From the NCBI GenBank assembly GCA_963827685.1, contig CAWHBU010000005.1:256001-320000 (forward strand): a stretch of DNA of 64,000 nucleotides, in the 5' to 3' direction. Positions 1-64,000 of this stretch are shown in pieces. Every line of letters starts with the position of its first letter. The stretch's first letter is position 1. The position numbers and the translations under genes are program-made. The stretch comes from an uncultured delta proteobacterium (GTDB taxonomy: Bacteria > Desulfobacterota > BSN033 > UBA1163). Below the pieces are notes generated by a model that ran no database searches, was not told where the DNA came from, and saw only the letters and a program-made list of their open reading frames with translations.

Positions 1-104
1 ACCTTGGTCTCTACCCCTTTGGACTCCAAATAGGGAATATATTGAAGCACCCGATACCGACTGGCCGCTACTTCCCACCCCTGAATGAGAGAAAGAACTT
101 TCAT
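1..104 (-). CDS. Glycosyltransferase family 4 protein, N-terminus only (runs off the window edge)
   Basis: Manual translation MKVLSLIQGWEVAASRYRVLQYIPYLESKGVETK; paralogous to the N-terminus of the 191-1187 GT (HRFRVEQYFPYL). Confidence 0.75.
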   Translation of the reverse strand, partial: MKVLSLIQGWEVAASRYRVLQYIPYLESKGVETK

Positions 105-140
105 CACCTTTCCGATCCCCTCAAACAATGAAAATTCCTA

Positions 141-184
141 ATCCCCCCTTACCCCCCTTTAGCAAAGGGGGGATGGGGGGGATT
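141..184. repeat. C-rich/G-rich REP-like hairpin
   Basis: aatcccccc...cccctttagcaaagggggg...ggggattt; related copies at 29881-30003, 36916-37016, 52573-52666, 61560-61625. Confidence 0.6.
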
Positions 185-190
185 TGAAAG

Positions 191-1187
191 CTATTTTCTA
201 AGTAAACTTTGCAGCACATGAAAAAACTTTTCAGAGGTAACCCTCAGGGAGTACTCTCGTTCCACCGTCTCTATCCCCTTTAATCCCATTTGGTACCTGA
301 GCTCTTGATTTTGGATGAGGTTCGATAAGCGATCCACCCATTCTTGATGATTCGTCGCCCAAAAACCATTCTCCCCGTCTTTAACGATGTCCGGATTGAT
401 CCCCACAGGGGTGCAGACGACAGGCACCCCGACACTGAGATATTGGACGATCTTCAATCCACACTTCCCTTTCGACCACAGATCATCGTCGAGGGGCATC
501 AGCCCGATGTCAAAAGAGATCAGATCTTCATTCTCATCCTCCAATTTCCAAGGCTTCTTAACGACGGGAAGGTGGGGGGAGTCATAAAAATCATTGCTCA
601 CGATCTTTAATTTGACCCGGGGAAATCTTTGGCGAATGGTCTCAAAGACAGGTTCCAATTTTTTAAGGTACTTCAAATTTCCTTTGGTCCCAATCCATCC
701 TAAAATGATCTCCCCATGGTTAGAGATTTTCTTTTTTAGTGGATAAAGATTCGTATCGATGCAGGTCGGAATGACAAAGATCCTTTTCTCCGGATCCACC
801 TTGAGGACCTGGCTCTTTAAAAACTGGTTTCCTACCAGTAACCACATCGCTTCCTTTCACCATCCATCTGAATTTCAGCCACCTGGATAAAGAATGAGGG
901 CGAGGAGAACTGGAAGACCGGTACATGACAGCATCATCGAGATCGAAAAGGACTTTCCAAGACTTTTTTCGGATCCAATAAAATTCAAAAGGAGACAATA
1001 ACCTTCTTTGAATGCAGACCACCTCGAAGAGGGGAAGCTGCCGATAAAGGATAAGCCGTTCCTTCCATGAACCGGAGAGGGGTTGCCACTTCGGTTCCAC
1101 CTGGTGGGCGATCAGATAGGGAAAATACTGTTCCACCCGGAACCGATGGCCCTGATCGCTGGAATGAGTAAGGAAGACGATCCTCAT
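191..1187 (-). CDS. Glycosyltransferase family 4, split by a 1-nt frameshift near 840
   Basis: ORFs 720-1187 (N-half, DLDDA) and 191-847 (C-half, GWIG...DIGLMPL...GKCGLKIVQY) join into one GT4. Confidence 0.85.
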
Positions 1188-1828
1188 TTTGTGCCGTTCG
1201 ACTTCTTCTCTGCGATTACCAAAATCGATTTCGCAAAGTCGATGCCCAGATACCGATGGAGAGAGGCCATTACATAGATCCTGAAGAGATAGCGGTGAAA
1301 AGCATCGCTGTAGGTTCGATACATCGCCTTGATTTGAAAACCGTGGGCGAGGAGAAGACCACCTAATTCATCATAACAATAGGCCACTTTATGAGTAGCA
1401 TCCCTCCAAAACCGGCTGGGATTGAACACATTGGGAGTGGTCATGATCAATCGTCCTCCCTCATTGAGGAGATCATAAATCTTCTTTATGAGTTGGACGC
1501 CTTCTTCAAGACCCAAATGTTCGATGACCTCAAAAAGAAAAACAACGTCAAATGGCTCTTGAACCTCCTCCAAGCTGTAAAAGTCGTGAAACTGTTCTCG
1601 GTCAATATCCATGCTCTTATAAACCAGTTTCGGAAAATGGCGCTTTAACCGCTCCTGAAGATTTCGGTTTGAAGCTCCGATATCCAGAACCTTTTCGCCG
1701 TCCTGAATCATCTTCACCATCAAAGGGAATCGCTTCCGCAGGATTTTTAGATCCCAGATCTCGGGATAGCAGTAATGAATCTGATCCCGATATTCAAAGA
1801 GCTTGCTCCAAGAGATCCTCTCATTCAT
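1184..1828 (-). CDS. Class I SAM-dependent methyltransferase
   Basis: VLDIGAS motif I; FDVVFLFEVIEH; GGRLIMTTPN. Confidence 0.85.
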   Translation of the reverse strand: MNERISWSKLFEYRDQIHYCYPEIWDLKILRKRFPLMVKMIQDGEKVLDIGASNRNLQERLKRHFPKLVYKSMDIDREQFHDFYSLEEVQEPFDVVFLFEVIEHLGLEEGVQLIKKIYDLLNEGGRLIMTTPNVFNPSRFWRDATHKVAYCYDELGGLLLAHGFQIKAMYRTYSDAFHRYLFRIYVMASLHRYLGIDFAKSILVIAEKKSNGTK

Positions 1829-2399
1829 TTAACTTCACCCATTCCCTCTTCTCAAAATCAAACCGTTTCACCACCTTGGCTGGGGAACCAACAGCTAAAG
1901 AATAAGGCGGAATGTCACGATTCACCACGGAGAGGGCACCAATGATGCAATGTCTTCCGATCGTCACATTTGGCAAGACGCAGGCCCCGTAAGCAATCCA
2001 GGAATCGGCCCCGATGTGAACATAACCGATCTTCAAGTCTTGCTCCTTACTCGGACGACTGATATCTCCAAGTTTTCGTGAGTTGTCGATGATCATCACG
2101 TTCGGTGAGATTCCCACATTCTCCTCAATGACGAGGCGGTGGCAGGCACTGATAAAGCAACTCTCCGAAATGATGACATTGTCTCCGATGAAAAGAAGGA
2201 TTTCTTTTGATTTCTTATCCTTCGGGTGGAGGTTAATGCTCGTATTTCTTTTAATTCTTACGTGATCTCCCACATGGACAAACCGTGGCCGGTTGATCAC
2301 CACTCCGGATTCGATGTAGACGTCCCTCCCATAGGAGCCAAAAAAGAACCGATTTTTCAAATTGGAGAGCGGATACCAGAACGGCTTTTTCCTTATCAT
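1821..2399 (-). CDS. Hexapeptide-repeat (left-handed beta-helix) O-acyltransferase
   Basis: Hexapeptide repeats, VHIGADSWI...VTIGRHCIIGA...VGSPAK; start moved to ATG 2399 overlapping the upstream stop. Confidence 0.85.
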   Translation of the reverse strand: MIRKKPFWYPLSNLKNRFFFGSYGRDVYIESGVVINRPRFVHVGDHVRIKRNTSINLHPKDKKSKEILLFIGDNVIISESCFISACHRLVIEENVGISPNVMIIDNSRKLGDISRPSKEQDLKIGYVHIGADSWIAYGACVLPNVTIGRHCIIGALSVVNRDIPPYSLAVGSPAKVVKRFDFEKREWVKLNE

Positions 2400-3574
2400 T
2401 CCAATTGACCTCCCTTCGACAAATTGTCCTGCAAAATATTTTCCATCTCCCTCCAATTTCTTTCAAGAGAATAGGATTCTGCCAGATGGCGAGCGGCGAT
2501 CGAAGCCCTCTCTATTTCCTCACGGTTCAAAAAAAACAGAATTTTTTCTGCCAAGGCCCTATCATCTCGTGGGTCAGAAATGACAAAACCCTCTCGGCCT
2601 TGGGTGATAATCCCACTCGCCCCGTTGCAACGAGTGGTAATCACCGGAATTCCGCTAGCTAATGCCTCTAACACGGTGAGGGAACAGGCGTCGTAAAAGG
2701 TGGGGTGGACGAGAAGATCTGATGCGCCATAATATTTTTCCGGTTCATTCGTGGAACCGGCAAAGATCATCTCTTCGCGAATCCTCATTTCCCTCGCCAG
2801 GCGTAAATAGGAACCTTGACGATCTCTTCCCAGAATAATAAGTTTGAAAGGAGGAGGGGTTCCTTCCCTAATTTTTGCCAATGTTTTGATGAGAAAACCC
2901 AGTCCCTTCATCTGAAAATTATTTGAGACAAAGAGAATCACCAGCTCATCTGCCCCAATCCCATGTCGCCCTCTGATCTCCCCTCGATATTGACGATTCC
3001 TGGGGTGGAAGCGATCGAGATCGACCCCGTTGTAGACTACGGTAATCCTCTCCTCGGGGATCCGATACCAACGCATCATGTCCTGCTTCACCATATCGGA
3101 GATGGCAATGATCGCTCGAAAGCGCTTCCCTTGATAAGGAGCGTCTTCCACCCAACCACTCACCCATTGTTTCGGGCTGAAGACCCTCCCTAAGAGTTTT
3201 GTCGTCCACAGAATCGGATGGTCGTAAGCCCTGAGGCTTCGCCAGAACCATGCCCAATGCACCCCTCCGTGAGGTTGAAGAATATCCGCTTTCAGTGTAT
3301 TTCCTATTCCGAAGGTAATGTCATAATCTCCCTGCTCTATTTCCCTCGTAGCCCGGATTGCAAAAGAGAGGAGTCGCAGGCTTTTTGGGAATGGAATCGT
3401 CTTAATTGCATGGTAATGGAACCTGGGATCTTCCTCGCCAAATTTCTCTGCATAAACATGGACCTCATAGCCCTCATCCGCCAGTCGGGCGCATAAGTCA
3501 ACGAGATATTTTTCAGCTCCTCCCCTCTTCTTAGAGAAGTCCCGAAGACCTATGGCAAACCTTATCTTTCTCAT
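2396..3574 (-). CDS. Glycosyltransferase family 4 (WaaG/RfaG-like LPS core GT)
   Basis: GGAEKY N-terminal motif; YDACSLTVLEALASGIPVI. Confidence 0.85.
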   Translation of the reverse strand: MRKIRFAIGLRDFSKKRGGAEKYLVDLCARLADEGYEVHVYAEKFGEEDPRFHYHAIKTIPFPKSLRLLSFAIRATREIEQGDYDITFGIGNTLKADILQPHGGVHWAWFWRSLRAYDHPILWTTKLLGRVFSPKQWVSGWVEDAPYQGKRFRAIIAISDMVKQDMMRWYRIPEERITVVYNGVDLDRFHPRNRQYRGEIRGRHGIGADELVILFVSNNFQMKGLGFLIKTLAKIREGTPPPFKLIILGRDRQGSYLRLAREMRIREEMIFAGSTNEPEKYYGASDLLVHPTFYDACSLTVLEALASGIPVITTRCNGASGIITQGREGFVISDPRDDRALAEKILFFLNREEIERASIAARHLAESYSLERNWREMENILQDNLSKGGQLE

Positions 3575-3806
3575 ACTTATAGCGAATTACTCGAATGATA
3601 GCGAATGAATCGAAAATACTGATACAAGTCCATTTGATTCTCTTACATTGTCATTGCGAGCGATAGCGAAGCAATCTCGTATCTGAGGAGATTGCTTCGT
3701 CGCTTCGCCCTGTACACCATGCGGTGCAGGGCTTCGCTCCTCGCAACGACCCTTTATTTAATCCGTTTGCATTCGGTTTATTCGCTCTCATTCGCCCAAT
3801 TCGTTC
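3575..3806. repeat. Composite repeat: inverted gcgaat/attcgc arms enclosing a gtcattgcgag...gcaatctc/gagattgc...ctcgcaacgac REP-like element (3650-3750) with a nested hairpin (3707-3732)
   Basis: Visible in sequence; a half copy gagattgcttcg...ctcgcaatgac lies at 61631-61660. Confidence 0.65.
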
Positions 3807-4574
3807 TTATGTTCCTTGGCCTCTGATATATTGGGAATCCTTTTCTGCCACCAGGAAGAGCTTCCTCCCAAGCATGAGATCACCGGATAACACATGCCTC
3901 AGAATTTCTTTGTTCCTCTCCCTCTGTTTTAAGTTCCTTTCTCTTCAGAAGGCTCGCCATGTAGCTAAATAAACAAAAGGATAGAGAGGGCCGAATAGCA
4001 TGGCACGATGGCTGTAACAATGGGTGGTCACCTCCAGGATTCGAAATCCGTTTCGATGAGGGTGGGTTCTCAATTCATAATAGCTGGCGAGATGGATGTG
4101 ATCCCCTCCTAAATAATCGTCGACTTCGTTGGGGGGTCTCCCCGTAAAGAGATTGAAGCCCACCAGGAGATTTGCCAGTCTTGATTTAAGATTCAAAATA
4201 TTCGGCGTGCTGATCAAGAGTTTCCCTCTCTCCTTGAGGATTCGAAAGCATCCTCTGATGAAGAGGACCGGGTTTTCCAAATGTTCAATGCCATTGGAAC
4301 AGAGGACATAGTCGAAGGTCCCGTCTGAAAAGGGTAAGTCGACGTTGAGATCAGCTCTTTCACACGAGATTCCTTGGACACAAAAAAGATTGGGGTTGAT
4401 ATCTGCGGCGACCACATCAAAACCCGCTTCTTTCAATTTCCGGGAGATGATTCCCGGTCCTGCGGGTGCATCCAATATTTTCCCATGATTACCATAGCGG
4501 GTAAAGAGTTCAACCACTTTATCATGAGGGTGTTGAAGTCCGAAGACTTTGATGATCAATGACCTGACCTTCAT
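3807..4574 (-). pseudogene. Class I SAM methyltransferase with an in-frame TGA at 3945-3947
   Basis: ILDAPAGPG motif; the frame continues 45 codons past the TGA (RERNLKQRERNKEILRHVLSGDLMLGRKLFLVAEK...) to TAA at 3807. Confidence 0.7.
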
Positions 4575-5707
4575 CGAATCCCGTTTCCCACTAAAAACAT
4601 CTTGATTTGCTGTGCGACTTCTTCCATCTCTGACTCCTCCATTTCAGGGAAAAAAGGAAGAGAGAGAATCTTACGAGACCACTGGTTGGTCAAGGGCAAG
4701 TCTCTTCGCCGATATCCCATTTCCTGGTAAGCCTTCTGAAAAGGAATGGGGATGGGGTAATGGATGAGAGTTTCGGCTCCCTTCTTTTTCAAAAATGTTT
4801 GGAGAGCATCCCTCTTCCCTGTCTCAATCGTATAGAGATGATAGACATGCCGCACTCCCTCCTTCTCCGAAGGGCATACCACCCCTAAAGGAGAAAGCAT
4901 TTTTGTATAGAGCTCGGCCTTCCTCCTCCTCGCTTCATTCCATTGATCCAAATGTTTTAATTTGACTCGAAGGATGGCCGCTTGGATTTCATCCAATCGA
5001 CTGTTGTGTCCCTTCAGAATGTGCTGATATTTTTTTCTTTCTCCGTAACATCGAAGGAGTCTGAGTTTCCGGTCATATTTTTGATGATCGGTCACCACCA
5101 TCCCCCCGTCTCCATATCCCCCTAAGTTCTTGGTCGGATAGAAACTAAAACAACCCATAGCCCCAAATGAACCCACCTTCTTTCGTCCGTATTTTGCGCC
5201 ATGGGCTTGGCAGGCATCTTCGATGACAACGAGATCATAACGATTTGCAATTTCCGTAATCGAATCCATATCCGCGGGATGACCATAAAGGTGGACAGGA
5301 ATGACGGCCTTGATCTTTCGCCTGCTTTCTTTTGCCCTTTGGCGTTTCAAAAGAAGCTCCAGACTATTGGGATCCATCGTATAGGATTCGGAATCGATAT
5401 CGACAAAGAGGGGTTTTGCCCCTGTAAAGGAAATGGCGAGGGCTGTGGCCACAAAAGAATTCGCCACGGTAACGACTTGATCTCCCTCTCCAATTCCGAC
5501 TGTTTTCAAGGCCAGATAGAGAGCATCCGTCCCGGAGCCCACTCCGACCCCATGCCGAACCCCACAGTAAAGGGAAAACTCCTTCTCAAAAGCAGAGACT
5601 TCCTCTCCCAGAATGAAGCGACCTTTCTCATAGACTCTTTGAGTCGCCGAGAGGATTTCGCTTTTGATCTTTCTATACTGCCTGGTTAAATCGAAAAAAG
5701 GAACCAT
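4571..5707 (-). CDS. DegT/DnrJ/EryC1/StrS family sugar aminotransferase
   Basis: GSGTDAL, IEDACQAHGA, SFYPTKNLG (PLP Lys). Confidence 0.95.
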   Translation of the reverse strand: MVPFFDLTRQYRKIKSEILSATQRVYEKGRFILGEEVSAFEKEFSLYCGVRHGVGVGSGTDALYLALKTVGIGEGDQVVTVANSFVATALAISFTGAKPLFVDIDSESYTMDPNSLELLLKRQRAKESRRKIKAVIPVHLYGHPADMDSITEIANRYDLVVIEDACQAHGAKYGRKKVGSFGAMGCFSFYPTKNLGGYGDGGMVVTDHQKYDRKLRLLRCYGERKKYQHILKGHNSRLDEIQAAILRVKLKHLDQWNEARRRKAELYTKMLSPLGVVCPSEKEGVRHVYHLYTIETGKRDALQTFLKKKGAETLIHYPIPIPFQKAYQEMGYRRRDLPLTNQWSRKILSLPFFPEMEESEMEEVAQQIKMFLVGNGIR

Positions 5708-5720
5708 CTTAGCATGCCTA

Positions 5721-5805
5721 TTGCGGATTGCAGAATGCGGATTGCGGAATTTGAAAACTAAATTCCATTCTTTTATTCCGCATTCCGAAATCCGAAATCC
5801 GCATT
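5721..5805. repeat. Inverted pair of 7-nt tandem arrays (ttgcgga / tccgaaa)
   Basis: ttgcggattgcagaatgcggattgcggaat ... attccgcattccgaaatccgaaatccgcatt. Confidence 0.7.
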
Positions 5806-5809
5806 ATAT

Positions 5810-6808
5810 TTAGCCCCAGTATTCCTTCTTATGCTTTCTGTAGAACTCGATCGTTCTTCGAAGCCCTTCCTCCAAATCGGTCTTCGGCTCCCAGCCCACC
5901 ATGCGTTTGATCTTGGAGATGTTGGTATAATAATCTCCCGGTTCGACTTCCTTTCTCTCTTGAGTAAACTCGGTGAAGGCCGCTCTGCCAGTTCCGGCAA
6001 TCTTTACAATCCTTTTTGCCAGGTCGATGAAGCTGATGGGAATGCCGGTCCCCACATTAAATACTTCTCCATAAGCCTGATCACAGGTGGCTGTTTGCAA
6101 AAAACAATCAACCAGGTCATCCACATAGAGAAAATCTCTCAAAATCCGGCCGTCTCCAAAGACGGGAATGACTTCGCTATCGATAGCCTTTCGGATAAAC
6201 CAATTGAGCACGCCATATTCATCGTGGGCCATCTGGTGTCGGGGTCCATAGGTGTTCGTAATTCGAAGACAGGTTCCCGGAATTTTGTGAACGTCGTGAT
6301 AGACAAGAACCATCTTCTCCGCCGATAAATTGGTCACCGCGTAGATTCCCTTGGGATTTGTGGGATGATCTTCCCCTACCGGCAAGGTCACACTGGAACC
6401 ATACTCCCCCCGCGTCCCTGCAAAAATGATCCTTACCCCTGGATTATTTTTTCGGCAGGATTCAAGGAGGACCAATGTCCCCCGACAGTTGATGTCCAGA
6501 TCCTGAATCGGATTCCGGATACTGTCCACATGATTCACCTGCCCAGCGAGATGAAAAATGATCTCCTGTCCTTTCACTAAATAATCCATGGAATGACCAT
6601 CCCTCACATCGGTGAAATTGATATGGACGCGATCGGCGATCTCTTTCACATTAAAGAGGTTTCCTCCCAGACGGGGCATCATGTTATCCACAATCGTCAC
6701 CTTTGCCCCCAATGCAATCAGTCGGGCCGACAGATTGGATCCAATGAAACCCAAACCACCTGTCACCAATATTTTTTTCCCTCTGAAAACCTCTTGATCA
6801 GGAGTCAT
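5810..6808 (-). CDS. NAD-dependent epimerase/dehydratase (extended SDR)
   Basis: ILVTGGLGFIGS; catalytic YxxxK appears as YAVTN. Confidence 0.9.
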   Translation of the reverse strand: MTPDQEVFRGKKILVTGGLGFIGSNLSARLIALGAKVTIVDNMMPRLGGNLFNVKEIADRVHINFTDVRDGHSMDYLVKGQEIIFHLAGQVNHVDSIRNPIQDLDINCRGTLVLLESCRKNNPGVRIIFAGTRGEYGSSVTLPVGEDHPTNPKGIYAVTNLSAEKMVLVYHDVHKIPGTCLRITNTYGPRHQMAHDEYGVLNWFIRKAIDSEVIPVFGDGRILRDFLYVDDLVDCFLQTATCDQAYGEVFNVGTGIPISFIDLAKRIVKIAGTGRAAFTEFTQERKEVEPGDYYTNISKIKRMVGWEPKTDLEEGLRRTIEFYRKHKKEYWG

Positions 6809-6853
6809 TCTCTTTCTCCTCTTTTGAGATCGTCAACCCTTCGGCTTCCCCAC

Positions 6854-7750
6854 CTAAAGTCTGGGGCTTCTCCCTCGGCCTGAGCTAGGATCGAAGGCTC
6901 GGGGTTGACCCTGCACTTCGATAGACTCAGTGTCCTGAGCTTGCCGAAGGAAGCGACACTTCTCTGCCCCTCCTTCAGAAGATGGGCTTGGTGTTGTCGA
7001 ATGGGTCAACTCCCATAGTTTGGCATATTTGATAAAAACATAGAACATAGTCGAGACGATGATGATGAACCCTGGCAACCCATCCCTAAATCCCGACTTA
7101 AAAAGATACTCTTTGATAAATCGAAATGGAGGATGAAAAAGAAGCTTAACAAGGCTAAACTTCTCTCCATTCTTAAAGAGATCAGCTGCAGCAATCTTGG
7201 AATACTTATCTATCGTCTGGATCTGATCTGAAATGTCTCCGTAGGTATAATGATGATACTGATTCTTTAATACACCCACCTCTCCATCCACGACCAACTT
7301 GGCATGAAGTCCCCCCTCCCATTTCCCTTTGTCCCTTCGATAAAGGCGAATCTCACCATCTGGATACCATCCTCCGTATCGAATCCACTTTCCCAAGTAA
7401 TAAGTACGCCGATAAACAAAATATCCATCTAAATCCTTTGCCCTTCCATTCAACTCCGCCCGAATCTCTTCGGCCAACTCCGGAGGAATTTCTTCATCGG
7501 CGTCCACAAACATGATCCAATCCCGAGTGGTGAGATCAGCGGCATACTGATATTGATCCCGATGCCCCGTCCACTTCCTCTGAAATGTTTTGTCGGTATA
7601 TTGTCTGCAGATTTCGTAGGTCCCATCCTGGCTGAAGGAGTCAACGATCACCAGCTCCTCAACCCAGGAGAGGCTTTTCAGACATTGTTCAATCGTCCTG
7701 CGATTGTTGGTGGTGAGGACATAGGCAGAAACCGGAACCTTTTCGATCAT
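6854..7750 (-). CDS. Glycosyltransferase family 2 (KdtX/WaaE-like); C-terminus extended by repeat-derived sequence
   Basis: VDSFSQDGT, FVDADE, WYPD, GFRDGLPG, KYAKLWE; tail overlaps a cttcgatagactcagtgtcctgagcttgccgaagg hairpin repeat. Confidence 0.9.
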   Translation of the reverse strand: MIEKVPVSAYVLTTNNRRTIEQCLKSLSWVEELVIVDSFSQDGTYEICRQYTDKTFQRKWTGHRDQYQYAADLTTRDWIMFVDADEEIPPELAEEIRAELNGRAKDLDGYFVYRRTYYLGKWIRYGGWYPDGEIRLYRRDKGKWEGGLHAKLVVDGEVGVLKNQYHHYTYGDISDQIQTIDKYSKIAAADLFKNGEKFSLVKLLFHPPFRFIKEYLFKSGFRDGLPGFIIIVSTMFYVFIKYAKLWELTHSTTPSPSSEGGAEKCRFLRQAQDTESIEVQGQPRAFDPSSGRGRSPRL

Positions 7751-8796
7751 TTTCTCTTACGCCTCAATTGTTGATCAACGACTTCTTCGACGTCATCCAC
7801 TGTGATGAGTTCCATGCATCGATGATCTGTTGGACAAATTCTCTTCCAACAGGGACTGCAAGGGACATCCTTTCTAACCACCACATGGCCCTCCCCCCAT
7901 GGACCCGTGGTGAAAGGGGGTGTTGATCCAAAGAGAGCGACGACAGGAGTGCCGACAGCAGTGGCCACATGCATCGTCCCGGTATCGTTCGTCACAAGGA
8001 GACTACATCGTTCCAGAAGGGCGGCCAGTTGGAGTAAACCGGTCTTTCCGGTCAAATCTATTCCCTTTGTTCCCAAATGGTGTAGAATCTCATGGACGAT
8101 GGGACGCTCATCCTCCTTGCCAAAGAGGAGGATCCTGGTTTGCCATTGCTCCGCAAGCCTCTTTCCCAATTCCCCGAATCGATCCGGATGCCAACATTTG
8201 GCTAAACCATAAGTGGCACCAGGATTCATTCCGATGAGGGGCTTCCCTTCCGGGATCCCCATGTCTTTCAACACTCGATCTGCCCACCTTCGATCTTCCT
8301 CCCTGAGAAATATTTGAGGAGAAGGAAGCCTTTCTATCTTCCCTAATGGCTCGATCAGTTTCCGGTAATAATGAACCCGGTGGCCATGGAGGATTTCTTT
8401 GGTTCGACGAATTCGGTGGGTAAGAAAGAGTGAACGTCCCTCAGCTTGATAACCAATTCGGATTGGAATGCGCGCCATGTAAATATGAAAAGCAGAGCGG
8501 AAAGACCGTGGAAGAATGACCGCCAGATCAAAATTCCTCTCCTTTAAAGATTCGCTGAGATTTAAATCTTCCCAAATAGATCCAATCCCCCCCTTCTTTT
8601 GGAAAGGGATGATCTCATCCACGTAGGGAAATGTTTTCCATAAATCGACGAGATAGCTTGGAATCAAAATAGCTAAGTGGGATTTGGGAAAGAGAGCCTT
8701 TAATTGTTGAACTGTTGGATAACTGAGGACAGTATCTCCTACCCAGTTTACGCCTCTTACCAATATACGATTGACTTGGCTAAAATCGCGTTTCAA
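7747..8796 (-). CDS. waaF: Lipopolysaccharide heptosyltransferase II (GT9)
   Basis: NWVGD, PGATYGLAKCW, TNDTGTMH, CSPCWKRICP. Confidence 0.85.
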   Translation of the reverse strand: MKRDFSQVNRILVRGVNWVGDTVLSYPTVQQLKALFPKSHLAILIPSYLVDLWKTFPYVDEIIPFQKKGGIGSIWEDLNLSESLKERNFDLAVILPRSFRSAFHIYMARIPIRIGYQAEGRSLFLTHRIRRTKEILHGHRVHYYRKLIEPLGKIERLPSPQIFLREEDRRWADRVLKDMGIPEGKPLIGMNPGATYGLAKCWHPDRFGELGKRLAEQWQTRILLFGKEDERPIVHEILHHLGTKGIDLTGKTGLLQLAALLERCSLLVTNDTGTMHVATAVGTPVVALFGSTPPFTTGPWGEGHVVVRKDVPCSPCWKRICPTDHRCMELITVDDVEEVVDQQLRRKRK

Positions 8797-8894
8797 GAGA
8801 CCTGCTCCTTCCTAAAGAGTTAAGGTTATTATATCAACCTCTTCAAGTCAAACTCGGAATCCGCAGATAAATTCCCCATCCCGTTAGGAAAGCT

Positions 8895-9650
8895 CTATGT
8901 CTCACACGGATGAGTTCGCTTGGCATATATATATCCACCATTGCGGTTCATTTTGACTTCAAAACCTAATTCTTTAAGTCTAAGAGGAATATCGATGGAA
9001 AATTCTGGCGGAACACTATGCGTCTCCATAGCAATTCCCATGATTTTAGCAGCAGTTTCAGAACTGATATTTCTTAGGATATCATGTTCAGCTCCTTCGC
9101 AATCCAACTTTAAAAAATCGATTCGAGGTAGATCCTCTTGCCTGATGATATCCTCAACCGAGATAGTGGGAATACGTCCCGTCTTGATATTCGTAATCCT
9201 TCTTTTATATAAGGAATGATCGGCTGAGGAGCCACCTTGATAGGTATAAATATCTTGATATCCACTTATACCAGAAACCGCCATTTTAAAGATAGACATA
9301 TTCTCCAGGTGGTTTAGCTCCACATTCTTCTTGAGCATTTGATAATTATTTGACTCCGGCTCAAAAGCGAGCACCTTGTAGGCACTTCTTGCAACGATGA
9401 TAGAGAAAGATCCGATGTGAGCTCCTACATCGACAACAATTGAGTCTTTTGTGATTGGAATAAAATCTTTTGTATAGTTTTTCTTAACAAAATTTGATTT
9501 TACAATTCTCAAATCATCCGTATTAGGGCGCAACTTAATTCTTAAACCGCTTCGATGTATCAACTCAATTTCTTTGCGTAGAAATCCATAACGTCCTGCA
9601 TAAAACATATACCAATTCTTAAACGTAGCAATATTCTTTATGAATGACAT
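8895..9650 (-). CDS. FkbM family methyltransferase
   Basis: VDVGAHIG, AFEP, IDFLKLDCEGAE; more AT-rich than its neighbours. Confidence 0.9.
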   Translation of the reverse strand: MSFIKNIATFKNWYMFYAGRYGFLRKEIELIHRSGLRIKLRPNTDDLRIVKSNFVKKNYTKDFIPITKDSIVVDVGAHIGSFSIIVARSAYKVLAFEPESNNYQMLKKNVELNHLENMSIFKMAVSGISGYQDIYTYQGGSSADHSLYKRRITNIKTGRIPTISVEDIIRQEDLPRIDFLKLDCEGAEHDILRNISSETAAKIMGIAMETHSVPPEFSIDIPLRLKELGFEVKMNRNGGYIYAKRTHPCET

Positions 9651-10750
9651 TCAAGGTCTCTCTTCTTATCTCTGACAGCTTCTGGCCTCGCTAAGATGCC
9701 TAAAATCTCTTTCGTTGCCTTAAAAACTTCATCGGCTGAGATAGCTTTTATACAGACAAGTCTTTTGCAGGAATATTCATGACACGGATTGCACCCCACT
9801 TCTTTTCTTACTTTGATGTGATTTCCAAAAGGTTCATTTTCTATCGGGTCTGTCGGTCCATAAATGACGACAGCAGGGATTCCCATGAGGGAAGCAATAT
9901 GCATTGGTCCTGTATCTCCTCCAATATAAAGATCACAGTTTCTATATACCTCCCCCAACTGTGTCAAGGATTCCGTTTTTGGCGCCAGGAGAGATGGCTC
10001 CTTCATCTGTTTTCGAACACCTTCTACCCACTCCAGTTCCTCATCTCCCCAAGTGAAAAGAACGGAGGCATTGAGTTCTCGGACCAATCGATTCGCCAAT
10101 TGAGCATATTGATCAGGCATCCATCGCTTGAAGAAAGCTTTGGGGCTCGTTCCCGGATGGATGGCAATCAAAGGTCTGTTGAGGGACGCTGATGAAGCCT
10201 TAAAAAATGACGCCACATATTTCCGATCCTCCGGGGGGATATGAAGGCTATATTTAAGCTTTTTCAGCTCCAATCCCATCCCTCTTAGTAGCGCAAGATT
10301 TCTTTCAAATCGGCTGGTCCTTTCTTTTAGAAGCTTCACTTTTACATTCGAAAACAAGAAATTCCCCTCCTTGGTCGACCTTCGATCATATCCAATCCTC
10401 TTAGGAGAACCTGAAAGAAATGAGAGAACACCGCTTTTAAGGATCCCATGAAAATCAAGAACCACATCAAACTTTCGCCTTCGAAGATTTTTGACAAATC
10501 CCCGCATTTCCCCGATCGTCCCCCATATCCCCCTTAATGACTTTATTCCTTTGGTCCACCTTTTCCTTGGAAATAAGATCACCTCATCAACCTCTGGTTG
10601 ACTTTCCAGGAAGGCTCGAGAGGGTTCTTCAACAATCCAGGTGATTGAGGAGGAAGGAGTGTGCTCTTTTAAGGCTTTTACTGCGGGCAGTGTTCGGATA
10701 ACATCCCCCACTGCACTCAGCCTCAAAACCAAAATTCTTTGGTATTCCAT
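9638..10750 (-). CDS. Glycosyltransferase family 9 (heptosyltransferase, WaaC/WaaF-like)
   Basis: RLSAVGDV, DFHGILKS, GDTGPMH, YGPT. Confidence 0.9.
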   Translation of the reverse strand: MEYQRILVLRLSAVGDVIRTLPAVKALKEHTPSSSITWIVEEPSRAFLESQPEVDEVILFPRKRWTKGIKSLRGIWGTIGEMRGFVKNLRRRKFDVVLDFHGILKSGVLSFLSGSPKRIGYDRRSTKEGNFLFSNVKVKLLKERTSRFERNLALLRGMGLELKKLKYSLHIPPEDRKYVASFFKASSASLNRPLIAIHPGTSPKAFFKRWMPDQYAQLANRLVRELNASVLFTWGDEELEWVEGVRKQMKEPSLLAPKTESLTQLGEVYRNCDLYIGGDTGPMHIASLMGIPAVVIYGPTDPIENEPFGNHIKVRKEVGCNPCHEYSCKRLVCIKAISADEVFKATKEILGILARPEAVRDKKRDLECHS

Positions 10751-10889
10751 TGTTGAAACATTACCCTATTATTACCCAATTTTCAACAGCAAATACAAGA
10801 AGATAACAAATAGCAATATCGTCTTTTCTGGAATTTTACCAATAAAAGCAATATACTACTCTCAAATCATTCTCGGCCTTTGGTGTCGA

Positions 10890-11927
10890 ATGAATACTCA
10901 AATCCTGTCTTTCCGTTTCAGCCCTAAGAGAAAGGTGAGAATTGGAATAGCGGTATTTGCTACAGGGTTATTAGGTACTGGCTTATTCATCACCAATGAT
11001 ACCTTAATGGCCCTCCATGAAAATGAGACTAAAAAGATACCTTCCTACGACGGTTTCTCTGAAATCAATCCTTCAAAAAATCACTTCATTCTTGTCGGAG
11101 ATACACAGAGTACAAGCCGCTGGGAATTCTGGCGGGAAAAGAATGATATAGAACGAAAGTTAATCATTGATGAAATAGCCAAACACGATCCAGCCTTTGT
11201 TATCCACCTTGGTGATCTTACTGCTCGGGGAAGTTTAGAGAAACACTGGCAGAAATTTGACGATATGCACAGAGAATTTCCCAAGAAGAAGATTCCTTAT
11301 TTCCCAATCCTGGGAAATCATGAGTTTTATGGCAGCGACAAGAAAGCATTGCAGAACTATTTTGAGCGTTTTCCCCATCTTCATCAAAGGCGATGGTATA
11401 ACTTCACCTGGAATAATGTCGCAATGGTCACGGTTGATTCCAATTTCTCCGCCCTAACCAAAGAACAAATCGAGGACCAGTCTCAGTGGTATTTGAACGA
11501 GCTTGAAAAGTTCGAAAAGAACACGAAAATTAATTTTATCATTGTCTGCTGCCACGAGCCACCTTTTACCAACAGCCGGGTAGTCAGTCCAAACGAGAAA
11601 GTCAAAGTTTATTTTGCTGATCCTTTTCTTCGATTCCAAAAGACTCGCTTATTCTTCAGCGGCCACAGTCATTCTTATGAGCGTTTTCAAATGGGCGACA
11701 AGTACTTCATTGTCTCTGGGGGAGGGGGTGGACCGAGGCACAAGGTTATTATCGATCCCCGAAAGCGACGTTACCAAGACCTCTTTTCTGGCCCCGAACT
11801 TCGCTTTTTCCACTTCTGCGAAATAGAAAGCGGTAACGACACCCTTCTCTTCAAAGTCCTGCGCCTCGAATCTGATGACACATTCACAGTAGTTGACCCG
11901 TTAGTAATCCCAAAAATCAGAAGATAA
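10890..11927 (+). CDS. Calcineurin-like metallophosphoesterase (purple acid phosphatase-like), exported or membrane-anchored
   Basis: GDTQ, HLGD, GNHE, GHSHSYER, SGGGG; start moved to ATG 10890 to avoid overlap. Confidence 0.85.
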   Translation: MNTQILSFRFSPKRKVRIGIAVFATGLLGTGLFITNDTLMALHENETKKIPSYDGFSEINPSKNHFILVGDTQSTSRWEFWREKNDIERKLIIDEIAKHDPAFVIHLGDLTARGSLEKHWQKFDDMHREFPKKKIPYFPILGNHEFYGSDKKALQNYFERFPHLHQRRWYNFTWNNVAMVTVDSNFSALTKEQIEDQSQWYLNELEKFEKNTKINFIIVCCHEPPFTNSRVVSPNEKVKVYFADPFLRFQKTRLFFSGHSHSYERFQMGDKYFIVSGGGGGPRHKVIIDPRKRRYQDLFSGPELRFFHFCEIESGNDTLLFKVLRLESDDTFTVVDPLVIPKIRR

Positions 11928-11932
11928 GAAAA

Positions 11933-12337
11933 CTATCCGGTGAGGCAAACCAAGAATTTTTCAGGAAGGCTCTTTGTTTTACCATTTGAATCGACGCAGA
12001 TGTGTTGGGTCTCCCCCTCTGCAATCACGTTCTCCTCTTGATCTTTACGAAGAATCTGATACCCAAAGGTGATCAACCGCTTATTTGCTCCCTTCAAGCG
12101 AGTTCGCACAATGACTGTTTCATCATACCGAGCAGAACTCCGATACCGGCAATGGACGTCGACGACGACAAGCTTATAGCCCAATGCTTCCAAATCAACA
12201 TAGCGGAATCCCCTTTTTCGACAGAACTCAGACCGTCCTACTTCAAACCAGACAAGGTAGTTCGCATAATAAGCCACTCCCATCTGGTCCGTTTCTGCAT
12301 ACCTAACTCGAATATCAACATCCACCAGGTCTTTCAT
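11933..12337 (-). CDS. YbgC/FadM family acyl-CoA thioesterase
   Basis: RVRYAETDQMGVAYYANYLVWFEVGR. Confidence 0.9.
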   Translation of the reverse strand: MKDLVDVDIRVRYAETDQMGVAYYANYLVWFEVGRSEFCRKRGFRYVDLEALGYKLVVVDVHCRYRSSARYDETVIVRTRLKGANKRLITFGYQILRKDQEENVIAEGETQHICVDSNGKTKSLPEKFLVCLTG

Positions 12338-12399
12338 CCAAGCTCCCTAATCCATAACGTGACCGTGTCCGTCCTCCGTGTCCGTAACTTAGTGTAACA

Positions 12400-12555
12400 T
12401 CTAAAATCCAAATTTCAATTTCCAAATCCCAAATAAACTACAAGATCCAATTACCAAAATTCCAAAACTTTTAATTTTCCATTTCTTTTGGACATTGAGG
12501 ATTTAGAACATTGGTGCTTGTTTGCGATTTGATCCTTGGGATTTAGAATTTCTGT
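12400..12555. repeat. Inverted degenerate 7-nt tandem arrays (aaatccc / ttggaat type)
   Basis: Direct inspection; same family as 13780-13947 and 40134-40290. Confidence 0.6.
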
Positions 12556-12558
12556 CCC

Positions 12559-13428
12559 TTACAGGGCTCTTAAATACTCAGGTCGGAGCAAATCTGGATC
12601 CTTCCTCCGGAGGACTTCTCGAATTCGCTTAAGGGCTTCTTCTTTTTCCTCTGGCATTTGAATTCGAAGAGGAAGATAGTTAGAGGCGTGATTGGAAGCA
12701 AAGAAACAATGGGTGAATTGGCAGTGGGTAATCATCATTTCCAGTTCTTTGATCAGACCGAAAGGAGTAGGTAAGACCAATTTTCCTGTTTCGATTTCCT
12801 TCTCAATGGGTGTTCCGGGAACGATCATCAAAGAAAGTGCGCCGACGTAGTCCGGATCCATCTGTGAAAGGACCTTTCCGGTCTCCACAGCATGCGCTTG
12901 ACTGCCTTCCACGCCACCGATGCCCAAAATCACAGTCACCGAGAGAAGAATTCCTGATTCCTTCACCCTTTTCCCGGCACGGATCAATTGATCCACGGTG
13001 GCATTCTTCTTAATGCGTTTCAATACTTCCGGATCTCCGGACTCCAAACCCAGATAGAGTATTCCCAAACCCAGGTCTTTTAGGGCTTTTAGTTCCTCCA
13101 CATCTTTCCGAAGGATATCCTTTGCATTGGCGTAGATGCCCACCCTTTCGAGCCCCTTCAATTTCGCTTTCAGATAGGATAGGATCTGAAGCAGTCCCTT
13201 TTGAGGGATGCTCAGGGCATCCCCATCTGCCAAGAATACTCTCCGAATTTTATACGGACTTACCTCATCGATATCCTCTTTGATCTCTTCGAAACTTTTT
13301 ATCCGGAAGCGCTTCCCTTGATAAGCACCGCAAAAAGTACATCGATTGTAAGAGCAACCCACCGTGACCTGAAGGATCAAGCTGTCCGCTTCGCTGGGAG
13401 GTCGGAAGATCATCCCCTCATACTTCAT
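12559..13428 (-). CDS. Radical SAM protein, uncharacterised (IFRPPSEA family)
   Basis: CSYNRCTFC motif, FLADGDAL, GLESG, SNHASNYL. Confidence 0.85.
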   Translation of the reverse strand: MKYEGMIFRPPSEADSLILQVTVGCSYNRCTFCGAYQGKRFRIKSFEEIKEDIDEVSPYKIRRVFLADGDALSIPQKGLLQILSYLKAKLKGLERVGIYANAKDILRKDVEELKALKDLGLGILYLGLESGDPEVLKRIKKNATVDQLIRAGKRVKESGILLSVTVILGIGGVEGSQAHAVETGKVLSQMDPDYVGALSLMIVPGTPIEKEIETGKLVLPTPFGLIKELEMMITHCQFTHCFFASNHASNYLPLRIQMPEEKEEALKRIREVLRRKDPDLLRPEYLRAL

Positions 13429-13727
13429 TTCGAATGCTCCTTTCCCTTCGAAGGGGTATCGAATTGATAAATGATCTCTCCTGCCTTGACCATCCCCAGC
13501 TCCTTTCGAGCGATCTCTTCGATATACCGTTTATCACTCTGTAGCCGTTTTACCTCTTCCTTCAACTTTTGATTCTCCTCCTCCAACTTAAAATTCATCT
13601 CCTTGATCCGGGCCAGCTCCTTCTGGAGGCGGAAAAGGTGGAAGATCCCATTTTCTCCAAAGAAGGTGAGGGTTCCAAGAATCAAAAGCAAAATAAGAAT
13701 CAGGAAAAGAAGACGCTTCCTCTTCAT
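13425..13727 (-). CDS. ftsB: Septum formation initiator (FtsB/DivIC family)
   Basis: TM helix, FGENG, coiled coil, IEEIARKELGMVKAGE; start moved to ATG 13727. Confidence 0.8.
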   Translation of the reverse strand: MKRKRLLFLILILLLILGTLTFFGENGIFHLFRLQKELARIKEMNFKLEEENQKLKEEVKRLQSDKRYIEEIARKELGMVKAGEIIYQFDTPSKGKEHSK

Positions 13728-13779
13728 TTTCAGCGATTTCCCTAGTCCACCCTCCAACCAGCCCTGTTCAATGAATTCA

Positions 13780-13947
13780 TTCCAAATCCCAAATTCCAAA
13801 TCACAAATCCCAAACAAATTCCAAACAAAAATACCAAATTGCCAAAACGATTTTTATGCACTTTTGAACTTTGGACATTGGAACTTATTTGTTATTTGGT
13901 GCTTGCCCTGCACCATATTAGGTACAGGGCTTGGATTTGGTGCTTGA
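13780..13947. repeat. Inverted 7-nt tandem arrays with a nested gccctgcac...gtacagggc hairpin (13905-13930)
   Basis: Direct inspection. Confidence 0.65.
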
Positions 13948-13982
13948 AAGTATAGACAACGTGTAAGAAAATTACCTCCATC

Positions 13983-14811
13983 CTATTGTAGTCTGAATTT
14001 AATCGGGATGGTCCCCGATTGTTCAACCTGAGGTTGATCTTTTGGCAATGGATCGAACCGCCACTGTTTCAAGTATTGGACAGCAATCCTTTCCAGCTCT
14101 GTATCGCCTTTGACCGAAGGGACAACTCGATCCACTATCCCACTGGGTAATACCCAGAGCGTCAACTCGATCTCTGCTTCCACTTTCACTTTGACCTGAG
14201 GGGGATTGGGTCTCTCCAGAATTTTCCGCTTGACGAGAGTCTCCCTTCATCCCCAAGCGAAGGTTTTCCTCCAGTGGCTTTTCCTCCGTACTCCCTTCTT
14301 TGGACTTCAGGAGTCTTTCAATCACCTTCTCTGTTCCTTTATCCTTCTGAGAAGCTAAGTCGGTTGCCTCCTTCAGAGAAGGGGTGGGAGCTTCTGGATA
14401 AAAAAGATCCTCCTTCTTTTTCAAATATTCTTTTAACTCCTGATCCATTTCCTTAAACTCTGATGAATTCTTCAGGGCTTTCATCTTCTCTTCGGCGTTG
14501 GGAGATTCGAGCTTTTTCATACGAGGATATTCCGGAGCAAGGGTTCTCCAATCTTCCCTCGCACTCGCCTCCTCCATCTTCTTAAGAATGACTTCCTCCC
14601 GTATCCGTTTTTCCTCCGGAGGGATCACACCATTTTCCCATCCCAAGATCCTTTTGCTTTCATGGGTCAGTGCTCTCCATCCGTCCCTCAGGCGGACAGG
14701 GAAGGTGGGGACCAAAATGAAAATACAGGACAAACACACGATGAGGACGAAGAAAATGGCGACAAGAAGGAAGGTACGCTTCTGGTTTTTCGTCAATCGT
14801 TTTTTCATCAA
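13983..14811 (-). CDS. TonB-family energy transducer, split by a frameshift near 14243
   Basis: N-terminal TM anchor; alternative frame reads LVKRKILERPNPPQ...WVLPSG...LKQWRFDP...IKFRLQ (TonB_C). Confidence 0.7.
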
Positions 14812-17800
14812 CGAACATTCCCCTTGCTCATCTGGTCAAGCATTCTTCTGGCTACCTCTTTTCGATCTTGCCTCTTGCTCTTCTCCAACAATTTTTGGTA
14901 GACCTGCCTGGCCTCAGATATTTTTTTCTCTTCCATATAGAGGGCCCCCAATTTCAGAAGGGCTTCTTCCATCAGGTCGGAGTGATGGGGGTAGAGGTAA
15001 ACTACCTTTGAAAATTGAATCAAAGCCGATTCTCTATTTCCAGCCTCCGAATAGGCCTCTCCCAATTTAAATTGGGCCTGACTGGCCACTCTCTCTTCAG
15101 GGCTTCGAACCGCCACGGAAAGGGCGGCGACGGCCTCCCCAAATTTCTTCTGGACAAGGTAGAGAATCCCTAACCTCAACTGCCCTTCAAACTGGATATC
15201 ATCTTGGGGAAAACTGCCTACCAATTCTTTCAAAACCTTCTCGGCCTGATCCATCTTCCCCAGGCTCCGATATCCCCCCTCCATCTCCAGATAGGCTTTC
15301 TTGGCTAGCGGGTGAAGGGGATGATTCTTAACCACCCATTCGTATTGTTCAATAGCTTTGGGGTGATCTTTGACAAGGAGATAGAGACCACCCAGCTCGA
15401 TATGGGCTTCAACAAAAAGATGACCTTTGGGGTAGCGATGAACGACTTTGTTCATTTCCTCAAGGGCTTCAGCCCATTTTTTATCTTGTATGAAGAGAAG
15501 GGCAATACGGAACTGTGCCTCTTCCGCCAATTCACCGTTAGGATAAAGGTTGATCAGCTCTTGATAGGTCTTCATCGCTTTTTCTTTCATCCGTTCTTGT
15601 TGGTAGTAATCCCCCAACTGCATCAAGGCCTGACTGGCGAGGGTGTGTTGGGGATATCGTTTTAGAAAAGTTTCCACCATGGAAATAAAAGAGTCATATT
15701 TCTTTTCTTGAAGGAGGCAAAGGAGGATTCCAAAATCAGCCTCCGGCGCCTCCTTTGATTTAGGATAAGCCCTCACTACATTGGAATAAGAATTGGCGGC
15801 TTGAGCATATCGTTTAAGGCTATAGTGTCCATCTCCTATCTTCAGAAGTGCGGAAGGGACATAGGGGCTTTCAGGGTACTTTTGGACAAGACGTTGAAAT
15901 TCTTCGATAGCCTCATGGAACTCTTTCTTCCGGAGATAGGACCATCCGATCCAGTATTGGGATTCATCTCCATAGGGGCTCCGTGGATTCAATTCCAACA
16001 GGGTTTGAAATTGACTGATTGCCTCATCAAATCGTTCCTCTCGATAAGCCACCCATCCAAGGAGATAGGTTGCTTTGTCCTTATCTCCGTTCCCCTCCGT
16101 CATGGAGGCCAATCGCATCAAATAGCTCTTGGCCTTCTGATAATCATTCTGATTCAAATAACACTCACCCACCAACAGGGAGATGGCAGGGGTGGACCGG
16201 TATTCTGGAAATTCTTTGAGAATCTTCAGAAAATACTGGTTGGCCTCCTTCCACTCTCGCCTTTGAAGGTGGTACCATCCCAAACTGTTCAACCCTTTCG
16301 GATACAAGGTTGGATCTCCCTGCAATTTGTCTACGAATCCAACCCCCTTTCGATAATCCTGCTTCAAGAGCGAAGCCTCGGCCATCCAATAAAGAATTTC
16401 GTTTTGCTCCGCTAAATTAGGAAAATCAGCGAGGAGCCTCTCCCAATATTGAATGGCCGTCTCATACTTTTTTAGATAAAAATGGGCGTAACCCAATTTC
16501 GAAAAAACTTGAGGTTCAAGTCTTGCCCTTCCCCTTTCCTCCAAGACTTGATGATAGGAAGCGATCGCGCCCGTATAATCTTTCAGATTGAACAGACTTT
16601 CTCCCAGCATGAAATGGACCCATTCGTGAAATTCACTTTCAGGATAAGTCCTGAGGAATTGACGGAATGTATTTGCGGCGTTGGTGTATTCTTTTTTACC
16701 AAAATAATATTGCCCAATATCAAACAGACATTGCTCTTCCCATGGGGAGGAGAGAAATTGTGAAAGAAATCTCTGATAGAGAAGCATAGCTCTCTCCACT
16801 TCATCGTTGCCCAAATAGGTTTTTACAATTCCCCAGAAGATCGGATCTGAAAGTTTTGTTCCGGGGGAGGTGAGGAGAATGTCCTCAAAGGTTTTTCTTC
16901 CTTCGGAATACTGCCCCATAGAGACCAAGCTCCAGGCCAAGGCATAGCGAGAACTCTCTTCTAAGGGATGCCTTGGATAACGCTTCCAGAAATCCTTGAA
17001 TTGGTCCGCCGCCTCTTTGAATCTTTTGAGGCGAAAGTAGCTGACACCGATCAAATATTCCGCCTCGGATCGCCACTTCCCACCTGGATGCTTTTGAAGA
17101 AGGGTCTCCATCTCCTGAAGTGTCTCTGTATATCGACCCAGCTGATAGAGACAGTAACCAGACCAAAATAAGGAAGACTCAGCGATGGGAAGGGCAGGAG
17201 TTTTTTCATAGACTTGATGAAAAAATTGATGTCCTTCTTCATAGACACCGTGTTTGAGTCGGATCCATCCGCATGAGTATAGGGCATAGGCATAGAATTC
17301 ACTTTTGGGATATTTTTCAACCACCTTATGAAAATCCGAAAACGCTTCGTCATCCCTCCCTTGGTGGTGCCTTGTTTCTCCCATCCAATAATAGGAAGCC
17401 CCGATCCACTCACTCTGAGGGTATTCTCGGATTAACTTCTGGAAAGAAGTGCTGGCATCTTCGTAAGCTCCTTTAATATAGTGGTATGTTCCTTGTTCAT
17501 AAAGAGCCTTATCCCCTACAAAGGGTTTTGTCAGACCTGATGTGAACCGACTTGAATAGGCACAACCGGGCCGCGTCGTGGAAGGGCTCATCTTTTTGAT
17601 CGGGCCAATGGAGTCTTCTCTCAAATCGAAGGAATCTACCCAAGGTTCTTCCTTTATTCCTTGCCCCATCATCATGGGAAGGGAAGCCTCCCTCTTTTCG
17701 ATCCATTTTGTCTCCTCTTTCCCAAAGAAGGTGAGTTCAGAAGTTCCCGTATGATTTTGGTATTGCCCTTGGCTTTGGAGAACAGGGAAAGAAAAAGTGA

Positions 17801-17849
17801 TGGAGATCAAGAGACAGAGGCCAAAAATCTTAATCATCGAGTTACACAT
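14808..17849 (-). CDS. Large exported tetratricopeptide-repeat protein (BamD/CpoB-like repeats)
   Basis: Signal-like N-terminus; many YP.S...A.Y.LG TPR units. Confidence 0.85.
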   Translation of the reverse strand: MCNSMIKIFGLCLLISITFSFPVLQSQGQYQNHTGTSELTFFGKEETKWIEKREASLPMMMGQGIKEEPWVDSFDLREDSIGPIKKMSPSTTRPGCAYSSRFTSGLTKPFVGDKALYEQGTYHYIKGAYEDASTSFQKLIREYPQSEWIGASYYWMGETRHHQGRDDEAFSDFHKVVEKYPKSEFYAYALYSCGWIRLKHGVYEEGHQFFHQVYEKTPALPIAESSLFWSGYCLYQLGRYTETLQEMETLLQKHPGGKWRSEAEYLIGVSYFRLKRFKEAADQFKDFWKRYPRHPLEESSRYALAWSLVSMGQYSEGRKTFEDILLTSPGTKLSDPIFWGIVKTYLGNDEVERAMLLYQRFLSQFLSSPWEEQCLFDIGQYYFGKKEYTNAANTFRQFLRTYPESEFHEWVHFMLGESLFNLKDYTGAIASYHQVLEERGRARLEPQVFSKLGYAHFYLKKYETAIQYWERLLADFPNLAEQNEILYWMAEASLLKQDYRKGVGFVDKLQGDPTLYPKGLNSLGWYHLQRREWKEANQYFLKILKEFPEYRSTPAISLLVGECYLNQNDYQKAKSYLMRLASMTEGNGDKDKATYLLGWVAYREERFDEAISQFQTLLELNPRSPYGDESQYWIGWSYLRKKEFHEAIEEFQRLVQKYPESPYVPSALLKIGDGHYSLKRYAQAANSYSNVVRAYPKSKEAPEADFGILLCLLQEKKYDSFISMVETFLKRYPQHTLASQALMQLGDYYQQERMKEKAMKTYQELINLYPNGELAEEAQFRIALLFIQDKKWAEALEEMNKVVHRYPKGHLFVEAHIELGGLYLLVKDHPKAIEQYEWVVKNHPLHPLAKKAYLEMEGGYRSLGKMDQAEKVLKELVGSFPQDDIQFEGQLRLGILYLVQKKFGEAVAALSVAVRSPEERVASQAQFKLGEAYSEAGNRESALIQFSKVVYLYPHHSDLMEEALLKLGALYMEEKKISEARQVYQKLLEKSKRQDRKEVARRMLDQMSKGNVR

Positions 17850-17930
17850 AATGAGTCCTGCCTAAAAAGTATCAAATGTTTAGAAAAAAAGTCAAGGACG
17901 GATAAGTTTTTATTGGTTTTCGAGGCACTT

Positions 17931-18216
17931 GCCGGCCTTGCCCACTCCCAGTTTTTCCTTATCCTCTCCAGGCCAAGTAGAATAAATGTAGCTTGCCACC
18001 TGGCCAACCCCCTCTTCAAGGCTTCATAAGGCCGATTCCTTAGAGCGTATTTTGTAACGTGACCGAGGAAGATAGGGGACTTCCTTATAACGTTGAGAGC
18101 CATGTGCCCAAGCGCAAAGCGGTGCGGCCTGTGAAGCCTCTCGGAGGGGCCCGGCCGCGTGGCTTGGCCCTAAAAAGTTTAGTGCTCATAAAAAACTGGG
18201 AGTGGGCAAGGCCGGC
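17931..18216. mobile_element. Putative MITE or structured element with perfect 26-bp terminal inverted repeats
   Basis: gccggccttgcccactcccagttttt (17931-17956) and its exact reverse complement (18191-18216). Confidence 0.55.
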
Positions 18217-18256
18217 CAAGGATTGACAGGATTTTCATAACTGTGATAGGTTACTG

Positions 18257-19000
18257 ATGATGAGAAAGGTAACCTTCGCAACCTTGGCGTTTTTTATTCT
18301 TCCCATAGTGTTGACACAATGCACCGATGGGACAAGGGTTTCCGAATCAAACCCGAAGGGGGATTTCAAAGTCATGCGTGAGAATATGGTGGAAACTCAA
18401 ATTAAAGCTAGAGGAGTGAAAGACCCTCGGGTCATTTCTGCATTGCTCAAAGTAGAACGCCACCGATTTGTCCCCGAAGAATATTTGAATTCGGCATACG
18501 CTGACCAACCTCTGCCGATTGGAGAGGGCCAAACCATCTCTCAGCCCTATATCGTTGCCCTAATGACAGAACTCTTAGAACTCAAAGGAAATGAAAAGGT
18601 TTTAGAAATTGGAACCGGTTCGGGATATCAAGCCGCGATCTTAGCGGAATTGGCCAAAGAAGTTTATACCATCGAAATTATCGAATCCCTCGCTTCCACG
18701 GCAAAAAATCGACTTTGGGAATTGGGTTATCAGAACATCGTGGTGAAGGCCGGGGACGGATATTTGGGATGGCCGGAGGCGGCACCTTTTGACGCTGTCA
18801 TCATCACTGCTGCACCCGACCACATCCCGAAACCCCTTATCGAGCAATTGAGGGAAGGCGGCCGATTGGTCGTCCCAGTTGGGACCTACACACAGGAGTT
18901 GAAGAAAATTGTCAAACGATCTGGAAAAATTGAAACGACGGACATCATCTCTGTTATCTTTGTTCCCATGACCGGCGAAGGCGTGAAACAGAAGAAATGA
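18257..19000 (+). CDS. pcm: Protein-L-isoaspartate O-methyltransferase
   Basis: GQTISQPYIVA, VLEIGTGSGYQAA, GDGYLGWPEAAPFD, VFVPM. Confidence 0.95.
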   Translation: MMRKVTFATLAFFILPIVLTQCTDGTRVSESNPKGDFKVMRENMVETQIKARGVKDPRVISALLKVERHRFVPEEYLNSAYADQPLPIGEGQTISQPYIVALMTELLELKGNEKVLEIGTGSGYQAAILAELAKEVYTIEIIESLASTAKNRLWELGYQNIVVKAGDGYLGWPEAAPFDAVIITAAPDHIPKPLIEQLREGGRLVVPVGTYTQELKKIVKRSGKIETTDIISVIFVPMTGEGVKQKK

Positions 19001-19294
19001 TTTTTCTAAGAAATAAGGTAATTATATCGAACCCTTCCTGAAACTTTCTATTCCCTAATTTTAGAAAACGGTGTATATTACGATCGAAAAGTGGCGATGG
19101 GGATATGCGTCAACCCAACGAATAATTTATTCTTGAATTATCTCGATTCCGTATAATTATAATATTGTTTGACACGACCTTTTCCGGAAAAAAGCCATGT
19201 AATTCGATTGGTTTAAAGCAAGAAGGAACCTTTGGTGACTTAATTTTTTAGAAAACACGAAAACAGAATAAGAATTAATCTTGGGACCCGAAGA

Positions 19295-19790
19295 ATGAGG
19301 TACCTGAACAAAGCCAAATTCTGGTTGGACCTGAAGAGACGGTACCCGAGCCACCGGGGAGGGTGGTTCTACAACTGTCTCGAGGATGCTTTCGAATGCC
19401 CAAGTCTCGACGTGTCAGCAAGTCCCAAAGTGGAAACGCTGGTCAGGAGGCTCACAGACAATACCCCGCATTCTCGGTTCCGCATTTCCACTGATTGCCT
19501 TTCCAAACAGTTGTCTTGACTGGAAGGAGGCTCAATCAACTCGCAAGCAGTCTCCCATCCAGATTGAGGACGAGTCGGAACTGGTGGATCTGGTCCTCAA
19601 CCGCATCCATTTCCGTGATCCTCAGCGGTACGAAGACAACTACCACATCACCACTCCAGCACTGGATTGGTTTGTCGTCTTCTGCCACCATGACGACTGG
19701 CATTTCTTCGCATCCAATCAAGCCGTCACCAAAGTCAGAGAACAGTGGAAAAGGAAGTCCCAACAACTGGATCGAACGCGACTCCGGTAA
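19295..19790 (+). pseudogene. Hypothetical gene-cassette ORF, apparently frameshifted
   Basis: ATG 14 nt after TTGGGAC (19281); ORFs 19295-19519 and 19386-19790 overlap in different frames; ends inside the attC-like site. Confidence 0.45.
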
Positions 19791-19839
19791 GGCCCCCCGA
19801 AAGCGGCCTCACTGGATCAGTCCATCCGAGACGTTAACC
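19757..19839 (+). other. attC-like recombination site
   Basis: R'' GTCCCAAC, L'' GGATCGA, central stem tccggtaaggcc/ggcctcactgga, L' TCCATCC, R' GTTAACC; R'' is complementary to TTGGGAC at 19281. Confidence 0.6.
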
Positions 19840-19852
19840 TTCGGAAAACGAA

Positions 19853-20015
19853 ATGATAATAGAACCGATCGGCATCATACATACACCCTACCTGGCAAAA
19901 GAGGAATTACCCTATTCAACCGCTTTACTCAGCCGGCTCTCTTGGCCGGGCCGAGATATTTGAAAAATACGAGGCGGGTCTGAAGGACATCGAGGCCTTT
20001 TCCCATGTTTATCTA
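19853..20015 (+). pseudogene. tsaA: Truncated, frameshifted tRNA m6t6A37 methyltransferase TrmO/TsaA N-terminus
   Basis: Manual translation MIIEPIGIIHTPYLAKEE / PIQPLYSAGSLGRAEIFEKYEAGLKDIEAFSHVYL. Confidence 0.7.
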
Positions 20016-20200
20016 CGTAACGGGGTATCTCCGAAGGAGTGATGACGTTCGGAGAGAAGTAGATACAGCGATCACTACTTTAAGAAAAGATTAACTCAAT
20101 CTTCAAGTTTGCCCCCTGATCTACCCCGGCAGGCAAAGTGGGGAGGGAGGAGGCGAGGGGAAAGTTTTCCGTTAATTATTTTTCGAGAGAGAGGAAGGGC

Positions 20201-20794
20201 TTAATTGGGGGCGAGAGTGACGACCCGCTCCTTTGAGTCGATGGTCACATTGAAATTGGCTAAAAAGTCGCGGCCCAATAGACCATCGGCCTCCTTCAAG
20301 TCAGCATCATGGACGATGATAAGAAGCGGCCCCACCTTGGCTTCGCCCACCTCCAAGGAATTAACCCACACTGCGTCCGCATAGCTCATTCCGGTCACTC
20401 CCTTTATCACAGCGCGGGGCGCATTCTCAGTAGAAATACCAAGCCTCTGTAGGGCTGCCGGCGCAACCAGTGTACGGTCAGAACCGGTGTCAAGAACCAG
20501 GGTGATGGGCCCAGCGCCATTGATCCTGGCACTGACCAGAACAGGGAAACCAGGGGTGAATGGAATCTTGGTGAGCCCCCTTGGGGATGGGCTTCGTTCC
20601 AGTTCCGGAGGCGCAGGAGGAGACGTGGGGAGAGGAAGTAATAGAGCTCTAGAACGGTAAGGCTCGGGAATACTCTCAAGCCTCGTCGTGTAGTACTGGG
20701 TGCCCTGGTCATCAACCCAGTAGTAGACATCTGCCAAGGCCGGCCCGTGAAGAAGCATGCAGATTAGGATTAACGCTATCGTCCACCTACGCAT
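20201..20794 (-). CDS. Exported DUF4124 + retropepsin-like aspartyl protease
   Basis: Signal peptide, YYWVDDQG, LDTGS, GLLGRDFL. Confidence 0.85.
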   Translation of the reverse strand: MRRWTIALILICMLLHGPALADVYYWVDDQGTQYYTTRLESIPEPYRSRALLLPLPTSPPAPPELERSPSPRGLTKIPFTPGFPVLVSARINGAGPITLVLDTGSDRTLVAPAALQRLGISTENAPRAVIKGVTGMSYADAVWVNSLEVGEAKVGPLLIIVHDADLKEADGLLGRDFLANFNVTIDSKERVVTLAPN

Positions 20795-20880
20795 GGTACC
20801 TTCATTCTAAACCCACCCGGCTGCCATAATCAAATTATTTGCGAGTGTGCATCGTCTCCTTAAACTCACAGACCTAAAAT

Positions 20881-21280
20881 CTATTTTATGAAAAGCCAAA
20901 AACCGTTCGCAAAATAGACGATGCCAATAGCACCCGTGATGAGGCCGAGTACCCAAACGGGTTTTTTCTTCATCATATCTCTTTATATTCTTCGAATAAT
21001 ATTCAATCCTTTTCTCATATTCCTCAACCACCGGCTTCGGGACTCTGGATCCCATCGCCTTAAGTTCCAATTCCAATTTCTCCTTCTGTAATTCATAGAG
21101 ATATCCCTTAATGCTTTTAGCCTGATAGTAAGCCCACTGATTTGCTGCATGGAATTGGTTCAACACTGAGCGTGTTGAAAACCCTCCCCCTTTGAATGTT
21201 GACAATGTGGCACATACCGCAAATATCACCGTTGTAAGCGCAAGATAGTTTAACCACGGTTCCTTCTTCCCTTCTGCCAT
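20881..21280 (-). pseudogene. DUF4337-like membrane protein with an internal deletion
   Basis: NQWAYYQAKSIK; after EEK the sequence jumps out of frame to the C-terminal KKPVWVLGLITGAIGIVYFANGFWLFIK*. Confidence 0.6.
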
Positions 21281-21410
21281 AAGTTTCCTCCCTCATCATT
21301 GATGGTTAAAATGAAGAGTCATTAACACACGCTATTTCAAAACTCCACACCCTCTTGAGGTTATGAAAAGAGAACTGGCGTAGATTGTCCAGGCGGATAG
21401 CGGAATTGAA

Positions 21411-21812
21411 TTATAGGAAGCGGACTTTTTTGACTGCGGTGGTCACAGCAAAGACTCGAACATTGTTGCTCTTAGGATCCGCGGGAAAGAGAAAGAAGCC
21501 TGGTCGGCCTGGGTCATAGCCCAAAGTTGTCCCGACTAAAACTTCGCCATCTTTAAACGTCACTTCTATTTTTCGACCAGAGGGCTTATCTCCTTCGACA
21601 TATTCTTTTCGCTCATTGTATTCGAAATTCCCGACGAAATCCCGAACAAAGAAAACAGCCTTTAATTCCTTCAACAATATCTCGACCGTCTCGCCCGAGG
21701 ATTTGTCGGCTGGATAGATATGGAAACGATCCTTATTTGGGAAGAAATCCTGGCTTAAACCTTTGGCTACCCTCCCATCGATATATCGTGCAACTACTTT
21801 TAGAGTTTCCAT
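21411..21812 (-). CDS. Conserved hypothetical protein (DUF6982-like)
   Basis: LKAVFFVRDF, FKDGE, GFFLFPADPKSNN. Confidence 0.7.
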   Translation of the reverse strand: METLKVVARYIDGRVAKGLSQDFFPNKDRFHIYPADKSSGETVEILLKELKAVFFVRDFVGNFEYNERKEYVEGDKPSGRKIEVTFKDGEVLVGTTLGYDPGRPGFFLFPADPKSNNVRVFAVTTAVKKVRFL

Positions 21813-21898
21813 TCAACTCCCCATTAACAACGACTTATAAGTCTCTCAGTCCGTTCACCAGGGATGTGGCAGCTTACATCTCGTTTTGTCCATAAGGT

Positions 21899-21953
21899 GT
21901 GATCCCGAAATCGTAGACCCTGAAATAAATTCAGGGTCTGGTTCAGGATGACG
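21899..21953. repeat. REP-like element with a nested gaccctgaa/ttcagggtc hairpin
   Basis: gtgatcccgaaatcgtagaccctgaaataaattcagggtctggttcaggatgac. Confidence 0.5.
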
Positions 21954-22132
21954 GGGTCAATGAATTTCAAATACTTTCGGCTAGATTTTAATGAAATCAT
22001 ATTATTCCGGATCGAGGTGGAGGTCAAGGGAATTTTTTTGTAAAAAATCACATCGACCACACGTCATTTGAGGTATAATTGGTATTCATCAATGGCTTTA
22101 AGGAACAAAATGCCTTACGAGGTGACGAGGCG

Positions 22133-23059
22133 ATGGGGAAGAAGGTAATGATCGATTGTGATGTGGGGGTGGATGATGCGCTGGCTTTGATCTTGGCATT
22201 TCATTCACCTGAACTGGATGTAAAAGCTGTCACTGGAGTGAATGGGAATGTCCCATTAGAACAGGTTTTTGAAAACATCCAGAAAGTCCTCTCTCTGATT
22301 CAACCCAAAAGCAAACCGCTGATTGCCAAAGGAGCTAATCGACCTTTAAAAGGTAACACCGTTTACGCCCATTCTGTCCATGGGAAAGATGGATTGGGAG
22401 GGGCTAAAATAGATTGCGGAGGAGGAGAGGAAGCGTGGCAACTTTTCCCGGGCCGTGCAGAAGAGCTTATCACAAAGATGGCACGCCAGTATCCAGATGA
22501 AATGACTTTGATTGCAACAGCCCCCCTGACTAATTTGGCTTTGGCACTTCAAAGAGACAGAGAAGGAACGAGAAAACTGAAAGAAATTACAATCATGGGA
22601 GGAGCGGTTCGGACAGGGGGAAACATTACACCTCATGCTGAATTCAACATCTTTTCTGATCCCTCAGCCGCTAAAATAGTCCTGGAATCAGGGTTGCCAA
22701 TCACCTTGGTCCCACTCGACGTAACCCATCAGGTTTCTCTCACACCCCATTGGATGGAAGAAAGGGTGAAACCCATTAACAATGTATTTTCCAAATTCGT
22801 CATCGAGGCGACTGGGTATCACTCGACCACATATCAGTTTAGGAATATGGAACTCATCCATCTCCATGATCCTCTCGCAGTGGGGGTGGTGATTGATCCC
22901 ACATTGGTGAGCAAGGAGAGACTTTCGATTGATGTTGAAACGCAAGAGGGTGAGCATTACGGCAAAACCTCGGAAACGAAATCGGGTCCAAAAGTAGAAG
23001 TGTGTTTGGGAGTGAATGCAAAGGAGTTCTTGGAACTCTTTTTATCAAGGTTGGTATAA
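22133..23059 (+). CDS. Nucleoside hydrolase (IUNH family)
   Basis: DCDVGVDD, HGKDGLG, AEFNIFSDP, HDPLA. Confidence 0.92.
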   Translation: MGKKVMIDCDVGVDDALALILAFHSPELDVKAVTGVNGNVPLEQVFENIQKVLSLIQPKSKPLIAKGANRPLKGNTVYAHSVHGKDGLGGAKIDCGGGEEAWQLFPGRAEELITKMARQYPDEMTLIATAPLTNLALALQRDREGTRKLKEITIMGGAVRTGGNITPHAEFNIFSDPSAAKIVLESGLPITLVPLDVTHQVSLTPHWMEERVKPINNVFSKFVIEATGYHSTTYQFRNMELIHLHDPLAVGVVIDPTLVSKERLSIDVETQEGEHYGKTSETKSGPKVEVCLGVNAKEFLELFLSRLV

Positions 23060-23100
23060 ATTGAAATAAAGAGAGATAGGTTAACGTAGGCAGGCTAAGA

Positions 23101-24025
23101 ATGAAAAATAGGATTCTCATTCTTGGAAGTTCTAATGTTGATCTCATTCTCAGAATTCCCCGTTTCCATCATCCCGGGGAGACAATCGAGGGAGAGAACC
23201 TGGTGATTGTCTTTGGAGGGAAAGGGGCCAATCAAGCCATCGCCTCAAAACGTTTAGGTGGAAAAGTAATCTTCATGACCAAGTTGGGCAATGACCCTTA
23301 TGGAAAATCCTATCATCGTTACTTGGTCAAGAATGGGCTTCTCCAAAAGTATCTTCTCAAGGATAAAAAACTTCCGACAGGAATAGCTTTGATCGAATTG
23401 GTTCCCAAAGGAGAGAACAGGATTATTGTCTCTCCGGGGGCAAATGCCTCTCTTTCTGTAAAAGACTTAAAAAGACTCACCCCACTCTGGAAAGAAATCA
23501 AGGTCTTTGCGACCCAGTTCGAAATTCCTATCGAAACGGTTAGGATGGGATTGAAGATGGCAAAAAAACATGGTGCCATCACCCTTCTCAACCCCTCCCC
23601 TCCCTTTCGGCTCCCATCCAACATTCTTTCTCTGGTCGATTTTATCGTCCCCAATGAATGGGAGGCTCAGTCCCTGACAGGAATAAAATGGATGGGAAAT
23701 CGAGAAATTCCAAAAATGGCCAGAAGGTTGCTGGACCTGGGCGTAAAAAATGTAGCGATCACCTTGGGTCCAAAAGGCCTCTTTTTCAAAAACAGAAGTG
23801 AAGAATTTTGGATGAAGGCCTTCAAAGTGAATGTGATCGATACCACAGCTGCAGGAGATGCCTTTCTGGGAGCTCTTGCCAGTAGCCTTTCTGAAGACAA
23901 ACCGGTTCAAGAAGCTTTAAAATTTGCGAAGGGAGCCGGGGCCCCTTGCGACCACGAAATTGGGCGCTCAGCCCTCCCTTCCTTTGAGAAGAGAACTTGA
24001 TACCTTTCTCGAAAACTGTGTGTGA
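23101..24025 (+). CDS. rbsK: Ribokinase, with a 1-nt frameshift near 23943
   Basis: GGKGANQA, PNEWEA, DTTAAGDAF; removing one C restores ALATTKLGAQPSLP...*. Confidence 0.88.
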
Positions 24026-24197
24026 AAGGAACCAGACAGAAAATGCGCCGCACGGCGCAAAACGTAGAGCGGATCGCCTAAAAGATTTCATGCTCTTCGC
24101 CATGCCCTTGGGGCTTTGCGAATTTGAAGTTAGGGTTGACTTCTCCTGACGACTTCACTATGCTACTCATTAATCTCTCTACAGAAAGGAGTGCGTT

Positions 24198-24704
24198 ATG
24201 AACGAGGTGTTGAAAGCCATTAAAAGCCGAAGGACCATCCGGCGATTCAAGCCCAACCCAATCGATGCGGAGATGCTCCAGTTGATTCTTGAGGCGGGAA
24301 GGTGGGCTCCCTCTTTCAGCAATCTTCAGCCCTGGAAGTTTATCGTGATTAAAGAGCAAGGTCTAAAAAATGCCCTGGACAAGGCGGCCAGGGAAAGTGT
24401 GCTCCACTTGGGCATCCATGAAGCACCTGTGGTCATCCTGGTCTGCGTGGATCGTCGGATCGATCCCCTTCATGCGATCGAAGCCGGAGCAGCTGCCACG
24501 CAGAATATGACCCTGGCAGCGCACAGCTTGGGCTTGGGAGCTGGTTGGATTGGAATTTGGGGAACAGAGACCGAGGCTTCTATCCAGAAACTTCTTAAAC
24601 TTCCAGAGACAGTCCGAGCCGTTTCTTTACTTCCTATTGGCATCGCAGACGAGACCCCAGAAGGACACCGGAAGCCAATCGAGGAATTTACACAATTTCG
24701 ATAA
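24198..24704 (+). CDS. Nitroreductase family protein
   Basis: RRTIRRF, APSFSNLQPWKF, AAHSLGLGAGWIG. Confidence 0.9.
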   Translation: MNEVLKAIKSRRTIRRFKPNPIDAEMLQLILEAGRWAPSFSNLQPWKFIVIKEQGLKNALDKAARESVLHLGIHEAPVVILVCVDRRIDPLHAIEAGAAATQNMTLAAHSLGLGAGWIGIWGTETEASIQKLLKLPETVRAVSLLPIGIADETPEGHRKPIEEFTQFR

Positions 24705-24812
24705 GATTTTGGTTACCCCATTGATCCATGGGAAACAGAATCTTATGGCCTGCGGTGATCTGCGAAAGAATCCCTTTCATTTCTCATCTGAAAAAATCTC
24801 ATCTGAAAAAAC

Positions 24813-24866
24813 TTGACAGAGACTTGGAAAGGAATATAATATGAAACACCATTTCGCAATGCGGAA
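24813..24866 (+). promoter_or_regulatory. Sigma70 promoter plus probable IclR operator
   Basis: TTGACA (24813)-16 nt-TATAAT (24835); palindrome TTTCGCAATGCGGAA at 24852-24866; a 15-bp direct repeat tctcatctgaaaaaa x2 lies just upstream. Confidence 0.7.
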
Positions 24867-24872
24867 CACTAA

Positions 24873-25676
24873 ATGGCTTCAGAACGTAGCCTCAAGCCCA
24901 AGAACTTAGTCCAAACAATCGAAAGGGCTTCTTCTATTCTTGATATCCTCGGGCAAAGTCCTCAAGGAATTAGCATCCGTGAATTGTCTACCAAAATCAA
25001 GCTTCCCAAAGGGACGACCCATCGTCTTCTCTCTTCCCTCTCCTACTTGGGTTATGTCCGCCAGGATACGAAAGCGAGAAACTACTTTTTGGGATTCAAG
25101 TTGGTTGAACTCGGGAATCTGCTGCTCAGCCAACTCGATCTCAGAAAAGAGGCAGAACCATTTCTGAGAGACCTTGCAGAGAGAACCCGGGAGACAGTCC
25201 ATTTGGTTTTCCTCGATCGGAATGAGATTGTCTATATTGACAAGGTTGAAACAGATCAAAATTCAAGCGGCCTGAGGATGGCCTCCCGAGTGGGCTTGCG
25301 AAATCCAGCTCACAGCTGTGCCGTGGGAAAAGTCCTACTTTCTTATCTTTCCGAGGAAGAATTGAAGCACTTCATCAAAGAAAAAGGCCTTGGGAAAAGA
25401 ACTGAAAATACGATCATCGATCCTGCCCAACTAAGAGAGCATTTGAAAAATGTCCGGGCCCAGGGATATGCCATCGACGACGAAGAGAATGAAAAGGGAA
25501 TTCGATGTGTCGCCGCTCCCATTCACAATGAGGGGGGTAAAGTAGTCGCCGCCATCAGCATTTCCGGTCCTGCCTTTCGGGTGACCAAAAAAACAATTCA
25601 CGAAAGACTGAAGAAGGAGTTGATAGAAACAGCCCTAAAAATTGCTCAGAGGTTGGGTTTTCGAGAAGGGAAATGA
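24873..25676 (+). CDS. IclR family transcriptional regulator (KdgR-like)
   Basis: HTH LPKGTTHRLL; HSCAVGKVLL; GYAIDDEE...CVAAPI. Confidence 0.93.
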   Translation: MASERSLKPKNLVQTIERASSILDILGQSPQGISIRELSTKIKLPKGTTHRLLSSLSYLGYVRQDTKARNYFLGFKLVELGNLLLSQLDLRKEAEPFLRDLAERTRETVHLVFLDRNEIVYIDKVETDQNSSGLRMASRVGLRNPAHSCAVGKVLLSYLSEEELKHFIKEKGLGKRTENTIIDPAQLREHLKNVRAQGYAIDDEENEKGIRCVAAPIHNEGGKVVAAISISGPAFRVTKKTIHERLKKELIETALKIAQRLGFREGK

Positions 25677-25806
25677 TTTTGAGTTATGAGGAAAGGCCCC
25701 AGGGCAAAAATGAAACATTTTTTCGACCAATAAAGGACTTCTGACGCTAGGCTCTATGCCTGCCGGCAAGCAGGCGCTTAGCCATAATGGATAAGGAGGA
25801 GATAAG

Positions 25807-26271
25807 ATGAATAGAGATGAGATAGTCGTTGGGATTGTAATCTTCCTTTTCGGAGTGATAACCACTTTCCTCTCTCTAAGAATGCCCATCGGAACCTTCC
25901 GAATAGGAGGACCTGGGCTGTTTCCTCTCTGTCTGGGAATAATCCTGATGATCTTATCAGGCGCCTTCATTTTAAAAATTTTCTTTCAGGGTAAGGAAGA
26001 ACACGTAAAAAAAGAAACCTCCATCGAATCTTCAGAGTCTCCAATACAATTGATCCTCTTTCTGGGAGCAATGGCTTTAGCTACCCTGTTTTTCAATCGA
26101 TTGGGATATCCGCTCATTTCTTTCCTTCTGATGTTGGGTCTCTTGAGAATCTTAGGGATGAAACGGTGGGGTCTAAACATTCTGATATCGGTGGTGACGG
26201 CTGTTGGTTCCTATTTTCTATTCGTGAAGTGGCTTGACATCCCTATGCCAAAAGGATGGATAGGAATCTGA
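25807..26271 (+). CDS. tctB: Tripartite tricarboxylate transporter small subunit
   Basis: GPGLFP, 4 TM segments, LDIPMPKG. Confidence 0.85.
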   Translation: MNRDEIVVGIVIFLFGVITTFLSLRMPIGTFRIGGPGLFPLCLGIILMILSGAFILKIFFQGKEEHVKKETSIESSESPIQLILFLGAMALATLFFNRLGYPLISFLLMLGLLRILGMKRWGLNILISVVTAVGSYFLFVKWLDIPMPKGWIGI

Positions 26272-26284
26272 AAGGAGACCAACT

Positions 26285-27796
26285 ATGTTTGAATCACTCC
26301 AACATCTAATCAATGGTTTTGTAATCGCCGGAACGTTCCAAAACCTTCTTTATTGTCTGATCGGTTGCATCGTAGGAACTATCATCGGTGTGCTCCCTGG
26401 AATCGGACCGATCGCTGGGATCGCCCTTCTTATACCTGCAACATTTGGCCTTAATGCCACTTCTGCCATCATTATGCTTGCTGGAATCTACTACGGAGCA
26501 ATGTATGGAGGCTCTACCACCTCCATCCTCCTCAATGTACCTGGGGAAACTGCTTCTGTTATCACCTGTATTGATGGTTATAAAATGGCACAAAAAGGGA
26601 GGGCAGGCCCTGCTCTGGCCATCTGTGCCATTGGCTCTTTCGTTGCAGGGACTCTTGCAATTTTTGGAATGGTCTTTTTGGCCCCGCCATTAGCAGAGGC
26701 AGCATTGGCCTTTGGCCCTCCTGAATATTTTTCCTTAATGGTCTTTGGCTTTATTGTCTTGAGCAATGTGACGGGCAAATCATTCCTCAAATCTCTCATG
26801 ATGGCACTCGTTGGTCTGATCATCGGAACGATCGGACTCGATCCTGTTTCTGGAGATGCCCGTTTTACCTTTGGCTCAGTCCCACTGCTCAGTGGAATTG
26901 AATTTGTTGCTGTCGCTATCGGGGTCTTCGGAATTGGAGAAGTCTTGGTCAATGTCAATCAACCTTCAGAGCTGCTGGACCAAGGAGTTATCATGCCAGG
27001 CCTGAGGGAACTTTATCCCTCTCTTCAAGATTTAAAGAAATCGGTTGGGGCAATTCTGAGGGGGACGGTATCTGGATTTGGCATAGGTTTGGTCCCCGGA
27101 CCAGCACCGGTCATTGCTACTTACGCTTCTTATATGATCGAGAGAAAGGTTTCTAAACACCCTGAGGAGTTTGGTCAGGGAGCAATTGAAGGAGTGGCTG
27201 GCCCTGAGTCTGCCAATAACTCGGCCTGCCAAGCTGCCTTCATCCCTCTCTTCGTCCTTGGAATTCCTTTCGCTCCTCCAACGGCTATTCTTCTTGGTGC
27301 CCTTCTCATCCATGGAGTCAATCCAGGACCACTAATGATCAGTCAGCATGCAGGACTCTTTTGGGGAGTCATCGCCAGCATGTATATCGGCAACTTTATG
27401 CTTCTCATCCTCAACCTTCCCCTCGTCCCTCTCTTTGCCAACATACTCAGAATCCCCAAGAGGATCCTTTTACCCCTCATCATCCTTTTTTGCATCACAG
27501 GGATGTACACCGTGAATAATTCCGTTTTCGACATCTGGATGATGCTTCTCTTCGGAGCCATGGGATTTCTGATGAGAAAGTGGGCTTACGAAGGTGCACC
27601 GCTTCTCTTGGCATTGGTCCTCGGACCGAAATTGGAGGTGGCCTTCCGTCAAGCGTTGATGATCTCTCATGGCGATTTTGGAGTCTTTATCAATCGGCCC
27701 ATCTCAATGGTCTTTTTGCTTGCAACCATTCTCTTCTTGATAGGTCCGTTGATTTGGCTGATGTTAAAAAAAATAAGGAAAGGAGGGATAGTTTAG
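26285..27796 (+). CDS. tctA: Tripartite tricarboxylate transporter permease
   Basis: GVLPGIG, YGGSTTSILLNVPG, GPESANN. Confidence 0.93.
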   Translation: MFESLQHLINGFVIAGTFQNLLYCLIGCIVGTIIGVLPGIGPIAGIALLIPATFGLNATSAIIMLAGIYYGAMYGGSTTSILLNVPGETASVITCIDGYKMAQKGRAGPALAICAIGSFVAGTLAIFGMVFLAPPLAEAALAFGPPEYFSLMVFGFIVLSNVTGKSFLKSLMMALVGLIIGTIGLDPVSGDARFTFGSVPLLSGIEFVAVAIGVFGIGEVLVNVNQPSELLDQGVIMPGLRELYPSLQDLKKSVGAILRGTVSGFGIGLVPGPAPVIATYASYMIERKVSKHPEEFGQGAIEGVAGPESANNSACQAAFIPLFVLGIPFAPPTAILLGALLIHGVNPGPLMISQHAGLFWGVIASMYIGNFMLLILNLPLVPLFANILRIPKRILLPLIILFCITGMYTVNNSVFDIWMMLLFGAMGFLMRKWAYEGAPLLLALVLGPKLEVAFRQALMISHGDFGVFINRPISMVFLLATILFLIGPLIWLMLKKIRKGGIV

Positions 27797-27895
27797 ATTG
27801 CGGAGTGTAGGATACAGAATGCGGGTTTAAGTTTAGAGTCCGGAGTGAAGAAGTTTAGGCTTTGAGATTTGAGTTTAAAGCGAAAGGAGGTCGTC

Positions 27896-28843
27896 ATGGT
27901 AAAAAGAATTTTTGGTATTCTATTCGTATTATCTCTCATCGCAGCCATACCTATTCATGCAGCGGATTTTCCGACGAAGGAGGTACAGATCATTATTCCC
28001 TGGGCAGCCGGCGGGGCAACGGACCTGATCTTCAGGGCCTTGGCTGCAACGACTGGAAAATATCTTGGAAAGGCTGTAGTCGTTGTCAACCGACCAGGCG
28101 GTGCGGGAGCTGTGGGATACACGGAAGCCGCACAGACCAAACCGGATGGCTATACGCTGGTTTCTGCGATCACGCCTCTCACCATACTTCCGCATCAAGT
28201 GACCACTGCCTTCACCTATAAAAGTTTTGACCCCGTTATCAATGTGGTGAGCGACCCAGGCATGTTTTTGGTGAAATCGGATGCCCCATGGAAGAGTCTC
28301 AAGGAGTTTTTAGATTATGCTAAAAAGAACCCTGACATGATCACAGTGGGGAACTCAGGTGCGGGCGGAGGAGTCCATCTGATTGCCCTTGCGTTTGAAA
28401 AAGCAGCCGGCGTGAAATTCAACCATATTCCTTTTGCAGGCGGAGGTCCGTCTGTAACCGCCCTTCTTGGAGGCCATATCAATACTGTCACAGTCTCTCC
28501 ACCCGAAGGAATCGAGCATGTGAAAGCAGGAAAGTTGAAGATCATTGCCCTCTTTTCAGAAAAGAGGTTCGAGCTTTTCCCTGATGTCCCAACCGTGAAG
28601 GAACAGGGTATCGATTTTGTCATGGGGCAATGGCGGGGATTAGCCGCACCTAAGGGCACTCCACCTGATGTGATTAAGAGACTTCATGATGCCTTCAAAC
28701 AGGGAATGGATGATCCGGTGTTCAGAAGAAATGCAAAGGACATGGTTGTAAATCTCTCCTATCTTGCCCCAGAGGCTTTTGGAAAACTGATGGCTCGTGA
28801 CGATGAGTTTTATGGCAAACTGGTCAAGGAGATCAGAAAATAA
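27896..28843 (+). CDS. tctC: Tripartite tricarboxylate transporter substrate-binding protein (Bug/TctC)
   Basis: PWAAGGATD, NRPGGAG, PDGYT, PDVPT; SD GGAGG upstream of ATG 27896. Confidence 0.92.
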   Translation: MVKRIFGILFVLSLIAAIPIHAADFPTKEVQIIIPWAAGGATDLIFRALAATTGKYLGKAVVVVNRPGGAGAVGYTEAAQTKPDGYTLVSAITPLTILPHQVTTAFTYKSFDPVINVVSDPGMFLVKSDAPWKSLKEFLDYAKKNPDMITVGNSGAGGGVHLIALAFEKAAGVKFNHIPFAGGGPSVTALLGGHINTVTVSPPEGIEHVKAGKLKIIALFSEKRFELFPDVPTVKEQGIDFVMGQWRGLAAPKGTPPDVIKRLHDAFKQGMDDPVFRRNAKDMVVNLSYLAPEAFGKLMARDDEFYGKLVKEIRK

Positions 28844-28869
28844 TTTAAATTAGAAAGGAGGGTAAAATA

Positions 28870-29875
28870 ATGAAAACTGCAAAGTTAGGATTCATTCTGT
28901 CAATTTTTGCTCTTTCATGTTTCCTCTTCGCCTGTGCGGAGACAGCTCCCACAGTCAAACCCACCGCCCAAGCCGGGAAGAAAACGACCATCCGTATTGG
29001 AAGTCCGTTTAAATCGGGTACTATTGTGGTTGATGCGGCGGAAAAGTTCAAGGAGCTGGTGGAGAAGGGGAGCGGAGGCCGGATCGAGGTGAAGATTGAC
29101 GCCGGCACCAAGGCGGAAATTGAAATCAATAAGATGAACAGGGCCGGCGAACTCGAAATGCAGTCTAATGGGACGAATTTCCTGCAGGCTCTACGCCCCC
29201 CCGTACTACTTCTTCACTAATCCCTACGTCATGAAGGACTTCGATCACTACATGCGCGCCTGGAACGGTAAGCTCGGCCAGGCGGCGCGGGCCCAGTTAG
29301 AGAAGAACGATCTGAAGTACCTGGGGACCATCTACCGGGGACTGCGGCAGATGACGACTAAGAAGCCGGTCTACACACCGGCGGACGTGTATAACATGAA
29401 GCTCCGGCTGCCGCCCATCCCCACTTGGATGGCTGTCTGGAAGGCCATGGGTACGGACCCTGTTGCCGTCCCGCTGCCCGAGCTCTACAATTCACTTAAG
29501 ACGGGTAAGACCGAATCCTCGGAGGGCGACCTGCCGCAGATTGCCGGCTTCAAGCTTTACGAGGTCCAAAGCCATTTGATTATCACCAATCACCTTGTGC
29601 AGACTGCGGGAATCCTGATCAACAAGCCCTTCTTCGACAAGCTATCCAAGGCGGACCAGGACCTCATCGTCAAGGCCGGCAAGGAGGCGGAGGAATGGGC
29701 CAACAACAAGATCAAGACCGGCGAGGCGGCCATCCTGGTGGATCTCCAACGAAAGGGCATGCAGGTGGTGATCCCGGACGCCGAGTCCTTCCGGGCGAAG
29801 GCCAAGGACGCTGTCAACGAGCTGTTCAAGACCCAATGGTCGGTCACGACATGGGCTGAAGTGCTGGCTCAATAG
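28870..29875 (+). CDS. dctP: TRAP transporter substrate-binding lipoprotein DctP, with a 1-nt frameshift near 29188
   Basis: Lipobox FACA; SGGRIEV; GLRQMT; KLRLP; FKLYEVQ. Confidence 0.8.
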
Positions 29876-30021
29876 GTTTCACCCCCTACCCTCCCCTCCA
29901 CCATCAAGCCTACCTTCGGCAGGCAGGAGAGGGAGGAATCCTTAAGTGTATTTATCAGGCTCCCTCTCTCCCCTTGCTGGGAGAGGCATCGGGTGAGGGG
30001 GGCTAAATGTAAGGAGAAATA

Positions 30022-31128
30022 ATGGCGCTCGTAGATGAAATCAGAGAAAAAGAGAGAAGGGTTAGGACATTTCTTCAGTCGAGGGGCCTCAAGGCTTTAC
30101 TTCTCAAACGGCAGGCTAACTTTTCGTGGATGACGGCGGGTGGTCTCAATCTGGTAGGCATTGCCACAGAGATGGGGGCCACTTCCCTTCTCATTACTGA
30201 AAATTCAAAATTTGTGATCTCGAATAACATCGAAGCCCCTCGTATGATCGAAGAGGAGGGTTTGGAGGAACAGGGGTTCATCATCAAAACATTTCCCTGG
30301 TATGAAGATCAGGAAGTCTCCGTTATCAGAGAGCTCGTTGGAGAAAGTCCCTTCGGAAGTGATGTTCCATTTCAAAATGCAATGGTGGTCGCCGAGGATG
30401 TGGCGAAGCTCCGATACTCACTGACACCAGAGGAGCAGGAAAGATATCGGTGGTTAGGAGAAAAGGTCTCCTTGGCGCTGGAAAAAACGCTGATGAAAAC
30501 GAAAAAAGGAGAAAAGGAATCGGAGGTGGTGGGAAGACTCTGCTCTGAAATCTGGAAAGATCGAATTGACCCCATCACCTTGATGGGTGCTGCAGATGAT
30601 CGTGTTGCCAATTTCCGCCATCCCATTCCCACTGAAAAAAAGATTAAGAAATATCTTATGGTCTCTATCTGTGCTCGAAAGTGGGGGCTCATCGTTTCCC
30701 TCACCCGTTTCGTTTACTTCGGAAGATTACCCAAAGAACTGAGAAAAAAGTACGAAGCCAATGTCTTTATCGACTGCACCTTCATGGCCCATACCCGTCC
30801 GGGAGTTCTTGCCAGGGAGGTTTTTCAAAAAGGGATCGATGCCTATCAAGAAAAAGGATATCCAGACGAATGGAAACTTCACCACCAAGGTGGTTCGATC
30901 GGTTATACGGGTAGGGATTACAGGGCAAACCTTAAATCGCCTGATGTCATCCAAGAAAATCAGGCTTTCACCTGGAACCCATCGATCACCGGGACGAAAT
31001 CAGAGGATACCATCCTTACCACCTCGAAGGGGCTGGAGATGATCACGCGTCCCATCCGCTACCCTACCCTTTCATTGGAAGTGGGGAATATCCCATTTAT
31101 CCGGCCGGCGATCTTGGAGAAAAAATGA
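30022..31128 (+). CDS. M24 family metallopeptidase (Xaa-Pro-like)
   Basis: Creatinase N-domain NFSWMTAG; FRHP; HHQGG; AFTWNPSITGTKSEDT. Confidence 0.85.
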   Translation: MALVDEIREKERRVRTFLQSRGLKALLLKRQANFSWMTAGGLNLVGIATEMGATSLLITENSKFVISNNIEAPRMIEEEGLEEQGFIIKTFPWYEDQEVSVIRELVGESPFGSDVPFQNAMVVAEDVAKLRYSLTPEEQERYRWLGEKVSLALEKTLMKTKKGEKESEVVGRLCSEIWKDRIDPITLMGAADDRVANFRHPIPTEKKIKKYLMVSICARKWGLIVSLTRFVYFGRLPKELRKKYEANVFIDCTFMAHTRPGVLAREVFQKGIDAYQEKGYPDEWKLHHQGGSIGYTGRDYRANLKSPDVIQENQAFTWNPSITGTKSEDTILTTSKGLEMITRPIRYPTLSLEVGNIPFIRPAILEKK

Positions 31129-31201
31129 GATGATTCTTATTGGGAGTTTAGAGTTAAGAATTCGAAATTGGAAATTCAATTGAAGGGCGCGGGAATTGAT
31201 T

Positions 31202-31495
31202 ATGATCGAAAGGCATGTCACGTTCAATGTCATTCCTGGAAGGGAAAAGGACTTTGAAACCGTATTCAAAGACGCTTATTGCATTGCCATGTCAAAACAA
31301 CCTGGTTTCGTCTCGGTGGCCCTTCTAAAAGAACATGATAAGGAAGCAGTCTACCAGATGGTGATCCGATTTCAATCCCTTGAAACAGCAGCGGCCTGGA
31401 GAGATTCAGCAGATCATAAGGCCCTCTCGCCCAAGATCAAAGCCCTTTATCAAGGGAGTGCTGTCCAGGTCTACGAGGTGATTGCTCAAAAATAG
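31202..31495 (+). CDS. Antibiotic biosynthesis monooxygenase (ABM) family protein
   Basis: QPGF...F.S...A.AW..S.H ABM pattern. Confidence 0.75.
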   Translation: MIERHVTFNVIPGREKDFETVFKDAYCIAMSKQPGFVSVALLKEHDKEAVYQMVIRFQSLETAAAWRDSADHKALSPKIKALYQGSAVQVYEVIAQK

Positions 31496-31583
31496 TACTT
31501 GATTAAATACAGGTGATGTTTCTTCATTCAGTAAATCAGGAACTTCAGAGGTCTTTCAAAAATTTCTTAGCGAAGGAGTTGAG

Positions 31584-32771
31584 ATGGAGAGAGTAAGGAT
31601 TGGGATGGTCGGTACCGGGTTTGCTGGTCGCCTGCACCTCAACAATTATTCAAAATTGCGAGGTCTCAAGGTTGATCTCGTCGCCATTTGCTCAAAAGAT
31701 GATGACCTCGCAAGTGTCGCCAAGGCATATGGTATTCCCGACTATTATGATGATTATCGACGCGTCCTTGAGCGAAAGGACATTGATGTGATCGACCTGT
31801 GCATCTCAACAGATTTGCATGAAGCTTTCTGCATCGAGACTGCTCAGGCCAGGAAACACATCATATGCGAAAAACCCCTGACAGGATATTTTGGAAAAGA
31901 CCGGAAGGAAGAGCACATTGGCTTTGAAGTCAGTAAAGCGTTAATGCTGAAAGAGACGTTGCAAGGCTGCGATCGGGTTGCTCAAGCAGTAAAAGAGAAC
32001 CATGTGAAATTCATGTATGCCGAAAACTGGATTTATGCGCCTCCCCTTGCCAAGCTTAAAAGTTTGATTAAGGTGAGCGGGGGGACAATCCTGGACATCC
32101 GGGCCGAGGGAAGCCATTCCGGTTCCGGCGCAGCATATTCGAGGAAATGGAAAACCTCCGGAGGAGGTTCGCTGATGCGCCTGGGGGCCCATCCGGTCGG
32201 CGGGGCTCTCCACTTGAAACACTATGAGGGGATATTGAAGTATGGCGAGGCGATCCGGCCCAAATCAGTGACTGCCGAGGTGAGACAGCACACAAAGATA
32301 GAGTCCTTCCTGAAAGAGAAGAAGAAGTATATCGTTTCCGCATGGGAAGACGTGGAAGATTGGGGTGTCATAGTCATACATTTCGGAGACAATTCCACGG
32401 CCACGGTTTTTTCTTCTGATGGTGTTCTGGGAGGGGTCCGCAATACCCTCACGGTATACCTTTCCAATGCGGTTGTGAATATGAACATGAATCCCCACAA
32501 TGTTCTGGAGGTGTATGCTCCGGAGCCTCATATTTTCGGAGAGGAGTACATCGCTGAAAGACTTGAGACCAAGGCAGGATGGAACTATCCAAGTCCTGAT
32601 GAGGACTGGGTAAGAGGATATCCTCAAGAGTTAGAAGATTTTGTAGAGGCCGTCTTATTCGACCGAGAACCCATCTCCGGAATCGATTTGGCAAGGGATG
32701 TGGTGGAGGTGATTTACGCGGGCTATGCCTCTGCGGAAGACGGGAAACGTATAGTCCTCAGACAACAATGA
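31584..32771 (+). CDS. Gfo/Idh/MocA family oxidoreductase
   Basis: GMVGTGF, KHIICEKP, YAEN, GGG.L...GAH. Confidence 0.9.
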   Translation: MERVRIGMVGTGFAGRLHLNNYSKLRGLKVDLVAICSKDDDLASVAKAYGIPDYYDDYRRVLERKDIDVIDLCISTDLHEAFCIETAQARKHIICEKPLTGYFGKDRKEEHIGFEVSKALMLKETLQGCDRVAQAVKENHVKFMYAENWIYAPPLAKLKSLIKVSGGTILDIRAEGSHSGSGAAYSRKWKTSGGGSLMRLGAHPVGGALHLKHYEGILKYGEAIRPKSVTAEVRQHTKIESFLKEKKKYIVSAWEDVEDWGVIVIHFGDNSTATVFSSDGVLGGVRNTLTVYLSNAVVNMNMNPHNVLEVYAPEPHIFGEEYIAERLETKAGWNYPSPDEDWVRGYPQELEDFVEAVLFDREPISGIDLARDVVEVIYAGYASAEDGKRIVLRQQ

Positions 32772-32804
32772 AACAGAGATGAGATCAAAGATCGAGGTTT
32801 TGTC

Positions 32805-33815
32805 ATGCGAGAGACGATGAAGCGATATGCTGAGAGGATTGAGCGAAATGAGATCAATCCACACCTTCGTTATGACGGTCAAATGAGCGGATTGCTCTTA
32901 GATCCCCTTCGGGAAGAAGTGCCTCTTGAAATCTTGGGATTCGGAATCTATCCATTGGGAACCCATCCCATCATCAGGGAGACAAAGGATAAGGAGGTCG
33001 TCCTCGTCCTGCAGGAGGGAGAATTCGAAGCCGAAGTCAATGGAAAAAAGTTTAACGGAAGGAGAATCGGCGGACCCTTCTCAGCGGGACCCGGCCAGTC
33101 CAATGCGTCTGCCCTTTACGTCCCTTGCAACTCAAAACTGAGTATCCGGGGAAACGGCGAGGTGGCCTTCCTTGAGGCCCCTGCCCTCAAGGAAAAAATC
33201 CCGTTCTTTCTCCCTAATGAAGAGGTGAAGGTCTTATCAAGAGGAGATTGGATTTGGAGAAGGGACGTTACGCCCCTGATCAGCCCGAAGGATGCCAGTT
33301 CAAATCTCGTTGTTGGGGAAACCTACAGTCCCCCAGGATTCTGGTCAGGAACACCTCTTCATCAACATGATGGTCAATCTTCGGCAGAGTCAGATCATGA
33401 GGAGGTTTACTATCACCGCTTTCATTTGACTAAAAGCTCGGGAGATCAATTCGGGCCTTATGGCATTCAACTGCTCATGGACGGAATAACGCTGAGGAAG
33501 GCCTACCTGATTGGAGACAAGAGTATCTTTGCCATTCCAGGAGGTTGTCATCCCGTTGTGGCATCTCCGGTCTCCGAACTTCTGTATCTCTGGGGATTGG
33601 CAGGCAGAGGGGATGAGTTGATAATGAGGGATATCCCGGAATTTCTACACCTCAAGTCCTTTGAGGAAATTTTTAAAAGGCTGAAAAGGGATAGGACGAA
33701 AAAGAGACTATCAAAAAAGAGGTTTAAGAGCCTGTGCGAGCCCTATGCATTTACAGAAAAACAATCAAACCTTCTGTCAGTCATGTTGAGAGAGAAAGGA
33801 TATGAGATCAAATAG
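32805..33815 (+). CDS. iolB: 5-deoxy-glucuronate isomerase (IolB/KduI family)
   Basis: LVVGET, WSGTPLHQHD, EEVYY, GCHPVVA. Confidence 0.8.
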   Translation: MRETMKRYAERIERNEINPHLRYDGQMSGLLLDPLREEVPLEILGFGIYPLGTHPIIRETKDKEVVLVLQEGEFEAEVNGKKFNGRRIGGPFSAGPGQSNASALYVPCNSKLSIRGNGEVAFLEAPALKEKIPFFLPNEEVKVLSRGDWIWRRDVTPLISPKDASSNLVVGETYSPPGFWSGTPLHQHDGQSSAESDHEEVYYHRFHLTKSSGDQFGPYGIQLLMDGITLRKAYLIGDKSIFAIPGGCHPVVASPVSELLYLWGLAGRGDELIMRDIPEFLHLKSFEEIFKRLKRDRTKKRLSKKRFKSLCEPYAFTEKQSNLLSVMLREKGYEIK

Positions 33816-33933
33816 ATTTGACCAAGCCGCCTCGACTCAGATGGAGGATGTTCGGCCACAATGCTTTTCAAGATAAAATGCTTTCTATGGTTCAGAGAAT
33901 GAGGAATTCATTATTGACGAAAGGGGGATTGTT

Positions 33934-34920
33934 ATGGTCGACGTGGTAACCTTTGGAGAGGCAATGGTGAGGCTCTCACCTCCTCACTTTCAAAGGTTGG
34001 AACAGACTCAAAGCCTTGATCTCAGTGTGGGTGGAGCGGAGCTCAATGTGGCAGTGGGTGTAACCCGTTTTGGAATGAAGAGTACATGGGTTTCAAAATT
34101 ACCGAAAAATGCTCTCGGTTATCTTATTCGCAACCGAGCTCAAGAGTTTGGAGTGGACTGTTCTCATGTCGTCTGGTCTGATCAAGGACGGGCCGGACTC
34201 TATTTTTTGGAATTGGGTGCATCGCCTCGAGCGTCGAGTGTCCTCTATGACCGGGCAGGTTCAGCCATCAGCATGATCAAGCCGGGTGAAGTGGATTGGA
34301 CAAAGGTCTTTACAGGGTCGAAGCATTTCCATATGAGTGGTATTACTCCCGCTTTGAGCGCCTCTGCTTCAGAGGTGACGGCCGAAGCTCTCAAGGCAGC
34401 CAAGAAAGCGGGGTGCACCGTTTCTTACGATCTCAATTATCGTAAGAAACTCTGGACCCCGGCAGAGGCAAAGAGAATTCAAGAGCCCATGATGGGTGAT
34501 GTGGATGTCCTGATTACGACCGAAGAAGATACCAATGTCGTCTTCGAAATTAAGGAAAAGGACTATGAAGCGGCGGCAGAGAAGCTCGCTCGCACCTTCA
34601 AATTCAAAATCGTAGCGATTACGGTGAGGGAAGACGTCTCGGTCTGGAAGAATCGCTGGACAGCCATTGCCTATCACGACGGAAAGGTCTTCAGGGACAG
34701 AAAGTATGAGGTGGAGATCGTGGACAGGGTTGGCGCGGGCGATTCGTTTACCGCCGGATTTCTTTATGGCTGGCTTAAATTGAAAGATGTAGAAAAAGGG
34801 GTTCAGTATGCAAATGCCTTTTCGGCACTCAAGCATACGATACCAGGCGATTTTAATTGGAGCACCCAGGAAGAAGTTGAAGCCCAGTTAAAAGGAGCGG
34901 GCCTGAGGATCTCAAGGTAG
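33934..34920 (+). CDS. kdgK: 2-keto-3-deoxy sugar-acid kinase (PfkB family)
   Basis: FGEAMVRL, GGAELNVA, SYDLNYR, DRVGAGDSF. Confidence 0.85.
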   Translation: MVDVVTFGEAMVRLSPPHFQRLEQTQSLDLSVGGAELNVAVGVTRFGMKSTWVSKLPKNALGYLIRNRAQEFGVDCSHVVWSDQGRAGLYFLELGASPRASSVLYDRAGSAISMIKPGEVDWTKVFTGSKHFHMSGITPALSASASEVTAEALKAAKKAGCTVSYDLNYRKKLWTPAEAKRIQEPMMGDVDVLITTEEDTNVVFEIKEKDYEAAAEKLARTFKFKIVAITVREDVSVWKNRWTAIAYHDGKVFRDRKYEVEIVDRVGAGDSFTAGFLYGWLKLKDVEKGVQYANAFSALKHTIPGDFNWSTQEEVEAQLKGAGLRISR

Positions 34921-34931
34921 GAGGACGAGAG

Positions 34932-35582
34932 ATGGAAAAGAGAGAAGTTTTGAATCGGATGATTTCGGAAGGGTTGATCCCAGTAATCCGCGTGACCTCT
35001 GCTCAAGAAGCCATGGATGTGGCTGATGCGATCAAAGAAGGGGGTGTGACCTTTATCGAAATCACGATGAGCGTCCAGGGCGCCATCGATGTGATCAAAG
35101 AGCTGATGCAGAAATATAAAGATGAGATCGTCATGGGCGCAGGAACGGTCTTGGATCCTGAAACAGGAAGAGCGGCGCTTCTCGCTGGGGCTCAGTTCAT
35201 CGTCAGCCCTACCCTCAACCTCGATCTCGTCTATCTTGCACATCGCTACGGCGCCGTGGTCATTCCCGGGGCGATGACCCCAACCGAGATCCTCGCTGCC
35301 TGGAATGCAGGAGCGGATATGGTGAAGGTCTTTCCTGCCGCCCAAGTCGGGGGGCCTGAGTATCTCAAGGCGTTGAGAGGACCATTGCCACAAATCCTTC
35401 TCGTTCCTACAGGTGGCGTCAACCTTCAGAATGCAGGGGCTTTTGTCAAGGCCGGGGCCGCTGCCCTCGGAGTGGGTGGAGAGTTGGTGGATAAGAAAGC
35501 CATCAAAGAAAAGAAGTTTCATGTCATTACAGAGAACACACGTGCTTTTCTCAAGGCGATTCGAGAGGCAAGAGGAAAATAG
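34932..35582 (+). CDS. eda: KDPG/KHG aldolase
   Basis: IEIT, GAGTV, FIVSP, VKVFPA, PTGGV. Confidence 0.92.
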   Translation: MEKREVLNRMISEGLIPVIRVTSAQEAMDVADAIKEGGVTFIEITMSVQGAIDVIKELMQKYKDEIVMGAGTVLDPETGRAALLAGAQFIVSPTLNLDLVYLAHRYGAVVIPGAMTPTEILAAWNAGADMVKVFPAAQVGGPEYLKALRGPLPQILLVPTGGVNLQNAGAFVKAGAAALGVGGELVDKKAIKEKKFHVITENTRAFLKAIREARGK

Positions 35583-35638
35583 GAGTTAAGAATTAAGAGT
35601 TATAAGTTATGAATTATGAATTGCCAACTGTTCAATGA

Positions 35639-36943
35639 GTGGTTATGCGTATCTCTTTCCCCTATCCTGAAATCAAGTCCCTGGAAGTGCCGGAACAGAA
35701 TCTCCTCGGGCTCTTTTCCCCTTCCATCGTGAAGATCGAAGAGACTGAAGAGGCGATTATCGAAAAGGCATTCTCGCATCCCATCGGATCGGACCCTTTA
35801 TCACCTATGCTCAAAGGATGCCAGGATGTCCTGATCCTAGTAGATGACTATACCCGCACCACACCCGTCCAGAAGGTTCTTCCCCGATTATTGAACGAGT
35901 TGGAGATGGCTGGGATTAAACCCGGCGGGGCCAAAATCCTTGTTGCTCTCGGGACCCATCGCCCCATGAACCAAGAGGAGATAGTAAAAAAGTTTGGGAA
36001 GGATATTTCTGAACGATATTCCATTCTCAATCACAACTGGTGGGACCCCTCCCAACTCTCCTATTTGGGAGAAACAGAGGGAGGGACTCCCATTTTCGTC
36101 AATCGATTGGTCAAAGAAGCCGATTTCATTATTGGCGTCGGTCAGATCGTTCCTCATCGGGTGTCCGGATTCAGCGGAGGTGGAAACATTATTCAACCTG
36201 GAATCTGTGGCGAGGAGACAACAGGGAGAACTCATTGGCTCGGCGCTCAATTTACAGGACGGGAGATCTTAGGAAAGATTGAAAATCCAGTGAAGCAGGA
36301 GATTGAAAGGGTCGCTCAAAAAGCAGGGTTGAAATGGATCATCAATACCATCCAGGATGGTTCCGGCAGATTAATCAGTGTAGTGGCAGGGGACCCGGTT
36401 CAGGCTTATCGGATAGGAGCGAAGCGATCTCTTGAGGTTTATCAATCTCAACTCCCGCAGGAAGCTGACATCGTCATCGCTGACTCCCATCCTTATGACT
36501 CAGAACTCTGGCTGGCAGCCAAAGGGATATATGCTTCGGAACTGGCAGTCAAACAGGGAGGAGTGGTAATCCTGATCACTCCTTGCCCCGAGGGAATTTC
36601 TCCCAGTCACCCAGAAGTTCTTGAGTTGGGCTATCAAACATTTGAAGAAGTCGATCAAAAAGTCCGCCAAGGAATGATTCAAAAACTGACAGTTGCCGCC
36701 CATCTTGTCCATGTAGGAAGGGTGATTAAAGAGAGGGCAAAGGGCGTGATGGTTTCCTCCGGAATCTCAAGAGAGGATAAAGAACGTTTAGGTTTCATCC
36801 ACGCCGGAGAACCGGGGGAGGCTTTGGAAATCGCTTTTAGATTGATAGGGCGGAACGCAAAAGTCGCCGTACTTCAGAGAGGCGGCGAGATTTTGCCGGT
36901 GGTCCAAACCCAAAGCCCCCCTTCCCTTGGCGGGAAGAGATGA
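35639..36943 (+). CDS. larA: Nickel-pincer-dependent lactate racemase family (LarA homologue)
   Basis: DDYTRTTP, ALGTHR, NH.W, PHRVSGFSGG, CPEG. Confidence 0.85.
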   Translation: MVMRISFPYPEIKSLEVPEQNLLGLFSPSIVKIEETEEAIIEKAFSHPIGSDPLSPMLKGCQDVLILVDDYTRTTPVQKVLPRLLNELEMAGIKPGGAKILVALGTHRPMNQEEIVKKFGKDISERYSILNHNWWDPSQLSYLGETEGGTPIFVNRLVKEADFIIGVGQIVPHRVSGFSGGGNIIQPGICGEETTGRTHWLGAQFTGREILGKIENPVKQEIERVAQKAGLKWIINTIQDGSGRLISVVAGDPVQAYRIGAKRSLEVYQSQLPQEADIVIADSHPYDSELWLAAKGIYASELAVKQGGVVILITPCPEGISPSHPEVLELGYQTFEEVDQKVRQGMIQKLTVAAHLVHVGRVIKERAKGVMVSSGISREDKERLGFIHAGEPGEALEIAFRLIGRNAKVAVLQRGGEILPVVQTQSPPSLGGKR

Positions 36944-37040
36944 AGGGGAGGGGGAGATCGATCCTCCTGTTCACCCCCACCCTCGCCCTCACCCTCCCCC
37001 GTCGATGGGGAGGGGATAAAAGTAAAAATAAGGAGATCCA

Positions 37041-38075
37041 ATGAAAGCTGTGGTCAAATATGGAAAAGGTAAAGGCTTGGTTGAAATTCGTGAGGTCCCT
37101 GTCCCAAAGATCAAGGATGATGAGGTCTTAATGGAAGTGAAGGCGGTTTCAGTCTGTGGAAGTGACCTTCACATCTACCATGACAGCCATCCTTACTGGC
37201 CTCCGGTGATTCTCGGACATGAATTCTCAGGAGTCATTGCAGAGGTCGGGAAGGATGTGAAAGGCTGGAAGGTGGGTGATCGGATCGTCACCGAGACACG
37301 AACAGGTTCCTGCGGGGTCTGTTATATCTGCCAAAGTGGATTCCCCCAAGCTTGTGAACAGAAGAGACCTTATGGCATCGGGATTGACGGTGCTTACACA
37401 AAATATGTGGCAGGTCCAGCCCGTCTCCTCCATCGCCTTCCCGATAGCGTTCCCTTTGAGACAGGGGCGTTGTTTGAACCCATCGCGGTCTGTATCACAT
37501 CCATCCTCGAACGATCTCAACTCCAGGCAGGGGAGTCCGTCGTCATCACCGGCCCGGGACCCATTGGCCTCATCGCCTTGGCGATCACAAAGGCGGCGGG
37601 GGTGAAGAGTGTGGGAATAACGGGAAGGAGCGCGGATGAAGAGGTGAGATTCAAAAAAGCAAAAGAATTGGGAGCGGATTTTACAATCAATGTGGATCAA
37701 GAGGATCCTGTCCGGAAGATTTTGATGTTGACCGAAGGTCTGGGGGTCGATGTTCTTATCGAGACCTCCGGAGGCGGCAAGGCCATCACACAGGCTTTCG
37801 AAATGGTGAGAAGATTCGGAAGAATTTGTGCGATTGGGATTTCCGGAAAGGATGAAGTGGCGATTCCTTATGACCGTGGTATCTTTAAAGCCCTTCGTTA
37901 CGATTTCTGTTTCTCCAGTAGCTGGACGGCCTGGGAGAAAACCATCGGCCTGATCGCGAAGGGCCTTCTCCCGGCTGAGAGATTGATTACCCACAAGCTC
38001 CCCCTCGAAGAATGGGAGGAGGCGTTCCGTTTATTAGAAAATCTTCAGGCAGCCAAGGTGATTTTGATCCCATAA
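37041..38075 (+). CDS. Zinc-dependent alcohol/polyol dehydrogenase (MDR)
   Basis: CGSD, GHEFSG, CGVCYIC...C, GPGPIG. Confidence 0.9.
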   Translation: MKAVVKYGKGKGLVEIREVPVPKIKDDEVLMEVKAVSVCGSDLHIYHDSHPYWPPVILGHEFSGVIAEVGKDVKGWKVGDRIVTETRTGSCGVCYICQSGFPQACEQKRPYGIGIDGAYTKYVAGPARLLHRLPDSVPFETGALFEPIAVCITSILERSQLQAGESVVITGPGPIGLIALAITKAAGVKSVGITGRSADEEVRFKKAKELGADFTINVDQEDPVRKILMLTEGLGVDVLIETSGGGKAITQAFEMVRRFGRICAIGISGKDEVAIPYDRGIFKALRYDFCFSSSWTAWEKTIGLIAKGLLPAERLITHKLPLEEWEEAFRLLENLQAAKVILIP

Positions 38076-38091
38076 AAAGAGAGAGGGTGAA

Positions 38092-39087
38092 ATGAAACAG
38101 TATCCCTATCAGGTGATCATCACAGACTGTGACCATGGATCCATCCGAGAGGAGAAAGAAGAGTTTGATCGAATGGGTGCCGAACTGATACTGGCTCAAG
38201 CCCAGAAAGAGGACGATTTGATCCGAGTATGCAAAGAGGCTGATGGGCTCTTGAACCAGTATGCCCTCTTGACCCGAAAGGTCCTTGAAAGCCTTCCAAA
38301 ATGCAAGGTGATTTCACGTTACGGCGTTGGAGTGGATTCCGTCGATCTTAAGGCAGCCACGGATTTAGGAGTTATCGTCGCTAATGTTCCAGACTACTGT
38401 ATGGATGAGGTGGCCAACCAGACCATCGCGATGATCCTAACATTGATAAGAAAAACTGCCTTTTTTGATCGAAAGGTGAAATCCGGCGAATGGGATTTTC
38501 ACCAGGGGATACCCATCTATCGAATCAGTGGAAAGACTCTGGGCCTTATCGGATGCGGAAAAATCGGTCTGGAAGTTGCAAAAAGAATTTCTGCTTTTGG
38601 CGTGCGGGTGATTGCCTTCGATCCCTATATTGAGAAGTCTCATGGGGTGGCCGAATTGAAAGACATCGATACCGTCTTAAAGGAATCCGATTTCATCTCC
38701 GTCCACTGCCCCTTGAACGATTCCACCCGACATTTGATCGGGGACAAGGAATTTAAAAAAATGGAGAAGAAACCCCTTCTCATCAATACCTCAAGAGGAG
38801 CGATCATCGATGAGAAGGCCCTCATCCAAGCATTGCGAGAAGGTCTCCTCTCGGGAGTAGGTTTAGATGTCTTGGAGAAAGAGCCGCCCGATTCTAAAAA
38901 TCCAATGCTTAAGATGGAAAACGTCATCCTCTCTCCCCATATTGGCTTCTATTCTGTGGAATCGATCAGTGAGTTGAAGTGGAGGACGGCGAAGAATGTA
39001 GCGGATGTCCTCATGGGGAAATGGCCGGGTTCTGTGGTGAATCGTGAAGTCCGGGGAAAGACCCGTGCGTCAATTTCCGTGTATTGA
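38092..39087 (+). CDS. D-2-hydroxyacid dehydrogenase (CtBP-like)
   Basis: RYGVGVD, GCGKIG, INTSRG, LDVLEKEP, SPHIGF. Confidence 0.9.
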   Translation: MKQYPYQVIITDCDHGSIREEKEEFDRMGAELILAQAQKEDDLIRVCKEADGLLNQYALLTRKVLESLPKCKVISRYGVGVDSVDLKAATDLGVIVANVPDYCMDEVANQTIAMILTLIRKTAFFDRKVKSGEWDFHQGIPIYRISGKTLGLIGCGKIGLEVAKRISAFGVRVIAFDPYIEKSHGVAELKDIDTVLKESDFISVHCPLNDSTRHLIGDKEFKKMEKKPLLINTSRGAIIDEKALIQALREGLLSGVGLDVLEKEPPDSKNPMLKMENVILSPHIGFYSVESISELKWRTAKNVADVLMGKWPGSVVNREVRGKTRASISVY

Positions 39088-39100
39088 AAATGGAAGAGAG

Positions 39101-39391
39101 TCATTTTAGAAATTTGGTAATGCTCTTGACTTGATCGGCGGTCTCTTTAATCTGCTTGACTTCCTTCAGTCCTGGAATTTCTTCGACTTCTTTCTTTATA
39201 TCCAAAATCGGGTCCCTTTTCTGATCCCCTTGGTCTTTTTCCTTTCCTGCCTTTCTATCATCCCTAATTTTCCTGATCTCTTTCACCGTCTCCCCAAGCC
39301 CCTTCCCGATCTCTGGTAGTTTTTTCACCCCAAAGAGCAAAAAGAAGATGACAAGAATTAGAAGAATTTCCTGCAACCCCAAACCGAACAT
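39101..39391 (-). CDS. tatA: Twin-arginine translocase TatA/TatE family subunit
   Basis: MFGLGLQE...LLFG.KKLPEIGKGLG. Confidence 0.8.
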   Translation of the reverse strand: MFGLGLQEILLILVIFFLLFGVKKLPEIGKGLGETVKEIRKIRDDRKAGKEKDQGDQKRDPILDIKKEVEEIPGLKEVKQIKETADQVKSITKFLK

Positions 39392-39486
39392 CTCTAAACC
39401 TCAACTTAGAGTCATGAGTTATGAACTAAAAAAGCTATTTATTCTTAATTCTTAATTCTAAATTCTCAACTCTTCATTCTTAACTA

Positions 39487-39792
39487 TCAGTGCTCCCAGT
39501 GGCCATCTATCCAGACCCAACCTCCTCTCCTCGGTTCCCAATAGCCAGGCACCCAATGTGCATGAGCCCTTGGAGGTCTCGCCCAATGGCCTGGAATCCA
39601 AGTCCACTCCCCTCCCCTATGGGCCCAGTGTCCGGGTCTCCAAACCGCCTCTGGATAGGGAGGTGTTCCATAGACCTCCACCCGAGGTTCAGGTGGTCTA
39701 ACTCTCACTATGGGAGGGGGACACCCTAATAAAAGGACTGCAATGACGCAGATAACAACTAATGAGCTGATAATAGCGACTTTTCTGTTCAC
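39487..39792 (-). CDS. YXWGXW-repeat lipoprotein
   Basis: Lipobox LLGC; four W.PG(H/Y)W repeats; GTG start with SD. Confidence 0.8.
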   Translation of the reverse strand: MNRKVAIISSLVVICVIAVLLLGCPPPIVRVRPPEPRVEVYGTPPYPEAVWRPGHWAHRGGEWTWIPGHWARPPRAHAHWVPGYWEPRRGGWVWIDGHWEH

Positions 39793-39956
39793 CGTAATTC
39801 CTCCCTTCACTCCATAATTTTTATAGAAATTTGGACGATGATGCAAGAAAAAAATTCAAAAAATTTTACGGAGATACTAAAAAGAGAAAAAAATGGCTTG
39901 ATTTTTCTTAAGATTTTAAATATTGAAATCTCTATTAGAACCCAAGGAGGCAATTC

Positions 39957-40115
39957 ATGGCCATTGAATTAGAGTGTCCCATCTGTGATGCCGATATCCC
40001 CCTCGACGGAAACGAGAAGCCAGGGGATCTGGTCCTGTGTTCCTATTGCAAGGTAACCTTCAAGATAATAAGGACGAAAGATAAATGGACCCTTTCAGAG
40101 GATTTTGAGGAATAG
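39957..40115 (+). CDS. LysW-like small zinc-ribbon carrier protein (52 aa; absent from the ORF track)
   Basis: MAIELECPICDADIPLDGNEKPGDLVLCSYCKVTFKIIRTKDKWTLSEDFEE*; SD AAGGAGG. Confidence 0.75.
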   Translation: MAIELECPICDADIPLDGNEKPGDLVLCSYCKVTFKIIRTKDKWTLSEDFEE

Positions 40116-40133
40116 ATCCATTCCCACGGAATG

Positions 40134-40290
40134 GAAATTCCAAATCCCGAATTCCAAATTCCAAATAAATTACAATTACCAAATGTTGGAATTACCTAAA
40201 CCTTTTCTCCCTTCTTTGGATTAATAGAATTGGGTCATTGACCCACTGGTTATTATTTGGATATTGGTGTTTGAAGCTTGGTTATTGTTT
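40134..40290. repeat. Inverted degenerate 7-nt tandem arrays
   Basis: aaattccaaatcccgaattccaaattcc... / ...tttggatattggtgtttg. Confidence 0.6.
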
Positions 40291-40365
40291 CATTCCAAAC
40301 CATTATTTTACAATTTAATAATCAATTTCGACGGGCAGATTCGGAAGCTGTGAGCATCATTTGAA

Positions 40366-41241
40366 ATGAAACTCTTGTATACCTCAGATCTCCATGGGGA
40401 AATCCACCTCTTTCAGGAACTCTTATCGTTTGCTATTTCTTCCTCATCAGAAATCTTGGTGATAGGGGGTGATCTTCTTCCCTCCTTCCCTCCGACAAAA
40501 CGATACGAAGATATGATTCCAAATCAAAAAACATTCATTGACCAGTTTCTTTCTCCTTTTTTTAAAAGGATGTTAGAGACCACTTCTATTCAACAGATTT
40601 TTCTTATACCCGGAAACTGGGATCTGGGTTATCCCTTTCTCTTTAAGGAGTCTACAGCAAGGATAATCGATCTCAACCAGAGGAGTTATCGATTCAAAAA
40701 TGGATACGAGCTGATCGGATACCCATTTGTCCCTCCGACCCCGTTTCGACCAAAAGACTTTGAAAAGATGGACGATCGGGAATCCCCTTGGCCTCCTCAG
40801 AAGAATCCTTCCTATGTTCGATCTTCTGATCAACCTGACCAATTGAGACCCGTTGATCCCTTTCTCTATCTCAGAGAGCGGGAAACGATTGAGGAAGATT
40901 TAGATCAACTTCCAAAACCTCTCCATCCAAAAAGAGCGATCTATATCATGCATTCCCCTCCTTTTGGGACTCGATTGGATCTCATCCAAGGAGGGCAATC
41001 GGCAGGAAGTCGATCCATCAAAACCTTCATTGAAAGGAATCAGCCTCTTTTAACCCTTCATGGTCATATCCATGAGTCACCAGAGCTTTCTGGCACGTAC
41101 ATGGATCGGATTGGAGAAACTCTTTCCATCAACCCAGGACAATCTATCTGGACGACGAGAGATGTTTCCAGGCTTCATGCCGTTATCTTCGAAATGGAAA
41201 GGGCAGAACAAACACTTACACACAATTGTTTCCAGAGATGA
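40366..41241 (+). CDS. Metallophosphoesterase (Icc-related)
   Basis: SDLHG, GGD, PGNWD, HSPP, LHGHIHES, NPG. Confidence 0.88.
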   Translation: MKLLYTSDLHGEIHLFQELLSFAISSSSEILVIGGDLLPSFPPTKRYEDMIPNQKTFIDQFLSPFFKRMLETTSIQQIFLIPGNWDLGYPFLFKESTARIIDLNQRSYRFKNGYELIGYPFVPPTPFRPKDFEKMDDRESPWPPQKNPSYVRSSDQPDQLRPVDPFLYLRERETIEEDLDQLPKPLHPKRAIYIMHSPPFGTRLDLIQGGQSAGSRSIKTFIERNQPLLTLHGHIHESPELSGTYMDRIGETLSINPGQSIWTTRDVSRLHAVIFEMERAEQTLTHNCFQR

Positions 41242-41495
41242 AGAAGAGTTGTGGTTTGTGGATGGGTATCCGAAACCAATGGATTCCTTCATAGAATGGA
41301 TCAAAGCGAGTCGGGAACAGAGATACTCCTGCAGATGCTCTGGGATCCTAAGAATGCAATATCCTGAGAGGTAACTTAAAATTCATTTTCATACATATAA
41401 TCGGGTACTTATGCCCTTATTAAAAACACTTGACATATAAGAAATAAAATGAAATAATTGAGTTGTAGGTTGTAAGAAGTATCTGTTTGGATCAC

Positions 41496-41541
41496 AAAAG
41501 GTCGTAAAAGTGCTTCTGAAAACTTTTGCGGCCTTTTTTTT
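41496..41541 (+). terminator. Terminator-like hairpin in the leader of the cold-shock gene
   Basis: aaaaggtcgtaaaagt / acttttgcggcctttt + T-run, downstream of TTGACA (41430). Confidence 0.5.
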
Positions 41542-41599
41542 AGGACCAAAGGCTATTACAACTTACTTAAGTTTAAAAGAAGAAAGGAGGTGAGTTGTA

Positions 41600-41803
41600 G
41601 TGGCCAAAGGTCGTGTAAAATGGTTTAATGAGAAAAAGGGCTATGGATTCATTTCCAGAGACGACGGAAATGATGTCTTCGTACACTTCTCTGCCATTAA
41701 GAGAGATGGGTTTAAATCCCTCTATGAAGGCGATGAGGTAGAGTTCGAGGTTTCCGATGGTCCGAAAGGCCCACAGGCAACCAACGTTGTCGTAGTGAGC
41801 TAG
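41600..41803 (+). CDS. cspA: Cold-shock protein
   Basis: VKWFN..KGYGFI, VFVHFS, GPKGPQA; SD AGGAGG. Confidence 0.93.
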
Positions 41804-41832
41804 ATAGAATTTCGTTAAACTGAAAGAGAAAG

Positions 41833-41866
41833 AAGACCCCAGGTTTTTCAACTGGGGTCTTTTTTT
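41833..41866 (+). terminator. Rho-independent terminator
   Basis: aagaccccag / ctggggtctt + T-run. Confidence 0.85.
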
Positions 41867-42239
41867 ATCCCGCTTTCCGTCGTCCGGCACAATGTTGGAA
41901 ACCCGATTGAACTAACGAGTCCAAGCTAAATTGTTTTTATTTCGTGAGTACGGTCTTTTTCTTCATAAAATACAGTGCTCACCTTATTTTCTTTTAGCGA
42001 GATGGTTATTTAAATTAATACTAAAATCATTCTGTTTTCCAGATGAAGATCCGGAAGTCATTTAAAGGGCAGCTACGATCTATAAGAAATTCTATGATCC
42101 GTTTTACAACCATTTTTTTAGGATAGAATTGTATCTCTTGCGCAGAACTGGTTGAAGATGTGGTTTTGGAGAATCGACGCTTTATAAGAGCAGGACGAAG
42201 GGAAAAACACACGAAATGGGAAAAGGCAGGAGGACTGGT

Positions 42240-42404
42240 ATGGACAAAAGTTTTAATCCGGAAAAATACGGCATGGTGTTCTGCCCGGATTGTAAGGGGA
42301 AAGGTAGGTTACCCCAAAACCCTAAAGGTTCTAATGTCTGCTCAAGATGTGGAGGTAGCGGGCTTGTTATAAAAGAAAAGGAAACTTCTGAAGAACATAG
42401 ATAA
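42240..42404 (+). CDS. Small DnaJ-type zinc-finger protein
   Basis: CPDCKGKG and CSRCGGSG; SD GGAGG. Confidence 0.65.
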   Translation: MDKSFNPEKYGMVFCPDCKGKGRLPQNPKGSNVCSRCGGSGLVIKEKETSEEHR

Positions 42405-42443
42405 TAAACCGATTCTTACTGAGTCCAGTAATAAATTAGAAAT

Positions 42444-42626
42444 CTACACATCCACCTTTATAAAATAGATATTCTCGATATCTGCATTATTGCCTAAAAT
42501 CTTTATCACCCAATTCATAATAGATTCACCGCTTATTCTTTCTGGATTTGTCCTTCTCTCTGGCAGTATCCCAAATAAATGGGGTTGCCCGATTTTGTCA
42601 CATTGATAAAATTCATATGCAATCAT
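42444..42626 (-). CDS. Small hypothetical protein
   Basis: MIAYEFY...GILPERR..PERI; SD GGAG; sigma54 motif upstream. Confidence 0.55.
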   Translation of the reverse strand: MIAYEFYQCDKIGQPHLFGILPERRTNPERISGESIMNWVIKILGNNADIENIYFIKVDV

Positions 42627-42762
42627 CGTTACTCCGTTTTACCTTGTTCTCTGAAGGAAATAACGATCAATTCACGGCTCAAAAAAATATTTTTTGAAAC
42701 ACTTTCACTATCGGTAGCCTGCAAATCCTGCCAACAGAAAAACACCCATTTGTGTTAAAATC

Positions 42763-42778
42763 AGCAAAATTGGTGCCA
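42763..42778 (-). promoter_or_regulatory. Sigma54 -24/-12 promoter
   Basis: TGGCACCAATTTTGCT on the minus strand (GG-N10-GC). Confidence 0.6.
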
Positions 42779-43024
42779 AATAGTGTCAAACACTGTAAAA
42801 TGCTGTAACACAACGATAACTCAGGTTTTCCTCAGACTCCCATCATTTTAAGGAAAATTAGAAATGGAAAGAATATTCATAAAATGTGAAAAGTCTTCCC
42901 TATTTTTTCCACAGAGTCAAAAAAATCCCTGATAAAAAGGATGAAATATGGACGGAATGCTCTTCTAACTCTCAAATAAAATTCTAAGAAAATGGGGCAG
43001 TCCCCCGCCTCATGAATAGAAGGT

Positions 43025-43287
43025 GGCATTAAGTCTGCATGCATTCTTAAGACGCATGGGGGATATCCCGGTATTGTTGACGGGATTAAGAACAAGGAAA
43101 TCCAACTGGTCATCGTGGTAAACCAAGTATCTACGACAAGTCCTATATCCGCAAAGCTGCCATTAAATTTAAGATCCCTTACATCACCACGTTAGCCGCG
43201 GCCATTGCTGCGGCTAAAGGCATTGCGGCCTACCGGCATGGAAAGGGCAGTGTCCGCTCCCTGCAAGACTACCATGGGGATATCTAA
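43025..43287 (+). pseudogene. carB: Fragment of carbamoyl-phosphate synthase large subunit (C-terminal MGS domain)
   Basis: Manual translation ...IVDGIKNKEIQLVI / GKPSIYDKSYIRKAAIKFKIPYITTLAAAIAAAKGI...VRSLQDYH*. Confidence 0.75.
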
Positions 43288-43487
43288 TAGGATTAGGGGG
43301 CTGGCTCGGTGTTAGATTAGATCTTTTTCACACAGGCCAGCACTCAAAGTGTAATACTCATGATATTTTCTATCGGCATTTTAGTAAGAAATTTTCGCTT
43401 GTAGTATTTGATTGGTATTTAAAATCCTGAGAATTAGTATTTTAAGTACTAATTTATTTAAACGATTTTGTTAATAAACATCTTCGA

Positions 43488-43650
43488 CTAGTGTGGCGTC
43501 TCAGAAATTCGAAGAATAAGTCCAGGGCCAAATCGGCCTCCCTAATAGACATGAAAAATAAAAACTTCTGTATAGTCAAGCAGTTGAAAAGGCAAAACTC
43601 AGCAAGATCCGGCGCGACTTATTCAATTTATTTGTAAGACGCGACGCTAG
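43488..43650. mobile_element. Putative MITE bounded by CTAG and imperfect terminal inverted repeats
   Basis: ctagtgtggcgtctcagaaat...gaataagtc / gacttattc...atttgtaagacgcgacgctag. Confidence 0.5.
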
Positions 43651-43773
43651 ATAGGATAAGTGAAGAGTTGAAGCAAGGAGTCAAATATGTTGGTTGGTAA
43701 AACAGATAGCGGATAATTAACTGAAATGTTTGGTAAGTTTTGTATTTATATCTTCTAATAACAAGGTTAACTT

Positions 43774-44955
43774 TTATGCTTTCCCCTGAGACTTCAGATA
43801 GTCTTTCCAGAAGGGTGAGATATCCCTCAACCTCTGAATAATCGGGGGAAGATGTTCGATGATATAATCCATCTCCTCTTTGGTGTTATAGACAGAAAGA
43901 CTAAACCGAATCGACCCATGAGCGGCCGTGAAAGGAACACCCATGGCCCGGAGGACGTGTGAAGGCTCCAATGAACCGGAGGTGCAGGCCGACCCCGAAG
44001 AAGCGCAGATACCGAGATCGGAAAGCAGGAGGAGAATCGATTCTCCTTCCACAAACTCAAAACTGAGGCTCACCGTGTTGGGAAGCCGATGGACCCGATC
44101 CCCATTGATTAGGGTATTTGGAATCTTTTCCAAAAGCTTCGCTTCGAGATAATCGCTCAAGGCCTTGACCCTTGTGTTCTCTTCATCAAGGTGCTTTTTG
44201 GCCACCTCGCAGGCCTTCCCAAGGCCGATGATGTATGGGACATTCTCTGTCCCTCCCCTTCTCCCTTTCTCCTGGTGGCCACCAATCAAGAATGGAGAAA
44301 ATTTAGTTCCTTTTCGGATGTAGAGTACCCCGATCCCTTTGGGCGCATGAAGTTTGTGGCCGGAAATGGAAAGCATATCCAGCTTCGATTTTTTCATATT
44401 GAGAGGGATCTTCCCTGCTGCCTGAACTGCATCGGTGTGGAAAGAAATTCCCCTCGCCTTTACAATCTCACCAATTTCTTCAATAGGAAAGATCACCCCG
44501 GTTTCATTATTGGCATACATGATGGTGACCAGAGCCGTCTCTTCGGTGAATGACTCTCTCAATTCATCCAGGTCTAACCGTCCCTCTCGATCTACAGAAA
44601 GTTCCGTGATGCGGTAGCCTTTTCTACCTAAATAGGTAGAGACATTTCCAACAGCAGGATGTTCCACCCGGGTAGAGATGAGGTGTCGCTTTTCCGGAAA
44701 GGAATCGAGTGTTCCTAATATGGCTGCATTATCACTCTCTGTTCCACAACTGGTGAAGACGATCTCTGAAGGCTCTGCTCCTAAAAAATCTGCCACCTTC
44801 GCCCTTGCCTCATCCACCTTTTTTTGAACCTGCCCTCCGAAGAAATGCATGCTCGAGGGATTTCCATAATACTCAGAAAAGTAAGGCAGCATCACTTCAA
44901 AGACCTCTGGAGCCACTTTTGTCGTCGCATTATTATCCACATAAACGGTCTTCAC
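43774..44955 (-). CDS. nifS: Cysteine desulfurase NifS
   Basis: YVDNNATT, SGHKLHAPKG, SSGSACTSGS. Confidence 0.95.
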   Translation of the reverse strand: MKTVYVDNNATTKVAPEVFEVMLPYFSEYYGNPSSMHFFGGQVQKKVDEARAKVADFLGAEPSEIVFTSCGTESDNAAILGTLDSFPEKRHLISTRVEHPAVGNVSTYLGRKGYRITELSVDREGRLDLDELRESFTEETALVTIMYANNETGVIFPIEEIGEIVKARGISFHTDAVQAAGKIPLNMKKSKLDMLSISGHKLHAPKGIGVLYIRKGTKFSPFLIGGHQEKGRRGGTENVPYIIGLGKACEVAKKHLDEENTRVKALSDYLEAKLLEKIPNTLINGDRVHRLPNTVSLSFEFVEGESILLLLSDLGICASSGSACTSGSLEPSHVLRAMGVPFTAAHGSIRFSLSVYNTKEEMDYIIEHLPPIIQRLRDISPFWKDYLKSQGKA

Positions 44956-45794
44956 GGCCTGACCTCCTCCACTTCAATATCATCGCTGACAAATTCCCTT
45001 AGCTTCGATTCGACATACTGCTTTAAAGTAAACTCAGAGCTGGGGCAGAAGGAACACTTTCCCCTCAATGCCACCAAGACCTTGTTGCCCTCAATATCGA
45101 TTAGATCTAAATCTCCTCCATCCGCCTTCAAGGCCGGAATAATTTCTCTTCCTAATGTCTCTTCGATCAATTTGATTTTCTGAATGTTCGTCAACTTCTT
45201 TTTCTCTGGCTTGGGAGGAGGTGCCCCTTTCTCCATTTCCTTTCTTACTTTTTCAATGATGGCCTCAATCTTTGGATGGCACTGACCACATCCTCCACCC
45301 GCTTTGGTATAGTAGGTCACCTGTTCCACTGTCTTGAGATCGTTCTCACGGACCGCCTTGATAATCTCTCTATCCGTCACACCGAAGCAGTTGCAGATCA
45401 CCTCGAAATCTTCTTTCGTTACTTTCTGCCCGCGATAATTGGCAATCGCAGCATCGAGAGCTTCTCTTCCCATCACCGAGCAGTGCATCTTTTCTTCGGG
45501 AAGTCCTCCCAGATAATTAGCAATATCCTGATTGGTGATCTTCGCTGCTTCATCAAGGGTCTTCCCCTTGATGATCTCTGTCAAGGCAGAAGAGGAAGCA
45601 ATGGCACTGGCGCAGCCAAAGGTCTTGAATTTTACATCTTTAATCCGTTTCTTCTCATCCAATTTGAAGGTGAGCCTCAAAGCATCCCCGCATGCCAGCG
45701 ACCCGACCTCACCCGCTCCGTCTGGATTCTCAATCTCTCCGACATTCCTTGGATTAAGAAAATGGTCTTTTACCTTTTCTGTATAATCCCACAT
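44952..45794 (-). CDS. nifU: Fe-S cluster scaffold NifU (IscU + BFD-like + Nfu domains)
   Basis: CGD, FGC, KMHCS; CNC...CGQC; DGGD...CSFC. Confidence 0.95.
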   Translation of the reverse strand: MWDYTEKVKDHFLNPRNVGEIENPDGAGEVGSLACGDALRLTFKLDEKKRIKDVKFKTFGCASAIASSSALTEIIKGKTLDEAAKITNQDIANYLGGLPEEKMHCSVMGREALDAAIANYRGQKVTKEDFEVICNCFGVTDREIIKAVRENDLKTVEQVTYYTKAGGGCGQCHPKIEAIIEKVRKEMEKGAPPPKPEKKKLTNIQKIKLIEETLGREIIPALKADGGDLDLIDIEGNKVLVALRGKCSFCPSSEFTLKQYVESKLREFVSDDIEVEEVRP

Positions 45795-45967
45795 AGAAAA
45801 CCCCCGGTAGTTTTATAATTCATTATAAATTTAACCCCTCTCCACCGTCAACTCTTTTCTCAACTAACTCAGAGGTTCTCGAAGCGGAACAAAGATTCTT
45901 GAACTCCGTCGTCCCCTGGACGGGGGGCAGTACAGCGTTTCAATTCCAGGAACCGCTGTCAAATCGT

Positions 45968-46043
45968 CGTCTAGTTCACCGGCGTTTTGCGAGGGGGACT
46001 TTGCTCTCTTGTTAAACGGTCCGGGTTGAATGGTTCGTTAGGC
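45968..46043 (-). other. Degenerate attC-like remnant
   Basis: Directly after the methyltransferase stop: GCCTAAC gaacca TTCAA cccgg ... ccgg TGAA ctagacg; R' box missing. Confidence 0.4.
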
Positions 46044-46047
46044 AGCC

Positions 46048-46788
46048 TCATTTATGCGCTGCTTTGACTTCGGAAGGAAAGAGCATTTGTTGGGAGTATT
46101 CCCTCGCTTCTACCTTGAACCCGTGCCGTTTCAACCTGTCCGTCAATTGGACCCCGCGGCACCCGCCCATCGCCTTGGGTGACAATTTGTAGATGAAGTC
46201 ATACAGCTTGCTGCCGGGCCTTTCGCCTTCGGTCATGCTGACCAATATCAGCCTGCCGCCCTTTTTCAAGACCCGCTTGAACTCCTCCACCACCTTGTCC
46301 ATGTCAGCATAACGGATCAGGTCGAACATGTAATTGTTCATCAACAAATCGACAGACTCGTTCTCCATTGGAAGATCAAACGCGGTTCCGGTGCGGAGGA
46401 CGTAATGGGCTCCTGCCAACTTACTCAACCGCTTTCTCGCCTTATCCAGCATTCCTTCGGATAGGTCGATGCCGACATTCTGACCATGAGGATTTCTTTT
46501 CACGATTTCATAAAAGGCGATCCCCGTGCCGACGGCCACTTCCAGAATATTTTGCCCATCTTTGATTGCCGCCAGTTCAATTGCCCGACTTCTTGCGCGA
46601 GACTCCGTCAGTCTTCCCCAGATGTCGTAAATGCGAGACAGTTTGTCATACACAGGTCCAATTTCGTCTTGAGAAACTCTTGCGTCTAGTTTTCCTTCTG
46701 ATGGATGGCGGGCGCTGCTGAAACAAGAAATTCCACAGCAGGAAAATGATCGCTTCATGATTTCACTCCTTTTCCGTTCTATGGCCAA
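46048..46788 (-). CDS. Class I SAM methyltransferase (UbiE-like); start uncertain
   Basis: ILEVAVGTG, GIDLSEGML, RVLKKGG. Confidence 0.8.
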   Translation of the reverse strand: MAIERKRSEIMKRSFSCCGISCFSSARHPSEGKLDARVSQDEIGPVYDKLSRIYDIWGRLTESRARSRAIELAAIKDGQNILEVAVGTGIAFYEIVKRNPHGQNVGIDLSEGMLDKARKRLSKLAGAHYVLRTGTAFDLPMENESVDLLMNNYMFDLIRYADMDKVVEEFKRVLKKGGRLILVSMTEGERPGSKLYDFIYKLSPKAMGGCRGVQLTDRLKRHGFKVEAREYSQQMLFPSEVKAAHK

Positions 46789-46815
46789 TATTGATCTTTG
46801 ACCCTTTTTCTCTCT

Positions 46816-47653
46816 TTAGCTCATTGCAGGTTTAATTGCTGAGACCTTAATACTGACCACCGAGTTCGCCAAATCCTCGGCTTTTTCACGGGAAAGCTTC
46901 AAATTTTTTGCAACCTCTCTGGCTGTCGGGTCATTGACCAGGAGGTCGACAGAAAAAGTGGCCTCGCCCAAGACGTTGGTCTCCTCAAATCCCGCTGCCC
47001 GGATCGCTTCCAGGTAATCCTTTTTGCCTAGTAGCACCCGCCACACAGCCAATGTAGGCTACTACGGAATTCCTGATTTCCTCGGGCAGCTCTTTGAGCA
47101 GCACAATATCAGAGACCATCAAGCTTCCACCCGGCCTAAGGACGCGAAAGGCTTCCTGGAAGACCCTTTTCTTATTCGGGGAAAGATTGATCACGCAACT
47201 AGAGATAATGACATCCACCTGATTGTCACCCACAGGTAAGTTCTCGATCTCTCCCAGTCTGAATTCCACATTGTCATAATTGCCCTTCCGGGCATTCTCT
47301 CTGGCTCGGTCAAGCATCTCCGCAGTCATATCCACCCCGATGACTTTCCCCGTCTTGCCTACCTGGTTGGCAGCGAGAAAACAATCAAAACCCGCGCCCG
47401 AACCCAGATCGAGGACCACCTCCCCTTCCTTTAATGACGCGAGAGCTATTGGATTGCCGCATCCGAGACCCAAATTTGCTCCCTCAGGAACAGCTTTCAA
47501 TTCTTCTTCGCTGTATCCTATCTTTCTACCAATATTCTGTGCTGAATTAGGGCTCCCACAACAGGATTTCTCAGGAGCACAACACGAGCTGTCTTGCTTC
47601 GCAATTTTGCCATAGCCCTCTCTTACGACTTTTCTTATTTCTTCCTTGTCCAT
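46816..47653 (-). CDS. arsM: Arsenite methyltransferase, with a 1-nt frameshift near 47030
   Basis: SCC...[34 protein letters not shown]; C-terminus is in ORF 46816-47052. Confidence 0.88.
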
Positions 47654-47670
47654 TTTCGGTCACCTCCATA

Positions 47671-47964
47671 TTATTTGGTAGCATCGCTTCCTATCACTTC
47701 CTTCATCATCGGACCAAGCAGCCCCTTCACCATGTCTCCGAATTCATCGGCCTTAATCAAAGTCAAGCAGCACACTTTCCCGTCCTTTTCCCAGCCAACA
47801 AGCGCCAACTTATCGCCTGTGTGGATACCGGCTTTATCTCTAACCTCTTTAGGGAGCACCATCTGCCCACGCTCATCGACGCTGACTAGCGCTTCAACCT
47901 TACAGCAACTCATTTTCCCACAGGTAGGTCCGGAGCAGGATGCTTTTCCGGGCTTTTTGACCAT
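47671..47964 (-). CDS. AbrB/MazE-fold regulator with CC pairs (HgcAB-associated HgcC-like family)
   Basis: CCKVEALVSVDERGQMVLPKE...GDKL...VCC; strong SD before ATG 47964. Confidence 0.7.
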   Translation of the reverse strand: MVKKPGKASCSGPTCGKMSCCKVEALVSVDERGQMVLPKEVRDKAGIHTGDKLALVGWEKDGKVCCLTLIKADEFGDMVKGLLGPMMKEVIGSDATK

Positions 47965-48205
47965 ATTTCTCACCTCCTCCATAGTTTTCAGTTTAGTTTA
48001 ATTATTCAAGTAAATCAGATTATGCTGAATAATATAAACAATCAGAATTTGTTTGTCAAGTCTTTTTTTGGAAATATCCGACTCCAGAGCAGGGGAAAGG
48101 AAAGGTATCTTTCTATATACTCAAGACTAAGTCTCAATTAAAGCTTTTTGAAATACCTTGAATCATCTCAAATTTTAGATTACTATTTTGGCGAAAGGTA
48201 ATCGG

Positions 48206-48370
48206 ATGACATTAGATAAAGAGTCTTTGACCGATCTGATCTGTAAACGCTGCGATTTCTACAAAGAATCCGAAAAGGATCTGGAATGCGGGGCCTACAA
48301 GATCCTTAAACGGCTTTTGGAAAAGAAGATCATCACCCCTGAAGAGATTTCCGATGCCCTTCGAGAATAA
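48206..48370 (+). CDS. Small Cys-containing hypothetical protein, first gene of the radical SAM operon
   Basis: ICKRCDFYKE...LECGAY; 3' end overlaps the radical SAM start. Confidence 0.65.
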   Translation: MTLDKESLTDLICKRCDFYKESEKDLECGAYKILKRLLEKKIITPEEISDALRE

Positions 48371-49521
48371 ATTCATCATCCTGACCCCTCACTCCGTTTT
48401 GAAAAACCTCGAAGAACCCTACCTCTACGATATCGAGAAAGACGACCTTTACGAACTGAACGCGGATGCCCATCAATTTCTCCTCAAAATCTGCCAGGGC
48501 ATCAATCCGCCTATCCGAAAAGAGGATGAGGAATTTATCCGATTCTGTCTCTCCGAGAATTTGATCGCTTTCTCCGAAACCCCTCTCCAGAGAAAGGTGT
48601 CTCTGAATCCTTCTCCGACCCCCTCGCTCCGTTATCTTGAGCTCCAGATTACAGACCGATGCAATCTCCAATGCCGCCACTGTTATATCGGAGAAGGTTC
48701 TCATCAGGATCTTTCTAAAAAACAGATTCAAAGAGTGTTGGAAGAATTTGAAGAGATCCAAGGGTTGAGGCTCCTCATTTCTGGAGGGGAACCTCTACTC
48801 CACCCTCATTTTTGGGAGATCAATGACATCCTGCGAAACTATGCCTTCCGATCTGTCCTCCTTTCCAATGGCACGCTGATTACTAAAGAGGTCGCCAAAA
48901 AGCTCCGCGTCCAAGAGGTCCAGATCAGTCTCGATGGAATGAAAGAGGGTCATGAATCACTTCGAGGAAAAGGCATCTTCGGAAAAAACGATGGCGGCCA
49001 TTGACCACCTGCAACAGGCTAACTTTCGGGTCTCTGTAGCCACGATGATTCATCGTAGAAATCTATCTGAGTTCGACCAGCTTGCCTATCTCCTTCAATC
49101 AAAAAATATTGAGGAGTGGAATGTTGATGTCCCTTGTTTAGAAGGGAGACTAAAGTCAAATCAGGATTTTTCGGTTTCTCCCTCGGAGGCAAGCCGGTTT
49201 CTCAGTTATGGCTTTGGAGGGGGATTTCACGGTGCAACAAAAAATTCTACTTGCGGAGCGCATCTTTGTGCTATAATTCCAAATGGGACTGTTTGTAAGT
49301 GTGGACTCTTTAGCGATGAACCCGTGGGATCGATCGAGGAGGGTCTTCGGACCTGTTGGGCACGAATTCCTCGAATTGCCTTGAAAGACCTCACCTGCAA
49401 ATGTCCTGTGACGGAAGAGTGCCGAGGGGGATGTCGGTACCGGGCGAAAATTCAAGGTGATTTATTTCAACCCGACCTCTTTCAATGTTACGCAAGGGGT
49501 GTTTTGAAAGGAGGTGAATGA
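48354..49521 (+). CDS. Radical SAM/SPASM peptide maturase with N-terminal PqqD/RRE-like domain; 1-nt frameshift at about 48981
   Basis: YLYDIEKDDLYELN...FLL RRE-like region; CNLQCRHC; SGGEPL; SPASM C...GTVCKC...CKC....ECRGGC...C; removing one G restores FEKTMAAI (about 388 aa). Confidence 0.85.
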
Positions 49522-49522
49522 C

Positions 49523-49585
49523 ATGACCATCAAGAAGGTGGCCAAAAAATTCTCCGGTCTCTGCAAATGTAAAGCATCTTGCTAA
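49523..49585 (+). CDS. Putative RiPP precursor peptide MTIKKVAKKFSGLCKCKASC (20 aa; absent from the ORF track)
   Basis: Perfect SD AAGGAGGTGA (49508-49517); ATG 1 nt after the rSAM stop; Cys-rich C-terminus; strong hairpin downstream. Confidence 0.75.
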   Translation: MTIKKVAKKFSGLCKCKASC

Positions 49586-49595
49586 GCTATCAATC

Positions 49596-49624
49596 GGGCT
49601 CCTTCCCAAGAAGGGAGGGAGCCC
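49596..49624 (+). terminator. Strong stem-loop after the precursor peptide
   Basis: gggctccttccc-aagaa-gggagggagccc. Confidence 0.65.
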
Positions 49625-49651
49625 CTATTCAACAAGTTAAATAATCCGCCC

Positions 49652-49684
49652 AAAAAAGGACAGGTCCTGAGACCTGTTTTTTTA
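49652..49684 (+). terminator. Rho-independent terminator, probably bidirectional
   Basis: aaaaaaggacaggtc-ctga-gacctgttttttt. Confidence 0.7.
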
Positions 49685-49699
49685 TTTCGTGATGATAGA

Positions 49700-49845
49700 A
49701 GGATTCCAGGATACAAGGGGTTAAGGATTCAAGTGGTACAAATTGATGACGGAGACAACAATCTTACTGATAAAAGAATAAAAATGGTTACGAGGTCAAT
49801 AGCATTTCGCCTCAACCCTTGAATCCTCGAATCCTTGAACCCTTT
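49700..49845. repeat. Inverted pair of 8-nt tandem arrays (aggattcc / gaatcctt)
   Basis: aggattccaggatacaaggggttaaggattcaag ... cccttgaatcctcgaatccttgaaccc. Confidence 0.6.
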
Positions 49846-49880
49846 CTCCCAATTAATTGGCAGAAAAGCGATATTAAAGA

Positions 49881-50816
49881 ATGTATATCGGAATCGATTT
49901 TCTTATCACTTCCGAATTAAAACTCTATCTGGTGGAAGTGAATGTGGGTCTCCCCGGAGGAGCCCATGAATATCATCTTACCCATCTGGTCCATTTCGGA
50001 AAGCCCTCAGATATTTTTGGGCGGATCGAAGGGACCTCGCAAAAAGTTTACGGAAAGACTTTCAAGGATTACCTTCATTCCCTTCCCTTTATTGAAGCTC
50101 TAAAACCCTTTAAGATATGGATGGACGGAATGGGCCCCTTTCCAGAAACCTTCCATCCCGGATTGAGGCTTGAGGATAAATGGAATCAATACCAATTGCT
50201 CAAGTCCATCGCGCCCATGCCTGAGACGATGGCTTTCGACCCGGAAGACCGGGTGGAAGCTAACCGATTTATTGAGCGAACGAGGAAAGCAGTTTTGAAA
50301 CGTCGGGTTGGAAGGGGTGGAAGGGATTTGCAGGTGATCTCTGAACCGTCGTCTTTGTTGAAATCAAATCTTCTATCAAACCACTATCTCCTCCAAGAAT
50401 ATGTCGAAAGCAAGATCGACGGATATAGTTTATCCATCCGCTCGGTTGCCTTTGGCGGAGAGTTTATGTGCATGTATGCCAACCTTTCCCCAAGATCCAC
50501 CTCCAATCATGGGATATTGACCTTTGTCTCATCTGGGAATCTATTCGGACTAAACGCAATGGGGTTCAAGACTGAATCATTCAATCAGAAATCATGGGAA
50601 GCAGAGATATGGTTTGGTGAAAATGAACCTCAATACCTGAGACATAACCTATACGAAGAAGAGGTCGCCAAGGCAACCCTCATCATTCCCGAGCCTTTTT
50701 TAAGAACGATCATGGAATTATCTGTAAAGATAGAAAGACTTTATGATGGATTAGATCTTTTTGCCCTTCCAAAAGCATGCTTCGAAGAGCAACCGGGCCG
50801 TTCCCTCTCCAGATAA
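49881..50816 (+). CDS. Circularly permuted ATP-grasp ligase-like protein
   Basis: GIDF...LVEVN at the N-terminus precedes DKW...PET, VLK..VGRGG, LLQEYV and SIR motifs. Confidence 0.7.
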   Translation: MYIGIDFLITSELKLYLVEVNVGLPGGAHEYHLTHLVHFGKPSDIFGRIEGTSQKVYGKTFKDYLHSLPFIEALKPFKIWMDGMGPFPETFHPGLRLEDKWNQYQLLKSIAPMPETMAFDPEDRVEANRFIERTRKAVLKRRVGRGGRDLQVISEPSSLLKSNLLSNHYLLQEYVESKIDGYSLSIRSVAFGGEFMCMYANLSPRSTSNHGILTFVSSGNLFGLNAMGFKTESFNQKSWEAEIWFGENEPQYLRHNLYEEEVAKATLIIPEPFLRTIMELSVKIERLYDGLDLFALPKACFEEQPGRSLSR

Positions 50817-50825
50817 TTAAAGTGA

Positions 50826-50921
50826 ACCCCGTTAGAAATTCCAGCGGGGCATTAAACCCAGCTGGAATTATTTAAAATGTAACCCCTCTGCAGAGTAGCA
50901 GGGCGTCATTTCTAACGGGGT
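50826..50921. repeat. About 96-bp palindromic element with 14-bp terminal inverted repeats
   Basis: accccgttagaaat ... atttctaacggggt, internal hairpin aattccagc/gctggaatt. Confidence 0.7.
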
Positions 50922-51093
50922 GAATTTAAAAAATATCTATGTGTATGATTTTTTTATCCTATGAAACATTATAAATTACAAGTAGTTATATAAAATAGCA
51001 ATGCCTATTACCTTATAAAATGTATATTCCTAATATACACAAAAAGTCTTTTGCCTTTTTTTTGTAAAATTTATAAGGTATATAATTTAGTAT

Positions 51094-51149
51094 AATCAAT
51101 ATATTACAAACTTTTTGTACCCTTTCCCAGGGTTGGCATTGCGTATGCA
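51094..51149 (+). promoter_or_regulatory. Sigma54 promoter with an upstream IHF-like site
   Basis: TGGCATTGCGTATGCA (51134-51149); AATCAATATATTA (51094-51106) fits WATCAANNNNTTR; AT-rich upstream region. Confidence 0.65.
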
Positions 51150-51206
51150 ATTACTAAGGTTGAGGTGACTCAAAAACCTCAACGGAAAAGAAAGGGGGAA
51201 TAGGCC

Positions 51207-51491
51207 ATGTTAGGAAGAAGACAAACTCTAAAGGTTGGGGTGATTGGAGCAGCGATGACACTTCTGGCGACTCCTGCATTTGCCAGGTCTATTGAATTGA
51301 AAGGAGCCGGCACTGCCCTCTGGATCTTCTTGATTATCGGTGCCATCATCGTTCTTCTCCAGTTGATCCCGGCACTGATCCTCTTCTTCAGCTTTATCGG
51401 TACCGCCACCACAGCAGCCATGAAGAAAGAGAAGAAGGTGGAGGAGGAAGTTACTCTTTCAGGTACTGAGCCTGTAGCCGTGAAGAAATAA
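51207..51491 (+). CDS. Small membrane protein with a signal-peptide-like N-terminus
   Basis: RR near the start, ATPAFA cleavage-like site, hydrophobic LQLIPA segment; SD present. Confidence 0.7.
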   Translation: MLGRRQTLKVGVIGAAMTLLATPAFARSIELKGAGTALWIFLIIGAIIVLLQLIPALILFFSFIGTATTAAMKKEKKVEEEVTLSGTEPVAVKK

Positions 51492-51583
51492 GGGTGACAG
51501 AAGTTTATGGTTATGGTAAAAGGATTATATTTAGGCTGACAGTAAGATCTAATACCTGTCATCCTCAAAGAGAGGAGGGAGCA

Positions 51584-51805
51584 ATGAATATCAAATTAAG
51601 CGCCGCTAACATAGTGAGTATCATTATTCTTATGTGCATCCTGGCAGCCATGGTATCGATTGCCGTGATGCAGGTTGTACGGACTGTCGAGGATATAGGT
51701 CCCAAAATTTATGTTGTGGGAGGAGCCGTCGTTGTCGTCGGAGCGATCATTCCTATCATGTTAACCATCCTCGTTAAACATATGAAGAAAATGAATCAAG
51801 ATTAG
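51584..51805 (+). CDS. Small two-TM membrane protein
   Basis: SD GAGGAGG; two hydrophobic helices. Confidence 0.6.
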   Translation: MNIKLSAANIVSIIILMCILAAMVSIAVMQVVRTVEDIGPKIYVVGGAVVVVGAIIPIMLTILVKHMKKMNQD

Positions 51806-51852
51806 GAAATCTTGTTTTGCAGTTGACAATTTGCTGTTCCCCCCGATATATA

Positions 51853-51888
51853 AAAAGAGCAGGGAGAATTTAACCCCTGCTCTTTTTT
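51853..51888. terminator. Bidirectional terminator-like hairpin
   Basis: aaaagagcaggg / ccctgctcttttt. Confidence 0.7.
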
Positions 51889-51891
51889 ATT

Positions 51892-52572
51892 ATGCCCGAA
51901 AATAATTTCATCGAATTGATTAACGCTACAAAGATTTATCACCAGGGCGAAAATCCGGTGGTCGCTCTGGACCACGTCAATTTAAACGTCTCAAGGAGAG
52001 AGTTTTTAGCCATCACAGGCAAAAGTGGTTGCGGAAAATCTACCTTGATTAACATCATTGGGGGGCTGGATTCTCCGGATCAGGGCCAGGTGATGATCAG
52101 CGGTGAAGACATCTCCTTGATGGATGACCGCCGGTTGACCCTTTATCGAAGAGACCGGGTCGGCATTATCTTCCAATTTTTCAATCTCCTGCCCATTCTC
52201 AACCTCGAAGAGAATATCGTCCTTCCTCACCTTCTACGAGAAGGCTCGAATCCTCCGGCCGATAAAATTGAACACCTCCTTCATCAAATGGATCTCTATG
52301 AAAGAAGGTATCATCATCCTCATGAACTTTCAGGAGGGGAGATGCAACGGGTGGCCATCTGCCGTGCCTTGATCAACGATCCCGAAATCATTCTCGCTGA
52401 TGAGCCTACAGGTAATCTCGATTCGACCTCAGGGAAACAGGTTTTGGAGATCTTGCGGCGACTACGGGAGGAGCAAGGAAAGACCATCATCCTGGTTACC
52501 CATAGCCAGGAAGGGGCAGCCATGGCTGATCGGGTCATCAAAATGAGCGATGGCAGGCTTCACACGGAATAA
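51892..52572 (+). CDS. ABC transporter ATP-binding protein (LolD/SalX-like)
   Basis: GKSGCGKS, LSGGEMQR, ADEPTGNLD. Confidence 0.93.
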   Translation: MPENNFIELINATKIYHQGENPVVALDHVNLNVSRREFLAITGKSGCGKSTLINIIGGLDSPDQGQVMISGEDISLMDDRRLTLYRRDRVGIIFQFFNLLPILNLEENIVLPHLLREGSNPPADKIEHLLHQMDLYERRYHHPHELSGGEMQRVAICRALINDPEIILADEPTGNLDSTSGKQVLEILRRLREEQGKTIILVTHSQEGAAMADRVIKMSDGRLHTE

Positions 52573-52668
52573 ATCCCCCTTCAATCCCCCCGCCTACCGG
52601 CAGGCAGGCTTTTCCCAAGGGGGAAATCCTGTCCCCCTCTTTAACAAAGAGGGGCGAGGGGAGATTTC

Positions 52669-55227
52669 ATGACACTATTATACCTCCTCAAAAACATCAC
52701 CCTCCGCCACCTTCGCCACCATAAAGGAAGAACCATTCTTTCTATTATAGGGATCGCCCTTGGAGTCGCTGTCTTTATCAGCGTCCAGACGGCCATCCAC
52801 ACCGCCATCGAATCCTTCAATGCTTCCGTGGACCATGTCTCGGGGAAAGCCAATCTCCAGGTCACCTCTTTCGGAAGAGGTTTTACGGAAAAGGTTTATC
52901 TCAAGGTAAAAAAAGTTCCCGGAATCAAAGCGGCCACACCCGTCATTCAATATGTCACCAAGATGGATGAACCCATTGGAGAACCCCTCTACCTTCTTGG
53001 GATCGACGTCTTTAGTGATCGGCCTTTTAGAGAATATCAGTTTTACGAGCCCTATGACGAGGGCCTCCTTTTTTTGAAAAGCCGTAATTCAATCGCCATC
53101 ACAGAAAAATTGGCCAATCGACATGGATTGAAAAAAGGAGAAAAAATCACCCTCATCGTGGGTTCAAAAAAAGTGACTTTCGTCATCACAAACCTTTTAA
53201 GGATGGAGGGGCCGGCCAAATCATTGGAAGGAAATTTTGGCCTCATTGACATCGCCTCTGCTCAGGAAGCCCTGGAAAAGGTAGGCCTCATCGACCGAAT
53301 TGATCTAATAGTGGACAAATCCATACCTATAGAGGGGATAGAGAGAGAATTGAGAAAGGTGATCCCCGCTGGGGTCGAAGTTCGCCGGTCCGATACCCGG
53401 AGCGGGCAGATCGAAAAGATGGTTTCTGCCTTCCACCTCAATCTCACCGCCCTCAGCTTCATCTCTTTAATTGTGGGAATGTTCTTGATCTACAATGCCA
53501 TTTCGATCTCCATCATTCAGAGGAGGAGGGAGATCGGAATTCTAAGAAGCATCGGACTCACCCGCCCTCAGGTCCTCACTCTTTTCATCGGTGAGGCAGC
53601 ATGGATCGGATGTTTGGGAAGTCTGGTTGGAATAGGAGTCGGGTTAGGATTGGCAAAGCTTATGCTCTATCTGGTCTCCAGAACGATCACCGCCCTCTAT
53701 ATCCTGGTCAAGGCAGAGCATCTCATAATCTCTCCATCCGTTTTAATGGCAGGGTTTGGGATAGGAGTGTTTGCTTCCGTCCTTTCCTCGATCGGCCCTG
53801 CAAGAGAAGCCTCCAAGATTGCACCCAAGGAGGCCTTGGCGCTTGGAACCCTTGAAACAAAAATAAAAATCCGTCTCGGCCGTTTCAGTCTCATCGGCAT
53901 GGGTCTTCTCATCCTTTCACTCATCTTTGCGCTCCAGAAGCCCATCGATCATCAGCCTATCTTCGGCTTCTTGGCTGCCCTTCTCATCCTCATTGGAGTC
54001 TCCTTCCTGATCCCTTCTGTCACCACCCTCTTGAACCGTCTCCTTGCTCCGCTTCTCCACTTCCTATTCGGATCTGAAGGAAAACTGGCAAGTCGATACA
54101 TCCATGACTCCATGGCCAGAACCGTGATCACCATCGCTGCATTGATGACCGCCCTCTCCATGCTCATCAGCATCTCCATCATGATCTTGAGCTTCCGAAA
54201 GACGGTTGACCTTTGGGTGGAACAATCGATCAATGGGGATGTGTTCATCTTCCCCGGCTCCTATTCCATCACGGGTTATTCCGCTCTCCTCCCTCTTGAG
54301 GTCTCAAGGGGACTGCCTTTTCTTCCCGGAGTCAAAGCCGTGGATTCCTTCAGGGCCTTGGAGGTTGAATATCAAGGCCAGCCTGCTCTGATTGCCTCTG
54401 TGAATGGAGAGGTTTTTCTCAACATGAAGGTTATTCGTTTCACCCGAGGGAATCCTCGGACTATTCTCCGACAGTTCGCCGCTGGCCAAGCCATTCTCGT
54501 CACGGAGAGTTTCTCTCTCAGACATCAAGTCAAGGCCGGAGACCGGATTAAACTCAACACACCGCAGGGTGAAAAGGAATTTCTCATTTCGGGAGTCTTC
54601 TACGATTATTCCTCGGATTGGGGAATGGTCTTATTGGAGAAAAAACTCTTTCAATCACTGTGGAAGGATGAAACGCTTCATAGCGCTGGCATTTATTTAA
54701 AGGAAGGGTTTTCCCCTGAGAAATTTAAGGAGATCATTCGAGAGAGATATTCAAAACCTTATCGGCTCTTTGTGGTCTCCCATCGTGAATTGCGAAATGA
54801 GGTTCTGAAGATCTTTGACCAGACTTTTTCCATCACCTATGCCCTTGAATTCATCGCCATCATCGTGGCCATTCTTGGAATCATCAACTCCTTGAATGCC
54901 CTGATCATCGAAAGGCAGCGGGATATCGGGATCGTCCGGGCCGTGGGCGCATTCCGGAGGCAAATTGAGAAGACCATCCTGATCGAGGCAGGGATGATCG
55001 GTTTCTTCAGCCATATCTTCGGCCTCCTCTGTGGTTTTCTTCTCTCTATTCTTCTCATCTACGTCATCAATAAGCAATCCTTTGGATGGACCATTCAGTT
55101 CTCCATTCCGCTTTGGAGTCTTATAGAGTCCTGGTTAGTGGTGATGCTCACTTCCATCGGCGCGGGCTTCATCCCAGCCCGTCGGGCTGCAAAAATGAAT
55201 ATGGTGGAATCGTTAAGGATGGAATAA
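52669..55227 (+). CDS. ABC transporter permease with two FtsX/MacB domains
   Basis: GIALGVA, RRREIGILRSIG, RDIGIVRAVG, FGWTI. Confidence 0.9.
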   Translation: MTLLYLLKNITLRHLRHHKGRTILSIIGIALGVAVFISVQTAIHTAIESFNASVDHVSGKANLQVTSFGRGFTEKVYLKVKKVPGIKAATPVIQYVTKMDEPIGEPLYLLGIDVFSDRPFREYQFYEPYDEGLLFLKSRNSIAITEKLANRHGLKKGEKITLIVGSKKVTFVITNLLRMEGPAKSLEGNFGLIDIASAQEALEKVGLIDRIDLIVDKSIPIEGIERELRKVIPAGVEVRRSDTRSGQIEKMVSAFHLNLTALSFISLIVGMFLIYNAISISIIQRRREIGILRSIGLTRPQVLTLFIGEAAWIGCLGSLVGIGVGLGLAKLMLYLVSRTITALYILVKAEHLIISPSVLMAGFGIGVFASVLSSIGPAREASKIAPKEALALGTLETKIKIRLGRFSLIGMGLLILSLIFALQKPIDHQPIFGFLAALLILIGVSFLIPSVTTLLNRLLAPLLHFLFGSEGKLASRYIHDSMARTVITIAALMTALSMLISISIMILSFRKTVDLWVEQSINGDVFIFPGSYSITGYSALLPLEVSRGLPFLPGVKAVDSFRALEVEYQGQPALIASVNGEVFLNMKVIRFTRGNPRTILRQFAAGQAILVTESFSLRHQVKAGDRIKLNTPQGEKEFLISGVFYDYSSDWGMVLLEKKLFQSLWKDETLHSAGIYLKEGFSPEKFKEIIRERYSKPYRLFVVSHRELRNEVLKIFDQTFSITYALEFIAIIVAILGIINSLNALIIERQRDIGIVRAVGAFRRQIEKTILIEAGMIGFFSHIFGLLCGFLLSILLIYVINKQSFGWTIQFSIPLWSLIESWLVVMLTSIGAGFIPARRAAKMNMVESLRME

Positions 55228-55273
55228 GAATAAGTTAAGAGGTAAGAGTTAAAAGGTAAGAGTTACGAGTTAT

Positions 55274-55405
55274 GGATATGGAGTATGTGCTGTCCTCTGC
55301 CCTTCCTCAGCCGTAAAATTGGTGAGAAAGTCTGACGCCATTCCACCAAAGGACTTCAAAGAATTGCACCGAGAGATTTTGAAGGAAAGAAAACCCGCAG
55401 CATAA
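55274..55405 (+). pseudogene. C-terminal remnant of a 4Fe-4S binding protein (second copy at 59343-59449)
   Basis: GYGVCAVLCPSSAVKLVRKSDAIPPKDFKELHREILKERKPAA*; the stop codon overlaps the attC R' box. Confidence 0.55.
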
Positions 55406-55460
55406 CACAACGCTCACCGGGGGCCGGATTGATCGGCATCCGCTGGAAGCGTTGTTACCC
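55400..55460 (-). other. attC site 1
   Basis: Minus strand GGGTAAC aacgcttccagcgg...ccggtgagcgtt GTTATGC; R'' matches the cassette start GTTACCC at 56142. Confidence 0.75.
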
Positions 55461-55465
55461 CGTCC

Positions 55466-55750
55466 CTATGCCGCCTTTTTGAGAGTGACATGCATGCCAG
55501 CTCTCGTCGCAAGGGTAATAATCATTTCGAGGCTAAATCTCTCCCATTTGCCTCTGATCAAGTCTGAAACCCTGGATTGACTAACGCCGAGGATCTCCGC
55601 AGCCTTGGCCTGCGTTAGCCTCTTGGCTTTGATGAATTTCCGGAGATCGGCCATAAGATCGGCACGCATCTGAAGAATTGCGGCTTCATCCGGAGAATAC
55701 CCGAGGTCAATGAATACGTTTCCAGAAGATTTAACAGCAACCTCGCTCAT
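55466..55750 (-). CDS. higA: XRE/HTH antitoxin (HigA-like)
   Basis: SSGNVFIDLG, LTQAKAAEILGVSQSRVSDL. Confidence 0.85.
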   Translation of the reverse strand: MSEVAVKSSGNVFIDLGYSPDEAAILQMRADLMADLRKFIKAKRLTQAKAAEILGVSQSRVSDLIRGKWERFSLEMIITLATRAGMHVTLKKAA

Positions 55751-56067
55751 AAATTACCTCCAATCTGCCTGTACCGCTGGCGAGCCAAATCAATATCATG
55801 CCGGCTCGTTTTTCGAGTCTTCTTTTGAAATGCGTGAAGCACATAAACCGCTTCGCGAAGCTTAGCAACATAGATTACTCGCCACTCGCCCAAGACGTGG
55901 ATACGGATTTCCTTCACGCCTGGGCCGATCACCTGCATTGGTTTCCAATCGCTTGGTTCAAGTCCGTTTTGGACCGCACGGAGTTCGAAGCCTGCGGCAC
56001 GGCGAGCTTCATCGGGAAAGTTCCGAAGATCATCGAGGCTCGATCCCACGAAGTTCAACGGCTTCAT
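55747..56067 (-). CDS. higB: RelE/ParE-superfamily toxin (HigB/Gp49-like)
   Basis: DWKPM..IGPGVKEIRI...RVIY...VLHAFQKKT; 4-nt overlap with the antitoxin. Confidence 0.85.
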   Translation of the reverse strand: MKPLNFVGSSLDDLRNFPDEARRAAGFELRAVQNGLEPSDWKPMQVIGPGVKEIRIHVLGEWRVIYVAKLREAVYVLHAFQKKTRKTSRHDIDLARQRYRQIGGNL

Positions 56068-56080
56068 AGTCACCAGAATA

Positions 56081-56100
56081 TTATATAAGTTTTTATATAT
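56081..56100 (-). promoter_or_regulatory. Palindromic TA operator/promoter
   Basis: tatataa-gttt-ttatata upstream of the toxin gene. Confidence 0.55.
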
Positions 56101-56142
56101 TTAGCAAGTCCAATGATTAAGGTCCTTATCGTGCGGGGTAAC

Positions 56143-57945
56143 GAGCCTGTAGAAAAAGTCGGTTTTTTAAAAACCGCTTCTTCTGCTGGATCAAAAATAG
56201 GAAATTATTTTCTGTCATCAAAAGTTTTTCCGATTCTTGGCGAAATGTTCGTCTTTTCATGATATTTTTCTTACCACAGTATCATATCACCTAATCCGAC
56301 TCCGTTCACGCAAGCTCCAGACCGTATCGATGCACTTTAAATAGATTGTGCACCGCACAGTAGAGTAACCACTGGGTGTTCACTTTTCGTTTCCCTCGAA
56401 GGGTAAATCGGTTCAACCCTAAGGTAGAGCAAATATTCCCAAATACAGGCTCTGCCGTTCCGAGTCTCCTGTCGTAGATGAGTCTGCCTTTTATCGAATC
56501 TATTTTGCGCTTCATCTTCTGGGTAAACGTCTCCGGCTTCGACTCCGCACTCCCCTGAAAGAAGTACACCTGTCTTGCCTCCGTTCTGTCCGGATGTCTC
56601 AGGCATCTCTCCCGTAGTCCGCAGATCCGACAGTCGGTCTTTCTCCCATGAAACTTGATGGCCCGCTGACCGTTGACCACCACATTCCCCCCATTGCGAT
56701 ACAGGCGCTTACCCCCAGGACAGATGCAATGAGTCTTGTCTTCGCTGATCGTAAAATCCCTGTGTGGCCTGTATAAGTCGGCCACTCCGTAGTACTCAGC
56801 CCTCTCCTTTCTGAATTGCTCTTTGTATTTGTCAACGTCCGAAAACCGCGGGTCCCGCTTCCGAAACTGCGTGTCTGCAATATAGGCATCGATCCCTTGC
56901 CCCATGACCTCCTTCATATTCGCCTCGGTATGAAACCCACTGTCCGCTGTGAGCTTTGCTTTCTCGAAGATATCCTGTTTAATGCCGACGGCCTCGAAGT
57001 TCTCCCTCGTCCCCTCGAGCATAGGAAGAAGAAGATCATGTTCCTGCGCTGCTCCAAATGCCTCCGCATGTACAACCACCTGGTGCTTTCCGTCTACCAC
57101 CGCTACCCCATCGTAACCCTGGATCACCCCGTGCGAGGTCTTCATCTTGGCGCTCTCATTGTCCGTGATGTTGCTCTTCACGGGCTTACCGCTCTTGCCA
57201 GGTTTGTCCTCGTTTTCTCGTAGCCATGCCTTTATCTTCTTTACCTTCCCCCGAAGGGTCTCCACATACTGCTCTTCTTGCTCCATCACTCCCCGGTCCG
57301 CCTCGGTAACATCCACCTCCCGATGCCGCTTGACAATCTGCCTGATCACCTTCTCCATCTTCTCTCTTTTCTTCTCCAGTTCTTTCTTCGTCCCGCTCCA
57401 TTCTTTCGAGGCGTTTGAAGGCAGCTTGCAGCCATCCACTGCAAACATCTCTTTCCCGATCAGCCCCATCTCATCGCAGATCAACAGTATCTCTAGAAAC
57501 AGATGGATGATCTCCTGGCCCGAGGTCGAAATGAAGTCTGAGATCGTCGTAAAATGCGGCTGCGTATCCGCCGAGAGCGCCATGAAGATAACATTCTCTT
57601 GACAACACTGCGCTATCTTTCGGCTCGAGGTGATTCCTCGTGAGTACACATACAGGATAATCTTTAATAGGACGGCGGGATCGTATGCCGGCGCTCCCAT
57701 CTCGTCGTTTCGGTACCGGCAATCAAAAATCGACAGGTCTATCTCGTTGTCAATGAGGTAATGAAGGCTATACTCAAACGTCCCGGGTAAGATCTGTCGG
57801 TCAAAGTGGATCGGTATGAACTTTCCCTGTGAATAATCAAACTCTTTGTATCTCGCCATCCAGTCCCTCCTAAGCGGTCTCCGCTCTCTTTGCCGCTACT
57901 GATATGGCGATTTTATCATGCTTTTAAGACTTTTTCTACAGCCTC
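56143..57945 (-). mobile_element. IS1182-family insertion sequence (1803 bp) with 18-bp IRs and AAC duplication
   Basis: GAGCCTGTAGAAAAAGTC (56143) / GACTTTTTCTACAGCCTC (57928-57945), flanked by aac on both sides. Confidence 0.9.
56306..57859 (-). CDS. IS1182-family DDE transposase
   Basis: GAPAYDP..LLK..LY...SSRKI (DUF772), VDGCK, ADSGF, AEPVFGNI. Confidence 0.92.
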   Translation of the reverse strand: MARYKEFDYSQGKFIPIHFDRQILPGTFEYSLHYLIDNEIDLSIFDCRYRNDEMGAPAYDPAVLLKIILYVYSRGITSSRKIAQCCQENVIFMALSADTQPHFTTISDFISTSGQEIIHLFLEILLICDEMGLIGKEMFAVDGCKLPSNASKEWSGTKKELEKKREKMEKVIRQIVKRHREVDVTEADRGVMEQEEQYVETLRGKVKKIKAWLRENEDKPGKSGKPVKSNITDNESAKMKTSHGVIQGYDGVAVVDGKHQVVVHAEAFGAAQEHDLLLPMLEGTRENFEAVGIKQDIFEKAKLTADSGFHTEANMKEVMGQGIDAYIADTQFRKRDPRFSDVDKYKEQFRKERAEYYGVADLYRPHRDFTISEDKTHCICPGGKRLYRNGGNVVVNGQRAIKFHGRKTDCRICGLRERCLRHPDRTEARQVYFFQGSAESKPETFTQKMKRKIDSIKGRLIYDRRLGTAEPVFGNICSTLGLNRFTLRGKRKVNTQWLLYCAVHNLFKVHRYGLELA

Positions 57946-58006
57946 AACGCCAGCATAAGGGGCGCGGCGGCTTTTTGCTTTGTCCTTCTTTAGCGAATGG
58001 TTAGCT
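57946..58006 (-). other. attC site 2, interrupted by the IS at its R' GTT
   Basis: Minus strand AGCTAAC ... ttatgctggc GTT|IS; R'' matches the cassette start GTTAGCT at 58561. Confidence 0.65.
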
Positions 58007-58007
58007 G

Positions 58008-58547
58008 TCAGTCGCTCAACCACACTCTTATAAAACGCTTCGTATTATTATCCCAATAGAAAAGGGATGCCGCGCTTTCAAACCTATAGTAAAGGATGGA
58101 GGGGGTCTTTATTGTGATCTTTGACCTCGGTTCCGTTTTTCCAACGCAGTCATTCCCAACCTCTATACAGAGATACTGGTGCGTGCCTGGTGCGAGTACT
58201 TTTAACCCCATCCCTAAGTCAACATTGGGGTACTTCGGTCCCCAATCAATTACGTCCAGGGTTACCCACCTGAAACCCCCCTTGCCATCGGACAACCATA
58301 CCAAAAGGCCTTGGCCACTGAACTTTGTGCTCTTAAACAAGAATGCCTCATCTTGCACCCCGTCACCGTTGAAATCGGCGGTGGCCCAGGCCAATTTCGT
58401 TGGTGACTTGCTCCGCTCTTGATCAGCTAATTCATTTTCAGTCGGATAGCGCCAGCCATCAGGAGGTCTGTCGGCTCCAACCGTATAATCTGGAGACCAC
58501 AGGAACAGGGCGCAGCAGACTGTGAGTGATAGAATAAATCCTTTCAT
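58008..58547 (-). CDS. Exported hypothetical protein (cassette ORF)
   Basis: Signal peptide, ADFNGDG motif, ends WLSD; bounded by cassette boxes. Confidence 0.75.
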   Translation of the reverse strand: MKGFILSLTVCCALFLWSPDYTVGADRPPDGWRYPTENELADQERSKSPTKLAWATADFNGDGVQDEAFLFKSTKFSGQGLLVWLSDGKGGFRWVTLDVIDWGPKYPNVDLGMGLKVLAPGTHQYLCIEVGNDCVGKTEPRSKITIKTPSILYYRFESAASLFYWDNNTKRFIRVWLSD

Positions 58548-58561
58548 AAATGATAGCTAAC

Positions 58562-58721
58562 GAGCCTGTAGAAAAACCCCCTCACTGCGATTAAGGGATG
58601 GTTTTCTGGGGGTCTCTTGACCCCTCCTCAGCATGAGATCGTCGCATACAGAGCATCCCGAAGGGTCGTATCTTCTTCCAACTAACCGCATTCGTGCGAG
58701 ATTGACTTTCTCTACAGCCTA
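58562..58721. mobile_element. 160-bp MITE with IS1182-type ends inserted in attC 3
   Basis: GAGCCTGTAGAAAAA ... GACTTTCTCTACAGCCTA, flanked by aac/aac. Confidence 0.8.
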
Positions 58722-58780
58722 AACATCGCAGCTCCCCGGCCGCCAAGTTACTGGCGGTTGGGTGTAGCCGCAGGTAAGAA
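58722..58780 (-). other. attC site 3 (degenerate R'')
   Basis: TTCTTAC versus the cassette start GTTAGAA at 59286; stem ccggccgcc/ggcggttgg. Confidence 0.55.
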
Positions 58781-58789
58781 GAAGTTTTT

Positions 58790-59266
58790 CTAATCACGTT
58801 GCAGTGAGCGAAGAAATTTAAGGATATCACGAATTATTTCCTTAAACGTATACCTGTCAGTAGCGCTATCTACACATTCTTCCGCATGATTATTTGTAAT
58901 ATCAGTTTCTGACAGTTCGAATTTACCTTGTTCTATTTGACTCAAAAGGTCCTTGGCTTTCTCTACATCCTTTTCGTCAACCTGAATCGCAACAGGACCA
59001 ACTATTGGGTTAAACCCGGTACCTAAGCGGCCTCCTGCAAATAAGTCCTGCAACCCTTCGCCTTTAACATAATATTTGATACCTTCAGATTCGAAAAGTG
59101 ACTTGGCAAATGCAATATAAGCAGGATCGCCTGTTTCATACACAGTCACAAATCTAATAAATTCAGACTCTATTCCAGGAGGAGACTCATTAACAAGGGC
59201 CACATTGCACGTTGAACATACAGTAATTCCCTCGATATATTCAGCACCGCAATTTGGACAAAACAC
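58790..59266 (-). CDS. Zinc-ribbon + DUF2007-like protein (cassette ORF)
   Basis: FCPNCGAEY...C..C; KSLFESEGI; IQVDEKD.EKA; SD AGGAG. Confidence 0.8.
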   Translation of the reverse strand: MFCPNCGAEYIEGITVCSTCNVALVNESPPGIESEFIRFVTVYETGDPAYIAFAKSLFESEGIKYYVKGEGLQDLFAGGRLGTGFNPIVGPVAIQVDEKDVEKAKDLLSQIEQGKFELSETDITNNHAEECVDSATDRYTFKEIIRDILKFLRSLQRD

Positions 59267-59286
59267 TTATATCTCCTAATTCTAAC

Positions 59287-59342
59287 GAGCCTGTAGAAAA
59301 AACCCCTCAATACGATTGAGGGATGGTTTTCGGGGGTCGGTT
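59287..59342. mobile_element. Left half of a second IS1182-type MITE at a cassette junction
   Basis: ctaac|GAGCCTGTAGAAAAAACCCCTCA...GGGATGGTTTT, similar to 58562-58615. Confidence 0.7.
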
Positions 59343-59443
59343 GCCCTTCCTCAGCCGTAAAGTTGGTGAGAAAGTCTGACGCCATTCCTCCAAAAGACTT
59401 TAAAGAATTGCACCAAGAGATTTTGAAGGAAAGAAAATCCGCA

Positions 59444-59506
59444 GCATGACGCTAACGCTCACCGGGGGCCGGATTGATCGGCATCCGGTGGCGCCGCTTG
59501 TTAGCG
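59444..59506 (-). other. attC site 4, near-copy of attC 1
   Basis: CGCTAAC ... caccggatgccgatcaatccggcccccggtgagcg ... GTCATGC. Confidence 0.7.
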
Positions 59507-59597
59507 AATGGTTACCTATCTCCCCGTTCGCTCATTATCTTCTCTTGTCGTCCCTTTGTTCACGCAGTACGTAAATGGAGCCCTCATAGCCATAGAG

Positions 59598-59873
59598 TTA
59601 GTGAAAGAAAGCTGTAATCACAAACATAATGGCACATAACAGAAAGTTGAGGTGTGCCAGAAGAAAGAGCTTAAACCGAGCACTTAGTTTCTCATGGTTA
59701 TTTCTTAGATGCCTATAATATCGATAGACGTTTAGAGTTCCTGCGAACAATACCATTCGGAAGTCCGGTCGAGCCTTGATTTCTCTTTGCGCAAGAATTG
59801 CCGTTATTCCAAAAAAGGCCATCGTAAATACCAGATATATTCCAATCATGAAGTCCCAAGTGAGCATATCCAA
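59598..59873 (-). CDS. Small membrane protein (cassette ORF)
   Basis: Hydrophobic segments; lies between attC 5 and attC 4. Confidence 0.55.
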   Translation of the reverse strand: MDMLTWDFMIGIYLVFTMAFFGITAILAQREIKARPDFRMVLFAGTLNVYRYYRHLRNNHEKLSARFKLFLLAHLNFLLCAIMFVITAFFH

Positions 59874-59886
59874 ATTTCTTATATCC

Positions 59887-59944
59887 CGCTAATGATCTGA
59901 ATCAGCGGGGCATATTACGCATCTGCCGAATTGTTTTGTCAGCC
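59887..59944 (-). other. attC site 5 (degenerate)
   Basis: GGCTGAC ... ATTAGCG; R'' matches the cassette start GTTAGCC at 61367 with one mismatch. Confidence 0.5.
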
Positions 59945-59948
59945 ACAC

Positions 59949-61346
59949 CTAAACACTTTGTTTCCTTCTTTCGCCGTGTACATAATCTGGAATTCTACCG
60001 GTTCTTATGGCATCTTCGAGCCACATTGCCTTCTGTAACAATAGTTTGTTACCAGTCTTTTTAAAGATTTCTATAGATTGACTTACAAGTGCTAAGGCCT
60101 CATCTTTCTCTCCGAAGAATCTTATTTGGTTCGCAAGGTTATGAAGTACGTTTGCTACACCTTCTTCATCAGCAATTTGAGCGTAAATGTTCTTGGCCAG
60201 AAGAAGGCTTCTCTTGCAAAGGTCTCTTTCATACTCATATCTGTCAGAAACCTTCATCTGGCAATATGCCAGGGCACGCTGACCCGCTGCATTGCCGATT
60301 AAGAGTAGTACGCCTGCCAACATCTGAAGGTCATTACTTTTAGCTGTTAAATTAAGAGCTGCGTCAAAGGCAGAATTATACTCCTCTTGGGTACGTCTTA
60401 AACGACCAAGAGTGCTTTGCCGTTGTGCCTCAGTCACAAAAGGCAAACCACATAGATTGGATGCCATGATGGAGAAGAACATTCTCATATCTTCATTAAT
60501 ATAAGCAAAAGACAAAAAGGATGCTTTTTGAGCAAGGAAGAAAGCTTTAAAACGTTGACTCCCAATCGATTCAGTTAGGGCGATGCCTGATTTACAAAGC
60601 TCTATCATATCTGTAGGGGAGTCCTCTAAAGGATCAAACAGATCCAAGAGTCCGATCAACGCATTAAGTTGAGCCACGGTATCCTTACTTGCATAGTAAA
60701 TAGTCTTAAGCTCTTTCTTTGCATTGCCGGTGGCAAAGACCTGCCGTAATTCAATTACGCGCTTATTATCGTCACTATCACCAGCCTTTGATTCCATAAA
60801 AGGTGCAGCAAGTAGATGTTTCTGAATCGGACCCTCCTTCTTTTGCGTTTGTTTTAAATAACTCAAGATTTCGTCTAGTTTCTTATCTATACGCGTAACG
60901 TGTAGCTGTGGAAATGCTTCATATAAATGGGGATTTTTGTAAAGTTCATTGGCAAGAAATGTAGATTCCAGGTGATTTGCGGCAAACCCAAGGTCAGATC
61001 CAATCTTGCACATTTGGGCAACTACGTTGCTACTCAACTTTCTGGGAGTGATAAACGTCCACCGTTCCACTTCGTACTTGTCGGCATCTCGGAGTTTTGC
61101 TGCTTTTTGCATATCGCTCGTTATTTTCTCCAAGTAGTCCTTATCCGTCTTTTTCTCGGGCTTAATGGGGCAGTAAATGGCGAATATCGTTTTTTCTGAC
61201 CGCAAATATCCGTCATTTCCCTCATCACTCCGAGTTCCGTCAATTATTTGAAAATCCTCACCATAGATACAAGTAAGAATCAAATTAGACAATCGTGTGA
61301 ATTCTTGTGGATTGGTTATCAGGGCGATTTGGTCTTCCAGATACAT
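59949..61346 (-). CDS. Restriction-endonuclease-like N-terminal domain fused to helical/TPR repeats (cassette ORF)
   Basis: F..L...IL.....F..IDG..SDEGNDGY....FAIYCP...KI.SD..KA...WTFITP; C-terminal A..LHNLA TPR; ATG 61346 follows GTTAGCC. Confidence 0.7.
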   Translation of the reverse strand: MYLEDQIALITNPQEFTRLSNLILTCIYGEDFQIIDGTRSDEGNDGYLRSEKTIFAIYCPIKPEKKTDKDYLEKITSDMQKAAKLRDADKYEVERWTFITPRKLSSNVVAQMCKIGSDLGFAANHLESTFLANELYKNPHLYEAFPQLHVTRIDKKLDEILSYLKQTQKKEGPIQKHLLAAPFMESKAGDSDDNKRVIELRQVFATGNAKKELKTIYYASKDTVAQLNALIGLLDLFDPLEDSPTDMIELCKSGIALTESIGSQRFKAFFLAQKASFLSFAYINEDMRMFFSIMASNLCGLPFVTEAQRQSTLGRLRRTQEEYNSAFDAALNLTAKSNDLQMLAGVLLLIGNAAGQRALAYCQMKVSDRYEYERDLCKRSLLLAKNIYAQIADEEGVANVLHNLANQIRFFGEKDEALALVSQSIEIFKKTGNKLLLQKAMWLEDAIRTGRIPDYVHGERRKQSV

Positions 61347-61628
61347 GTTAAATATTTTATGGCTAACAATTAATAGACCAAGTTCCAATTTGTTTCTAAT
61401 TGGCCCTTCTACCTGTACTTTTTACCACCTTTTTATTTTGGCGTCTATAGAATTCTTGATTCTATTTCGTTTTTTCCATTACAATAGCATAAAATTTAAA
61501 GCAACTTCTTTTGACAATTTTTATTGGGTGCCAGGAGTTTTCTTTCCGACAAATTGTTTCCCCTCACCCCATCCCTCTCCCCTGGGGGGAGAGGGGAAGG
61601 TGACAGAGGAGGGGTGAGGGGATGGAGG

Positions 61629-62777
61629 ATGAGATTGCTTCGCCTTCGGCTCGCAATGACCGCCTGCTTCGTAATTCTGCTGACCCTTGTTTCATTCACT
61701 CCTGCGCTTCTGAGCCAAGACTTCAAGCGGGCTCTTCCGGGAAGAACCTTTTCTTTTCCCCAGGACCATTTCTCTCATCGTGAATTCAAAACCGAATGGT
61801 GGTACTATTCCGGCCATCTCCAATCCCTTGGCGACGATGGAAAATCCTTTGGCTATCAGCTCACCTTTTTCAGAACGGGTTTAACAAGAGAGACAAAACA
61901 TCAAAAGTCAAAATGGTCCATTCAAGACCTTTATTTCGCGCATCTTGCCATCACGGATGAATCGAAAAAGAAGTTTGAATATCGTGAAAAGATCAGCCGT
62001 GGAAGCTTGGGAGAGGCAGGGGCTTCCCCTTACAAGACAGGTGAAAAGACCTTTCGAATCTGGATTGAGGACTGGTCCGTTGAAGGAAAGGGTCCTGGAA
62101 TGCAAAATCACCTTCTCAAAGCTGGAGATAAAGTTTTTGGGATTGAACTGATGCTTACGCCGGAAAAAAATCCAGTCATCCACGGGCAAAATGGGATCAG
62201 CCAGAAAGCCGAAGGAGAGGGATATGCCTCGCATTATTATTCCATCCCCCGCTTAAGAACGGAAGGGAGAATCTTTTTACAAAACAAAGAAATTTCTGTT
62301 CAAGGAATCGGCTGGATGGACCATGAATTTGGCTCCTCTCAACTCCGAGAATACCAGGTTGGATGGGATTGGTTCAGCATTCAATTGGATAAGGGGATAG
62401 AGTTGATGCTTTATCAGATCCGACAAAGCGATGGGAAAATAGATCCCTATTCCAGCGGGAGCATCATCTTTCCTGACGGAACATACCAGCATTTATTTGG
62501 GAAGGAATTCCAGATTGAAGTCCTGGATCACTGGAAAAGCTCAAAGAGCGGGGCCGCCTATCCCTCCAAATGGAGGGTGAAGGTCCCCGGTCGTCAGATT
62601 GATCTGATCATCTCCCCAACCGTTAAAGATCAAGAATTGATTACCAAGGAATCCACCCGGGTGATCTATTGGGAGGGAAGCGTTAAGGTGGATGGGAAGT
62701 ATCAGGGCGGTCCTATCAAGGGGATGGGTTATGTGGAATTAACCGGATATGCCGAGCCTCTTTCCGGAAAAATCTGA
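61629..62777 (+). CDS. AttH/CrtC-like lipocalin-domain secreted hydrolase; start uncertain
   Basis: FPQDHFSH...EWWYYSG, WMDHEF, GWDWF, YWEG, GYVELTGY. Confidence 0.85.
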   Translation: MRLLRLRLAMTACFVILLTLVSFTPALLSQDFKRALPGRTFSFPQDHFSHREFKTEWWYYSGHLQSLGDDGKSFGYQLTFFRTGLTRETKHQKSKWSIQDLYFAHLAITDESKKKFEYREKISRGSLGEAGASPYKTGEKTFRIWIEDWSVEGKGPGMQNHLLKAGDKVFGIELMLTPEKNPVIHGQNGISQKAEGEGYASHYYSIPRLRTEGRIFLQNKEISVQGIGWMDHEFGSSQLREYQVGWDWFSIQLDKGIELMLYQIRQSDGKIDPYSSGSIIFPDGTYQHLFGKEFQIEVLDHWKSSKSGAAYPSKWRVKVPGRQIDLIISPTVKDQELITKESTRVIYWEGSVKVDGKYQGGPIKGMGYVELTGYAEPLSGKI

Positions 62778-62941
62778 CCCAATCGCAGGTCATTGACCCT
62801 CTCGGGGACTTTGTCCTAAAGATTTCGAAATAAAGATCCACTTCTTCATTATTATCATCTCCTTTCATCGGACTTGAAAATAGCGCATATTAGGTCCTTA
62901 GGACATATTACTCTACCACTCGCTGAGTATCGAAAAAGGAG

Positions 62942-63469
62942 TCAGCTACCGCTGTCAGGTCTATCAGTCCCCAATGAGCGGACAGCTCTGACGAATCCTT
63001 TGGCGCGCTTCTTTGGAGTAGGGTATACCCTCGAGACCTCTTTCCCTTGAGAGGGACTATAGTTGAACGGGAGCAAGACAGTGGGGTCGGATGACCAATA
63101 GAGATCAAAATAGGCATAGACATCGCGTGAATGTCTGCGCATCATCAATTCGACAACCACTGCGGTGTCTCGTTCGTCAGGGTTGGGCAGACGCCAATCC
63201 GTATAGCCACCCACTCGTAGCGTCATACAGTACTTTTGCGCTTCCTCGAATGTGACCTCCTTTCCATTATCGCCTTTCTGCCACATTATTTTCCGCCTTG
63301 TGTCCGTAACCGTGCCATCTCCGTTGTCCACAAACCTTTTCTCTGCGACAAGAACGGGCGCCTTGCGCGGGGGGGGAAGGTGTTCGGCTGACTCAGCCGT
63401 GTGCGACCGGCTAAGAAGTAGTAGTACAGAGGCTATGAACATAAGCGAGAATCGCAACACATTTTGCAT
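62942..63469 (-). CDS. DUF1566 (Lcl C-terminal) domain protein
   Basis: RFVDNGDGTVTD....MWQ, GYTDWRLP, YWSS, VRAVR. Confidence 0.85.
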   Translation of the reverse strand: MQNVLRFSLMFIASVLLLLSRSHTAESAEHLPPPRKAPVLVAEKRFVDNGDGTVTDTRRKIMWQKGDNGKEVTFEEAQKYCMTLRVGGYTDWRLPNPDERDTAVVVELMMRRHSRDVYAYFDLYWSSDPTVLLPFNYSPSQGKEVSRVYPTPKKRAKGFVRAVRSLGTDRPDSGS

Positions 63470-63550
63470 CTTAGTGCCCCCTTCTTGGCTGCAGGAAACC
63501 CTCCCGGGCCACCAGCCCGACCTCACCGCCCCCACAAATAACTGTGCAGC

Positions 63551-64000
63551 CTAACCGCTGTGAGATCCCCGTGAGCCTTCGGGAAGAAGCTTGGCGATAC
63601 CCCAGGCTACCGCGTAGACCACGCCGAGGAGGACAACATCCGTCGGGCCGACGGGCAAATCCCATTGATATGCAATCCAGAAACCGAGGAAAGCAACCGC
63701 GCCACCGACCAGTGAGGCCAGTGCCGTGAACTGGCGCATATTGTGCGCAAACAAGTGTGCCGTCAGTGCGGGGATCAGCAAAAATCCAAACGCGATCAGC
63801 GGACCGACGCTGAGCACCGCCATCGAGACGGTCAGGCCGATCATCAGATAGAGCAGCACATCCCAGAAAACAACATTCTTGCCAAGTATAATGGCCATCT
63901 CCCGGTCAAACGAGACCAGGAGCAACTCCTTGTAAAACAGTCCCAGCGAGACGAGGACGAGCGCAAGCGTTCCTGCCGTCAACGCAAGATCGAAATTGGA
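63551..64000 (-). CDS. Metal (Zn/Mn) ABC transporter permease, C-terminal part (runs off the window edge)
   Basis: KELLLVSFDRE.A, VGPL...LLIPA..A, DLPVGP. Confidence 0.85.
   Translation of the reverse strand, partial: SNFDLALTAGTLALVLVSLGLFYKELLLVSFDREMAIILGKNVVFWDVLLYLMIGLTVSMAVLSVGPLIAFGFLLIPALTAHLFAHNMRQFTALASLVGGAVAFLGFWIAYQWDLPVGPTDVVLLGVVYAVAWGIAKLLPEGSRGSHSG

What the first reader, a model, noticed from the sequence alone, without database searches (positions are those of the whole stretch)
56136..59342. IS1182-family element and its MITEs insert exactly at integron attC crossover points
Seen: the same end GAGCCTGTAGAAAAA directly follows a cassette-junction ...TAAC three times (56143, 58562, 59287), always in the same orientation. 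The full IS (56143-57945) and a 160-bp MITE (58562-58721) are each flanked by a duplicated AAC, which is the GTT of the R' box, so each splits an attC at the integrase crossover point. Established: attC targeting is known for IS1111-attC (IS110 family) elements and group IIC-attC introns; I know of no equivalent for IS1182 DDE elements. Inference: a structure-guided, attC-specific DDE transposon with non-autonomous partners that may freeze or re-route cassette excision.
Basis: partly seen in the sequence, partly recalled or inferred. Interest (0 to 1): 0.8.

Follow-up and report, generated by a model that had tools for sequence, protein, structure and literature searches.

The report
Insertion sequence that targets integron attC sites
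A jumping gene of the IS1182 type, together with its miniature derivatives, lands almost only on the three-base GTT core at the end of integron cassette recombination sites, always facing the same way, which adds a third kind of mobile element specialised on integrons.

Summary
An 1803-bp IS (56143-57945), a 160-bp MITE (58562-58721) and a truncated MITE (59287-~59355) each follow TAAC in the same orientation. The two complete elements carry a 3-bp AAC duplication.

The attC reading holds, mainly on evidence from outside the window. In this genome, 30 of 35 true ends are flanked by GTT or AAC. In other genomes the figure is 40 of 41 ends, and in metagenome contigs 105 of 110 distinct junctions.

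A covariance model built only from 27 uninterrupted attC sites of this genome finds attC sites that end exactly at the element. This holds for 10 of 18 junctions here, 10 of 20 in other genomes and 41 of 87 GTT-flanked junctions in metagenome contigs. All 103 attC hits in metagenome loci with a single GTT-flanked junction lie on the element's strand.

The duplicated triplet is the conserved GTT of the R' box, which contains the integrase crossover. The transposase gene points the same way as the cassettes.

The two attC sites in the window are poor. One is a decayed copy of an attC family that is intact in related genomes. The other is only attC-like.

"Structure-guided" recognition is not shown. 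An equally good reading is direct readout of the R'-proximal half-site.

Hairpin targeting by the IS1182 family (IS1272), IS1111-attC elements and group IIC-attC introns are already known. My seven literature searches found no report of an IS1182-type attC specialist.

The parts
56143..57945 (-). Full IS, 1803 bp, IS1182-like; one of 5 full copies in the genome
   Evidence: the 4 other full copies are 99% identical.
56306..57859 (-). Transposase gene, 517 aa, a single ORF
   Evidence: ORF. DUF772 at residues 55-121, DDE_Tnp_1_6 at 379-510, DDE_Tnp_1. NF033551, 255 bits against a cut-off of 270.
57928..57945 (-). IRL (the end upstream of the transposase gene). It abuts the attC body and holds a promoter-like site at 57938-57910
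   Evidence: TAGAAA, 17-nt spacer, TAAAAT, with TG.
56143..56160 (-). IRR (the end downstream of the transposase gene). It abuts the start of the next cassette. A terminator-like hairpin plus T-run lies at 56176-56160
56140..56142 (.). Target duplication AAC, copy 1 of the IS
57946..57948 (.). Target duplication AAC, copy 2 of the IS (equals the GTT of R' on the - strand)
57946..58006 (-). Decayed attC of the cassette 58008-58547 (site A). Its R' GTT is the duplicated triplet
   Evidence: 80-87% identical to intact attC sites in 5 genomes of the family. No R3 hit and no hairpin, z +1.0.
58562..58721 (+). 160-bp MITE. It shares only its terminal repeats with the IS
   Evidence: 4 full-length relatives in the genome at 79-86% identity, plus one partial.
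58559..58561 (.). Target duplication AAC, copy 1 of the MITE
58722..58724 (.). Target duplication AAC, copy 2 of the MITE
58722..58788 (-). attC-like site of the cassette 58790-59266 (site B). Not verified
   Evidence: Modest hairpin, z -2.0 and -1.5. No R3 hit. No relatives found.
59287..59355 (+). Truncated MITE (IRR half only) directly after TAAC at 59283-59286
59444..59506 (-). Intact attC
   Evidence: R3, 60.4 bits, E 2.4e-12. Fold z -3.6 and -3.9. It was among the model's training sites.
55400..55460 (-). Intact attC after the HigA-like cassette
   Evidence: R3, 49.6 bits, E 2.5e-9. Fold z -5.0 and -3.4. It was among the model's training sites.
59887..59944 (-). Weak attC candidate between two cassettes
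   Evidence: R3, 13.8 bits, E 0.39, with filters off.
55466..56073 (-). Toxin-antitoxin cassette: a Gp49/HigB-like gene (55747-56073) and an HTH_37 gene (55466-55750)
58008..58547 (-). Cassette ORF, 179 aa, no Pfam family
58790..59266 (-). Cassette ORF, 158 aa, DUF2007

Best explanation
This is a specialised clade of IS1182-type DDE insertion sequences. Its transposase integrates the element, and MITEs with the same 18-bp ends supplied in trans, into the conserved GTT/AAC triplet of the R' box at the 3' end of integron attC sites. The cuts are staggered by 3 bp, so GTT is duplicated on both sides. The end upstream of the transposase gene always abuts the attC body, so the gene reads the same way as the cassettes.

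My best guess for recognition is direct readout of the R'-proximal half-site as duplex DNA. That half-site is the L' box, a 6-nt spacer and the core C-GTT-A. A stable folded hairpin would then not be needed.

Shown: the site, the triplet, the orientation, the lack of a deletion, and the breadth across genomes.

Inferred: the mode of recognition. Also inferred is that the attC keeps a usable R' (GTT plus the element's GAGS), so the element would travel as the head of the next cassette. A third inference is that the hairpin plus T-run at the downstream end stops read-through transcription.

Targeted insertion at attC R' as such I put at about 0.9. The confidence below is for the half-site readout version.
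For: Flanks:
- In this genome, 35 ends are judged true among 41 motif matches. Six matches inside genes were dropped because their interiors are unlike the IS.
- 14 of 17 IRL-type ends follow GTT, and 16 of 18 IRR-type ends follow AAC.
- In other genomes, 40 of 41 ends are flanked this way.
- In metagenome contigs, 95 of 110 distinct junctions are flanked by GTT and 10 by AAC.

attC sites:
- The 27 uninterrupted sites have the R''-L''...L'-R' layout. 81.7% of cells pair, against 24-39% when the partner is slid. There are 61 double-change cells against 25.9 in shuffles, 0 of 500 reaching the observed value.
- Model R3, built from these 27 sites only, gives full-length hits whose last 7 positions are GTT plus 4 element bases. 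At E < 0.01 this holds for 7 junctions and 3 more with filters off, so 10 of 18 in total. An eleventh scores E 0.18.
- In other genomes the count is 10 of 20, plus one weak hit.
- In metagenome loci it is 41 of 87 GTT-flanked junctions, and 0 of the 14 junctions not flanked by GTT.

Orientation: 103 of 103 R3 hits lie on the element's strand, and 30 of 32 do so.

True duplication without deletion:
- One copy carries ATT on both sides.
- The site on contig C8 is collinear with intact attC homologues that hold a single AAC.

Breadth: the same ends and the same GTT|IS|GTT arrangement occur in Pseudoalteromonas cassette arrays at 44% amino-acid identity.

Half-site readout:
- C precedes GTT in 91% of targets, against 63% of intact attC sites. 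A follows GTT in 90%, against 63%.
- The window IS sits in an attC with a ruined 5' arm, although the IS copies are 99-100% alike.
Against: - Eight of 18 junctions here get no R3 hit at E < 0.01 (one of them scores E 0.18), and so do about half elsewhere. The model knows only one attC family, so this is weak evidence either way.
- Two old MITEs have TTT on the attC side and GTT on the other, and one has GTT and GTG. Decay explains this, but the repeated TTT/GTT pattern is odd.
- The half-site readout rests on base frequencies and on one decayed site. The L' box is conserved in attC sites anyway, so sequence and structure cannot be told apart here.
- The only intI found is a 101-aa C-terminal remnant, so these arrays are clusters without a working integrase in this 94.5% complete assembly.
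- NF033551 scores 255 bits, below its cut-off of 270.
Confidence: 0.5

Rival explanations
1. The site, triplet and orientation are as above, but the transposase recognises the folded attC hairpin or cruciform. It would tell R' from R'' by the asymmetric bulged bases, much as the integrase does.
For: - IS1272/TnSha1 of the IS1182 family insert into hairpins with little sequence conservation. That paper quotes a review saying that some family members target palindromes (passages of PMC4923244).
- The targets come from many attC families with diverse sequence.
- Insertion is always at R' and never at the near-symmetrical R''.
Against: - The window IS sits beside an attC that does not fold (z +1.0), and the IS is recent.
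- R' and R'' can also be told apart by sequence: C rather than T before GTT, and a spacer of 6 nt rather than 5.
- My two crude hairpin scores did not separate targets from controls. They also missed half of the intact attC sites, so they say little.
- IS1272 leaves deletions and no duplication, unlike this element.
Confidence: 0.35
2. The integron integrase, not the transposase, places circular copies of the element at attC sites by G|TT recombination.
For: - The joints coincide with the crossover triplet, in a fixed orientation.
- The two TTT/GTT elements are what a G|TT exchange with a TTT-type R' would give.
Against: - The ATT/ATT duplication in the copy on contig C1 fits transposition, not an integrase exchange.
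- The only intI found in the genome is truncated, yet the copies are 99-100% alike.
- The element has its own DDE enzyme and inverted repeats, and the MITEs share only those repeats.
- The abutted ends would put GTT at a hairpin tip rather than in an R box (inference).
Confidence: 0.05
3. The element inserts widely, and only copies in attC sites survive because those sites are harmless.
For: Cassette junctions are non-essential, and many decayed remnants sit there.
Against: Selection cannot produce the same triplet, the same nucleotide position and the same orientation in 105 of 110 distinct junctions. Other intergenic DNA is plentiful.
Confidence: 0.03
4. The element prefers only a short word (TAAC|G) or generic terminators. 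The link with attC is incidental.
For: The flank is a short conserved word.
Against: CGTTA occurs 4609 times in the genome, with only 9 in unoccupied attC hits. Even T[GT]A-N7-CGTTA occurs 184 times outside attC hits. Yet at least 10 of 18 junctions sit at model-detected attC ends.
Confidence: 0.02

Closest known systems
IS1111-attC group (ISPa21, ISPst6, ISKpn4; IS110/IS1111 family)
   Same: Insertion sequences that specifically target attC sites of cassette arrays in one orientation (passages of PMC3001079, and of PMC11187229).
   Different: Those have a DEDD transposase guided by a seekRNA and subterminal repeats. They are reported near the 5' end of attC motifs and antisense to the cassettes. 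This element has a DDE enzyme of the IS1182 type and 18-bp terminal repeats. It makes a 3-bp GTT duplication at the 3' end (R') and is co-oriented with the cassettes.
Group IIC-attC introns
   Same: A monophyletic lineage of a mobile element that specialises on attC sites.
   Different: They are retroelements that insert into the bottom strand, opposite to cassette transcription. This element is a DNA transposon with the opposite orientation.
IS1272 / TnSha1 (IS1182 family)
   Same: The same transposase family, and targets are DNA hairpins or palindromes.
   Different: IS1272 shows no sequence consensus, inserts in both orientations, makes no duplication and deletes part of the hairpin. This element uses one triplet and one orientation, makes a 3-bp duplication and causes no deletion.
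REP-targeting IS elements (ISPa11; IS1397 is recalled and comes from no call)
   Same: Insertion sequences that home to short, structured, repeated intergenic elements.
   Different: Different transposase families and different targets.

Membership tests
IS1182 family | Transposase matches the family model (NCBIfam NF033551, an equivalog) | tested here: inconclusive
   E 1.5e-75, covering profile positions 34-486 of 488, but 255 bits against a curated cut-off of 270. The next best model, IS5, scores 35 bits.
IS1182 family | DDE transposase with an N-terminal DUF772 and a C-terminal DDE_Tnp_1_6 | tested here: met
   All three Pfam families score above their cut-offs.
IS1182 family | Terminal inverted repeats, one ORF, and a length in the family range (the range is recalled from ISfinder and was not checked) | tested here: met
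   18-bp repeats with 1 mismatch, one 517-aa ORF, 1803 bp.
Integron attC site (the targets) | R''-L''...L'-R' layout with paired boxes, an extra base in L'', and AAC/GTT cores | tested here: met
   For the genome's main attC family (27 sites): 81.7% of cells pair, with covariation above both controls. The layout itself is recalled knowledge.
Integron attC site (the targets) | The two window targets score as attC | tested here: not met
   No R3 hit up to E 10 with filters off. Site A is 80-87% identical to intact attC sites of another family in related genomes. Site B is only attC-like. IntegronFinder's model was not available.
Integron attC site (the targets) | Sites lie after short co-oriented ORFs in arrays, in a genome with an integron integrase | tested here: inconclusive
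   The arrays are present. Only a 101-aa C-terminal intI remnant was found: TIGR02249 positions 197-315, 191 bits, below the cut-off of 265. The assembly is 94.5% complete.
IS1111-attC group | DEDD transposase, and insertion near the 5' end of attC in antisense orientation | tested here: not met
   The Pfam families are of the DDE type. Insertion is at the 3' end and co-oriented.
MITE | Short, non-coding, with the same terminal repeats and target duplication as an autonomous IS in the same genome | tested here: met
   Elements of 158-160 bp and 304 bp with AAC duplications. The 304-bp form corresponds to IS positions 1-188 plus 1689-1803 at 89-90% identity.
IS1272-type hairpin insertion | No duplication, and part of the hairpin deleted | tested here: not met
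   A 3-bp duplication is seen in 10 of 14 complete elements exactly and in 4 with one change or as AAT/AAT. The site is collinear with intact homologues.

The most novel reading that the evidence does not exclude
A DDE transposase has converged on the integron integrase's own substrate. It would read the folded bottom-strand attC and tell R' from R'' by the bulged bases. By rebuilding a usable R' (GTT plus its own GAGS end), the element would become the head of the next cassette. The integrase could then excise it and pass it between genomes and phyla. This would make it a transposon that uses the integron as a second transfer system.
Probability: 0.2. Interest if true: 0.85.

Novelty: new variant of a known kind. 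Interest (0 to 1): 0.68.

Why it matters
Only two kinds of attC specialist are described: IS1111-attC elements and group IIC-attC introns. Both sit near the 5' end of the site and antisense to the cassettes.

This would be a third, independent kind. It has a classical DDE enzyme, sits at the opposite end of the site, and has the opposite orientation. It also comes with MITEs.

It is common in environmental bacteria. Relatives with the same ends occur in Thermodesulfobacteriota, Nitrospirota-type MAGs and Pseudoalteromonas.

In this genome, 7 of the 37 model-detected attC sites at E <= 0.01 are occupied. Such elements may therefore shape how cassette arrays decay into integrase-less clusters, how cassettes are transcribed, and which cassettes can still move.

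The system also offers a simple way to ask how a DDE transposase achieves near-single-site targeting.

Tried and rejected
- De novo hairpin scans. I looked for AAC...GTT pairs with complementary boxes and a forced fold. They gave 306 and 369 candidates across the genome, mostly noise. I used them only to pick seeds.
- RNAalifold on a MAFFT alignment of 7 seeds found no structure. I supplied the structure by hand and checked it.
- Models R1 and R2 contained junction sites, so I used them only to find sites. All counts come from R3, which was built from uninterrupted sites only.
- Two energy scores for the flanks did not separate the targets from 420 and 599 control CGTTA sites. One was a forced hairpin and the other an arm duplex. 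9 of 35 and 8 of 36 targets fell below the 5th percentile of controls. The arm score also caught only 52% of intact attC sites. I draw nothing from them.
- A search for relatives of window site B in 55 genomes of the family found nothing below E 0.03.
- The flank of the copy on contig C9 matched only a 27-36-nt repeat, which belongs to another MITE-like element. That site stays unverified.
- The Catenovulum element (42% identity) is truncated and its orientation is unclear. I left it out of the counts.
- I dropped 6 of 41 motif matches in this genome as chance hits inside genes.
- Supplements were not opened. ISfinder and TnPedia could not be consulted, and they may hold a note on this target.
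- Seven literature searches found no report of an IS1182-type attC specialist. A cassette survey reports that IS5-family transposases are the commonest in cassette data (49%) but does not analyse their targets (passages of PMC11089894).
Full report
**What is in the window**

The window is G000:C5:256001-320000. Between 55240 and 61400 lies a short array of small ORFs, all on the - strand. They are:
- a Gp49/HigB-like gene with an HTH partner;
- a 179-aa ORF;
- a DUF2007 ORF;
- a 91-aa ORF;
- a 479-aa ORF.

Three elements share one end, GAGCCTGTAGAAAAA, and each follows TAAC on the + strand, at 56143, 58562 and 59287. A fourth copy of the motif, with 1 mismatch, lies inverted at 57931-57945. 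That is 4 matches against 0.28 expected.

The first element is an 1803-bp IS with 18-bp inverted repeats and a 517-aa transposase on the - strand. The transposase carries DUF772, DDE_Tnp_1_6 and DDE_Tnp_1. NCBIfam's IS1182 model gives E 1.5e-75 over nearly the whole profile, but its 255 bits fall just below the cut-off of 270. I call it IS1182-like.

The second element is a 160-bp MITE. The third holds only the first ~70 nt of such a MITE, joined to a ~150-nt unit that recurs at 55298-55446. Both complete elements are flanked by AAC.

**Copies in the genome**

The genome holds 5 full copies, 99-100% identical. It also holds 304-bp deletion derivatives (IS positions 1-188 plus 1689-1803), a 405-bp form, five 158-160-bp MITEs and many solo or truncated ends.

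Of 41 motif matches with at most 1 mismatch, I dropped 6 as chance hits inside genes. Of the 35 remaining:
- 14 of 17 ends on the transposase's upstream side (IRL) follow GTT. The others follow ATT (1) and TTT (2).
- 16 of 18 ends on the downstream side (IRR) follow AAC. The others follow AAT and CAC.

Among 14 complete elements, the two flanking triplets are AAC/AAC in 10, AAT/AAT in 1, AAC/AAA in 2 and CAC/AAC in 1. The AAT/AAT copy shows that the triplet is a true target duplication and not part of the element. Several left flanks have T rather than C before GTT, which shows that the duplication is 3 bp and not 4.

**Are the targets attC sites?**

No ready attC model was available, so I built one.
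- Seeds came from hairpin scans.
- They were aligned and given the recalled R''-L''...L'-R' structure, which I then checked.
- Two rounds of search followed.

This gave 27 uninterrupted sites. On them, 81.7% of cells pair, against 24-39% when the 3' partner is slid. There are 61 cells with a change on both sides against 25.9 in shuffles, and 0 of 500 shuffles reached that. Column 16 is a bulged base in L''.

Model R3 was built from these 27 sites only. On the whole genome it gives 37 hits at E <= 0.01. Of these, 26 are training sites, 4 are new sites away from any element, and 7 end exactly 4 nt inside an element. In those 7, the model's R' box is GTT plus GAGS.

With filters off on 77 kb, 3 more junctions appear (E 2.5e-4, 8.5e-4, 6.5e-3), and one more at E 0.18. 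So 10 of 18 IRL-side junctions sit at a model-detected attC end. All are at R', none is at R'', and all are full-length.

The genome has an integron-integrase remnant, a 101-aa ORF that matches TIGR02249 positions 197-315. The arrays are therefore attC clusters without a working integrase in this assembly.

**The two window sites**

Neither window site gets an R3 hit, even at E 10.

Site A (57946-58006) does not fold (z +1.0), whereas the intact window attC sites give z -3.4 to -5.0. Its sequence is nevertheless 80-87% identical to sites in 5 other genomes of the family. Those sites show a complete R''-spacer-L''-loop-L'-spacer-R' layout. Site A is therefore an attC of a second family whose 5' arm has decayed.

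Site B (58722-58788) folds modestly (z -2.0 and -1.5) and has no relatives. It is attC-like by position, directly after a cassette ORF, and by its boxes, but it is not verified.

**No deletion**

The flank of the copy on contig C8 matches many intact attC sites in genomes of the same genus. These sites are collinear with the two flanks and hold a single AAC at the insertion point.

**Breadth**

- 22 loci in other MAGs (65-91% amino-acid identity; Thermodesulfobacteriota, Nitrospirae or Thermodesulfovibrionia, and Desulfobacteraceae by their record titles) give 40 of 41 ends flanked by GTT or AAC. On these loci, 30 of 32 R3 hits lie on the transposase strand. 10 of 20 IRL junctions, plus one weak one, carry a hit that ends 4 nt inside the IS.
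- Two Pseudoalteromonas chromids hold elements at 44% identity. They have the same GAGGCTGTAGAA ends and the same GTT|IS|GTT arrangement, inside arrays of co-oriented attC hits.
Of 110 distinct junctions, 95 follow GTT, 10 follow AAC and 5 follow something else.
- In the first 100 metagenome loci there are 101 junctions, 87 of them flanked by GTT. 41 of those 87 carry an R3 hit (E <= 0.01) that ends exactly 4 nt inside the element. None of the 14 other junctions does. 103 of 103 R3 hits in loci with a single GTT-flanked junction are co-oriented.

**Sequence or structure?**

In the pooled 34 IRL and 40 IRR flanks, the targets share this pattern: CC-G-S-T-K-A at a fixed distance, then C (91%), GTT, then A (90%). 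In the 27 intact attC sites, C precedes GTT in 63% and A follows it in 63%.

Read on the other strand, R'' differs in having T before GTT and a 5-nt spacer. Sequence alone could therefore explain the choice of R'.

CGTTA occurs 4609 times in the genome, and the longer half-site word occurs 184 times outside attC hits. More than the core must therefore be read.

The window IS sits in a non-folding attC although the copies are recent. This argues against a strict need for a hairpin, but it is a single case. I lean towards half-site readout (0.5) over hairpin recognition (0.35).

**Likely consequences (inferred)**

After insertion, the attC body keeps GTT followed by the element's GAGS, and R3 still scores such sites. 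The integrase might therefore still use them, and the element would then belong to the next cassette.

All three window elements carry a hairpin plus T-run next to the IRR on the cassette-sense strand. The IRL holds a promoter-like site that points into the transposase gene. These are pattern matches only.

**Comparison with what is known**

- IS1111-attC elements and group IIC-attC introns are reported near the 5' end of attC and antisense to the cassettes (passages of PMC3001079). IS1111-type enzymes are DEDD and RNA-guided (passages of PMC11187229).
- IS1272/TnSha1 of the IS1182 family insert into hairpins without a consensus, in both orientations, with no duplication and with deletions (passages of PMC4923244).
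- The present clade differs from all three.
- Seven searches found no report of it.
- Tetu and Holmes 2008 and Post and Hall 2009 were seen only as citations.
- The G|TT crossover and the box names are recalled knowledge.

Noticed in passing
G000 C2:14202-15796, C2:16869-18463, C2:37535-39129, C3:309487-311081, C3:329920-331514, C8:46190-47784: A second IS of 1595 bp, with ends CAGTCTGTTGAAAAAC. It has six copies, each with a 4-bp duplication (TTTA, TCAA or TTAA), and each sits inside a similar GTC...GAC context. It may also home to a repeated palindromic site.
   Followed up: no
window 55298-55446 and 59342-59491: A ~150-nt unit is present twice at 93% identity. Each copy ends in an intact attC. 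On the + strand it holds a short reading frame whose differences are mostly synonymous, by eye. The second copy is fused to the truncated MITE.
   Followed up: partly
G000 C3:782919-783275 (L017:1492-1797, - strand): An integron-integrase remnant. It is a 101-aa ORF that matches only the C-terminal third of TIGR02249 (191 bits). The N-terminal part is replaced by unrelated sequence.
   Followed up: partly
window 56160-56176, 58578-58598, 59302-59324: Each of the three elements has a terminator-like hairpin followed by the T-run of the IRR on the cassette-sense strand. The hairpin sequences differ between the IS and the MITEs.
   Followed up: no
G000 C9:24440-24500; L127, L128: Another MITE-like family has a related but distinct end (TACCTTTAGGTGAATAAAAGTC...). 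It is seen upstream of the IS copy on contig C9 and in genomes of the same genus. One copy has an interior like that of the 160-bp MITE.
   Followed up: no
G000 C4:98186-99117: A solo IRL stub of ~17 nt at an attC end is followed by a gene that looks, by eye, like an IS200/RAYT-type Y1 transposase. It was not scanned.
   Followed up: no
L105:2820-2824: A MITE-like end starts right after the GTT that follows the IRR of a full IS. This looks like a second insertion into the duplicated triplet.
   Followed up: no
L122 (Catenovulum adriaticum pCadTS8_1): A truncated relative of the IS lies next to a BrnT/CopG toxin-antitoxin pair and a fragment of a group II intron maturase. Two kinds of attC-associated element may therefore share one array.
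   Followed up: no
G000 C10:30214-32213: Three successive cassette junctions within 2 kb each carry a MITE or a solo end.
   Followed up: partly
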